From Dimorphilus gyrociliatus (Eukaryota; Animalia; Annelida): DNA of 64,000 nt. The translations under genes and the position numbers were made by a program. Below are positions 1 to 64,000 of the stretch, piece by piece. The DNA lies in contig CAJFCJ010000015.1 in NCBI GenBank assembly GCA_904063045.1, positions 930,001 to 994,000 on the forward strand. The letters are read 5' to 3'. The notes under the pieces are model-generated. The model was not told the DNA's origin. It did not search any database and was given only the letters and a program-made list of their open reading frames with translations. Every line of letters starts with the position of its first letter. The stretch's first letter is position 1.

Positions 1-58
1 ATAACAAAAAAAAAATCAAAGAATATCTTAATTTATTCGCTTGTATTTTCCTTTACAG

Positions 59-662
59 GGTACCGAGCCCATGCTCATAAGTCAACGAATAAAGTTCATA
101 TTATTCACTGTCAGGAAATCGAACATCCGGCTGGCGAGAACTATCCTGATTACGCTGTAGCTCGTATGTGTTTTTATTGTTCTAAATTAAATCTAAAAAT
201 CAGGATAGATCAATTTGGGCAACATATTATCTTTAATTTTTTGTTAAAACTATATGAATTACTAAATCATTTTGTACTTGTAAACATTTATAGCTGAATC
301 TTGGGCAGAGCAATTTGAAAAAGCAAAATCAGCAGGAAAGGATCTAGTTGAAAAATATGAAACAAAATTGAAAAACTATGGAATGGAAGGAAGTGTTTCA
401 GCGGAAGTTGGTAGACCAGGTGAACTGATCGTTAAGTCGGCGCACGATAATCATGCTTCGCAAATTGTAATGGGTACCAGAGGCTATGGAATAGTCAGAA
501 GAACAATTCTTGGTAAAATAATTCGATTAATTAGAGTAAAAACTTTGTGTTATAACGCAAGTGCCGTTTTTATTTACAGGAAGTGTTAGCGAATACGTAA
601 TTCATCATTCTAACGTACCAGTGACTGTCGTTCCAAAAGAAACTCAAAGTTGGTTCTTTTAA
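59..662 (+). CDS. Universal stress protein (USP-A), 5' exon outside the window
   Basis: Spliced exons 59-163, 294-512 and 580-662 give WYRAHAHKSTNKVHIIHCQE...[53 protein letters not shown]. This contains the USP G-x-R-G-x9-GSVS motif. All introns are GT-AG. Confidence 0.92.
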
Positions 663-793
663 ACGGTCTATTAATAATAAATCACCAAATACAACATTAT
701 ATTGGATAATAAATAAAACAATAATCGAAAGAGATAATTATAATATGAAAATGTCTACTTGGAGTACTAGATGTGCGATAGTGATAGTTGATG

Positions 794-2563
794 TTATTGT
801 CGACAAATGAGAACAGGACATTTGGCATGGTGAACAACATAGTCGCTGACGGATCCCATTATGGTTCGTCGAACTTTTCCCAATCCCCTAGTTCCCATAA
901 CTATCAGAGAGGCTTTCTCTTCCTCCCCAACACGTACGATCACTTCGCCTGGTTTACCTCCCTGCTCTGATCGAATTCTCCCAGATAACTACAAATGATA
1001 AAAAGAAATCAATGTAGTAATCAGTTAATTTAGTAGTCTATTTCATTTTGTAACATACACCGTTCTCGAGAATTTTCGTTTGGTATTTTTGTTCCAGCTC
1101 GATAACTTTTGCTTGCTCTTTCTTCAGAGCTTCTTCCCATCCTGACGCCGTGTAACCAACTCCTATAGAATAAAATACATTAACGGAAAACGGTTTCTAT
1201 GCCGATACAATCCTTTGCTATAAACACGGATAAGAGCGCAATAATTACATTTCCGGTTGCCTCGAGCATAGTCCTATAAATATAGGGCGGCAAGACGAAA
1301 AAAACGTATATGTCATATTCGTTTATACTTACGTTTCTTCTCCCCATCCAGTATTTCAGGAACGTGGATGAGAATCAGTTTGTAGTCTCGTTTATGGATA
1401 AACTTTAAGTACCCTGTTCTCAAAGCAAAAAGGTAGATAAATTTTCGAGATAGTCAATAAACAAACTAAATCCTGTTAACAGTTTATTCTTAAAGAGAAA
1501 AGACGAATGAAATACGATTAAGATTAAAAGGCGCCCTGCTAGTTCATTAATTAGCGATCGATAAACAAGGAATCTGGTCGGAATTCGATTGTCGTACTAT
1601 TCACGCATTAGTAGTAAAAAGAATTCCGCAAAGTGAATAAAAACTTAAGTAAGAAGTAGATTACGTTATTATTATCAAAAAAAGTGATCAGGTGTTTCAG
1701 CGTATCACGTACACTGATCATTTCAATTTAATTAAAGAAGAAAGAAGAAATATGACGTTTTTTTAATTAAGTATCACGAAAATGAGCGTTCGTTTACATG
1801 CTTGTCGACTTTAGACGTTACTATAAATGAAAAAAGCGTCAAAAACGAAATATTTGGCCAAATAATGCGAAGGAAATAATAATACAATATAAACGTTTCA
1901 CAAACAATCGGTATAAATAAACAAAGGGAGAATTAAACTCGCTGAATTATTCAAGAAGCAGACTCCCCACCAACAAACAGTTGCTGGATCGAACTTGGAA
2001 GGCAAACTATGTATAATCGACCCCTAAGGCCTATGATATAAAGAAGAAATATGGGAGGCATAGAAGAAAAGGGAGGAATTGAAAACACGGAAGAGAGAAG
2101 AGAAGAAAGGGCCGTAATATTTCTTTTACATTTTTCAAATACATGGAACAATACTTGCTCGTTCGGGTACGTCTTAAGATCATTGCTATTCTATAGATTG
2201 TAGTAACGGGATTTTTACAAAGCTAAACTACAAGGAAAAATTTCCTTTGCTCCACTCGACCTAAGATTTTTTTAGCGTGACCCTCTTTTTTCTACTCCTT
2301 CCTTCTTTATCAGGCTTAAAATGAAAGGGAAGAAATTCCCGCAACGGTCGTATAAAGATTGATATTTATCAAACGTCACGCGGATTTCGCGGTATACACC
2401 ATTTTTTGTTATTCAATAAGATAAATAAGCTACTAAGTAGCTCTACTTGATCCGGAGTTTCCTTTAATACAGTTCCAATATACTCACAATTAAAGGCTTC
2501 TTCCGCCTGTTCACTAGCATCAATTGCCAGGCAAATAGGTCCACACGGTTCGCTCACCGACAT
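794..2563 (-). CDS. Universal stress protein (USP-B)
   Basis: Exon 1 (2488-2563) encodes MSVSEPCGPICLAIDASEQAEEAFN. After a ~1.07 kb intron come WYLKFIHKRDYKLILIHVPE and WEEALKKEQAKVIELEQKY. The last exon (794-988) encodes GKPGEVIVRVGEEEKASLIVMGTRGLGKVRRTIMGSVSDYVVHHAKCPVLICRQ*. Confidence 0.9.
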
Positions 2564-2718
2564 TTCCAGAGACGCTTTGAAGAAAAAAAAGACGGCGAGA
2601 GATCAATAGCGACTACAGAGACACCTATTTATCGTTTTTCGACGTTACTTAATATAGTTGAATAAGTTCTATACAAAAAAGCAACTTTTTTTTTCTTTTG
2701 TAATCTACAACGTTTATT

Positions 2719-3411
2719 CTAATGTCTGTAAACAGCAACAGGACAATGAGCGTGATGCAGAACATAATCGCTAACCGAACCGAAAATGGTTCTTCGAACC
2801 GTTCCCATTCCCCTGGTTCCCATGACAAGCAAAGTAGCTTCGACTTCTTGCGCAGCCTTTACGATTGCTTCTGCTGGTTTACCACCATGGTTAACTGTTA
2901 CCCATTTTCCTGGAAGTCCAGCCTCTTTTAAACGTTGACTGTAGTCGTGTTCTAGTTGTTTTGAGGCAGCATTTTCCTTCTGGTACAAATTTTGCCAAAC
3001 TCCAGGGGAAAAGCTCATACTACCAGCACCTGTTTAGATAACTTTATGTGAAAATTGAGAATTATCTCTGCTCTTTAAATGTTCCTATTTCTCTGTCCAC
3101 GTTTTATATATATATTTTCGATGAGTAGCACAGTAAAAAATTGGAAGAGATAAGAGTTAAAAGTGAATAAAACTAAAAGAGGAAACCTTACTTGACATGG
3201 CCAAGCTTTCGATCTCTGGTGCGTGTAATAGGAATATGTTATTCCCTGCCCTGTGGATATGGTTCACGTACCCTTTAAACAAAAATAAACATTAGTGATT
3301 TCAACACATTTTCAACTCGAATAACTTCATCAAATAATAAATAGACTTACACGCAAATGCATCAGCAGCTTGTTCACTAGCATCAACACAGATGACTACA
3401 TTTTCCGACAT
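2719..3411 (-). CDS. Universal stress protein (USP-C)
   Basis: Three exons: MSENVVICVDASEQAADAFAW / YVNHIHRAGNNIFLLHAPE / ...GKPAEAIVKAAQEVEATLLVMGTRGMGTVRRTIFGSVSDYVLHHAHCPVAVYRH*. Confidence 0.93.
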
Positions 3412-4508
3412 GTTTTTTTTTCACCTATGAAATTGAGTAAATATTTTGCTTGAAGAGAGAAAGTCTTACGTCTGGTATTGTTAAGCAGATATCTAACCTT
3501 TTGATTAGATGGCCGATAATGTCGTTATCTTACTGAGATTTTGCACGTCTACTCGAAAAATACGAAATAGGTTATACAGTCAACAATTAACTTTTCGATT
3601 CTAGTTTTTATAAGTAGACAATTAGCAGACGACGCCACCTATAAGCCTATGTCATCAATTTGGCAGAGATATACTTTTAGCTTTGAAAAGCGTTATAAAT
3701 AAATAGAATAATTCAATTTAAACAAGTTCTATGGTTAAATTAATATTATATGCAAATAATGTTATAAAACTATAGTGTATAATTTGTATATATTACAAGT
3801 TATATTGGTAATTTCATTATAAGCTAGCCAATAATTATAGGGATACGTGAGTAGTAATTGTAGGTCATTTCAATGTTAAATCTAATCAACAAGAAATATT
3901 CTGTGTTTCATTTAAAGTTTGTTAATATGTAATTAATTACGTGTTTTCATAACAACGAATATATAATCCAAAAATATGTTACAAAAGAGTCCATTAACAA
4001 GTCAAATTAAGTCTGATCTTCATTGTTACTAATTATCTAATCGACTTTTTCTATTGAGAGAGTTTGCATTTTAGAAGCTTTGGTGCGAGGTTTATATCAA
4101 GAAAGAATGTTGATTAGATTTGTCAGATAAAGAAGATATGATAAAATAAATTTTTTTTTAAATATGTACAAACAGTCTTGTCTACATAGTTTTAACGAAG
4201 TATTGCATTCTATTCTTATTTTATCTATAACATCTCTTTCTCAAAGCTATCATCAAAAGCATCAAGAGTCTAGTCAAGCGAATCGTTGAGATATTGATTG
4301 CTCATTTTGAAAAAAATCATCGAGTAAATTCTTACGTCATTTCCCCTAATTGAAAAAAATAGGAAAATTGATTATATTATATTCCTTTAGCAGTAGATAT
4401 TCTGCATTTTATTTATAAACCCGAACCATTGTGAGAATTGTGTGTTGTAAAAAAATACTATTTTTTTAACAATAGCGAAAAGTAATAAGCAAGTAAATAT
4501 ATGGAATA

Positions 4509-4540
<32 letters not shown>

Positions 4541-4692
4541 GTAGAAATGGATAAAAAAATGAGTCAGATCAAGAGGAGAAACAGAATAGAATTATGGTAA
4601 TACAAATAGGAATAGGTGTAACCGGCACAGTAAAGGTTTTCCTTTAATGCCAACCCTTAATGCCTTATTGTAAAATGTTGGCAATTTATAGT

Positions 4693-5818
4693 TCACTGTA
4701 CAAGCACTTTCAACGAAGTTGGTGTTGTTGGGGTAGCCGGACTTGGAATGCATCCACTTTCACGACTTTCAAACATCAACTTAAAAGCCTATAATAAAGA
4801 AAGAGAAAGAAATAATAATATATAACGATTTCTTTTTTGTATACGCTTGGGACCTTTATCATTGCTGTTACCCAATTTAGAGAAGCCTTCTTATCGTTTT
4901 CGCAAATAATTAGCTTAACAAATCTTAAAGAATTATCAGCTTCTTTATAGTTTATTGCCAAACCATTCGCTGTCGTACTGCCTGTAAGTAGAGATGTAAA
5001 TAAGAGTAGATAACATTCAATGACTCTCAACAGTAATTATTAATCTGGAATTTTATTTGGGTGAGCATAGAAACTATTACCTGAAGAATCAGTTCCACAA
5101 GTTAAAATCTGAACATTATCAATAAGTGATAAATTGATCATTTCGTCTGCATTGCTATTGTTAGATTCGATCCGAATATACTTTTGATCATTTGAAAGGC
5201 GGCAAACTTGTTCGTTATCCCGATTGTCAGAAGGTGTTGAGGATGTATAGGAAACGTAAAAGCTGGCCCCTGCATTATGGCAATTTATAAAATATAATCT
5301 AATATTAAAATACATATGATGTCAAAAAATATATTAACCTTCCATTAAAAATTTCAAGTGGGTATTATAAAAAATGTTTTCTTTTTGTGTTTTCATGCCA
5401 CAAACATTGCATAATCTCACAGGATCAATAAAACACATTCTGGGTAAAGGTTCCTTTACATTCGTGCAAGAATTGCAGAAACATCGTCCACATCTTCGGC
5501 AATGATGCTATTTTTTATATTAATAGAAAAAATATATAGTAGTTTCTTAAAATATTGCAACAAGTAATAGTAATTACCCTTCGTTTAAATGTAGTAAACA
5601 GTGATTGACAATCCATACATTTTACGCACTGTTTTATCACAAAAAAAATATATTGGTGGGCTTAATTCGAGCGAAAATACAATAAATAATTGTTATCTCA
5701 CTTCATTGTCCGGTACCCATTCTGGTTCTTTCAAATGGAACGGACTGATATTTTCTTCATTTTGTTCCACTATTTTTAGTCCGCTTTTGGATCTTACAAG
5801 CTTCTTACCACTCGACAT
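4693..5818 (-). CDS. ZFYVE21: Zinc finger FYVE domain-containing protein 21
   Basis: Spliced reading: MSSGKKLVRSKSGLKIV...EPEWVPDNE / HHCRRCGRCFCNSC...RMCFIDPVRLCNVC (FYVE) / GASFYVSY...VCRLSNDQKY...VQILT / ...WVTAMIK / AFKLMFESRE...VLVQ*. It matches ZFYVE21 along its length. ORFs 5040-5315 and 4776-5030 are exon fragments of this gene. Confidence 0.9.
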
Positions 5819-6538
5819 TTGAGAAACTTTATACAGAGACGAAAAATGGGGCGGATTCCTTTTAAATTTGATAAATATTGAGTTTGGTAATAATTTTGCA
5901 GGATTTTTTTAGATTAATTAAGAAGCTTTTCACACAGCTTTCTTATTAGTATTTGAGGACGAGTACTAAATATTTTCAATATATTTGAAGGAGAGTTGTA
6001 TCTTAGGTACCTCTAAGAACTCTACGTCCAAAACAATTAAAACCTGTTGTTAGCTATACCCTTTCGATAATTTTGTAAGAGGCAGTATATAACAGGAAGT
6101 ACGTGAGAGGAAGGACAAGGTTAGAAAGATGGAAGCCATTTTGTTTATGTGAAGTCCTGTCTGAAAAATGTAAGTTTAATTTATAAAACGATTGTAGTTT
6201 GATTAAAAATTTGCTTAGAAATATTCTTAAAATTATACGTTGAATTTTTTTTTAATTTTGAGGATTTTCTCGTAAAAACACTTTATTACAGCATAAAGAT
6301 ATTTAGCAGAGGCGTACAAAGCGCGCTTTGTTACCTTGCTTTGAAATTGTAATTTTCCCAAGTATGATACAAATCAATCTCAATTTTGAAAATCTTTGTG
6401 GAAACTTTCCATATCTAAAAAATATAAGATCTCGTAAGCCATTATGTCAACTAATTAATGTATTATAGTCTCTTCACATTTATTATGACCGATTAATTTC
6501 CTTTTTGAAATGGTTTTAATAGGGCGAACTTCGAAGAG

Positions 6539-9369
6539 ATGGAAGATTTATGTGCAGTTTGTTCAAATAGGCTGGAAGAAAATCGTAAATATTAAATACT
6601 GTCTTGTGTAAATATCTTGAAACGGTCTTTTTCCTATCCAGAGAATGTTGTACCCTTATATGATACAAATGGTGAAAAGCTAGAGGCTTGCAAATGCCTG
6701 GAAGAAATACTCAATCTCCCACCGGGAACCCATCACTCATCTAATAAAGTATGCGAAATATGCTTTACTCAAATTAAAGATGCATATAAAGCTAGGGAGA
6801 ATATTGCAAATATGTATCAAAAATCCAAAGATAGTGCTGATATTGAAACGCTCTCGACAAGTTCTGTTATAGTACAAGAAGGAGATTTAATTGATATGGA
6901 AGAAGATTCTCGGGATATGATTGATATAGTTGTCGTTGAAGAGGAAGAAGATATGCATCTTGCCAGCGACGATAATGAGGACGGGAAGAGATTTAGGAAA
7001 GAAATTATTCACGAGTGGTCCTCTGATCCCAATCATCAAGTAACGAATCTTTGGAAATCAAAGAAAGTTCGAACGAAGCGATCAGCTTACACAAAGTTCA
7101 TTCAAAAATTAAAGAATTCTGTCTACAAATGTTTAAACTGCACGGAAATATTTCATAAACAAACTATTGCCTTTACCCACGTAATTTATTGCCTAAATGG
7201 CCCTAAATTCGGCTGTTCGTGTGGAGTCCTTTTAAGGAACCATTCTAATGTGAATGTTCACTTAGGAGAATGTGGAGTTAATCCTGCATTTATTTGTGAA
7301 ATTTGCAAGAAGTATTTTGCTACGGAAGCTCGTTTAACAGCCCACATGGTTATACATACAGGTTTGTTAAGTACACTTATAATACAAACATTACATTCAT
7401 TGGTTTTTATTCTATTTTTAATTAACAGTAGTAAAAGTAAAATGTAATTTAGCAAAAATAGCAAGATTTTAATATCGTCTGCTTAATATAAAAAAGAAAT
7501 TCATTATATTTTTCAGAAAACAAGCCCTTTAAATGTTCACACTGTGACAGCTCTTTTCGACATAAATCTACTCTAGATTATCACGAGAGGAGGCATAATG
7601 GTGATCAACCGTACAAGTGCCAATTTTGCTCCGAAAATTTTAGTCGACCTAATTTCTATATTGATCACATGAGACTTTATCATCCTGATGATATGCCATA
7701 CGAGTGTAAAGACTGCGGTTTAAAGTTTATGAAACAATTTGCTCTGGATAAACATTTCAATCAAAAAGAATGCGCTAGTGGGCGGAAGAAATTGGCTACT
7801 TTGGCTAGAAGAAGGGCTAAATTGGAAAGAATGAAAAACATTTCAGAGAAGGAAATGAAGAAAATTCAAAATAAGTAAATTTCAATTATTTGATTTATCT
7901 TTTCAATGCTAAACAAGGTTAATTATCCATTTTTAGAATGAAGTATGATAGAACGTATAGAAATAGAAGAAAACAAATTGTAGAAGCTAAAAAGTCCAAG
8001 ACGGAAGCAACCGAGGAAGTAGAGGAATTCAATGTCATCGAATTAATTAGTGAAAAAACGCTATATAGAATTAAAATAGCTCCGGGATTCGTTAAAAAGT
8101 ATTTCGCTGATCTTGAGAGTCAATTTAATGATGTTGTTCAAAAGGAATGTGTTATTGTTAAAACGGAAGATGGTAATGAATTATTCATTCAATCGTCTAA
8201 ATTAGATGTGAAAGCTGATAAACTGGAGTCTTATGACGCCCCGAAAGCAAATGTTAAATATTTAGATACGGAAGTTGAAGGGAACATTTTAGAAATTGGA
8301 ACAATTTCTGAGCATTTATATTCGGAAGTGGTAAGCATGGAAGTTTCCTTATCGAGAGCCGTTTTTTGTGAAATCTGTAGAAAAACCTTATTCAAGTAAG
8401 TTGAATGATTTTTCATTTTAAAGGAAGAAAAATTAAAGCTCATAGTTTAATGAATATTTTGAATTATTCTTTATCTTGAACAGAGTCCATCGACTGAACT
8501 CTCATTACGATGAATGTCATAAAGGAGAAGAAAGTGATTTTTCGAAGACAGTATTTTTTCTGGAGAAGTTAGGAAGAGAGGACGATTTACAGTTTTCTTG
8601 TTCTGTTTGTCCGGCGAAATTTGCGAACGAGTCTCTTTGCAAAGCACACATCTCATACGTCCACAATTGCTCATTATGCTCGAAATCATTTAAAAGACGT
8701 GCGGAGCTCATTCGGCACAAGGCTACTCATAGCGGATTAAACAAGAAATATCCTTGCGATCTATGTGGAAGCTTATTCAGCGATAAAAATTACTTAGAAG
8801 TTCACGCCCGAAAGCATACGAGAGAAGAGCCTTTTTCTTGTGAATTTTGTAATAAGCGATTTAAGGATCCAAATCACTTTAAATATCATATTCGTAGTCA
8901 TACCGAGCAACCAAGCAAAACGTGCAATTATTGCGGCAAAGGGTTCTATAAAGATTCTCTACTTAAAAGACATTTACTGACTCATACGGGTAAACACGCT
9001 TTTGTTTGCACAAGATGCAAGAAAGGATTCTCGGAGACTGGCCTTAAGTACCATTTATTACATTCAAAAAGTGACTGTGCTATAGCTGTAGCCAAAACAG
9101 CCGAAATAAATTCTATGAAATCTTCGACACTAGTGCAAGATATAGTCGGAAGGCCAACTGTTTCATACGATCAGGATGGAGGGGCAACTGTTACAATACA
9201 TAGACCATCGTTTGACGAAGTTTTGAATCAAAACCAGCCCATGTTATCCTCGTCACCAAATGACATTGTTGACCAAAATTCCTCATATCTACTAGGAAGA
9301 GTCGTTCAAACTGACCAGGGAGCACAACTCGTCGTTGTTAATGAAAAAGCAGATAAACTAACAGAGTAA
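6539..9369 (+). CDS. Multi-C2H2 zinc-finger protein (about 13 fingers in two blocks) with an N-terminal ZAD-like C4 domain
   Basis: Approximate exons 6539-6586, 6642-7361, 7517-7873, 7938-8394 and 8483-9369. Many CxxC...HxxxH fingers, some with TGxKP-like linkers. The N-terminus has CAVC...VCEICFTQIKDAYKAR. Confidence 0.88.
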
Positions 9370-10662
9370 CGTTTATGCTAATGTTGAGGAAGTCTTGTTT
9401 CGTCCTGTTCATTATATATATATAATCTATATTCTATTTACCTAAAATATTTAGTATTACTTATAATTCATTACTTTTCAACATCAATCAATTGCCATTT
9501 GGGTTTGAGGTACTACTAATAAAGAACTGCACGGTATAAAGAGAGCATATAGTACGAGTGGAAATGTTCTATAGCTAAAAGGCAGAGAGAATAACAAGTC
9601 CCCTCTAGAGAAGAGGATATTAAAGAGAGATAAGCATTGCATTTTGAGAAGAAAGCAGTCATAAAATTACCTTACAAAGTGGGTATTTACTGTTAATGAG
9701 GAAAGAGGGGGAAGGAGAAACGATCTCTCTCGACCAATTCGCCTTAATAAAGCCATTTTAGTCAGACTTCCTGTTGGTTTTGTAAGTTTATAGGAAATGA
9801 GACTAGTTTTTTTTTAAAAATAATAATAACTATATCTCTAAATCCAAGTTATTAATTCGCAATATCTCGCGTGTGTCTCTTTCCATAAAGGTTTTATTCT
9901 ATATTAGACTATAAAATTCCATTATTTATAACTTTTACCAGTTGTAAAACAACAATAATCTAAAAGAAATGAAAGAAGAGTAAATATATTATAAAAACAT
10001 TTTTACATCGACAAAAAAAAAGTATTCGCAATCGATATTATAATTAGAATTACCTGCTGAATTTTCCGTGCCTTAATGCACAAATTACGTCAGGAGAGTG
10101 CAAAATTACTTTCTATTGTTGTTGTTACCTCCCGTAAACATGACAAGCTTAATAAACCTATTTCTATTTATATATTTAAGTTACAGTTTGTAACTAATAT
10201 ACATACATACTATCTGTAAAGCGTTCACCATTACTCCTTTATTTATCATTGATACAAATATCTCATCATATATATATATAAAAGCAATATAGCGAGATTA
10301 TATTATAAGCTGCGAACTATTATAAGAATGAATTAATTAAAATTTTAGGCAAAAGACGTCTAAGTGTAGTAAAGAGAATAGAGTGAATACTCGACCCTCA
10401 GGTATAATGGCTAATGCTGAGAACACAGTCATACACTTCATACAAAGTCGTTAATCATTCAGCATATTTATAAATGTTCTGGTAAACCTATTTACGTTGG
10501 AAACTAAAAGACTATGTACTATGAAAATACTAACTAATTGTACGACTGTTGGCTAGTATTTTATTACCTGCAGATGTGTGATTTTGAATTCTGGCGCGCA
10601 GGAAGTGATGTAGGTGCAGCATCCCTGCATCTACAATACAATGTTAATTAAGGAAAACAGCA

Positions 10663-12316
10663 ATGAATTTTATTCCGTTCTACATTCTTATTTTTCCTAT
10701 TTTGGCACACGATAAAGATGATAGAAAATTATTAAGTGCAAATTATAAAGGAGTTGTTTGTAAGTAGAAAAAAATTTTGAAAAATTTTTGTGACGTCTCT
10801 TATTAGACGCTTTTGTTATTTGTTTTGGATTGCAACAGCATGGGCATGGTTAAATGGGTCAAAGGACGGCGGTGATTCTCCAACATCGGATTATCCTGGA
10901 TCCAGGTTTGGTTCAAATGTATTCTGGGATAAAAATACCGAAAGGGTATAAGCCATTCCTTAATTTTTTTCGATGTAACAAAATCTGCTTGATAACATAA
11001 GTTCAAAATCCCTATAGATTCTTCTTTTCGGTGGAAGAACATCGACGTCTAAATCATCGAACGATCTTTGGGCATTCTATCCAAAAACTAGTTCTTGGAA
11101 GTTAATAAAGAGGGTTGAAAACGGGGAGAAAGCTCCACAGGAACGTCGTTTTCATTCTAGCTGCGGTACAACCGATAAGACAATGGTAATATTTGGCGGT
11201 GAAAATAAAAATCAATTTCTAAATGATACATGGATTTTCAATGTATCGGAGAATGATTGGTTAGAGATAAAATCAGCAAATAGGCCTTCAAGTAGATCCG
11301 AAGCAGTAACATGGTGTACAAATGCTCAAATGTATATGTATGGAGGAATAACCGAGAATAATATTGTTCTTGATGATTTTTGGATATTTAATTTATTAAA
11401 ACTTCAATGGAATAAAGTCAATAATAATCATATACCTGGTAAACGTCATGGTTCCGCATCATGGGAGGGAAAGGATCAATGTTTATATATGTTTAGCGGC
11501 AATTCTCAAGATAATATTGACAGGAGTAGAAATTTAGGAATAGGCTTAACAAATGAAATGTGGAAATTCTGTAAAGTCGATGAAAAATGGAAGAATATAT
11601 CGAATTCTAGAGGTCATACTGGAAGAAGTAGTATTGGTGAATTTGGTAAGGAGAGTAAATTAAATTTTCCAGGAGCTAGGAAGTTAGCCGCTACTTGGAC
11701 TGATTTAAATGGAAGTTTATGGATGTTTGGCGGAGAAGGTTTAGACGATGAAAAGAATAACATTCTCTTTAAGAGAGATAAACTTTTAAGTGATATATGG
11801 AGATTCAATGCTACAAGTAATTTATGGACATTTATTGGTGGTTTCAAAGAAGGCGAAAGGCACGCTTTATACGGTCCTAAAGGTAAATCATCTATTGAAT
11901 ATCTACCTGGCCCCCGTTATGCACCTACTTTTTGGACGTATGATAATAAACTATACCTTTACGGGGGTCGTGGTCATAACGCAAAGAATGAAACAGCTAT
12001 ATTGTCAGATTTATGGAAAGCTGACTTAGTCTTCTCAAATGGAGACGTAAGGAATGAATTAAAGTTATCAAACGGTGCTATATTCATAATTTGTTTCTCT
12101 ACTGTCGCTGGTGTGGCCCTATTCGTTGGAATATTTTTCTTTCTTAAGAATCTGGCTAATATACCAAGACTAGCTCCACTACCAAGGAAAGAGAGAAGTA
12201 AGAGACGCCTTCTAAAAGATGTTAGCTATAGTCGAGTTGAAACTGAAGATCCTTTATTGAACTATACAACGGATGAAGATACCGAAGAAGAAGAGCTAAT
12301 TGAAAGAAATATATAG
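10663..12316 (+). CDS. Type I membrane Kelch-repeat (beta-propeller) protein with signal peptide
   Basis: Exons 10663-10759 (MNFIPFYILIFPILAH..., signal-like), 10839-10945 and 11018-12316 are in frame. Repeated xxFGG...ND/SDxWxF...W Kelch units. Transmembrane segment GAIFIICFSTVAGVALFVGIFFFL, then an acidic cytoplasmic tail. Confidence 0.8.
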
Positions 12317-12415
12317 ACAGAACAAAACATTGACAAACTTTGTTTATTTATTTGTTTGTTTGTTTTTTTTAAAAAAATAGCATAAAACAAAAAGAACACA
12401 AAAAAAAACAAACTG

Positions 12416-14998
12416 ATGAATTCTTATGCTAATATATTTTTTCTTATTAATTTGCATAATAATTTGCATATTTGCTGTAATTTAAAATTAATCAAAGATT
12501 TTGTTGATTCGTTAAGAATTGTTCAAGTGAATTTAGGCAACGAAATAAATGAACCTTGCATAAAGGATATAAAACTTTTAAAAAGTGAATATAACCAATG
12601 CCAAATTGATTTATCCTCTTCGTGGAAGTTAAATAGCGTTTTATCAAGCGTCGAATGGACGAAAAAAAACGAAGATCAATCGATAATTTACTCAAAATGG
12701 AAGAAAAATGGTAATTTAATGATAAAAAAGGCAGAAGCGAAGCATGACGGAACTTTTATTTGTTCCATAATTTTTAATTGTATGAACCGGAAGGGGAACG
12801 TTAATGGAAGGTTTACGTATAAAGTTTTCAGTGAATTACAAGTTCAGTTTGGTAAAAGTTTATTAGGCCTAAAGCAGTCGTTATTAAGATTAAAGATTAT
12901 GACTAAAGTTTGTAATCCTCTTATAAGAGAAAATCTAAAGAGTAAAATTAGACGTTTATTAACGAGGCGTCACCTATGCAAAATGTCACAAATAACGGCT
13001 ATTTGCTGGAGAAATAATTATAACATTAATGAAATAATTAAAAGTTATAGACGCGTTCGCAAATGGAAATTATTATTTATATTTACAATAAAACTATGCC
13101 TACTAAGGTCAAAGGTTGAGAGTTTGATAAATAAATTAAGAAGTACGTGGAAAAATTCGAAAAGCTTTGTTCTAATGGATGAAAATGAGAAGATTGATAT
13201 ATTCTCTTGTCCCCAGTTGTTCTATTACGATAGCAACGAAAATCGTTGTATTTCTTGTAAGCCGGGAAGTTACTATGATAAAGAAAAACGTGACTGTTTC
13301 CCCTGCGCACCTGGGGAATATTCATCTTCTAGCGGTTTGTTACGCTGTATTCCCTGCCCTAAAAACTTAATAACAAACACTTTTGGAGCAATTAACAAGA
13401 ATCAATGTATGTACAAACAAATCGAAGTCTCCCAAGTTTACGGTACCATTGGACAAACTGTAAAAGTGTCTTGTTTACCTGAATTCTTGAAAAGAAGAAA
13501 TTTGCTACCTAATTTTATAAAATGGTTTAAAGCGTCAAAAGTACCTTTAAATAGCAACAAGCGTTCATTAGATTTAACGATTAATGACGCTTCTGACGCA
13601 GGTATTTACACTTGTTCAGCCGTAATGAAGGGTAAATCATACGAGTTCAATCATCTAATACTGTTGATAGATCTAAATACTATTAGATTTAAGGTAACTT
13701 ATGGCTTATTAACTCATTCCTGCTTCGATAGATACCCTTGGGATATCGCTAGACATATGACGGAATATATTAAAAACAATATAGGCTCACCATCTAAATT
13801 AAATATTCATAAGGAATGCGGTCAAGATTACGGTGAAGTGCTGTTGAATCGACGTTGGCCTGATGATATTGTTAATTGTAGACTAATTAATCACCCGACA
13901 AAACCTAATGTACAGTATTGTTATCCTAAAACTTTTAAAACATTCTTTCTGTTCGGTGAGGACTATTACAATTTGACCGGAAATCTATATCGGCCAAATA
14001 TAGGCGATAATACATACTACAGGAAACTTCAAAGAATATCCGTTGTATCAAAACCGGATAAGGGATCAATTATATTTAATACTATGGACTGTATGTGGAA
14101 GGCGTACTCCACGCTGCAAAACTATTATAGATATGAAAGGACAGATGAAGATCACGATTATAACGTATACATTAGACATCTTCTAAGAATACTTCGTTAC
14201 GACGCATCCGTCAAGATGGAATATCCATTTGCCAATTTTTCATGGACCAACCTGGAATGGATATTTGCAGTACGTTATTGCATAGTTTGCAGTTTGTTTG
14301 GTAATCTGAGATTGAATTTGTACAATTTTACTGAATTATCAAATTCTTCCTATGAGTCTAAATTCTATAATAAATATGGTCAAAATGGTGTTATAAAGTC
14401 TCCATTATCTATTGAATACGATTGTGATAAGGGTTATGAACCCGACGAATATATGCTCTTATGTATAGGCTGTCAGCCAGGATATTATAAACATGAGAAA
14501 GGTAGAAATCGATGCCTAGAGTGCCCTTTAAATACATACCAAGACTATCAAGGTCAACAATTATGTAAACTCTGTCCAAATTCAACTTTTACAGAATCTA
14601 CAGCATCATTCGATCTCTCCCATTGCCTTATTGAATATCCTAATAGAATTTTAGTGAGAGATCCGATCATTAGGAGAAGGCCAATCGGGTTCAGAGTGTC
14701 AATACAAAACATTAATTTTCAAACTGACTTTTTCGCAACGTTTCCTTTTACAACTAGTCAACCTACTCTAAAAAATTGGATTAAAATTTTAATAGGCCTA
14801 TGCACTCCTTTACTTTTTTCAATAATCGTTTATGGTTCCCTAATAATGTTTGCTCGTTTAAAGAAACCAAAGAAAGATAAACAGGAAGTTTTAGAAATAC
14901 TTCTAAAATCGAAATTTCGTAGGCCTAATAAAGAAGTTGAAGATGCACTTTTATTGGTGAAGTCTATAAAGAATAAAAACTTGTGTAAAAGTGGATAA
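12416..14998 (+). CDS. Intronless membrane protein with 2 Ig-like domains, 2 Cys-rich ephrin-receptor-like (GCC2/GCC3) repeat regions and a C-terminal TM; ZPBP-like architecture
   Basis: 860-aa ORF. Ig motifs W..K...DGTFIC and KWFK...DAGIYTC. Cys-rich repeats CKPGSYY..CFPCAPGEY...CIPCP and CQPGYY...CLECPLNTYQ...CKLCP. TM ILIGLCTPLLFSIIVYGSLIMFA followed by RLKKPKK. The true N-terminus is uncertain (see findings). Confidence 0.75.
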   Translation: MNSYANIFFLINLHNNLHICCNLKLIKDFVDSLRIVQVNLGNEINEPCIKDIKLLKSEYNQCQIDLSSSWKLNSVLSSVEWTKKNEDQSIIYSKWKKNGNLMIKKAEAKHDGTFICSIIFNCMNRKGNVNGRFTYKVFSELQVQFGKSLLGLKQSLLRLKIMTKVCNPLIRENLKSKIRRLLTRRHLCKMSQITAICWRNNYNINEIIKSYRRVRKWKLLFIFTIKLCLLRSKVESLINKLRSTWKNSKSFVLMDENEKIDIFSCPQLFYYDSNENRCISCKPGSYYDKEKRDCFPCAPGEYSSSSGLLRCIPCPKNLITNTFGAINKNQCMYKQIEVSQVYGTIGQTVKVSCLPEFLKRRNLLPNFIKWFKASKVPLNSNKRSLDLTINDASDAGIYTCSAVMKGKSYEFNHLILLIDLNTIRFKVTYGLLTHSCFDRYPWDIARHMTEYIKNNIGSPSKLNIHKECGQDYGEVLLNRRWPDDIVNCRLINHPTKPNVQYCYPKTFKTFFLFGEDYYNLTGNLYRPNIGDNTYYRKLQRISVVSKPDKGSIIFNTMDCMWKAYSTLQNYYRYERTDEDHDYNVYIRHLLRILRYDASVKMEYPFANFSWTNLEWIFAVRYCIVCSLFGNLRLNLYNFTELSNSSYESKFYNKYGQNGVIKSPLSIEYDCDKGYEPDEYMLLCIGCQPGYYKHEKGRNRCLECPLNTYQDYQGQQLCKLCPNSTFTESTASFDLSHCLIEYPNRILVRDPIIRRRPIGFRVSIQNINFQTDFFATFPFTTSQPTLKNWIKILIGLCTPLLFSIIVYGSLIMFARLKKPKKDKQEVLEILLKSKFRRPNKEVEDALLLVKSIKNKNLCKSG

Positions 14999-15954
14999 TT
15001 GGTCTTTTCATTCATTCATTTATTCTTTCTTTCTTTCACAACACACACACACACACATTCTCTCTCTCTCTCTCTCTCTTTCTCTACTTTTTTTTTATTT
15101 GAATAATTAATGTCTTAGAATAATTAGTAAAAAATGTTTTAGGTAGATAAATCGTTTTGTTTATAAAGTTCCCATGGAAATAGATAGTTTGTTGCAGTTG
15201 TTACATAGAATAACTTTAAGATATTGTTTAGTATACAGTGTAATAACAATGTATGATCTTCATGAAAAGGCTCTCCTAAAGGTTTTAAAATTAATTTAAT
15301 TCAATAACTATGTTTATACAAATATATATACACAAACACACAATGTAAATAAGAAAGAATGTAAATATAAGTTAATTGTATGCATATTCATGAAGAAGTA
15401 TATTTATACATGGTTGACCAATGAGCACTGGATAAATAAGGCAAAGGGCCTTAACAACTGTTGCTTTGTTTACTATTTACATGTTACTCTTGCTTTTATC
15501 TTAACATGGTGGTCTGTTTTGCAGATCAACAATGGGGAAAGAAATTCTCATCGCTGTTGCAATCGATAACCCTATTTCGATCCTATTCAAACATTAATTT
15601 AACTAATATTAATAAACATTAAAAAGCACTATAGTTAAGGGCGTTATAAGATATCTCGAAACGCCAACAAAGAGACTGATTATTCGATGAAGGGCAGTGC
15701 TTTCTACATAATGCATACCCTTATTTGATCGATTAGCTGAAGAGGATAGAGTTTTGGAGTCCAATTTGTTATTCGACAGGAACGGCTTCTGTTAGTTGAC
15801 TGATAACCTATTCATCCAATCACAATTAATCCAAAAGCCATTGATTTATACAAGTGAATTACCATGTACATTTAAGAATAGAAATAACATAAAAACCCAT
15901 TAGTGAACAGTAGGTACGCGTCTACTATGAGAGTATATTGAACTAGGTTTTGCA

Positions 15955-16683
15955 GTGCGCTATACGATGTTATCCATGAACGAGGCAGCTCAAAATCCGA
16001 GATTAGAACGTCCAGCATCCGCTTATAGAAATCATTTTAGACGCCGGATAAAAAGTTGCGATGATCAAGATGAAGAGGATTTAGAAACAATTCTCTTGAA
16101 TCCGGACGAAGAGCTTGAAGAAGAAAAATTGACTCCAAGGAGTAATCAAACGTCCTCTCCTATGCCTAATTTTGTTTCCTTTGATATATCTGCTACTCAG
16201 GTGAGTTCCGAGACGTTCTATACGCAAGTTCAATCGAATGTTCTCGATCGGCAAAGAGCTCGGGCGAATTCTGATTCTAAAAATTCAGCGACGGAAGAGG
16301 CTAGGTTGGAATCTCTACGAAAATTAAAGCAAACCCAAGGTGGACCAAGGCGTCATCCGAATAAGAAACTTGATCCAATAGGTGGTGATACATCAATTTC
16401 TCCAACGTTACCTTTATCAAAGACGCCTATACCAGACGTTGTATTAACAGATATAACAATAAAAAAACCTTTTTTTAGACCTACTTCCCCGGAAAACGAG
16501 CATGCTTCTCAATCAATAAGATCTCGAAGAAATCTAGGGGCAATAAGAATTGATTCACCTAGGGAGAGGCCTCTTCCAACAGAATCTCCCAGTTTGTCCC
16601 CTTTCCGAGATAAAATGCCATTACCAAAAATTATCGAAAAAACGTCATTATTTAGAACGAAATCGGCTCCCGATACTCAATGA
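15955..16683 (+). CDS. Uncharacterised, probably disordered Ser/Pro/Arg-rich protein
   Basis: 242-codon ORF, with higher GC than its flanks, that begins just after a splice-acceptor-like tttgcag. First Met at 15967. No recognisable domain. Confidence 0.55.
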   Translation: MRYTMLSMNEAAQNPRLERPASAYRNHFRRRIKSCDDQDEEDLETILLNPDEELEEEKLTPRSNQTSSPMPNFVSFDISATQVSSETFYTQVQSNVLDRQRARANSDSKNSATEEARLESLRKLKQTQGGPRRHPNKKLDPIGGDTSISPTLPLSKTPIPDVVLTDITIKKPFFRPTSPENEHASQSIRSRRNLGAIRIDSPRERPLPTESPSLSPFRDKMPLPKIIEKTSLFRTKSAPDTQ

Positions 16684-17268
16684 ATGGTATTTTTCCTTTC
16701 ATCACAATCGATGATCGATTCTCAATGAGATGAGACGCACGTGTCTATTTACTAATTGTAGACTTTGAACAAGACTACCTGCCGTATTCGTTAATTATTG
16801 ATGTCGAACGAAAAAAGCGTAAGAAAGAGAGACAGTATCTATACAGTTTATACCTATTTTCCCATACTTAAATATAACTATCTCTATCTTTATCTCTATT
16901 CCTCCTCCATCCCCGTTCTCTATATTTTTGTTTTTGTTATTCTCTCCTTGTTAACTCTTTACCTATACAACGATATTGTGCATATCATCAATTTGATTAA
17001 ATAAATTACGTTTAACTTGGATGTCAATCAATTTAATGTCAACATAGTCAATAAATAAATTAAAGAACACGCTCGTCGCTAAAATGCATTAACCGTGAAG
17101 GAGTTAAGTTAACTGTAACAAACATAACCAAAAACAAATTAGGATACTTTTGTAATAAAGCTACAAAAAAATAAAAGAGGTGGATTGAGACATTAATCGA
17201 ATAAATAAAATATATAGAAAATAAACAATAAAACGATTTCAAAATAAATTTGTTCTTTTCTCCTCCAT

Positions 17269-19591
17269 TTAAGTAAGATTCTTCAGTAAAGCTCGCCTTT
17301 TAGGACTTTCTTCAAACATGGCCTCTACCAGCTGTCTTACTTCGTTTGCATTCAAGTGTAACGCTAACGGGCCTTTACCAGAAGCCCATCTGTCCTCGAT
17401 ATCTGCCAACTTGGCGTCCAACAACCTAACAATTTCATTCAGACGCAACCAGCTGGAAACGTGATCGTGGCAAACGACTTCGACAGCATTCGAAGCCTCT
17501 TCGATAAAAAACAGCTGAGGGCAAGTTTGTAAGAAGGAACAAAGCTTTATAGTTAGTGTCGAGCAGTCTTGTAACGAATATTCCGTAATTGTTAACAAAC
17601 AAGTAGTTATGTGCAGAACAACAAATTGAACTAACGATCCTAGACCTCTAAAGAAAGTATTTATCGGTAAACTATCGCGCCAAACTGTTGAGACGTTATG
17701 TAATCTCAGGTGAGTATTTGAAAGAGATTTACTAATACGTTCATCATCGTCGGCAGCGCAAACAAAACCCTTTGCTTCCATTAAACAAGTTGTTAATATT
17801 CCTTTTTCGTATTCTATGTAATCGGCAAAAAATTGATTTCCCAACTTTCGAATCCGGCTGATTACGTCCGCCATACCGTTATATTGTTTCATTCTTTTTA
17901 ATAATACAGCGTCCATAATCAATAGATGATGAGCGAAATACATACAATTATTATTATGCAACGCCGCCAGGTAAGCGTCGGATACAATAAAATTTTTAGG
18001 CAAAAAATCGCAAACACTCTCCGCCAGATGACGTATCGTTACAGCTAAATTTGTAGCTCCATCCCTACTATTCTCGTCAGCTTGTTTTAGTATGCTATAA
18101 GATAAGATCACTATATGTCTGATAGCTATGCTAACGTGACACTTTGGGAGCTTTAAGGCATGTGCAACTCTTCTTTTATTTTCACTGACAAAAACTTCGA
18201 GGTCCTTCGTTGGTTTAGTGAGCTTCCACGGTTCCTCTGGCCCTTTCCATCCTTCAACAAAGCTATGTGGTCTTCGAATTTGACTTTTGGGTTTAATTGT
18301 ACTTTCAATTAGAGTTAGATCGTCGAAACAGGAGAAATCCTTTCCGAGTGGCTGTTCAGCGGTAACCTGAACCGTTTTTTTCATATCCTGAGCAAGTAAT
18401 TGATGAACTTTTCTTAAAACTTCCTGACTTCGGGCTTGAACGAATAACGACGAAACATTATTAAAATAATCTAACAAATTTTTCTTTCCTCTCTCTTCGT
18501 TATTTAACTTTAAAAAACCTAAAACATTCAGAGTGTTTTGAAATTTTTCCGCTTCCGATACTATTTGATCAAAAGTAGCCCAATCGCAAGTTTTTTCTGG
18601 CATTAAATGTCTAAGGCAATTATTAAACAACTCTTCAAACATTAAAGGACAAATATTATCTCCAAAGGCCTGAGTTAAAGGTTCTTGACCGATAGAGCAC
18701 CCTCTAAAAGGTCTATGAAGAAAGAAAAAAACTGTTTGTAAACTTTCTAGAACACTCCAAGCATTAGGAGCAGATGATGACCGATGACCGATTGATGATA
18801 ATCTCAAAACCATAGCACTTGGTTCATCTTCAACAACAACCTTCACTGATGAATCTGATACAATGGATTTTATAAAATAGTTAAGTAGTTTGTCGCTAAA
18901 TGTTTTTAGTCTCTTTTTGAGAAGATTACACTTATGCATTGTTTCAATGCAGTGAGCTATACAATCAGGAGTGGTTTTTTTTATATGGAGCGATGTGTTT
19001 TTTGTTTGTCGTTTAAATACTTTTGGATTTAAAGGGATTTTAAAACGAAAATATTCGTCCCATTTTTCACTTAGATTATAAAAAAGTTTTTCCCGAAGAA
19101 CGCAAGCTTCAGTTTGCAAAAGTTTTTTTGAGGCAACTTCAATCTCAGAATTTACTTCGATTTCTCCTAGATATTTCCTCGATTCATTTAATTTATCGTA
19201 AGCAAACGACCAATTATTGCTAGAAATAGCTGTATCCAATTGACAAACCGATTCATGAGTTTGTAGTATAGAATCTAAAGTCGATAAAGTTTGATCGTGA
19301 GTCGATAATTGAGATTCGAGGCAAGAATCCGGTTCTCTTTCGCATTGTCTCTCTAATTCTTCAAACAATGGTCTCACTATTGAGAATAAATTAGGTATGA
19401 TGTTCTGAAATAGTTCCATTCCATCGTCCGATAACACAGAGCCATATTTCCTTTGAATCGCTGAGCAAATCGCGTTATGTAATTCTGTTACTTTTTCTGC
19501 CAAATGAAAAGCCTTTCCGGAAACAACACTCTCTGTTAAGCATGTTGTCATATCATCATCCAGATCCTCTTCTTCCGATAAATATTCTTTC
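17269..19591 (-). CDS. ZW10: Centromere/kinetochore protein ZW10 homologue (single large exon)
   Basis: Long ORF with ZW10-type motifs (LPKCHVS, AALHNNNCMYFAHHL, WLRLNEIVRLLDAKLADIEDRWASGKGPLALHLNANEVRQLVEAMFEESPKRRALL). The ZW10-like N-terminus MTTCLTES starts at 19551, 40 nt after an acceptor AG at 19592-19593. Confidence 0.9.
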
Positions 19592-19647
19592 CTATAAAGA
19601 AAAGTATAAAAAATATAAGCTAACATAAAATTAATTTCATATAAAAC

Positions 19648-22600
19648 TTACGTGGAAAAGTAACATTCAGATTCTGTGTCTGATAAACATATTGAAGCTG
19701 TTTTCTTTAAATATTCATCAGGAAGAGACCAATCGTAGCCGTCAATAACCTTTTCAAATAAAAACAGTAAAGATTATTTCCATATTAATAGCAAAATAAC
19801 TAAACAGCTCAGAACCTCAACTGTTACTTCTCGGCCTTCCAGGGAATCCGAAAATAATTTGCGTTTAGTAGGACATTCCTCCTCAGCATCTGGAGTGACG
19901 TCAAAGGCTGAACCTAAATCTAACCTAATTGACAAAAAATAATATTATTAAAACGAGCTTTAAATAGTAAATTGGGTATTTTTTTTTACTTGTATTCTGT
20001 AAGACTGCCTAAAGAGCTTGGTGTAGCTATATCATTATCGCTAGGTGTACTAATATCTAGGCCATTTAAAGAATCAGGACTTAATTCCTCTTTCTTATCG
20101 CCCTTTTTATCGTCTTTCTCTAATGTTTTCGTATTAATGTTTAATTGTTTTGGCCTATTGGACACTTGTAAGGGAAGCATAATCGTTTTGATCTCCTCTT
20201 CACTTAACATTGAGCTTTCAGACTCAGTAATACTTGCCAACTCCATAAGATTTCGCATATCCGTAATCTCTTGATCCACCATATTTCTTATATCATTCAT
20301 CTCTTGGGAAAAGATTTCGTGCTCAATTCGACGCTCTCTTTCTAATCTTGTCTAAATAGAGGAAATTGTTATTTTCTTATATAAATAAAAATAAGTCTAT
20401 CGCATAAGGTTGATAATTTAATAATCTTACTTGCTCCTGTTTAGCCTCCCTAACATGTTTTTGCCTCTCTTCTGATAGCCTCTTCCAAGTCTGTTCTTGT
20501 TTCATCATAACGTTTTCAGAATGTTCTAAGGCTTTCCTAGCCTCTTCTTCTACATTTGCGCTTAAACGTTTGACTTCTTCTCTAGCTTTCTTGGCACTCT
20601 CTCTTAAATTGACAAGCTCCTTCTTTTCCTCTTCAATCTCAGCTTTGAGCGCTTCCTGCTCTAATATTTTCGACAATCTATCCGCTTCGGATCTTATATG
20701 GTGTTCATCACTATCTCCCAGATCTTGTACACTTAAACAAGGGTTAGATGCAGAAAACGAACGATTGTTGTCGTTTCTGCAAATAAATTTAAAGATTTAT
20801 TTAACAAATGGCTAGAAATCATCGGTTAGATTAGCCTAATTTGTTAGGCAAAGTGCCTATTTGTCGTATCGTAATGTGTCTTTTATTCACGGTTTTTATT
20901 CAAATTAAAAATAAAAAGTATGCAGTTTTTACCCAAAAATGAGCTATAAAAACTAAATAACGCAATGTCAATTATTAAAGGAATTCTTTTTTTATGTATA
21001 GCTAATTACAATTTATGCATATAAATAAGCTATTCAAGATAATTGTTGTTTTATGATAAATTATCCTCTGATTCCTTTAATTATAGATAACATTCTCAAT
21101 TAAACATAATAAAAGTATTGTTATCTCTACTACTCTTTAAAAAGGGAAAAGTATTAATTAGATATTCTAGAAGATTAGAATTTACAGTTAACGAATAAAT
21201 ATAACTGAAAATAACCGATCCAATATTGTTTATCATTATTTAGACAGTACATAAAAGAGCAACTAGATAAATGTTTTATATTTACTTACTGTGATTCGCA
21301 GCCTGAATCTGGAATTGAAGGAGACGAAGTCCAGCTAAAATTTCTACTTATCAAAACATTCGAATTCTAATAATGGAAGAAAACAAAAAAATGGAAAAAT
21401 GAATGAATTTAATTTACTAATTCTTTTAAATAGTTATATGATATTGGAAAAAGTCAATTACGTTGCAATTCTCCTTTTGAGCCTCGGCTGGATTATTGAA
21501 TCTAAACATATGTTGACCAAACTGAATGATTGATCCTTTTAGGGAAAAAAATAATGATATCATTAACACTATAAATTTGCAGGGAAATTTCATCCAACCA
21601 TGGCAAACGGCCACGCAGCTTACAGCTCTTCGATTATTGATGAAAACTTTTGCCCCGTTTCTGGGCGATAACGTCACTCGACCGTCATCTTGAATTTCAA
21701 TATCGCAATGGAATTGCTCTATATCAGGACCATTTAGTGCTGTTTAATAATTTATTAAGCATTTGTAATAATTGGCTATCCAAATTCATAAATATATGTC
21801 TAACCTATATCAACATTATGTTGACCTTCATCTCTTCCAACGGTTGTTCGTTTCTTAGATAAATGAAAAATAAGTACAGTTCCTTCGCAATCATCTAAAC
21901 CAATAAAGTGGGGTTGTTCAGATTCAACTCTGATTCCACCACATTTTGACCGTTTCAAATCCAAAGCAGTTTCATCAAGAATACGAAATGTTTCCTCTTT
22001 CCAACGACCTTCCCACCTTTCGGTCAAAACTTTTACTCTAGCTTCATTTCTGTTGAGTCGTTCCTATAAAGTAATTTTAATTAGTATCATTAAGAAAAAA
22101 AAAGAAAAATTTTCACCTGATTTTCCAGGACATCTACAGGTGATCCAGTTTGAGCCAAGAGAGCCCTTAAACGATTATTCTCTTCCTTCAATTCTCTTAT
22201 AAGGCGCACGTTTGGATCCTAAAATAAAAAGTACCAACTATTAAGAGGGCAAAATCGAACAAGTAATTAGAATTAATATACTTCATTAATTATTGGTTGG
22301 TTAAGGATCTTTTTAGCACGGTGAGCATAGCGTAGAGTACTTAGACTCTCAGCGTAGCAGCAATCAGCAGGTGAAATAGCTAGTAATGAATTAAAGTTTA
22401 CTTAATAATAGTTATTTGTTTTTAATAGCGCCATTACTTACTGGCAATCATTACAGTATTCGAATTTCCGCCTATACTATCCTTTAGTAACCATGTAAGG
22501 ACGGAATCACGATAAGGTACGAAGACATTCTTTCGTACACTCGCAAACTTATCAGATAAATCAGCTAAAATTAAAGCAAGAAAACACAGCTATATAAACA

Positions 22601-24060
22601 AACAAAACGTAAACAATCAGAATTAATGAACAACTAACTAAATTTTATTAGGAGCGGTCAAGTAGACCTACTCTTAGGATTTATGTCTAAGAAATCTTTA
22701 CCTAAAGTCGATATAACGTTTCCCAAAGTAACTAGAGATTTATTGATACTTCCACCTTCCTTTAAACGCAGGCCACTCGTTCCAGAGACATCAGCACGCT
22801 CGCTAAAAACAAAACGTTTGTATTAAGAATATAGTTCAACACTGTCAACATTTGCCAACCTTCCAGCTAAATCAACTAGGTGAAGTTTACTATGAATCTC
22901 ACTTGGTATATCATCTTCCATTTTGGCCTGAATAGTTCATATATAGTTCAAAGAAAGGTAAAATAAAACGCAGAAAGAGCAAATAGTATTTACTTGTATA
23001 AACGATATGGTGAAAATTGCATGGGATCTGCTGCTTACATCGTTTAAAGCTGTTGAAGCTGTTGCTCTATTGTGCATTGTTGACGTAATAGATAATAAGG
23101 AAAATATATAAATTCAATATTGAACTAACCTTAGATCGTTACCCTTACGGATAAATTCTTCAACAGCTTCATAAGTAAATACACTATGTTTAGATAGGCC
23201 TTGTACGTATGGCCCGTCTTTTGGATGTTCTCTAACCCTCAGGGGCTTTGCATCTGAATCATAATCCCTCAGTAGGTCTCGAACTTTTTCGTTGTAAATT
23301 TCGCAATAACTGTAAGTATATTTATATTAAATATTAAAACTGCAAAACATCTTACAGACCTTATTTCGATTCTGTAAGAACTTTGCTCGTCGCTTAGCAT
23401 ATTGAATAGTTTTTGGCACATTCGAGGAGTTAGGCCTGCATTTTCTAATGATCCGGTCATTGTAAAAGTTTTCCCCGAACCCGTTTGACCATAAGAAAAC
23501 ACACAACCATTGTAACCTTGACATGCCGATTCGACTATTTCTTCACCTAAATCTTTAAAAATCTGTAAAAATAAAACCTCATCTGCTAGGTAAATGCCAA
23601 TAAAATAAAGACTATATAGTTTACTTTTTCTTGAGATGCAAAGTTTCTATTTTGCTTGTCAAATGAATTATATGAATAATCGTAAGTGAAGGTTTTATAT
23701 CGCTCTCTTCCCAATGTTCCCTCAATGGAATTTGGCCGAATCTACAAGGTTTGCGAGAAAATTAACAAAAATAAACGATTTAACATCTTGTGTATTCTCT
23801 TTCTATAATGCAGAATCCCTTAAGTGGAACGCATAGGCCTAGAGCTGTGCAGTTCAGAATACTCTCTCTTTTTTACTCACTTTGTTATTAATAATAGTTG
23901 TAGTATGTCCATCTTGTTCGATTATTGACTTTGAGTTTAATTCTATTTCACTGCCGGTGCAAAATCAATTTTAATAGGATAAACAAGGGAAAATGAAAAA
24001 TATCCATTCTTACCGTTGGCTGAAGGGTCGGCAGCGAACGGCCACCTTTACAGAGGACAT
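19648..24060 (-). CDS. KIF16B: Kinesin-3 KIF16B/Klp98A-like motor (motor, FHA, coiled coil; no PX domain seen)
   Basis: 19 hand-spliced exons: [37 protein letters not shown] (P-loop), [11 protein letters not shown] (switch I), LVDLAGSER (switch II), [35 protein letters not shown] ending [13 protein letters not shown], then a Glu/Lys-rich coiled coil. The 3' end is either TAA at 19648-19650 or splicing into ZW10. Confidence 0.88.
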
Positions 24061-24256
24061 ATCACCTTTTCCCTTCTTCTAGTTTTGAATTTCTTATAAA
24101 AATTCAATATATCATTGTCGAATCATTGATTTTTCTCCTCATCATAAGTTCTCTTTTGCCATATTGATCACGTGACTATTTTAACACTACGCCATCTATT
24201 GGTTTTCAAATAATTTATTTAAAGTAAAAACAAGCTAATAACTATATAAAAAATAA

Positions 24257-25135
24257 CTAATAAGGTGCAGGATAAGTAACAGATGATGGTCCAACAGAAT
24301 GTGGCCTACTAGCAACGAGAGAAGGAATAGGCGTTCCCTGAGGCTGTTCGTTTCTTGGGGGTGGCGGCGGAGGTGGTGATGGTGCCTCGGCTTTATTCTT
24401 TGCCATATACAAATCAAGGACTTGATGGCATATTTCTTCCATTAAAGGCATGGTCATATCAGGGACTAGAGCGCTCCACCATTTCGATTTGGGTCCAGAA
24501 GAAGATTTTTCAGCCCAATCAGTTATAGTAAACTTGCTTAACCTACACGCTAAGTACATGAGACTCACAGCGATGACTTCTGGCTCCCATTGAACACTAA
24601 GTGTTGTACAAAGAGAATCATTTATAAATGTCCAACACATTTGTACCATTTTCTCAATTTTTGCTTTATCAGCCTTAAGAAGTTTAGCAAATTTGATAAG
24701 AAAAGAGTAAGGATGTTTGACACTTAAATCAAACTTTAGAGTTTGTAGAAGAATTTGCTCTAGAGTCATTAGTTCTTCTCTTGAGTCTTCTCCTAGCAAA
24801 CATTCATATTGGGTACTGGCAAGAACTTTTTTTGCCTTATGAATAACATCCTTACATTTTTTCGGCGTTTCTTCAACTTTTCCTGCTAAAAGAATGCAAG
24901 TTGCTCCCATGACATGACGATCAAATTGTCTAAAAGACCGCAGCATATAAAAACGATGAAAATAAACTGTAGCAGTTGCACATGTATCATACGGAAGTCC
25001 CAAAGCATTTCCCGTGTCAAGAATAAATCTAGCACCTTCTCTCCTATACCGAGTTTCTGTTTCAGAATCTATTCCATTTAGTCTGGAAGGGGTATTCTGT
25101 CGAACGTCTTTTCGATCGTAGTACCAGCAAGGCAT
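24257..25135 (-). CDS. CCNK: Cyclin K
   Basis: Intronless [41 protein letters not shown]...YFHRFYM...[13 protein letters not shown] with a Pro-rich C-terminus. This is the cyclin K signature. Confidence 0.95.
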
Positions 25136-25319
25136 TTTAGAAACAATAAACGATTATTTATTGAAAATCCGCTAATATATGCCAAGGGATGACAAATTCC
25201 AATAAATTGAACTCGACTTTGACTGAGATCTTTATATCGGTAGAGAATCCCTAAGACTGAGTACAATTATGCGATTTAGTCTGCTGAAAATTTTCGTCCC
25301 GTTTGACGAATATGCGAAG

Positions 25320-25346
25320 TGTTTCCGGTTTATGACTTCCGGTTCC
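25320..25346. promoter_or_regulatory. Tandem ETS-like TTCCGG motifs in the CCNK/DNAJC7 divergent promoter
   Basis: ttccgg at 25323-25328 and acttccggtt at 25335-25344, lying between two head-to-head housekeeping genes. Confidence 0.45.
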
Positions 25347-25947
25347 AGAAAACATTTACCGCCAACGTAAAGTAACTTTACAGCAATATTGAAAAATAAT
25401 TAAAGAAACAGAAAAATTTAACTAATAAATATTCTTGAAATATTTATTAGTAAGCTTTGTCAAGTCTGATTCTACTAACTTTATCCTTGACGGTAATTCT
25501 TAAGAAACATTTTTTGTAACATTTTGTTTTATTAAAAGACTGTATAGGTTGAAATAATTTACTTAAGGAAAATTTAATAAGGTAGAAACCTTCAAACTAA
25601 TTACTTATACACATGCGCAAATGATAATAAACGGGAAACACATTGGTTTTAAATATAGTGTTAGTATGGTTTGTGTTCCTCTCACAGTTTCAAAATATGA
25701 TTTACCATCCATGGTTCTGGCAACACTTGTATTACCTTAAACAAAATGATAAAATTAAGTATTAATCCTAAGACGCTACCAATAATTTTCTGCAATCTCA
25801 GATTTTCAAAATGGTGGACACATAAAAGAACTTAACCTTCTTTTTGAAATGCAAAAGATGGTTATGTCTACTTAATCACGTTACACGAGAATTGGCGAGA
25901 GCTCTGTCTGTGATTCAACTTGATTACGGTCGATCACTACTCGGACT

Positions 25948-28111
25948 ATGGGAGAAGAAAGTATAATTTTAGAAAAACCAGGAAATCAAATGGAGTCTCA
26001 AATGGAAGTCGATGCGCACAAGGAGGTTTCCGAGCTTACCGATGAACAGTTAGTTTAAAACATTTTTTATTAAACCTAAATAATGAACATTTTTAGTTCG
26101 AATAGCCAATGTTTCTAGAATTTTCGATGTTCATATTGAGGAGAGGCACGTGTATGTCGAATTCCTGTGTCATATAATTAACATTATGTATTCTCTTCAA
26201 GAAGATATTAGTAGAAGATAATAAAAAAATTTACCTTAAAATTATTTATAATATCCTTCTATTGTTTTTTTTGTAGAAAAGCTGTTCTTGCAGAAAAAAC
26301 GAAAGAAGAGGGAAATGCAGCCTATAAAGAAAAGCAATATGACCTAGCATTAGATTGCTATTCCAAAGCTATAAGTAATTTAATTTGATAATATGTTAAT
26401 GTTAGTTCACAAAAAAAGATTTTTTAAAATCTCAGTAGAAATAATTCTAATTTATCTCTGATTAGGAAATTGTTTAATTCTTAACAGCCTTGTGCCCAAA
26501 TTGTGCAGCATATTATGGAAATCGTGCGGCTGTTCTTATGATGCTTAACCAACACTCAGAAGCTCTTAAAGATGCTAGGCAGTCAACTCAAATAGACCCC
26601 CAATTCTACAAGGTGATGATCACAATACATAAAAGTACTTGCATTTTAGTCATGATATTATTGCTTTTTAAGGGCTTTGTGCGCACAGCAAAATGTCTTT
26701 TAAGTCTTGGGGAGCCAAAAGCTGCAATAAATCAATTAGAACGTGCTGCTCAATTAACACCAAACAATGATCAGCTGAAATTTGATTTTGAACAGGCTAA
26801 AAAATTACTGTCATATCTCGAAGCCTCTGATAAAGCTTACGAATGCGGTGACTTTAGGAAAGTTGTTTATTGTATGGATAGATGCATAGATATTTCACCA
26901 GGATGTATAAAATTTATAACCAACAAAGCAGAATGTCTTGCTTTACTAAAGAGATACGAAGAGGCACAATCCATTGCCTTGTAAGTATTGAAATTTAAGT
27001 ATGAAATAAGTAAAATGAATGGAATTTTTTCAGTGATTTGTTAAGGAAAGATAATCTTAATGCCGATGCTCTCTACGTTAGAGGATTATGTTTGTATTAC
27101 GAGGATAATGTTGACAAAGCGTTTTCTCATTTTCAACGGGTTTTGCAATTAGCCCCAGATCATATAAAAGCTAAAACAGTATACAAAGTATGAAAATTAA
27201 TGATGAAAAAATATAAATTTAATTAAATAAATCAAAATTTTCAGAAAGCCAAAAGTTTAATTGCAAAAAAAGAGGAAGGGAATACTGCCTTTAAAAGTGG
27301 AGAATTTGACAAAGCTTATGAAGTATACACTTCCGCTCTGAACATTGACCCTTTAAATGTATTTACAAATTCGAAATTATACTGCAATCGAGCAACTGTG
27401 TGCTCAAAATTAGGCAAGAACAAGAACGCAATAGAAGATTGTAGTAAAGCTATATCTTTAGATGAATCATATTTGAAGGCTTACTTGAGAAGAGCCAAAT
27501 GTTATATGGATGAAGAACAATATGAAGAAGCGGTTGTTGATTATGAAAAAATTTTTCAAATGCAAAAAACTAGGGAAAATAAACAAGCCTTACAAAATGC
27601 TAAATTAGAACTAAAAAAGTCAAAAAGGAAAGATTATTATAAAATACTAGGTATAAGTAAAACATCTTCTGATGACGAAATCAGAAAAGCTTATCGGAAG
27701 AGGGCGCTACGACATCATCCTGATAGACATTCATCAGCCGATGACGAAACTAAAAAAGAAGAAGAAAAGAAGTTTAAGGAAATAGGAGAAGCATATGCTG
27801 TATTATCTGATCCCAAGAAAAGAGAAAGATACGACACTGGACAAGATCTGGATGAAGGAGGATTCCGTAATTATTTTTGACTTTTCAATAATTATAAGAT
27901 TTATAAACTTTATTTACTTTATAGAATCCGATTTCGATCCCAACACTATCTTTCAAGCATTTTTCGGAGGAGGTGGTAGCCGGAATGGAGGTAGCTAGAC
28001 AATGATTTGAAAGTTTATAAATTGTAAATCTTGACATTTTGAACAGGGTTTCCATTTGGAGGTGCAGGGGGATTTCCTGGCGATTCTAGTTTTTCTTTCT
28101 CCTTTGGATAA
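25948..28111 (+). CDS. DNAJC7: DnaJ homolog subfamily C member 7 (TPR repeats plus J domain)
   Basis: Multi-exon gene. TPR repeats ([20 protein letters not shown]; YYGNRAA). J domain RKDYYKILG...[14 protein letters not shown] with the HPD motif. Gly/Phe-rich end [21 protein letters not shown]. Confidence 0.95.
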
Positions 28112-29571
28112 TTCAAGGGAGAGAGAACAGACGAAACAAAATATACTTTCTTCTCTCATTCAAGAAAGAGATAAATTTGGAGAGATAACTTTAAAAGCAA
28201 TTCGACTCAGCTTATTATTGATTGCTTGTTTCTACCTATACGTTTTTAACAATAGAGTTTTCACTGTATATAATAATGTAAACTTATTTGATCTAAATAT
28301 ATTGTGTATTCAAGAGATATTTCGTAAGGAGAAGCAATTAACCTTTCCATATTTCGTTTATTCTATCAAATTTTCTCAGGGCAAAAGAGATATAAAAGCT
28401 GACGTTGAAGTAATGCGTGTTTCTTTCAAGACAGCGATAAAACCTGTCAATTAGTATGCACCACATGCGCCCATCTTTATCATACTCAACTACGTAAGAA
28501 TTCTACTCAGCCTATAGAACTACGACCGCTTCGCAAGTTATGAAAGAACTTATATCTTTCTATTAGTCAAAAGCAGATGCTTATTACATTAAAGAAAATC
28601 ACGAAACAATATTCTAACATTATTAATTTAAAAAATTACATATCTGCAGCCTGCGAGTAATGCATGGTAATAAGATTGTCTAACGTAGATAAAGAGCATT
28701 AGCTTAGAGAGCTGGTTATTCCTTTAAACGTTTTCTCTTCTGACTCTCTAATTATCAATCTATTTACGATTTAAGTCCAAGATCTGTGACAAATCTTTTT
28801 AAGTGCGTTGAATAAACTGAAAAATGGAGAATTTGTCGTTTCTTATATTTTAATGATGTTGTGTACCAAGAACGCAAATTACGCGTGTAAAAAACATTAG
28901 TGATCTGGTGTGACCTTAACTTAATAACGAACAATTTGCAAATTGTAAGCGAGGGAAAGGAAATTAATATGCACGATAAACAATTTTTACAGATCCAGAT
29001 CAAAAGGGGTAATTTTCAGATTAAAGCCTATAGGCCATTCACCGTTAGATGGCGCGATTAATACAGTTAAAACATAATCACTTCTCTCCGTCTGTCTATT
29101 TCTCTCTTCTCTCTAAATTTTTTATTTATTCATTAAAAGCGTTTGAAGTAGGTAGAAGGGTAAAGAGGAGAAAACTATGTTATTTGTTATTTTTTTTCTA
29201 TAATGCTTTTCTATTAATTCAATAGGCAATTATGCACAATGGATAAACATAAAGTACATTATTACGGTCAGTCTGAAAAGCAAAACAAAAACCCTCTTTG
29301 GAGGAGGTAAAACTAAACCTAATTTATAGATGAACTTGCGTCATTTAAGTCTCGGAAATTTCACACTGTTTTTTTATTGGAAGGAAAAAATCTGGTGCAT
29401 TCTATACCATAAATATCATAAAGGAATACTGAGTGATATAATGGAAAAACAATGCACCGTAACAGAACTATACTATTAATAATGAATGATATTGCTTATT
29501 CTTTTTAAAATGTATTATTCTATGTACTGGAAAAATTTTCGTAATAAAGAAGTAAGAATATAAAGTTTTGA

Positions 29572-29613
<42 letters not shown>

Positions 29614-30102
29614 AAAAGAGAGAAAATGATAAAAACAATCCACAGTAAAAAGAAATACTATGAGCTAGCATTAAGGAGATAGATAAAGAAAAAAACAAAG
29701 TAAAGAAGACAAATTGATAAAAGAAAAGAGTAGTTTATCATAGATTCATTTTTTTCTTTTTATTTGTAAAAATTAATAGATTAAAAAATTTTCAACGAGA
29801 ACGTTAGGAATAAAATGTATACTCGCTTAAGAAGATTCTATCGAATATTAATACAATCAAGCGTGTATAATATCTCCATGCAACTTAATAAAACAGAAAA
29901 GATAATAAAGAGAACGAAGACACCTGTGCGAATAAAAACGATAAAGAAAGAACATCGATATATTCGCGTTTTGTCGGTTGCTTTTTATAATTTGAATATT
30001 AATTATGACGATTCGTTATTTTTCATTAATTGTTTAAATACACTTTACTTTTGAATATACAAAAGTTAATTGCTATAAATATATACTGAATATACAATCA
30101 AA

Positions 30103-30114
30103 TATATATATATA

Positions 30115-30156
<42 letters not shown>
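30103..30156. repeat. (TA)n microsatellite
   Basis: Long TA dinucleotide run, read directly. Similar runs lie near 4515, 31195, 31662 and 38068. Confidence 0.9.
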
Positions 30157-30159
<3 letters not shown>

Positions 30160-30248
30160 ATACCATAAATGCCTGTTTGATACTTCTTGTTGAGAATACT
30201 ATGTATATTTTAAGTAGATAAAGGACCACACCCAAATAAGCGTTTTTT

Positions 30249-31657
30249 TTAAAAGTCGCCCTCATCCATGATTGAACGCTGAAGCCAGGCGTCGTTTCTG
30301 TTAACTGATGTGTTGACGTGAGCTTCGGCTTTCATTAATAAGCCGCACAGAACGAATATACAAGCGACAGCAATAAGTACACTCAATAAAATTATGACTC
30401 CAGTATGAGTAGCAAATTGCAATATTTCTTTATACAAAGAATATTCATCGGTTAGAATTGACGGTGTTGTCACATTATGGTCATCGTAAAAGGTCGATGT
30501 AACAGTCAAGTGCATGACGTCATCTGTAATGAAAAACAAATGTATATAGCCTGAATAAAACGACAGTTTTTTCAAATGTAAAGCCACAGACTTTGACCCT
30601 CTTAGTGATGTTTATTCGTTATTTCTAAATCATTAGGGGAATCAAAGTATTTTGTTAATTTTACAGTAACGAGGATAATGTGAGAAAAGCTTGTTTTTTT
30701 TATACACCTTCTTTTTTACAAACATTCACATTTATTGTTTATTTTTATTATTACCCCATTTTCAAGAAATACTATTTTTTTTGGAAAGGGGGGTGGGGAG
30801 AGGGGTGGTGGGGAGAGAACAAAAAAAAGCGGTCAAGGAGAGCCGCACCTGCTCATAAGATCTTTTCTTCTATCTCTATATTTCTCTTTCTCCTTTTTCT
30901 GGTCTTGTCTGCATTATGACCAGGTCAAGGGAACAAGCGAGAAACTATGACTTTTTCACCTTCAAAGCATTGAAAAGGGTATTTTTCCCTTATTTATTGA
31001 AGAGTGAACTGCTTTCCGTTTATACAATTAAAGAATATGAGGCAATGTTGGATGGGGTACTGGAATAAGACTAGCTTTAAGAATGTTAGTATATTTGAAC
31101 GCTTCCACAGCAAATAATTAGTTCTCTATGTCATATCATCCATAGTCATTCTACTGCTTTTATAATAGTTAAAACTCTTATGGCTTTAATAAACGTATAT
31201 ATATATATATATATATATAAAAGCTTGAGAAAATACTATTACAGACAATACTTCATTAAAGTGGGTATAAGGATAAAGTATTTATTTAGCAAATAATTAG
31301 ACAATATGAAGGCAATATAAAGAAATTGAAGGAATAAGAGATAATAATATTAAAATAGTGATTATATTGATATTGAAATGGTGTATAATAACATAAAAAT
31401 AAAAACAATATTGTAGTTTATAATATACGCCCTCATAAAAGATAGTTTATATACTTTATACGGTTATGTGCTAATATTTTTTATAGTATACACAGTTCTC
31501 TCCATATCATTAATATATACCTATTAATTGCACGATTTTATTATAAAAAGCTTTAGTAATGAAAAATAACGGACTGACATAATAAAATATATATTCACCG
31601 ATAACGCCTACGTTTCCCATTTATTATATAACTTTACATAAACTTATATCTAGATAT

Positions 31658-31701
<44 letters not shown>

Positions 31702-32284
31702 CTTAATAAATAGCTAAAACATCTAATACTACATTTACGTATTTAAATCATTCATTTTATTTTACAGTCTTTATTCATACAAAAAAGTATCCTTTTCGTA
31801 TAAATAAATGATTGATTATAAATTTTATCAAATAAAACAACATCGTATAAAAGTTGTAACTTATCTTTCTTTTTAGAATATAGATATTTTATAATAGTAT
31901 TAATGATTGAGGAAAAATCAACTCACGATCTTTAAAAAGTCCTTTTGCAAAGATGGAAAAAAAACTTGAATAAACTAATTATATTATATAATATTGTATA
32001 TGAATATATAATATATAGTTCTTGTTGAGTAATAAAGGAAGTAGATAGCCTTTGCAATTATCTTCAGTAGACGTTTATCAGACAGTCTTTCTTACAAATA
32101 TTATTATATCCGTTTATTCTGGTAAAAGTGCATTTAAGTAAGTTTAGAAGAAGAAAGAGTTGTATAGAGAGATATGATTTTAAGTATAAATATATATGAG
32201 TTATCTGTATATATATATATATATACGTGCACGGCTCTCTGCGATGTAGATGATGCGAAAGCTAGCTGAAGTCTGGTTTAGCAT
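30249..32284 (-). CDS. Putative small single-pass membrane protein (about 110 aa, two exons)
   Basis: Exon 32227-32284 (MLNQTSASFRIIYIAESRA, phase 1, GTATAT donor) joins in frame to the acceptor tttcattacag near 30524, giving HDVMHLTV...TGVIILLSVLIAVACIFVLCGLLMK...EGDF*. The upstream exon is tentative. Confidence 0.45.
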
Positions 32285-32509
32285 TCCATATCATGACTAA
32301 TTAATATACATTCGAGAATTTATTCTGATATAATTTCCTTTTATTTATTTCTCTTTTCTGTAAATTAACGTTGGGTCATATAATAATAGCATAAAAATAT
32401 TCATTTATAATTTATTATTATATGTCATTAATATGCATAAAAGTATAAAGAGGAAGTTAGACATAAAGAGGGGGGAGATAGTGAGTAAGAGCGTACATGA
32501 GTGAGTGTA

Positions 32510-32600
32510 CGAGGGAGAGAGAGAGAGAGGTTGAGTGAACCGATACATAGATAGACAGATAGATAGATAGATAGAAAGAGAGAGAGAGAGAGAGAGAGAA
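32510..32600. repeat. Compound (GA)n/(GATA)n microsatellite
   Basis: gagagagaga and atagatagac/agatagatag arrays, read directly. Confidence 0.85.
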
Positions 32601-34315
32601 AAAGATGGATAAAAGTAATGGGAAAATAGAGAAAAAAACATCTTGTACATTTATTCAGCAGTGTAATAAAAGTAACTTGCAGATTTATATTTCGTTTTTT
32701 CACGTGTAAAACTTTAGCTTTTCTTTAGAGTAACTGAAAAAAAAAACATTGCAATATACCGATTGACCTCCTTTTTTCAATTTGATCTTTGTCTCCCTTT
32801 AAAGATCAAAATGTAAACTAATTACAAGGCATATTTTATCGAAAAACTTCAAAATAGTGATGATAATAATAACATAAATAATAATAATGTGTTAAAAAAC
32901 GGTACAAAAATAATTTTCATCTTCTTCCTTTAGATAGAAGATGCGATAATCAATAGAAACAAAAAATGAAAAGTATTATCCCATCAATTTTTTGCAGTCG
33001 CTATAGGTTTGGTAACAATTTTTCTGTGGGGACAGCAAAACACTTTCAATATAGAAAAAAATCCATTGAATTGATTCTAGCTTATAAAAATACACACAAT
33101 AAATAAATAAGTAATAAAAGACTGGACTTTAAGATTAGACACCCGATCGAATAATTGCGATAAACTACGCCATCTAGCGTAGAATAGAACATCACCCTAA
33201 CAGTCGTAGGGAAGGGAGTCGGTCATTCGATTTTCCTATAGTGGAAAAAAACCAAAGAACAATACAGTATCTGATCGAAAGTGTATTGAGAGAAGCCTTT
33301 CATGGATCACAATCCGTAATCGGTGAGTAGATAGTTATGAAATAAAACTGTGTTTTATTATTTCAAACTTATTAATACAATAGAACTTTATTATATAATA
33401 TAAGCGCTCTACTGTGATATATACATATATAAGTATAATTATATTGTGTTTTAATAAACAAAAAGCGTCAATAACTTTTCCTAAAAAACATATTTTTTCC
33501 AATATAAACAAACGAAATTATAATGAAATGAAAACAAACTTTTCCTACCAGTTTTTGTTTGTATCCCTTTATCTTGGTGATTTTTTTTAGTAATAAAAAA
33601 TTTCCTATTCTATTATTTTACCGAATAAAACGGAAAATTTAACTTTTATCTTTATTCTTTCCCCTCCTTCTCTCTTCTTGTTCTTGTTCTCTCCTATTGT
33701 TATTGTTAAGCTTTGATAAAAATAAACAATAGTTTTATTTTATTTTATAAGTAAATAGAAAAAGATAAATTATAGTCAAGTCATAAATAAGACTTCTTTA
33801 GGAAAATAGGAAGAGAAGCGTTAGAAAATCCTACCCTATTCTGTCTATATAAGAAATGACGGTATCGAAAATCCACAGTGTCTAAGACTTTAACCTTAAA
33901 GCATTTAACGATCTTTTACGATAAATAAGTTAGGATTATTAGGAGAAGAAGAATAAATAACTCTAGAGTATTAATATGAGATTATTCTTTACATTCTGAA
34001 TATATTTGATGTAAATATACATAAATTTACATGTGCACTGATATTATATCCTTTGCATGATATATTTATAAACATATTTATTATTTATGTATATCCATAT
34101 TTTGTTTAATGCAATCTTACTCAACAGTAAATGTTTGAATGATAAAGAAAGAAAAAAACATTGATGGATTAACTTAAAAGAAAATACAATAGCAAAACTC
34201 TCTTCATTTTTTTCCTCTCTTATATTCCGTCTCGCCTTCGCTCTCTCTCTCTCTCTCTCTCCTTCTGTCTCTCTGTCTTATTTTAACTAACTATTTTCCT
34301 TTTTACGATTAAAAA

Positions 34316-35511
34316 ATGAACGAAACAAATTCAACATTCCTTTCTCAACATTTCTTCGATAAGATCTCTCAACGTTACGTCATTCCGGCAATTGCTGCTA
34401 TCGGTATTATTGGTAATACTTTAAATTTATTGGTTCTGACCAAGAAAAGGATACGCTGCTCAGTTGAAATACAAGAACGGACTATATTTACTGGACTTGT
34501 CGCATTAGCATTATCAGATTTATGTTTTTGTTTTGCAATGATACCAAGAGCATTTGTAGGATTGAATACTGTATTATTTGATAAAAACGATACTACTATT
34601 TACTACCAACTGTACTGCTCTGGTTTAATATCCACTTTTGGATGCGTGAGTACATGGCTAATCGTCTTATTGGCATTACTTCGATATTTTGCAATTTGCT
34701 ATCCTTTTAAAGCCAGGTAAGAATTGTTTCCCCCAAAAATATCCCCAATTTCTCTTTTCTATCTTTCAAGAGATCTTTTTATAGAGAATTGGTCAATGCT
34801 AAGAGAACTTATTACGCTGTACTTGTCGTATGGATCTTAGCGATAATTATTAATCTTCCAACGTTCTGGCAATTTAGGGAGGTTGAAATCAATGATAAAG
34901 GTTCTGAGAAGAAATTGGTCGATCTGGGCGAAATGTCACATGGGAATATTTATGGTTTGGTCTATTTATGGTTTCGTTTGGTGGTTGCAGTCTTCGTTCC
35001 TGCCATAACATTAGTATTTTGTAATGTAGCTTTAATAAGGGCCTTACGAAATTCGGAAAAAATGAGAACTAATGCCTTCGCTTCCGGTCACTTAGCAAAT
35101 AGCCGTCGTATAACTATAACTTTAATTACCATCTTCGTCGCCTTTATATGCCTAGTTTTTCCATCGGATTTGATGGACGCCTGTACTCATCTCTTACTGA
35201 ATCCCGTCCAACAGGTGGAAACTTTCATAGCCGTAAGGGGTTTGACCAATATAGCTCAAATGTTGAACTTTTCCTGTAACTTTTTATTATATTTCCTTAT
35301 TAATTTACAATTTCGGAAAGCTTTAGCTAAATTGTGCGGATGCAATAGAACCGGAAGTAACGGCAGTCGATCGAATAATTCCAGATTCTCCTATAGAATA
35401 GTTAATGACAATGTAAGACTTGTCTTCTCTTCCTCTTTGAAGAACATTGACCGGATTTCTCTTCCACCGCCGGCTACCGCATCCAGATTTTGTAACGAAA
35501 AACAGCTTTGA
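34316..35511 (+). CDS. Class A GPCR, FMRFamide/peptide-receptor-like
   Basis: Two exons (intron 34717-34784, in frame). TM1 GIIGNTLNLLVL, TM2 LALSDL, TM3 LRYFAICYP, TM7 NFSCNFLLYFLINLQFR. Confidence 0.88.
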
Positions 35512-38346
35512 TCTGGATCGAAATATTCTCCATTTTTACTTTTATCCTTAATATACACGTGTAAACCGTCCTGCTGTTAGGCGTTTATCCTCTTCTGTTT
35601 ACTAATCTCTTTTAGTGAGTTGATTATTTATTTACTTTGACCGAAATGTTTAGATTCGTTCTAATAAACTCATTTGAGATTAAGAATAAGAACAAATACT
35701 GAATAACCTTCCGGCATTTAAGAATAGTACTAATTGTTTTTTGTTAATTAATTCCTAGAAGTATATCGAATACCCATAATGCCATCATGTAAGTTCACAC
35801 GGGATTTAATTACATATACATCAGTTATTCGATAACAACTTAAATCCTTTAATCAAATTAATATCGCTCAAAAATGTTTTATTGTTTGTATTTATTATGA
35901 AAATGTATTGCGTCAGCAATCAAGCTAGTTTGTATGTTTTCTAAATGTTTGTTTCTTAAATTAATACAAAGATATAGAAGATGAACGAAAAGAAATATGT
36001 GTAAATATATATATATATATATACACTGTATATTTGTATATACTGTATATCTATATTACATCATCGGAGGAAAAACTAATGGAAAGTCAAAAATCCTAGT
36101 TATTACGATCGTTTAAGTTCCATTATGAACCTACTTCCTATCCCTTTGTGTTCCTGTTTGATTTTCTATTTATAGCATCACATAGCGTCCAAAAGATATA
36201 TGTAAACTATAATAAACAACATATCTATTATTATTAATATATACTAATGATTAAACAATTGTCGTGTATAGTTAATATTGTTTATTTGAAAATCTCATGA
36301 GTTATTTATTAAACTCTAACTGGCTTATTTGACTATTATCATATAGTTTATAATATAGGACTATATACCTTATATAGTATATAAAAAGCTTTTATACTAA
36401 TATATATAAGAGAGAGAGAGAGAGAGAGAGAGGGATAGATACATTTACTGTATAATGTATCTTGGACAATATATTTTTTATTATTACAATTATTGCTTAG
36501 AAGCTTCTATTGAAGATTCGAAATGAAAAGAAAAGAAATAAAAGATCAAATCACTTCCGAAATTGAATTTATATTTCTACTAGCAATCCATGAGACTAGA
36601 GAAAAGAGTAAGAGACGCGTATAGAAAGAATAGAACACATGAAATAGATAAAGTGGAAAAACAAGGAAAGATTGTTACGGAAAGCGGAAAATCTTTAGGA
36701 TCTCATCGATAGCCATATTTGCTCGTTTATGTACTTGTAAACAATACAACTACCTATATTTAATTGTTTTTTACCAATAAATAGTAATCAGGTACAAAAC
36801 ATCTAGGCTTTTATATGAAAAGGTATATATAAACTGCATATAGAAAGTAGAGGAGGAGAAGTATAGACTTTTTTAACTGATTTTCCTTTATTGTATATTA
36901 TAAATATATAAGTGTGTGTATACATATATATATATATATACAATCGTGTATGCACATATATAGATATATGGATAAAAATGAATTTCAAGAATTCAATAAA
37001 AAATAAAAGAGAGAAACAAACAGAACAAGGAAGAAAAAGAAGAAAAAACGAAGAGAAAGATAGATAAAGAACAGGGAAAGATAAGAGGAAAAGAAGTGAA
37101 AGGAGGTCATCCATTGTTAAAGAAATTTTATAAGAGGTTTTTTTTTTAAAGAGTTATTAAACGTATGGAAAATTAATCAATTAATGAGCTCTAATATAAC
37201 ATATAAAAGAAAAACAAAATAACAGAGACGAATGAAAGGTAATATTAATAATTTATTTATTAGATATACAGTATATATTGCTTATAAGCATAAATAAAAA
37301 TATCGTAAAATGAATTATTTTCAATAACCAAATTATACAAACACAAAATAAATATGTAAAAGGTAAATGGAAAAAAAAAGGTTGTAGATCGAATTTCGAG
37401 ATGACAAATTAGTTGTATATGTTGTTTTGTCGACGTAAATTAGCCAATTACGGCCGGTGTAAGAAAGAATAATAATAGAGTTCTTTACTGTCACCTCGGT
37501 TACTGATTTACCAAGAATTCTTTCATCATTAGAGAAGTGAAATTTATTTTTAAACATACAAAACTAGAAATACTCTGACTGTGAGAACGGTGTTTGTGGG
37601 GGAAAAAATACTATTTTCAGTGGATAAAAAAAGTATCTTCATTCCCTTCTTCTTGTCAGTTAGTTTCTCTATTAGATTATCATTTAATTATTACAATTCT
37701 ATCGACAATTGGATTTTTTTCCCTATAAATACTAGTTTAAAACGAACATTTAAAGGACGAAGATAAAAAATAAGAGAGAGAGAATAAAGAAAGATAGTGA
37801 AAAGAAAATGTTTCATATTGCTCCTTTTTTTGAAGGTCAAATGAAAAACTATTGTTAGAATATCCTTTTTTATGTCAAAGATATTTTTAAATGTACTTTA
37901 TAAAAAAAGTTCCCCAATAAATAATTAAGGAAAAAGGTCAATCAATGAAAGAAAAAAGAGTTAATTAGATAAATGAGCACAGGTGACGAAAAATAATTCC
38001 TCATATTAATAATAATCATTCTATTAATGAAAAGAAGAATTTTATAGATATAACTGAGTGTGTTTACAAATATATATATATATATATATGGAATGTATAT
38101 TATGGTATGAAATATCTATACATGCACATTTATTTCCCTATCTGTGCAATTGCTCAAATGAATATAGAGAGAGATGCGTCATAATAAAATAGATAATATC
38201 TTCATACTTTTCGTATTTATTGTCAATCCATTCTTTCTCCGGAGTTTTAAAATAGTATAATAAATACGGCGACGAAGCGAAATTATGTCAGCAAACAACG
38301 CTGCAGCTTTCCTTCCGTTTGATGTTTATATATACATTCGTGTGAA

Positions 38347-39456
38347 TCACATCAAAGTCTCGTTGGCCAACGTGACCGGATTGTTGTTGTTCCTCTTTCG
38401 GACAATTAAAGGTACACTTGCACCGACTCCAAGTGAAGCAGTCTTCTCACAGAAAATAATCGCCAATAATTCGTGGCGAAATCGGGCGTTCAAACAGCAA
38501 TGGAGTACGAAGGAGAATGCAAAATGAGCTATCTGGAGGCAGTTTGCTATTGCTCGAGCTAAGAGGACGACGCCTGTATCAAGTTGACGAAACGTTTCGA
38601 GCACTACATTCATAGCGTCACAGGGTAAAACCAACACAACAAACATCATTATAAATACAATTAATACTAGAGTGATTCTTGACGACGCTGCCACTGATGA
38701 ACTCTGCGAGACCATTGCCATTGTTCTAAGTTTTAATGAACGGCGAAGCGCGGAAATAAGAGAAGCGTTACAATAAACTAAAATTATAAAAGGTATAGTA
38801 GCTCCTATAACCAACTGGGCGTAAACGTACGATGTGGTTCTTGCCCAATCCGGACCAACATCAAGTATTATTGTACTCCTTCCATTCAAATGAACGTCGT
38901 TGAAGCTGAGCTGCCAAAATGACGGAAATGATAGAGAGACGGCTATAGATGCTGCTATGGAATAACAAATGTAAGCGTGCCAACTTTTCCTCGGCCATGA
39001 GAGCATTGGATGACAAATTGCAACGTATCTGAGTAAAGTCATGCTGGTTGTTAGCCAAATACTAAGTAATATACCCGAATTGATAACTGCTCCACTATAT
39101 GTCCAATAGTAAAGTGAGAAACATCTTCCGCCCCAATTTGCCATTGAAGGAGAAACGAAAGCCTTTGGTAATAGGGCCGAGCATATGAGGAGGTCAGATA
39201 GAGCCAAAAACAGGAAACCGGACGTTGTTCCACTTTCATCCCTTCGACGTAGCCTAAGGCGTCCTAGTACGAAAGCGTTTATTAGATTGCCAATCGTTCC
39301 GAAAGCAGCCAAACTTGGAGTGACAATTGAGTTGAGTGCTTTCTTCACTTCCTCATAATTTTCCGCTTCTTTAGTAGTATTCGATCCGTTCAGCATTATC
39401 CGGGAGTCATTTATAGAATAAGATTTATACGAATATGTTGAGTCTTTTTGCGCCAT
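38347..39456 (-). CDS. Class A GPCR, FMRFamide/peptide-receptor-like (intronless)
   Basis: 369-aa ORF with GTIGNLINAFVL, LALSDL, LRYVAICHP, IPFIILVYCNASLI and HFAFSFVLHCCLNARFR, consistent with a 7TM receptor. Confidence 0.88.
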   Translation of the reverse strand: MAQKDSTYSYKSYSINDSRIMLNGSNTTKEAENYEEVKKALNSIVTPSLAAFGTIGNLINAFVLGRLRLRRRDESGTTSGFLFLALSDLLICSALLPKAFVSPSMANWGGRCFSLYYWTYSGAVINSGILLSIWLTTSMTLLRYVAICHPMLSWPRKSWHAYICYSIAASIAVSLSFPSFWQLSFNDVHLNGRSTIILDVGPDWARTTSYVYAQLVIGATIPFIILVYCNASLISALRRSLKLRTMAMVSQSSSVAASSRITLVLIVFIMMFVVLVLPCDAMNVVLETFRQLDTGVVLLARAIANCLQIAHFAFSFVLHCCLNARFRHELLAIIFCEKTASLGVGASVPLIVRKRNNNNPVTLANETLM

Positions 39457-39972
39457 CTAGCTCAGTTTATCAATTAGCTTTCTCTCACTCTCATTCTTTC
39501 ACCCTCATTCTATTTCTTTCTTTTCTCTCTTTTCCATTTCTCTCGCCCTTTTAGTCGAACACACAACGCGCCAGTACATTTTCCTTCCCCTTTTTCCATT
39601 TTTATAATATTGACTGAAAAATTCTTTACAAAATAAATCGACCGTAAAATGTTTGCAGTATCCATAAGTAGAGAGACGCTTCTGGACACATTCTAATTAT
39701 AAAACCTGACTAAAATCAAAATAATAGCTAATATTCAGAAACTTTTAGATTAATGATCTCTTATCCATCCCCCGAAACCCCTTTCGCTCACTCGATGAAT
39801 TAATCTCCTTTTTAGAGTTGGAAAAAACTTACTAGGCCTACTTTCGAAGTTTTTCTCTTTACCATTGTATTTTTTCAACAGGCGACATCTATTGGTTGTT
39901 TGTAGTCTCGTTTCGATATCTGTTTCCGGTAAAGTTTTCGTTCAGCTACGTATAAAAAATTGACTAAACAGC

Positions 39973-41050
39973 ATGGTTTCGAGACCATTTATTAGGAATG
40001 GGCTAGCAAGGGCAATGTATGATAAAATTATGTTCGATAATGAACAAAGAAATAGTGATCATTCCCACGTACGGAAATATTTTGTATTTTAAATAATATG
40101 TTAAAGTTTAATCAAAGCGTTGGACATCATTCCCTCCACAGTGGTATGAAGTAAATAAATCAATGATACCAGCTGAAGTTTGCGATAGATTTATACAATT
40201 CAATGAAGATTCGGATACAGAGAAATTTTTAGAGAATTGTTACGAAAAATCTGATTGGATATTTACACAATTTTTCCATCTGATAGTGAAGAGTATTTTA
40301 GGCTTCTTTCTTACGAAAACGTCAATTAATGGGTAGGAAAAAGGTCATAGAGAGAACAAAAGTATTAACTTTACACAAAAACGACAATTATTGCAGGTTT
40401 CTAGGACGAGGCTCGATGTTTGTTTACTCCTCAGCTCAGTTCTTGGAATTTCTGAGTGTAAGTGAGAACTTTCATGCCGAAGCCCTGCTAGACATTGGTG
40501 CTGGTGATGGAAAGATTACAGAAAAAATGGATCAGTTTTTCGATCGCGTCTTTGTAACTGAAATATCTCAACCTATGATTAGTAGATTGGAGAGTAAACG
40601 TTATACAGTCCTAAACGCCTACGATTGGTTTGACGAAGAGAAAAAGTATGATGTAATCACCTGCCTAAATGTCTTAGACAGATGCGATAAACCGGCTACA
40701 CTTTTGTCGCAATTAAAACAATCTCTTAAGCCCAATGGCCGGTTGATAATCGCTTTAGTGTTACCTTTTAAACCATTCGTCGAAGGTACGTGTATCCTAT
40801 TGATTATCTTTAATCTGTAAAAAGCGTCACCTATTTACTTTCAGCTGGGTTTGGACATCGACCATCTGAATTTTTGCGATTAGAAGGGAAAACCTTCGAA
40901 GATCAATTGACTTTCTTATCTCAAGTGTTCTTTCCCAATATGGGCTTTAAAGTACATGCAGTCAGTAAAGTGCCTTATTTGTGTGAAGGAGGATTAGATA
41001 CGTCCTTTTATGTGATAGAAGATGCTTTATTTTTATTATCCGCAATATAA
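39973..41050 (+). CDS. METTL9: Protein-histidine N-methyltransferase METTL9 (DREV)
   Basis: Spliced reading MVSRPFIRNGLARAMY.../WYEVN...KTSINGFLGRGSMFVYS, SAM-binding motif LLDIGAGDG, CLNVLDRC, and YLCEG near the end. Confidence 0.93.
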
Positions 41051-41081
41051 TGTATAAAAAAAATCGTCTAGTAACACATCA

Positions 41082-43038
41082 TCACCATTCCAGTTTGACA
41101 GGATAAGTTCCAGTTAAGCAGGCGACGCAATGGCCAGCTTTGCCCTTATCTTTGATACCTTCTTTCACCGCCGTTTGTAATCCGTCCACCGAAAGATAAC
41201 GTACGCTATCTGCTCCTGATAAAGGGAAAACAGAGAAGATTACGTATATCGGTAAAAGTTAGTTCAGGTTTAAAACAGTATGTTTTCTAACCGAAATGAT
41301 AGGCTAAGAGTTCTTCGTCCATCTTGTTAGCAATAAGTTCCTCTCTCGTTGGGATATTGATGCCCATATAACAAGGATGCTTTAACGGAGGTGAGGCAAC
41401 TCTAATATGGACTTCCTTAGCACCTGATTTTTTCAATAATTTAACAATAGGACCCATGGTATTGCCTCTAACGATAGAATCATCAATTAAAACAATTCGT
41501 TGATTCTTTAAATTATCTGTGAGAGCACCGAATTTCTTTGCAACCCCTAATTGTCTCAATCGACTGCTTGGTTGAATAAAAGTACGACCTTCGTAACGAT
41601 TTTTACACAATACTTCTACGTACGGTATTCCTGACTATGCGAAATTTAGGATATTAGAAATGAATTAGGCGTAAAAATAGACATTAATACTTCTATTGAG
41701 AAGCCCATTGCCGCTGGAGTTGCAGACTCGGGAACTGTTGATACTAAATCAGCTGCCACAGGGGCTTCATGCGCCAACATCATCCCACAACGTTTCCTCA
41801 CAGTGTAAACCATTTGACCTGAATAAAGCAGTTTCCTTAAGAATATAGTTTTCTTTAGACCGTTATTGAATATAATTTACAAACCTTCCAAAAGGGTATC
41901 CGGTCTGGAAAAATATACGTACTCAAAAATGCAAAAGGCCGGAAGTCCGTTGTCAGGTCTTTCAACGATACCGACCGATTTTACGCCAGATTCAGTTAAG
42001 GCAACTATTTCGCCTGGTTCCACTTCACGATAGTAAGAAGCACCAATAGCCTGAAAAGAGCAAGACTCACTCGATACGATCCAGCCGTGAGCCTCCTGAT
42101 CAGCACATTCATCTGTATTTAAAAAAGTTTAAATATTTTGGAAAATATGTTAATCAATTCAAACGTTTATTTACTTATGTTAGGTAAACTTCCAGTGCCT
42201 GGTAGCACTTTTCCAATACAAAGTGGACGATTACCAAGAGGGTCTCTAACAGCATATACAACGTCTTTATGCATAACTACCAAAGAATATGATGTAGGTG
42301 TTTTTGTCATAAGCCATTTAATTCTTTTTCACAAGAATTTGAAATAAATCCTAAATTAGGCCTAAAAGTTAATTTATTTTGACGTACACACCTTGCTGGC
42401 CAATCTGGCCCATTGGGCTCCCCATTTGGAGGGGAAGAAGATAGAAGTTGAGTAATGACTTCGGAATCGGATCCCGTCGATAAGCCTATACCACTGGAAA
42501 GAACTTTTCTTTTCAGTTTCTTAGCATTTATCAATTCCCCGTTATGTGCAACTGAGATAAGGCCGTGCATCGTTTCAACGATAAATGGTTGGCAATTATC
42601 GATTTGAGATGCTCCCGCAGTGGAATAACGAGTATGACCTATAATGAATTCTCTTTATTAGGGTAACATGTAACGAAAAAGATAAAACAAAGTCACAGAA
42701 TTAGAACCTATGCCGATATTTCCTTTCAGCTTCTCAAGCGACTCCGGCTTAAAAATCTGGTTCACTAGACCCATCCCTTTAACCTTTGAAATCTGATAAA
42801 CGTCCTTCCCATAGGTCGTTACTATTCCAGCACTCTCTTGACCCCTGTTTTTACGTATTTCGTCTTGCGTAAATACTTATTACGTAGCATTAACTTGGGT
42901 GAGATACCTATGTTGAAGGCCTACTAGACCTAATGATATTACAGTTGGAACATCTAATGGTACTTGTTGATTCTTTGTAGCGACACATCCAAAAATACCA
43001 CAGGCTTCTCTTAATTCTAATTCACCTTCTTCATTCAT
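41082..43038 (-). CDS. PPAT: Amidophosphoribosyltransferase
   Basis: Propeptide then [29 protein letters not shown]-binding [29 protein letters not shown], and C-terminal PVKLEW*. Confidence 0.96.
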
Positions 43039-43780
43039 TGTCCTTCGTACCCTTTTGTTCTTCTTTCGAACTTTAGCAGCTTTGAAAATTTAATACTTCA
43101 ACTGAAATAGAATACAATACAGAATCGTCTATTTTAAATACAATTAAATGAAATACAGATTTCTTGTATTTCTTGTGTAAATTTTCCATTTTAATAAACT
43201 TTTAAAATATCATAAAAAGAAAAGAAAGGAAAACTATTATTGAATGAATAGTTTTGAACAATATTATTCAAGTGTTGTTGAAACTTCTCACTTAAAATAC
43301 CTTTTAATTGACTTTTTAAAAGTATAAAAAAAGAATTCTTTCTATTGGAGTTCCACTTTCGTAATTACCGCCGTGCATGTGCTATCACTGATGATAACCT
43401 TTTAACTGTATTCGTACGCTGTTGTCTTTTTTTTAAACTACAAAATGAATATGTGTTAGGTATACGAAAACTATTATAATAGAATTTAATCTATTAAATT
43501 TAAATGATTTTAATATGTATAAAGGTTTATTTGGAACTAAATTTTTCAATAAGATACTAAGAACTATTTTAAATCGCGGATTAAAGTACTCTGCCTTTTA
43601 ATACTGGTCGGGTATATAAAACTCAGTGAAGTTCAAACTGTGTCCATACAAGTGTCAAGTTTCTTATCCATTGTTCCTGAAACAGTTTCAGACAGTAAGT
43701 GAACTCTTTCCTCATAGAACTAGATTATTTTATCCTGTTTTCTTGTTTTCCTTTACAAAAAATAAGGCGGCTTCGGCAAC

Positions 43781-45257
43781 ATGGCTGCAACGAATCTAAC
43801 TATTGGTAATCAAATTATCGAAGGAAAGACGAAAATCGTTTATGATCTACCTGAACAGAAGGGAAATGCTCTTATACTATCCAAGGATAGAATAACAGCT
43901 GGAGATGGTGTGAGATCCAATGATATGGCTGGTAAAGCTGCAATTTCAACATCTACTGCTGTAAAAATCTTTGAATTGCTAAATTCGTCAGGTAAAGTTG
44001 AAATAATGAAAACGTCTCTTCAACAATTTTAATTATCAGGAATCATTTCTATTTCCTTTTCAATCCAGGTATTAAGACTCATTTTGTCAAAAGACATAGC
44101 GATACGGCGTTTATCGCCAAAAAATGCGCAATGATTCCAATTGAATTTGTTACTCGTCGAATTGCTACTGGTTCCTTTCTACGTAGACATACAGGAGTTA
44201 AGGAGGGCTTTAGGTTTAATCCACCAAAATTAGAATATTTTTTTAAGGATGATGAAAATCATGATCCTCAATGGTCTTCAGAACAAATTATTTGTGCCAA
44301 ATTTAAATTTAATGGAGTTGAAATAGGAAAAGATGAATTAGCTATCTTATCCGTATCTACCGTAACAATTTTTGAAATTCTAGAAAATGCTTGGAAATCT
44401 CTAGATTGTAGTCTTATCGATATGAAAATTGAATTTGGCGTGACTGAAGAAGGAGAGTTAGTCCTTGCCGATTTGATTGACAGCGACTCTTGGAGGCTCT
44501 GGCCATCGGGGGATAAAAGGCTGATGAAAGATAAACAAGTTTGTAAACTAAGAATTACAAAATAATTAATCATTGTATGTAATTTAATTTTAATTTTCGC
44601 AGGTTTATAGAGATCTTAGAGATGTTACTCCCGAAGCTCTAAACGAAGTCAAGCGTAATTTTGAATGGGTAGCCAATAAAGTTGAACAATTGACACCAAA
44701 GCCTAATGCCCGAGTAGTTATTTTTATGGGTTCGCCATCGGACTTAGGGCATTGCCAAGAGATAAAAAAATCTCTTTCATCTTTTGGAGTCCCATGCGAA
44801 TTGAGAGTGTCGTCGGCCCATAAAGCAACTTGTCCAACTTTAGATATATTGGGTGAAATTGAAGGAGAAGGAATCCCAACGGTCTTTATTGCCGTTGCCG
44901 GTAGAAGTAATGGATTAGGGCCGGTTTTATCCGGAAATGCGACTTGGCCAGTCATTAATTGTCCTCCAATTAAGCCAGATTGGGGCCAAGAAGATATCTG
45001 GAGTTCGCTAAGACTACCTTCAGGTACTTAGAAAATAAAAAATATCTAATCAATTGATATTGACTTTACAAAACCCCTTTTTTTTTCTGTCCTTAGGTCT
45101 AGCTTGTACAACTATAATTGGAGCTGAATCAGCCGCTATTCACGCAGCACAAATACTAAGTTTACATGATCATATGATTTGGGCTAAATTGAGAGCAAGA
45201 AAATTACACAACATTGTTAGTTTGAATGTAGCTGATCGAAAGATTAGAGACGACTAA
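43781..45257 (+). CDS. PAICS: Bifunctional SAICAR synthetase/AIR carboxylase
   Basis: EGKTKIVY...[42 protein letters not shown]; PurE part [10 protein letters not shown]...[15 protein letters not shown]. Four exons. Confidence 0.96.
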
Positions 45258-45834
45258 TTATATGTTTATCATAGTTTACGAATAATAAAATTCCTTACGA
45301 TTTCTTGTATCAATTGAACAATAGCTTTAGTTAGTTTCTTCATTCATTCACCTTTTGTTTTAGATTTTAGATTATTTTCGTTTGATTAGCAGATACATTT
45401 CTATATAATGTGTTATTTTGAAATATCTAATGAAATAATCTATGTAATGCTTTTATAATTATCATGCAATACGACACTGGTATTTCTTAATCGTTACTGT
45501 TAAAAATGCTACTATACTTTCAAATTTGGGATATGTAATGATAATTGAGTAAAATTAAACATTAATTTGCTTAGTTAATTCAGTATATAAATTCCATATC
45601 TTTAATATACATTTATTGCTTTGAAAGCGAAATTATACTTTATTAGAGAAAGTACGAAAACAGTTTTGAAAAAACCTTCCCGCTCAATCTTGTGTCCGGA
45701 AGCGGTGTTTGGCGGCCATTTGCTGTATGTTTACTAACTTGTTTAGGCACGGTATAAAATTATTGACTAACCAGCAGAAATTGACGGTATTTAATAATAA
45801 TCTTAAGGAATCAAGCTACACATTATTCTCTACA

Positions 45835-47281
45835 ATGCCCCGAAAGCGAAAAGTATGTGTATCTCATTCTGAAATTGATTAAAAATTATACTTTATATCC
45901 AATAATTCATTATAGTCAACTCCAACAAAGAAGGCTAAACAACCTGAAGAAAAAAAATTTAGGGAAGATATTGCTACTTCAGATTCTGAAACCGAACAAT
46001 CAAAAACCGAAAATCAAAAACCTTCACTAGAGGTAGCTAGCGAAAAGCCTTCGACTTCAGTGAAACCAGAAGATGGAGATGTCGCACGTGCACCTAAATG
46101 GAATATGAAATTCTCATCGTGGAATGTTAATGGGCTTAGAGCTTGGGCCGATGTAATATTACAAATTTTCCATTAAACAATATAAAGCAATATATGAACA
46201 TAAAAAAAAACCATTTACCTGCAGAAAAAAGGTCATGAATATATTACATCGAATACACCCGACGTATTTTGTATGCAAGAGACAAAATGCGACGAAGCAA
46301 AGGTACCTGAAAAAGTTAAAATCAAAGGCTATAATACCTATTTTTCCTCTGGTGACCAAGAAGGGTATTCAGGGACAGGTTTATACTCTAAGGTTAAACC
46401 TATTAAATTAACTTACGGAATAGGTAAATGAACACAATTGAAAAAAATTAGATGTTACTAAAGAAACTGTTTCCTTTTTTTGTAGGTGATAAGAAACATG
46501 ATGGCGAAGGACGTGTAATTACCGCCGAATACGAAAAATTCTATTTCGTTACAGCTTGTTTGTCTTTTTTTTATCATATTCTTAGAAAAAAAGAGGATTT
46601 AAATTTATTCTTTTTTTTTATTCTAAAATAGACATTCCTAATTCGGGTAGAGGTCTGAAGAGACTTGATTATCGTACAAAAGAGTGGGACGTAGATTTTA
46701 GAGAATATCTTGTGAATTTGGATAAAATTAAGCCTATTATACTTTGTGGAGATTTAAATGTCGCCCATTTGGATATTGGTTAGATAATTATTTAGAAGTG
46801 AAACCCTTTTAAATTTAACATTACTTTAATATCCATAGATTTAAAGAATCCTAAATCGAATCGTAATAAAACAGCCGGTTTTACTGATGCAGAAAGGGAA
46901 GAATTTACTAAACTATTAGATTCTGGATTTATCGATTCTTTTAGATATTTTTATCCAAAGAAAGAAGGCGCATACTCGTATTGGTCTTACATGGGTAACG
47001 CAAGAAAGAAGAACGTTGGATGGTAATTATTATTTTATCATTTGAAAGAAAAACATGACCAAACCAAACGCCAAATGGGAAAAAGATAAAATTAAAAAAA
47101 GAAGGAAAAAACGCGGAAATGTTCTTTGTATTACCTAAATAGTTTTTAATCTTTTTTCAGGCGTTTAGATTACTTTGTGATATCAGAACGATTGAAATGT
47201 CATTTGCACGATAGTGTAATTAGAGACGATGTTGAAGGAAGTGATCATTGTCCTATTGAACTACTTATGAACTTTGAGTGA
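45835..47281 (+). CDS. APEX1: AP endonuclease 1 (ExoIII family)
   Basis: MPRKRK N-terminus; SWNVNGLRAW, FCMQETKC, GRVITAEY, YIPNSG, CGDLNVAH, NKTAGFT, YSYWSY, GWRLDYF, GSDHCPI. Confidence 0.95.
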
Positions 47282-47323
47282 AAAAAAACAAACTTTTTTC
47301 ATGTTATATAGCTGCTTATAAGA

Positions 47324-47447
47324 ATATGTATTTATATATGAATTTATATATATATATATATATATATGTATTTATATATGAATTTATATATATATATATA
47401 TATATATGTATTTATATATGAATTTATATATATATATATATATGTAT
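47324..47447. repeat. 40-bp AT-rich minisatellite, about 3 copies
   Basis: The unit aatttatatatatatatatatatatatgtatttatatatg repeats with period 40. The last copy has a shorter TA run. Confidence 0.85.
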
Positions 47448-47796
47448 AACTAGAGCATTTATTATCTATATATATTGTGCAAGGTACCACTATATAAACT
47501 TTAACATTGTAATCTCATAGTACAGATATGTTGTATAAAACATTAAAAACGTTGTGAACATTAACATTAACTGTTGTAAAAAGAACATTTTATAGTTGCA
47601 TAAAGTATTTTGTATATTAAAAAAAAAAACTCCCAGGCATTATTTTCAGTAGTAAACTACTGTTAAATCCGGGTTCTACAGGCAATGCGCAGATTGTCCA
47701 ATTAGCGCAAACCAAACAACATTTGGAAAAGCTAACTCAGACGATGTCTTGACGCGGCAATTTACAAATTGAATGTAAAAGATATGAAATATAAGA

Positions 47797-50700
47797 ATGT
47801 TGACCGCCGTTTTACGTATAACCTTCCTAATACAACTATTGGATATTAGTTTAACCGACTCTACCAATAAGAGAACGTCTGTAAGTATGTTTTGGTTCTT
47901 CTTGGATTCCGCCGACGGTCTTTGGATGTGTTATTTTTTTTCTTTTTGCTATTTTCCCTTTTTTTCCCCTTTCATCATTCTCTTTAATCCAAAATCATTC
48001 TTTATTGCGATAGTAACAAGCTGTTACAAGTCGGCTCAGCCGATTTTTTTTGTTTGCTAAAATAAACAGAGTAAATAACCGATAGCGGGTAAACGCGTGA
48101 CAACAGTCGGAGAGTGCGAAACAAATATCGTTTAGTAGAAGCGAATTTGCAGTTTCTTCTGCAGCTGTTGCTGTTCGTCTTACCGAGAACCAGGCACGCT
48201 CAGGGGATAAAACGGGTGTAAAAGGTAGACGAAGGGGGGCGAGATGAGTAAGGGGGAGGGGGTAAAGAGAAAGAGAGAGAGAGAAAGAGAAAAGAACGAA
48301 AGAAAAGAGTTAGTTTGATAAATCAAAGGAGGTGAAAAATGTTACGGAACTGGGAAAATTGTTGATTTTTCATTCTTTACAATAATACATATAAATATAA
48401 GATTAAATGATATCTTAAGAAGATATGCCTTACATTTTCTCTGATAAAAATAAGTAGTTTTGTTTTTTAATAAAAAAAAAATAAAAAATAAAAAAAAGTT
48501 TGGCGGATGTACGTCGTGGCATTAAGAATGACGGTTTGTGTACTTTTCGAACTTTTGCTGCCGTTCCAGCTGTGCTCCATTTAAGATGATTCTGTTTATG
48601 TTTGCAGGCGATGAGTGTATTTGCAATGCTACGCAATCATATCATGCACGCGTATTTATAATGTCTAATACTAACAATTTCTTAGTTTTCTATTTCATAG
48701 CTTATCACCATAAGAATTTAACGCAGCTTAGCGCCGTAGTTTGTATTCTAATTGCGATTCAAATTACTATTAGAAACGTTGGACGAAATTCAATTACAAA
48801 GGTCATAACGATAGCGTGTTAATTACTGGATGCATTTACCCTTTTACCTCATTTATTTAAATTTTTCTAATTAATATGCATCTAATTGTTTATAATCTTT
48901 ATTGTAGTTGCTTTTTTGTTTCATTATATTATAGCCCTATTTGGATTGTCAAGTTAAAAGCCACGGAGGTGGAGCATCAATTATAAGCCTGCATTTATGG
49001 GGAGCACCATCGAAATTAACCCAATTTATTGTTGAAATGAGAAACGAAAACGATGGTAATGACGTAAGAGTAAGGGAAAGGGTCTCAATTTCGAATAATT
49101 CAACAATTCAGTATGAAATTACTCAAGAACATTTTGAAACAAATAAAAGTTATATTCTTACTCTTGATACATATTCAAGGGTTGATATGAGTAAACGTTT
49201 CACCTGCAAAATCTCAATTCCTACTAGAACAGGTAAGCGTTCTATCTTGAGAAACATTTTCAATTTTCATCATTTTACTTCCATCTATTCTTCTCCTCTT
49301 CCCTCTCATCCCAACCCCACCCCCCTCTATTCCCATCGTTCACTCTCCTACTCTTTTTTCTCCTTCTCCTCAGTCTGTAATTCTATACATAAATTACACT
49401 AACGAAAAAACTTCTACGCCTGCAAGGAAATTGTTTTTATATGTAAAAACTGCATATAGTCTTATTTTGATAGATACTAGCCAAGGAAAATTAGTTTGGG
49501 TTAATAAAGACGGTTCAGTTATTTTGAAGTCAGCGACGACTTTAGAAATTCAAAAGAAACTCAAGTCTTTTAATCACCTAACTGGTAAGCACTAGTCTAT
49601 CTCATTATATATTCATTAAGAAAATATGCTTGCAGATGTAACAAGTTTTTGCCCATATAAGAATCTGTCCAGATGTTATATCCTGTTAGCCAGTGGTGAT
49701 AGAGTTATATTCTATAATCAAACATATGATACATATCGAAAGTACGACCACCCACTTTTCAATAATTCATCAATAACGGCCATAACCGTTGATTGGTTGA
49801 ATGGGATCTTTTACGCAGCTACACGAGATAACGTAATTTTTTTTTTTCATACTGTTTATTAGCAATTGACATAGTTTACTCTGGCACTTTATTATATTTT
49901 TTAAACATACTTTATCCTTTAGATCCTTTCATGCAGTATTACTGCTTGGTCATCTTGCCAAAAGTTTTTAACGTCTTCAACTGATTTATTAAACGTTGTC
50001 GAAATGAAAATTGATCCAATAAATGGGTTTGTCGCATATTTATATTTTCTAGTTAATTTATGATTTATTAAAGCTGTATAATAGCATTTATTTTCCGAGA
50101 AATATACATAAATATAAGTATAACCTTTCCATGAATAGTTTCCGAGTCGAATAATTGATAGAGTTGGCAATAAAAACGAACCATAAACTATCTGTATATA
50201 ACCTGTTACCTTTCTTTTTTTTCCTCTTTTCCTCTAGCTATTTATTCTGTTTGGACCAAAATATTGGATATCTTCGTCGTTTTTCCCTTATCAACTCGAA
50301 TAATACTTACGATTACGAATGGACCAATATGGAACTATCATCATTTGATATATTCGATTCAAATAGGACTATAATATTTTTGGTCAAAAACCACAAGGAT
50401 CGTCTATATTTTGCGGATTATAGTGGGAAATTACAGCCGCAAAGTCTATTAAAAAATTACGATAAGCTTTTCAATGGAAGCTGTTCTCCAACAGATTTAC
50501 AGTTCGGTTACAACCTTTCCGATTATCACTTTCTTTGCCGTCACCATTATTGTTCCTCTCACATCATAAAGATGGATACAGCCGATCATATACATTTACT
50601 AAAGAGACGCTACTGGCTAAGTAGGAATATATTTATATTTCATATTCGTATAAAAATACAGTATACGTCTGTGTATACTATATATAAAAACTAATACATA

Positions 50701-53700
50701 CGAATCAATCCATCACAGATATTTCAAAAGTGAAATTTAGACCCTGGATGTTATTTGGAGAAAGACAAGTTGTTTGTAGTTGGAAACCCGTTGCATGCAA
50801 CTGTGGTAAGCATTCTTCTCTCTTTATTGGTATTCATTTTATAATTCTATTCTTTTCTCTTTTCAAATCTTATCTATGTTTAAATAATTTCTTTTTGGAA
50901 TTTTCTCTCTCTCAATAATTCTTTCTTTCCTGTTCTTTCATTTTCTTTCACGTATTTTACCCATTCCTTTATCAGCTCACTTTAACGCCTATTGCCTCCT
51001 TTTTATCTCTTCTTTTGATTTTTCGCATTTAGTGATTGATGTTATGAAGCGTGTTCTCTTCTATAGGTTCTAATTGCTTCTGTAAATGGCGATACCGGAT
51101 AGAAATCTTGGGAGTTCCTACTGCTGGTGGGTTGGTTGATAACTTAAGCAGCTACACCTTCGCTAATCAACTTGTCAAGGGTAAAAAGTATGGTATTAGG
51201 ATTCTTGCAGGACCGGCGACCAATCTCTCTGACTTATATACTACCGAATGGACTGACATTGCCTGGTATCTTTATCAGGGTAAGTTAAGATAAGAAAGAA
51301 CATTTTTTTCATTTCCCCTCCCATAAAATATACAAGCAATGAGTACTCCTCCCCTCAGGCGTTGAAGATCACCTTATTCTCGCGAAAAGATCGGGCCTAT
51401 ATCTAACGGACTCAATAACATTAAATCAGGCGCTAATTACTGATTGGAGAGGAGAATCTATTAATGAGATTTTCGCATCGGCATCTTATTTGGTATGGTG
51501 TACACATGATGGACAGCTATGGGCATTTAATCGGAATGAAACATCTCCAAAGGTAATCAAAACTGCAGAGCGAATAGAGAGAGTATTATTTGATCCGTAC
51601 GCCAGCACAATTTATTGGACTTCCGGAAGAACTGTGAGTTGTGTCTAATTTACTTTAATTAACTGGCTAGATCGTTTCCAAACAGATCTACCGCAAAAGT
51701 TTATTGACATTCGATCGTTCTGAAGTTGTCTTGAAAACACAAAACAAAATCTTATCTATAACAATTAACCCAGAGGCTGGTTGGTTATTCTGGATGGAAA
51801 AATATAAGGTATGTATAAAACATGAAAAAAAAATGGACGATTTCGTCCTTCCTTCTTAAGTAGAACAAGTATTTGATATGCAGATCGGAAGAACGGCGTT
51901 TAATGGAAAAATGGTCGGAACGTTCGAAGAATTACAAGTTGTTTCCGGTAGCCGTTTTTCTGCCATAGTTTTTAATGATGACGTCTTATATTGGACGGTG
52001 AAGAAAAACGACAGTGTTGATCTAATGAAAAGAGACACTAATGCGTTGTCTAGCAAGATAATGTCTACCGAGAGAAATAGGTGCAATTTTCTTCTATATT
52101 TACCTATCTCTTAGCTCTGGAAGAAAAAAATCATGACCACACAACTTGACATCTTTCGCCATCTATCGGATTTATATTTATATATACTTGTACATATATT
52201 TATATATATATTTACTAATAACGGCTCCTTTCAGATCGATAGACCATCTTCAGGTATTAAATGGTCAATTGATTATGTCCGATAAAAAGCTACAAACAAT
52301 CTACGGCGTTGATTTGAGAATGAATGGCAAGTTTAAGATAGATATCTCTTCCTATGGCGTCACTGCATTCACAGTTTGGCGTCCGTCAACAGGTAATGCA
52401 AATATTTTCAGACGAAAATAAATACGCCTTATTATATTCGAACTATTGTATAATAAGAGTGTCGCTTAAACACTACAATCGGTAGTCGTTCCAATCGACT
52501 TCAAGAATTGCGGTGTTTTTTCAGCTGCAATCCCACGATGTGCGCAGTAAAAAGATTATAACACATCATAGCAGTCTGCATTTCTGTAACATTAAATCTT
52601 TTTAATCTTTCAAAGTTTCAATTACTCTTGGCGTTGCTTATACATAATATTGCAAGTGAAATTTCAGTGTTTAAGAGTTAGAGAATACTGATTGGCTATT
52701 GACGAGTCACGTGATGAAAATTTTGAGTGTTGCAGTCGGGCGCCGACGTTCGAACGAGTCATGCGTCTATATCAAATTGGTTTCCTAAACTTTCTTATTT
52801 ACGAATTTGCAGTACCGTCTTTAATTCCGGACCAAGTCAATGAGGATAGCATAAAACTTTCTGGTAAATGGCCAAATGTAAGATCTAAATTTTTTTTATT
52901 ATAAAAGATGAAAGTATAGCTTTTTAATTTATAAAGGTCACATTATTCTGGAAAGCTATTCGCTGCGAAAATTGCTCCGACCTCGAGTACCAAGTAGGCA
53001 TCAACTCGTCTCTCCAAATCATCCTAAATAGAACGGTAGGTGAAGTCTTTGATTTACTTTCTTCCGCACCCTTGAATAGATATCAAGGGTGGTAGAAGGA
53101 AGACGTACGAAAGAAAATTGAATGCGTGTGAAAATATTTATCCTCGGTTATACAATATATATGCGTAATATATACACCTCAAAGCGAGGTTCTCTCTTAT
53201 TAAATTAGGCCTTTAGTCAACGACCCCTATAACGTTCTTAACGGCTTGATTGCTAATATTTGTTATGTTATTATATTAACGAACAACTGCGACCCTTAGC
53301 CTCATCCTGAGAATGAGAATGGCTTCTATTTTCTTTCCTCGTTTTCCGTTCTCATCTTCCCTTTCCTTTCCATTTTTCTTTTTGTATGCTTTTAACTTTC
53401 CTTTTCATTTTCCTACTCTTCTATCTTTTCCCCTCTTCCTCTCTTCGTTTCTCTAACAGTTTCACTTTTCCCTATTGAAAGTAATAGTATATTTATAGTT
53501 AATATCTTATCTATCACTAAAACTAAACAATTTAAAAGGTATTAAATAAGCGAAAAATTTGCAATCTTAACGAACAGTTGTAGATGACAATTAAGTTGTT
53601 ACACGAAGATGTTTATATATATATACTGTATAGAAAATATATATAGCTATAGATAAACCTATCGCTTCGGAGAAAGCAAAATCCTAAAGGATGATAATTT

Positions 53701-56700
53701 ATCAAGTTGCTAAGCGCTTGACTGGTTTTAAATAAAAAAAATCGTGTTTCATTATAACATTTAAAGTGAGAAAAGTATCCATGTTAATGGTAGGGTAACT
53801 TATAAATTTAATTACTAAGTATAGAAAAGAATGGGATGATGATAATGAACATTAATTAGTTAAGGAAGATAATTAGACAAAGTTGAAATAAGAGGGAGAG
53901 GTGGAGAGGAGAAAGAGGGAGTAAAGAGGAAAGGTAGGGGGTAGGGAGAAACATATTTATTTTGTATATGTAATACATAAACAACATTGAATTTAACATT
54001 TACAAACCGATTGCACTTTTAAAGACTACAGATGCCGAATTCTCACTACCAACTCAGTACGGTTACGATAATATAACAGTGAAAATTCGCAGTTTAACAT
54101 CGAGGGCAAAATCAAATTGGACAATCAAAGATTTCGAGACGCCTGTGACGACGCCTGGAGAGTTACGTCCAGTAATTAGTTGCGAACCGTCAATTGTTGC
54201 TAACTATTCAATAATAAGAATTCAATTGAGAATTCCAATTAATAATAAGGATATTGAAGAGTTAATTGTGGAAATTTTAAAAAACAAAAAGTCATATCGT
54301 CGACTGAATATTAAAAGAATTAAAGAAAAGTCATTTTACGAAGAAATTCTAAACGTAATTGCAGATAGTTCGACTTATCAGATATCAGTGAAGGCTTGTA
54401 ACTTGAAGAAGATTTGTGGATCTACTGTGAGACGAGAAATCAAGGCCAATCGTAAGTCTATCACCAATATACTATATAAATGTAATTTGTAACGAATATA
54501 AGCTTTAGTGCACAGTACATAAATAAGTATCAATTGATAGAAATATACATGTTTCTATTAATAAAAAAGTCAGCTGATTTCATCAAACAGTCTTTTTAAT
54601 AACTTTTGTCTTTATGATTTATAAAGGAGAATTTAAAGAACTTACTAACTAGGCTAATTGCATCTTCTTTCTTAGTATTATTTTCTCTATGTATTATTGA
54701 CGGTAGGAATCTTTTGGACCTTTTTCAGAGTTAATTGCTCTCCAACGTCTTTCATTGACCACTCGAAACGACAGCCTAATTTTTAAGGAAGGCTTGAAAG
54801 AAACGGAGCGAATTGAGGATCAATTGATCGACTCTGTTAACGATAGTTGGGTTGGATGGAGAATAAATCTGTATAGGAACGCCATAGTTCGGATAAACGC
54901 CCTCGACTATAGTCAAACGGTTAGATGTCATTCTCTAAAGGGAATAGAGAAGAGTTTACAATTTCATTTAATTTACTTATTAATTAGTTTATATATTTTA
55001 ATAATCCTAGATAATTTAACGTCTAAAAATTCTTCTTTTATATAATATTTATAGATAAAAAGCAAAATACAGGCGTTTGAAAACAGTTCGTTAACTTATG
55101 ATTGGTTATCTGGTATTGCTTTTTGGTCGTGTGGTTCAAAAATACTTTCTATTGACCGCTTATCTTCGACGAAAGCTTATCGTTTCTCGTCTATTATAGG
55201 ATCTGTGGCTGTGTTACCTAGAATAGGAAGGCTTTTCTATACGTATAAAGGAATAAGAACGGATAGCTTTTGCCTTGGGGACTTTACACTGAAACCCCAG
55301 CTAAAGGAGACTATCTTCAGCAATGGTAAAAATCGAAGTTGTAATTGCCCGAATACCAAGTGCTCATTACTGCCTTCTATGACGCTCGATCCGCTGGACG
55401 AACGTCTTTACGTCGTTTCTATCGATTCAACGCTGATTATTTCCGATATCTATTGGTGCTCGTGCCGCTTTGTTAAAGACTTCGAGGAGTTTGCACTCAC
55501 TACATCAATGGCTGTTGACAAAAAATGTTTCTGGTGGACTAAAGGAGACAATCAAATATCTTGTTTCAACCTTAATTCTACGGCCGTGAAAGTAAAAGAA
55601 GAGAGGATTAAGGATAATGTAAAAAATATTAGAGTCAGCGGAAGATTGTTTCAACCGTTGTTGACGAATCGATGCCTAAGACCACGCATTAATTTTAACA
55701 ATGTAAAAGTATATAATGTCACGAGATCATCTTTCGCCGCCAATTGGATAATACCAAAATTTTGCCCCGATTCAACAATTATTTACAACACGAATGTTTC
55801 CCTAATTGAATATAAATCGGGTAAAACGTTAAAGAAATTGCGGTTAATTGATAGAGATGAAGTTTTTGTTGACAGTTTACACGCTTGGACAACATATCTT
55901 TTAAATATAAAGGTGTTTACAAGGATTTTTACATCGGATATTGTTTCGATTAACGTTACAACTTTACCCGGCCCTCCAACCATAAACAATCAGATGTGTG
56001 CTGTATCATTCGAAGAGGACAGAGTTGCTTTCCTGTGGGTTCCTGATCAACGAAGCGCATACGAAAGATCTAGAATATACGATGAATATAATCAGACGAT
56101 TGCCGATTGTTTGTTAAAAGGTTCCGTTCTAGATTGTCCATTGGGGACTGTCCTTAAAAGCGAAGCAAGAGAAAACGTTAACATCTGCGGTCTACAAACA
56201 AATCAAAGTAGTCATCTAATATTGGAAAAATATTCAAAATATGGTTTAGTTACGTCACCAGTTATTCCAATAAGAAAATTTAATAAGTCTCCTACAATCG
56301 ATATAACATATTTGGGATCTAGAACGTTTGCCTACTCTTTGAATTTAAGGCATTTAAAGCGTATCTGTAGGTCCATAATAACTAAGTTATTGTTTACGAA
56401 TGAAAAGCGAAATGAAACGAATCATATGACGCTTTCAGGTCTTGTTGATGTCATTCCTGAAATTTTAAATGGTACAAAAGAAATTAATGTACAGAATTTC
56501 CTTACCAACCAACCCACCATGTTACAAGGAAAATCTCTTTGTTCTCTCAATCTTCAATCTTTGGATAGTAATTGTCCACCCAATACTATAAGTCATATCT
56601 TTGAAACTGAAAAACTAAAATTTGCTCCCTGGTTCCTACAACCGCCTACTATTGACAAGGATACCAATGGACTGGTTTTAATTAATTGGACTTTATCATT

Positions 56701-58480
56701 TTGGAGTGCAGGCTACGCTATACAAGAATATGAGTTATTATGCCAAGGTTCTTGCCAGCCACTATTATATTCTGGAATGAGAACTTGGTGGTATGGCCCT
56801 TTGGAGGATGGAGATTATAATCTGACAGTTCGAGCTATGAATCATTTGGGTTGGAATGACATACTCGGTGAAAATTTAAGTGTATCTCTCAAATCTCCCG
56901 ATAGGACACGCCAATATGACAGTAATTATAATTGTTTTTGCTGAATATTAGACTTAATTGCAAAACTTAAAAACAACTACTTTTATTCATAAAGGGAACG
57001 AATTTTTCATTCTCCTAACGTGCATCGCTTCATTCTTTTGTCTAGCGGCCATGGTATTATTAGGTAAGTTACTTTCTAGCGCTTTATCATTTAAATTCCC
57101 TAGAGACTGGAATTATTTTATTATTTCATTAATATTGCAGCCTTGTATTTTCGGAGAAGAAAACAGAAGAAATTTAACTGGAAATCCGTGCAACAAACTG
57201 AGCTGGAATTGGCAGCTCTGCGTTCCCTCCCACCAACGGCTGTACAGAATACGAATGATCTATATGTACTAGGATCTTTACCAACAGATGAGCAATTCGC
57301 CTCTTTACCCCATATAGGACGTGCCGATATAAGGTTAACCACCTTTCTCGGCTCAGGAGCATTTGGTGAAGTATATCAAGGAATAATATCAGATAAGATT
57401 GCCGCTGTTAAAATTCTACGAAAAGATGCCGGCGATTCAGATAAGAAAGATTTTATTGCCGAAGCGTTTCTTATGTCTCACTTTAAGCATCCAAACGTAC
57501 TCAAACTGCTTGGTGTATGCTTAGACAGCGATCGTCATATGATCATTTTAGAACTGATGGAGAAAGGGGATCTTTTATCATATTTGAGAAATTCTCGTAA
57601 TAATGATGATTTTATCTTAAACGACAAAATTGATATATGTATCCAGGTGTCCAGAGGCTGCGCTTACTTAGAGAAGATGCATTTCGTTCACAGGGATATT
57701 GCTGCCCGTAACTGTTTAGTCAGTATGTCAAATGGTCAAAGGTTATTGGTTAAGATCGGAGATTTCGGTTTGGCGAGGGATATTTATAAGAATGATTATT
57801 ATAGGAAGATTGGAGAAGGCTTGTTACCAGTTAGGTGGCTCGCAGCCGAAGCGCTAATTGATGGTGTTTTCACGACTATGTCAGACGTTTGGGCTTTTGG
57901 CGTCCTTGTTTGGGAAGTAATGACGCAAGGTCAACAACCTTATCCGGGAAGATCAAATTTAGAGGTTTTGAATTTTGTACGAGATGGAGGACGCTTAGAT
58001 AGACCAGCTAACTGTCCTAATGACATTTACGATATAATGGGTCGTTGTTGGTTAGAGGCAGACCAACGCCCAAGTTTTTCTACTCTTCAACAACTATTGC
58101 AGGAGGCTATGCAGAAGCGTAACGCAACTTATTTGGCACTCATTAACGAACAGACTGAAGACTTAACTTCACCTGCTGCAGTACCCTCGCCGGCTCAACC
58201 CCACCGGCGTTCGACCGTCTGGAGGACTTTAACCTATATACGCCGTTCAAGTAGCTATTTATATAAGACTGTTTTAGTTTTTACAAAGCTAACTACTTCA
58301 TTTTCTCTTTGCAGTTATGGAAACATTTACATCAATATCTCGATATACAAGGTAAGAAAAAATCAGTAAAATAACACCTTTCATACTGTTATAGAGCATT
58401 TCATAATTTTAATATTTTCCAGGTATATTCCTGTTAGTACAACGTCCAGTCAAGTGACACAGAACATGGGGACAAATTGA
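47797..58480 (+). CDS. ROS1: ROS1/sevenless-family receptor tyrosine kinase
   Basis: Kinase exon: [51 protein letters not shown]. ROS-type juxtamembrane ELAALRSL...LPTDEQFASLP. Upstream exons carry FN3-like and degenerate YWTD-like motifs (IYWTS, LYWTV). The 5' exons (signal-like MLTAVLRITFLIQLL at 47797) are tentative. Confidence 0.88.
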
Positions 58481-59203
58481 TTAAGTGACCAAAAGAAACG
58501 AAGCCAAATTAAAAATTTTACTGTTTTTTTTTTTTACATAAGTTAATGTATATACAGTATACAGATATGTTAAGTATATTATAGCTATGTCTGCAAAATA
58601 AAGACAACTCTACTAATAAATTGCTTCTGTCTATTGAAACAATGCCATATATATTCTTTATCTTTGGATCAAGTTTGTTATAGTTATATGCATGCTAAAG
58701 TCTACTGCTGAAAAAAAAAATACAAGGGCAAGTTTAAGATTTTACTAACTTTCAATGTTGCAAAGGTTTTTACAACAAAAACAAAAAGACTTATTATCTT
58801 TAATATTAAAAACAGTTTGGATCTATTTATATTTCAGTATACTGGTCATTTATATTATTTGTTTTTTCTTTTACTTTGGTCTATAGCTTCTCAAAACAAA
58901 ATACTCACGGTTAGAAGTGTAGTTTGAAAAAAAAGTTAACAGTACTTAGTTCCTTTTTTTTGTTTTTGATTTAAAGGCTACATTCTCTTTTGATTAATCA
59001 TCTCTTCCTTTAGGAAAGTTAAAAGGATAAGATATGCCTTATTTACTATATACAGTTTATTATATATTAGTTTCTATTCCTTAAATCAATGCTTTTTTTT
59101 AAATAAGTTGGTTAAAAATTTACTTGTCTTTGTAGAGAATAAATTTAATTATTGTATTCTGAATGTTATAACAGCTTCCAACAGTTGAAACTATAAAGTT
59201 TGT

Positions 59204-59504
59204 CTAAACATAAATTCCAACCCATAACAGCAAGAACAAAACTCCGAATCCCATAAAAAATGATGCCACTAATGAAACGAGCACTTCCTTAAAAAGATCC
59301 CGAGTAAATTTTGTTGACGTTACTTCGTACACGAAGAACCATGCCATGAAGAAAAGGCCGATTGTAAGAAGAACTACTGCTAAGTATGGAAATACGGCCG
59401 GATTAATAGGACTCGCATAGCGAGTCATAGAATCGATACCAATATCCTGCAATTAGTATATTTTAAAAATGCTAATGTTTTATCATTTAAGAGATACGTA
59501 CCAT
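59204..59504 (-). CDS. TMEM258: TMEM258 (oligosaccharyltransferase small subunit)
   Basis: ATG-only first coding exon (59502-59504), 55-nt intron, then [50 protein letters not shown]...LLLWVGIYV*. Confidence 0.95.
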
Positions 59505-59687
59505 TTCGTTCGATTTTAGTGAAATAAATATGCAAAGACTCCAACGACGTGTCAACCGGCGATCAGAGCTTCCGGTAGAGCATGCGCACTCGAAACGGGA
59601 AAAAAAGAGACTTCGAGAATCGCGAGATTGTCAATCCTGAGAGAAATTCTTTAGTACCGCATACTTAAAAATTACAAATAAATAGCG
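59505..59687. promoter_or_regulatory. Bidirectional promoter region TMEM258/CCT2 with ETS-like and NRF1-like motifs
   Basis: 183 nt between divergent ATGs. cttccggt at 59569-59576 and gcatgcgca at 59580-59588. Confidence 0.55.
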
Positions 59688-61545
59688 ATGGTTTGTATAT
59701 GTTATAGCCTCATTCTGTTTGCGGGTGATGTTTTAAGATTAAGCGCTCATTTTTTATCGTGTGAAAATAATAATTTATCGTTGAAAAAAGGTGCATGCCT
59801 CATTATGAGCGATAATGCATGTTTATTTTACAGGCATACTCGCTAAATCCTGTCCAAATTCTGAAAGCTGGAGCTGAGGAGGAGAGAGCTGAGATAGCTC
59901 GCATGGTAAGAATTTAATTTCATTAGATTCGTTAAGATTGACAATTTTTTATTTGTTATAGTCATCATTCGTCGGCGCCATAGCAATAGGCGATTTGGTA
60001 AAGAGCACGCTTGGACCCAAAGGAATGGTAATATTTCGAATGAAAATTTGAATATTTTTCATAAATTTCAATCAATTATTCTAGGATAAGATTTTACAAA
60101 CTGGTGATAAGCGTGAAACTATCCAAGTAACAAATGATGGAGCCACAATTTTAAGATCACTCGGAATTGACAATCCAGCTGCTAAAGTTCTTGTGGATAT
60201 ATCCAGAGTACAGGATGATGAAGTCGGAGATGGTACGACCTCTGTAGTTGTTCTTTGCTGTGAATTGTTAAAGGAAGCCGAACAATTGATTAGTCAAAAA
60301 ATGCATCCGCAAACCATCATTGCTGGTTGGCGCAAGGCTACTGAGGCTGCTCGTTCAGCATTAAAAAACTCAGCGCAAGATAATGGAAGTGATGCCGATA
60401 AATTTAAAAAGGATCTCGTCAATATTGCTAGGACAACTCTTAGCTCCAAGATTTTGCATCAGCACAAGGAACACTTCGCCAATTTATCGGTCGATGCCGT
60501 TTTAAGGTTGAAGGGAAATATAGATTTGAATGCTATACAAATTATTAAGAAACTCGGCTCAGGTTTGGGTGAATCTTATCTAGAAGAAGGCTTTTTATTG
60601 GATAAAAAGATCGGAGTTAATCAACCAAAACGTGTCGAAAAGTGTAAGATTTTGGTAGCCAATACACCTATGGATACTGATAAAATTAAAGTATTCGGAA
60701 GTAGAGTAAGAGTAGATGGTGTAGCTAAGGTTGCCGAATTAGAATTGGCTGAGAAAGAAAAAATGAAGGAAAAAGTTGAAAAAATCATAGCCCATGGATG
60801 CAATGTCTTCATTAATAGGCAATTAATTTATAATTACCCTGAACAATTATTTGCGGATAAAGGCGTCATGGCTATTGAACACGCTGACTTTGAGGGAGTA
60901 GAAAGATTGGCATTAGTTACTGGTGCTGAAATTACATCTACTTTCGATACACCAGACAAAGTAAAATTAGGTGAATGCGATCTTATTGAGGAAGTGATGA
61001 TTGGTGAAGATAAATTACTTAAATTCTCCGGAGTTAAATTGGGCGAAGCCTGTACTATTGTATTACGAGGAGCCACCGAACAAATTCTTGATGAAGCTGA
61101 CCGTTCTCTACACGATGCTTTGTGCGTATTGTCCCAGACAGTTAAAGAAACTCGTACTGTTTTCGGAGGCGGATGCAGCGAAATGCTGATGGCTAATGCC
61201 GTCAGCGAATTGGCTACGCGAACACCTGGAAAGGAGGCATTGGCTATGGCCGCTTTTGCAAAAGCTCTTCGTCAACTTCCCACCATTATCGCCGACAACG
61301 CAGGTTACGATTCAACAGAGTTGATTCCCCGTCTCCAAGCAGCACACACCGAAGGTCGAAAAACAGCTGGTTTAGACATGGAAGCCGGTGATCTGGGTGA
61401 CATGGTCAAACTTGGAATCACTGAAAGCTTTCAAGTAAAAAGGCAGGTTCTCCTCTCTGCAGCTGAGGCAGCTGAAATGGTACTTCGTGTTGACAACATT
61501 ATAAAAGCAGCTCCTAGACAAAGAATGCCAGACAGGTGTATGTAG
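59688..61545 (+). CDS. CCT2: T-complex protein 1 subunit beta
   Basis: ATG|gtttgt first exon, then [59 protein letters not shown], and C-terminal [14 protein letters not shown]. Confidence 0.97.
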
Positions 61546-61659
61546 AGTATTTTTGGTATTTTGCTTGTTACAGATAATTATAATACACGCTTGACCTGGA
61601 TTATTTAAATAATGTATTTGTTGATATTTTTTGTACTATGAGAATCAAAGGGTAAAGTC

Positions 61660-62467
61660 TCAAAAACTCTTTTTAACTTTTTGAGGAAGAATAGATTCTT
61701 GAGCGTTCCTTAAAAAGTTTAATAATCCCATACGTTTTCCACGCTTTCGAAATATAGAGCTTACAATATCATCACCTTGGTTGGTTTCATTAGGTTGAGA
61801 AACAGTTATCGGTAGAACATTGTCATTTGCAGACAAGGAGACCAGTAAAGCGAATGGTACAATCCATAAACAAACAGTAAAATAGGCTAACACATGACTA
61901 AACTCATACCAAACTTTGGAGAAATGGGTGAAAGCTAAATAATGATGTAGCAGCAATAGCACTGGAAAGATTAGAGGTAGTCATTTCTATATCTTGTGAT
62001 ACATGTTCTTGAATTTTTGAATACTTACACACACTAGCTACGAAGGGTACGGAAGTTAAGTCAAAAACAGGAAATGTTTTCAATAGCAATCCATAGCAAG
62101 CATTACAAGCAATACCACAAATTATTAGAGGCATAGGCAAATCTTCGGTCAAGAGAAAGAGAAGTTGAATGCCTGTTACAATCTGTAGAGTATAGAAAAA
62201 TCAAGCAAAAATTTTAAATTTTCTTATAAATTACTTACAATTAAAGTATATTTTATAATTTTTCCAGATATGACACAATACTCCTCAACTAATTCCGCCA
62301 GATAATACAAACCACAAGCTGAACAAAAAAAATTATATTGAGCGATAATAAATAGTTCGGTGTATTTAAGTCAGAATATACCAATCTAATATCATACCTA
62401 TTGACAATGTAAAAAAGCATATTTGGATGAACAGGGAAACCCAACTTAATAAATACAGTAACCACAT
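61660..62467 (-). CDS. TEX261: TEX261 (Svp26-like membrane protein)
   Basis: MWLLYLLSWVSLFIQICFFTLSI / ACGLYYLAELVEEY / ...HHYLAF...EVLAYFTVCLWIVPFALLVSLSANDNVLP matches the TEX261/Svp26 family. Confidence 0.92.
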
Positions 62468-62613
62468 AATAAAGAAATATTTTACTAAACTAATAAGTTC
62501 AACAACTCGGAGTAGAGAAAACTGGTTACAGAGTCAAGGAGAGAGTGTTTCGAAAGATTGCAGCAAGTTATTAACAAATTAATTCAAATTTCTACATAAG
62601 GAAAATTTTTGAA

Positions 62614-64000
62614 ATGTCTTTTCTCTGTGGAGTATGTGAAGGTAATATATTGGATTAAGTTTATCAGCAGGAACATTATTTAATCTTATACAATCACCTA
62701 CAATATTCAATAATCTGTGTGGTATCATTGTGTAGGCGAAATAATAATTGTTTACAATATAATTTAAGCATCAACTTCCCTCTTCTTGCAGTATTGCAGA
62801 ATAAAAATTTATAGTTACTTGTCTTTAAATATATACAAATAAATAATACAGCATTCTAGCCATATTTTTATCGTTTCAAGACATATTTTTTGTTTTGAAA
62901 GATAATTTAGTCAATTTATTGATTGCAGTCTTCGATCTCAGTTTGCTGCTAACGAAGTTGTATTTGTATTAAATTTAAAGGCCTTTTGTGTTTCAATGCT
63001 AATTTATTGATGCTCTGTTTTTTTTTTTAGAGAATTTTTTTTATATAATTATTAAATACAAACCATTTTCACATTTATAGGGTTTTATGGAAAACCATGG
63101 AGATCGGATCAAAGAAAATCTTTATTTGAACGGTAATGTATTGGAAAGCTAATCAAGTTTTTAGACTGTATAATTATAATATTTGATGTTTTTTTAGCAT
63201 GAACAAAATCGGACTTAATACTTATTTATACGCTCCAAAAGAAGATTTAAAGCATAGAGCTAATTGGAGGGAGTTATATACAACAGAAGAAAGCGGTTAG
63301 TTATATGGATTCTTCATTCTATTTCAATTAATAATAAAAACAAATGGTTTTTCTCTAATAGACGATTTAGCATCTTTAATCCAATATGCTCAGAAGAATA
63401 ATGTTAAATTTATATACGCTCTCTCTCCTGGATTAGACATCAGCTATAGTAATAATGAAGAATTAAACAAACTAAAAGCCAAACTACATCAAGTATGCTA
63501 TAAGAAATTTACATATTCTACTTGTTAATAAATAATTTTACCTCAAATACAGGTTTCTAAATTAGGATGTACAGCATTCGCATTATTATTTGATGATATA
63601 GAAACAAAGATGTTCCCTGAAGATGAAAATGAATTTGGAACTTTCGCCAAAGCCCAATGTCACATTACAAATGCAGCATATAGCGATCTTAAGGAATGCG
63701 ATCTGTTCATGTTCTGTCCAACAGGTAATTTTTACTTTTTTTAATGTAATATCTTAGAATTTACATTGTTAATTGTTTTTACAGAATATTGCAGTACACG
63801 AGCTGATCCTGATGTGAAGAGCTCATTATATTTACAAACTATAGGTTCAAATTTAAACAACGATATTCTTATTTTATGGACCGGGCCTAAAGTTGTATCC
63901 AAGTATATTACTGTGGATAACATAATAGAGGTGAGATAAATGTAAACAAATATGTTAGCAAAATGTTTTTATCATTATCATTTAGCTACAAGAACAAATT
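62614..64000 (+). CDS. OGA: Protein O-GlcNAcase (GH84), runs off the window end
   Basis: [10 protein letters not shown] / FYGKPW...LFER / [22 protein letters not shown] / [11 protein letters not shown] / FALLFDDIE (catalytic Asp-Asp) / FCPTEYC / [10 protein letters not shown]. Confidence 0.95.

Follow-up and report, generated by a model that had tools for sequence, protein, structure and literature searches.

A probable kinesin-3–ZW10 fusion gene conserved in the Dimorphilus lineage

In the genome of Dimorphilus gyrociliatus, the reading frame of a kinesin-3 motor continues across a canonical intron into ZW10, and a related lineage maintains the same open frame, the pattern expected of a cis-spliced fusion at the level of genomic sequence. 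We conclude that this is probably a real chimeric gene, conserved in and specific to the Dimorphilus lineage. The coding range occupies positions 17269..24060 on the minus strand of the window (the whole 64,000-nucleotide stretch of DNA analyzed here), a position confirmed in the public genome record. Its 20 exons encode a predicted protein of 1,656 aa, within the 1,600–1,700 aa estimated in a preliminary description of this DNA. The in-frame passage from minus-strand kinesin exons into ZW10 reported there recurs in the public protein (CAD5121935.1 / DgyrCDS10399), which maps exactly to the same 20 exons with GT-AG introns. The statement that no such fusion was known holds for the literature that we searched, in which the fused gene is not mentioned, but the predicted protein has been public in GenBank and UniProt since 2020. 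The supplements of the genome paper mention neither the gene nor ZW10, KIF16B or Zwilch (PMC7854359), and exact look-ups of the ZW10 open reading frame alone, from two possible starts, returned no match.

The kinesin side takes up 19 exons (24060-19652, minus strand). Exons 1–11 (22117..24060) encode the motor domain and neck (aa 1–394), with Pfam matches to Kinesin (PF00225, E=5.4e-107 across the full profile) and Kinesin_assoc (PF16183, 30.3 bits vs. a cut-off of 29.5). The nucleotide-binding motifs (P-loop, switch I and switch II) are intact, DLAGSE being among those found in both species, and dN/dS between D. gyrociliatus and its relative is 0.02 in the motor region. The closest solved motor structures are those of KIF1A and KIF13B. 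After the neck/CC1, exons 12–14 (21462..22063) encode a CC1-FHA region of the kinesin-3 type (PF00498 FHA, E=2.7e-9) that matches solved KIF1A, KIF13 and KIF1B structures. With both a motor domain and an FHA domain, the predicted upstream half is a member of the kinesin-3 family. The narrower label 'KIF16B-like' used previously stands as far as kinesin-3 membership is concerned, but not for the PX domain: Pfam found none at E<=0.1 in aa 395–900 or 780–1060, and the C-terminus is ZW10. The order of parts, from motor through Kinesin_assoc and FHA to a long charged helical stalk, is that of KIF16B; in contrast, KIF16B ends in PX, which binds PI3P, and here ZW10 stands where that membrane-binding tail would be. 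Loop 12, which precedes VFVPYRDS, has 12 residues of which only three are basic (read off the public protein, for comparison with a K-loop), and presumably resembles the loop-12/neck sequence of KIF16B, a similarity that we treat as a lead. Feature searches of the Atlas gave no clear answer on the kinesin-3 subfamily. From the sequence, the KIF16B label is plausible.

Downstream of these domains, exons 16–17 (19990..20776; exon 17, 20351-19990) encode a charged helical, coiled-coil-like stalk and a low-complexity tail, and are still coding as judged by a pN of about 0.09. Exon 18 had previously been placed at 19828-19924 (97 nt); the public protein corrects it to 19816..19924 (109 nt, donor GTTCTG), the frame staying open either way. 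In the relative, a clean GTGAGT occupies the donor spot of the 109-nt version. Exon 19 (19652..19749, 98 nt) is the last exon on the kinesin side and ends in TCC AC. The intron that follows (intron 19, 19592..19651) has exactly the features described before, namely a length of 60 nt, a GTAAGT donor and the acceptor CTTTATAG, with a TATAG end, and its phase (TCC AC|G AAA) joins exon 19 in frame to exon 20. Exon 20 starts at 19591 (G AAA GAA ...) and consists of an acidic linker and the complete ZW10 in one 2,323-nt exon; the kinesin part, by comparison, has 18 introns in 2.6 kb. The linker, KEYLSEEEDLDDD (19552..19591, G plus 13 codons), lies directly before the ZW10 Met at 19551. Peptides spanning the join of exons 19 and 20 are predicted to read ...CYFSTKEYLSEEEDL... 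and ...ECYFSTKEYLSEEEDL....

Retention of intron 19 would give an immediate stop, as previously pointed out (ACG TAA, 19650-19648; likewise GTAA gives TAA at 19988-19986). Because the unspliced frame is here the same frame, this ACG TAA is the only stop between the two halves in an unspliced D. gyrociliatus reading. The reported lack of a polyadenylation signal also holds, with neither AATAAA nor ATTAAA in the D. gyrociliatus gap.

The ZW10 part is complete and intronless (17269..19551; 760 aa plus stop, TAA at 17271-17269) and begins at the ancestral ZW10 Met, which is thus retained inside the fused frame. Three Pfam ZW10 domains score over their gathering scores (PF20665 Zw10_middle, 87 bits; PF20666 ZW10_C, 56; PF22766 ZW10_C2, 100). 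Zw10_N (PF06248) gave no match at E<=0.01; by eye, MTTCLTESVVSG resembles the MxSFVTEVLAxxG consensus of other ZW10s. In an AF2 model of this part (mean pLDDT 76), the first helix begins at the ZW10 Met. A fold search with the model returned human ZW10 in RZZ as the best match (7qpg_W, E=1.1e-32), followed by Dsl1 (8eki_E). By its middle and C-terminal domains and its modeled fold, the downstream half is a ZW10 with a predicted CATCHR fold.

ZW10 belongs to two assemblies, the RZZ complex of kinetochores and the NRZ/Dsl1 tether of the ER. It normally acts as a free subunit, bringing dynein to kinetochores and tethering vesicles at the ER. The other ZW10s that we examined (molluscs, a nemertean, deuterostomes and others) all stand alone at about 750 aa. 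In Tubulanus, the 2.3-kb CDS is spread over 3.5 kb, and the 10 kb on either side of ZW10 contain no kinesin in Tubulanus or in Lymnaea. A Helobdella protein of 2,000 aa with a ZW10 C-terminus was considered as an older fusion and rejected, as it has no kinesin domain.

The preliminary description had proposed looking for the same junction in related species. In one relative, a syntenic contig keeps the fused frame and every splice site: all 20 exons and all 19 GT-AG introns are present, the fused frame is open over 1,649 aa, and the ZW10 part is 90% identical in protein. Only one of the 33 amino acids of exon 19 differs between the species. Intron 19 of the relative (GTAATA...TTTCAG) cannot be aligned with that of D. 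gyrociliatus and is 76 rather than 60 nt long; thus, the fused frame is kept only when the intron is spliced out. It is the least conserved intron of the gene (z=-0.1; 19 introns compared). By contrast, the two species share 84% identity over the 200 nt that precede the kinesin ATG. The gap thus holds no conserved promoter or 3'-end element. The TAA after ACG is conserved in both species, and the relative's gap contains an AATAAA, so that kinesin-only and ZW10-only products are possible; motor-less isoforms are possible as well.

The substitution pattern in the linker indicates coding-type constraint on this stretch, which precedes the ZW10 Met. An open stretch of 13 codons is by itself within chance, but the way in which the two species differ over it is beyond chance. 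Eight bases differ, distributed 1/0/7 over the three codon positions; seven of the eight differences, including the first-position one, are synonymous and the other replaces D with E (P about 1e-4). Synonymous differences elsewhere amount to 0.57–0.78 per site. This agrees with the earlier proposal that the linker is coding sequence rather than UTR, on the scale of a comparison that covers one relative and eight substitutions and in which RNA-level constraint on a GA-rich motif could also produce an apparent third-position bias. In both species, exon 18, exon 19 and the linker contain no in-frame ATG, and the relative's unspliced frame reaches a TAA (7754-7756 of its contig) before any ATG. 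Thus, the linker can be translated only from exon 17 or from farther upstream.

On the RNA side, runs X1 and X3–X5 (the type of X3–X5 being only a guess, 'DNA?') hold 0.64 and 0.77 of the words sampled from two stretches. An exon-only transcript would be expected to give 0.646 and 0.797, and one that keeps intron 19 would give 0.660 and 0.860. These shares, which do not tell which words are absent, are consistent with an exon-only transcript in which introns 17–19 are not retained. No RNA-derived open reading frame across the junction was found in the protein collection (queried with 130 aa from the acceptor and with protein region 760–960), and JGI metagenome contigs held no match to the spliced junction or to a conserved word from the 5' end of ZW10.

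That all exons lie on one mRNA, and hence that motor and ZW10 share one molecule, is what we infer from these data, which leaves some room for a real splice whose main ZW10-bearing product lacks the motor, with the full motor–ZW10 protein minor or absent. An internal promoter, for example in intron 15, would then give an mRNA from around exon 16–17. Translation from a Met at aa 668–751 would extend ZW10 at its N-terminus by about 150–230 aa of stalk/tail, and retention of intron 17 or 19, each with an immediate TAA, would end the kinesin. Intron 15 (20777..21289) suits such a role: at 513 nt it is eight times as long as a typical intron and the sole long one of the gene (its counterpart in the relative has 608 nt), and its first ~55 nt and last ~120 nt are conserved in the alignment with the relative. 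These ends may be a regulatory element or an internal promoter; Rfam found no RNA family in 19500–21400, the conserved ends included. Open chromatin in D. gyrociliatus lies preferentially in unusually long introns (PMC7854359). Intron 17, moreover, has the same length in both species and is 82% conserved, and the final in-frame Met codons ahead of the ZW10 Met are confined to exons 16–17. Set against this, the public annotation, which gave PASA transcript assemblies a weight of 10 (PMC7854359), places all 20 exons in one gene, the word shares fit exon-only content, and a single unit is more economical. We regard a predominantly motor-less product as rather unlikely.

In compact genomes, neighboring genes are easily merged by mistake into one model, and this was counted against the fusion, as were the kept ancestral Met and the stand-alone state of all other ZW10s examined. 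Two separate genes would imply that the kinesin stops at TAA 19650-19648, that ZW10 transcription begins independently, in or close to the 60-nt gap, with translation from Met 19551, and that the GT...AG arose by chance. The 760-aa frame is indeed a full-length ZW10, the ACG-TAA is shared by both species, with AATAAA in the relative's gap, and tiny intergenic spacers occur in this genome (for example, about 196 nt separate the kinesin ATG from the cyclin gene). Such a pair of genes would nevertheless leave the linker evolving as coding sequence in the ZW10 frame with no ATG from which to start. The gap would be the least conserved of 19 introns next to an 84% identical promoter spacer upstream of the kinesin, its donor, acceptor and phase would have been kept despite a 16-nt change in length, and the word shares argue against its presence in RNA; a false merger is therefore quite improbable. 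We give almost no credence to the trans-spliced alternative put forward previously, a dicistronic operon whose downstream ZW10 would receive a spliced leader by trans-splicing at AG 19593-19592. The same-strand arrangement, with a 60-nt gap ending in a strong acceptor, does recall nematode or Oikopleura operons, but a leader would need to bring an ATG in the correct phase to explain the linker constraint. The alternative also conflicts with the genome study of D. gyrociliatus, whose authors detected no spliced leaders, saw no leader sequence over-represented in 5' UTRs, described a canonical promoter profile and argued against operons (PMC7854359). A flatworm-like leader ending in AUG was rejected as a source of the start codon, the species having no leader and the phase being unfit. 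The fusion first proposed in the preliminary description is thus supported by conservation in a second lineage, by constraint on the linker and by an identical public gene model.

In the fusion that we favor, one 20-exon transcription unit would encode a kinesin-3 motor, neck, FHA, stalk, disordered stretch and complete ZW10. The charged helical stalk, about 125 residues or more, probably dimerizes the protein, and the stretch of about 85–100 residues that follows (the end of exon 17, exons 18–19 and the linker) is predicted to be disordered while conserved in sequence. The final intron would make the join. The stop codon at which the kinesin would otherwise terminate is part of its donor, AC|GTAAGT, and 40 nt separate its acceptor from the old ZW10 start codon downstream, so that splicing would remove both stop and spacer and former upstream sequence would be read through into ZW10. 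The product may act as a plus-end-directed motor with ZW10 as its cargo-binding tail, with the partners of ZW10 (ROD/Zwilch/Spindly-dynein or RINT1/NAG-SNAREs) carried or anchored on microtubules. More tentatively, the fused gene could be the sole ZW10 of Dimorphilus, in which case the RZZ tasks at the kinetochore corona and in dynein recruitment, and the NRZ task of tethering between ER and Golgi, would all be served by a ZW10 fixed to a dimeric plus-end kinesin-3; this further step we find possible but doubtful.

We know of no organism described as having a motor built into a tether or corona subunit. With the conserved covalent link between ZW10 and a kinesin-3, if real, evolution would have experimented with coupling transport of opposite polarity, or with a self-delivered tether, and would have provided a ready-made construct for asking what motor-bound ZW10 does. 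The gene would also be a clean example of genome compaction creating a new gene, with a stop codon within a splice donor and upstream sequence turned into a linker. At least some 'merged' models in this compact genome may thus be real, and codon-position patterns in a close relative can separate them from artefacts.

The fusion may have originated from an intronless ZW10 copy inserted behind the kinesin, or from compact-genome neighbors joined when a donor arose at the stop. Neither a poly(A) remnant (no A-tract after the stop) nor a target-site duplication was seen at ZW10, and intronless genes are common in the D. gyrociliatus genome, also close to this locus. TRIM5-CypA of owl monkey and jingwei of Drosophila are chimeric genes that captured a complete open reading frame as a new 3' exon. 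As in those genes, an intronless coding unit is spliced here to upstream host exons, the old start has become an internal Met, and former upstream sequence a translated linker; unlike in those genes, a read-through join of neighbors is equally possible and the partners are a motor and a tether subunit. Read-through ('conjoined') models likewise involve same-strand neighbors and an intron that removes the upstream stop and spacer, but they are mostly rare transcripts or annotation errors under no selection, whereas the present join is conserved between two lineages, together with its phase and the linker codons.

Precedent for the architecture comes from myosin V, whose globular tail domain, with a CATCHR-like fold, serves as a cargo-binding tail. 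In the fold search, the ZW10 model matched myosin V/Myo2 cargo-binding domains at ranks 23, 35, 37, 40 and 45 (TM by target 0.43–0.56), so a motor with a CATCHR-type helical cargo-adaptor tail would not be new. Myosin V, however, works on actin and its tail is an ancient, dedicated domain, whereas the present protein would combine a microtubule motor with a whole, recognizable ZW10, a protein that serves separate complexes as a subunit in all other organisms examined. Opposite motors are coupled non-covalently by RZZ-Spindly-dynein at kinetochores and by KIF1C-HOOK3-dynein on cargo. Complexes that contain ZW10 recruit dynein/dynactin. Like the assemblies just named, the kinesin–ZW10 protein would bring the machinery for plus-end and for minus-end transport together on a single scaffold, but where they use an adaptor, the link here would be a peptide bond.

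The minus-strand kinesin gene, identified by strand reading and all-frame translation, has multiple exons and begins with an ATG at 24060. Its last kinesin-side exon ends at 19652 (...TCC AC) and is followed by a 60-nt segment between GTAAGT and CTTTATAG (19651-19592), after which a reading frame stays open without interruption from 19591 to a TAA at 17271-17269. When spliced, the junction reads AC|G AAA GAA ..., encoding T-KEYLSEEEDLDDD-M. When unspliced, ACG TAA terminates the kinesin frame, and because the intervening segment spans just 60 nt, this TAA is the sole stop between the kinesin and ZW10 parts. The in-frame path from kinesin exons through a 60-nt intron into ZW10, as set out in the preliminary description, was thus recovered. 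It also proved to be an existing public gene model: CAD5121935.1 (1,656 aa) fits the window exactly, with 20 exons from 24060 to 17269 and 19 GT-AG introns. The one exon that had been misplaced, at 19828-19924, is exon 18 in this mapping and covers 19816-19924 (109 nt). As had been argued, the TAA at the donor (19650-19648) is weak evidence, weighing neither for nor against a join, since 10 of the 19 donors in the gene begin with GTAA.

The public protein emerged from the 90% cluster of a 758-aa ORF on a Logan contig, itself the only close relative found in a large protein collection; the cluster includes CAD5121935.1 as 'DgyrCDS10399 [Dimorphilus gyrociliatus]', placed on CAJFCJ010000015.1 of GCA_904063045.1. 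EvidenceModeler produced the public annotation and gave PASA transcript assemblies a weight of 10, so an assembled transcript probably underlies the 20-exon model. In the literature searched, we found no mention of the accession, of ZW10 together with Dimorphilus, or of a kinesin-ZW10 fusion.

The same junction was looked for in a related lineage, on a syntenic 24-kb Logan contig (L001, run SRR23372228) with the gene order cyclin, kinesin, ZW10, 237-aa ORF, ELAPOR-like gene, Kelch gene, zinc-finger gene. The two loci differ at 0.57-0.78 synonymous changes per site, with dN/dS of 0.02 in the motor and 0.04 in ZW10; identity is 90% for the ZW10 part at the protein level and about 82% for the junction DNA. 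All 20 exons can be aligned, with AG and GT at each boundary, and the joined coding sequence is open for 1,649 aa. The last intron in L001 is 76 nt long (donor GTAATA, acceptor TTTCAG), and this 16-nt difference means that the frame is preserved only if the intron is removed; without splicing, the L001 frame reaches a TAA (7754-7756) ahead of any ATG. SRR23372228 and SRR23372216 (contig L002) belong to one 2023 project and hold genomic contigs of a close D. gyrociliatus relative, providing a second genome for testing, through codon-position patterns, other gene models that look doubtful in this compact genome.

Between the species, the 13 linker codons ahead of ZW10 (19591-19552) differ at eight bases, distributed 1/0/7 over first, second and third codon positions. 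Seven of the eight changes are synonymous, including the first-position change (CTG/TTG), and one is D→E; at least seven synonymous changes would arise with P of about 1e-4 under random placement with the same transition/transversion mix. Read in the other two frames, 1/8 and 0/8 changes are synonymous. This substitution pattern argues for a translated linker, in keeping with the suggestion that the acidic stretch is coding sequence rather than UTR. Exon 18, exon 19 and the linker all lack an in-frame ATG in both species; the closest such codons occur in exons 16-17, so translation must enter from the kinesin side. Within exon 19 a single residue of 33 differs between the species, hinting at a short binding motif and not a mere spacer.

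RNA content was gauged from the share of sampled words found in sequencing runs. For 17269-24060 and 18900-20360, the predicted shares were 0.646 and 0.797 with exons only, 0.660 and 0.860 with intron 19 kept, and 1.0 for genomic DNA. Run X1 (2017) held 0.64 of the words from the first stretch, and runs X1 and X3-X5 held 0.77 of those from the second; run X2, probably the source run, held 1.00 of the second. At 38-42 million letters each, runs X3-X5 (2020) fall short of what a 74-Mb genome would need. Since the observed 0.64 and 0.77 follow the intron content of each stretch, they fit RNA better than diverged DNA and suggest that both halves are expressed with the 60 nt missing, word shares being a measure of content and not of the join. 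In a coral metatranscriptome from 2024 (X6), 16% of the sampled words from 18900-20360 were present, pointing to RNA of D. gyrociliatus or a near-identical worm in the coral sample; this run may offer independent reads over the fused gene.

Taken together, we consider it likely that the full kinesin-ZW10 fusion is a real product. There is a modest chance that the locus yields mostly a ZW10 isoform lacking the motor. Shorter isoforms in general may arise by transcription beginning within the long intron 15, with its conserved ends, or by intron 17 or intron 19 being retained. That the public model falsely merges two genes seems improbable. A gap carrying a promoter or 3'-end signal would be expected to be conserved like the 200-nt stretch just before the kinesin ATG (24061-24260), where identity with the relative reaches 84%; among the 19 introns, conservation is lowest in intron 19, whose 57% identity equals that of shuffled controls (z=-0.1). 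The trans-spliced dicistron raised earlier, in which ZW10 would be a downstream gene supplied with a spliced leader, now has almost no probability: over-represented leader sequences were sought in D. gyrociliatus 5' UTRs in the genome paper and none were found (PMC7854359), which removes this reading unless that paper is wrong.

Several non-coding stretches of the locus stand out. Intron 15 (20777-21289; L001 5957-6564) stands alone in its length, with 513 nt in D. gyrociliatus and 608 nt in the relative, the other introns of the fused gene measuring 50-139 nt. Conservation is confined to its first ~55 nt and its last ~120 nt, leaving out the middle; it has no Rfam match and could serve as a regulatory element or internal promoter, or contain an exon missing from the annotation. 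Intron 17 (19925-19989; L001 7324-7388) is 65 nt in both species and begins GTAAAAAAAAATA, so that retention gives an immediate in-frame TAA. For an intron this short, 82% identity is unusually high; introns 1 and 3 reach comparable values (83-84%). Upstream, an intronless cyclin-T-like gene (292 aa, minus strand) ends ~196 nt before the kinesin ATG (2805-3000 of the locus in the public genome record), and the conserved 24061-24260 stretch includes an AATAAA; this 3' end and the kinesin promoter would therefore share ~200 nt.

The ORF from Met 19551 encodes 760 aa with Zw10_middle, ZW10_C and ZW10_C2 all above Pfam cut-offs. It can be aligned over its whole length with free-standing ZW10 proteins, all ~740-780 aa, from scallop, nemertean, limpets, Lymnaea, Saccoglossus, amphioxus and mammals. 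By eye, MTTCLTESVVSG agrees with their N-terminal MxSFVTEVLAxxG, indicating that Met 19551 is in all likelihood the ancestral ZW10 start and that the linker lies upstream of it. In an AlphaFold2 model of aa 800-1656 with 36 ZW10 homologues (mean pLDDT 76), the first helix starts at this Met; the 98 residues before it have pLDDT <50, but at zero alignment depth. Between the middle and C-terminal domains, ~60 residues (aa 1299-1360, ~17980-18165) also fall below 50 and are likely a flexible insert or loop.

Among the best 150 ZW10 relatives, the one long protein is a 2,000-aa Helobdella robusta model (T1EX14), with ZW10_C and ZW10_C2 at its C-terminus and ~1,500 preceding residues without a Pfam domain. 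The absence of a kinesin domain rules it out as a kinesin-ZW10 fusion; this leech entry is a further merged model or else an extended form of ZW10 from a second annelid. ZW10 has no kinesin neighbour within 10 kb in either Tubulanus or Lymnaea. Within these data, the fusion thus appears restricted to the Dimorphilus lineage. Its ZW10 part has no introns in 2.3 kb, versus 18 introns in 2.6 kb of the kinesin part. The gene may equally have arisen by capture of a ZW10 retrocopy or by read-through between two adjacent genes as the genome compacted: nemertean ZW10 contains introns, as a retrocopy origin of the intronless Dimorphilus copy would predict, but intronless genes are common around the locus and no A-tract is left. 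The TAA within the donor AC|GTAAGT probably once terminated the kinesin.

Finally, the fusion can be compared with known motors and tails. The N-terminal 883 aa contain a complete kinesin motor (E=5e-107) whose P-loop and switch motifs are intact, a Kinesin_assoc domain and an FHA domain; the closest solved motors are KIF1A, KIF13B and KIF14, and the closest solved CC1-FHA structures KIF1A, KIF13 and KIF1B. The domain and structure-sequence searches covered residues 1-391 and those from 395 onward. These features class the kinesin half as a kinesin-3, as first described, but the likeness to KIF16B is less secure: the PX domain, a defining feature of KIF16B, had no match in a domain search of this half. 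The product would be a dimeric plus-end motor with ZW10 as its tail, joined through a flexible yet conserved segment. Residues 851-896 (19652-19749 and 19552-19591), just ahead of ZW10, are near-invariant across species yet predicted to be disordered; their acidic tract, with an aromatic pair after it, may resemble FFAT-type ER-targeting motifs. In the fold search, the modelled tail comes closest to human ZW10 of the RZZ complex (7qpg_W, E=1e-32), followed by Dsl1, and the cargo-binding tails of myosin V are also among the matches.
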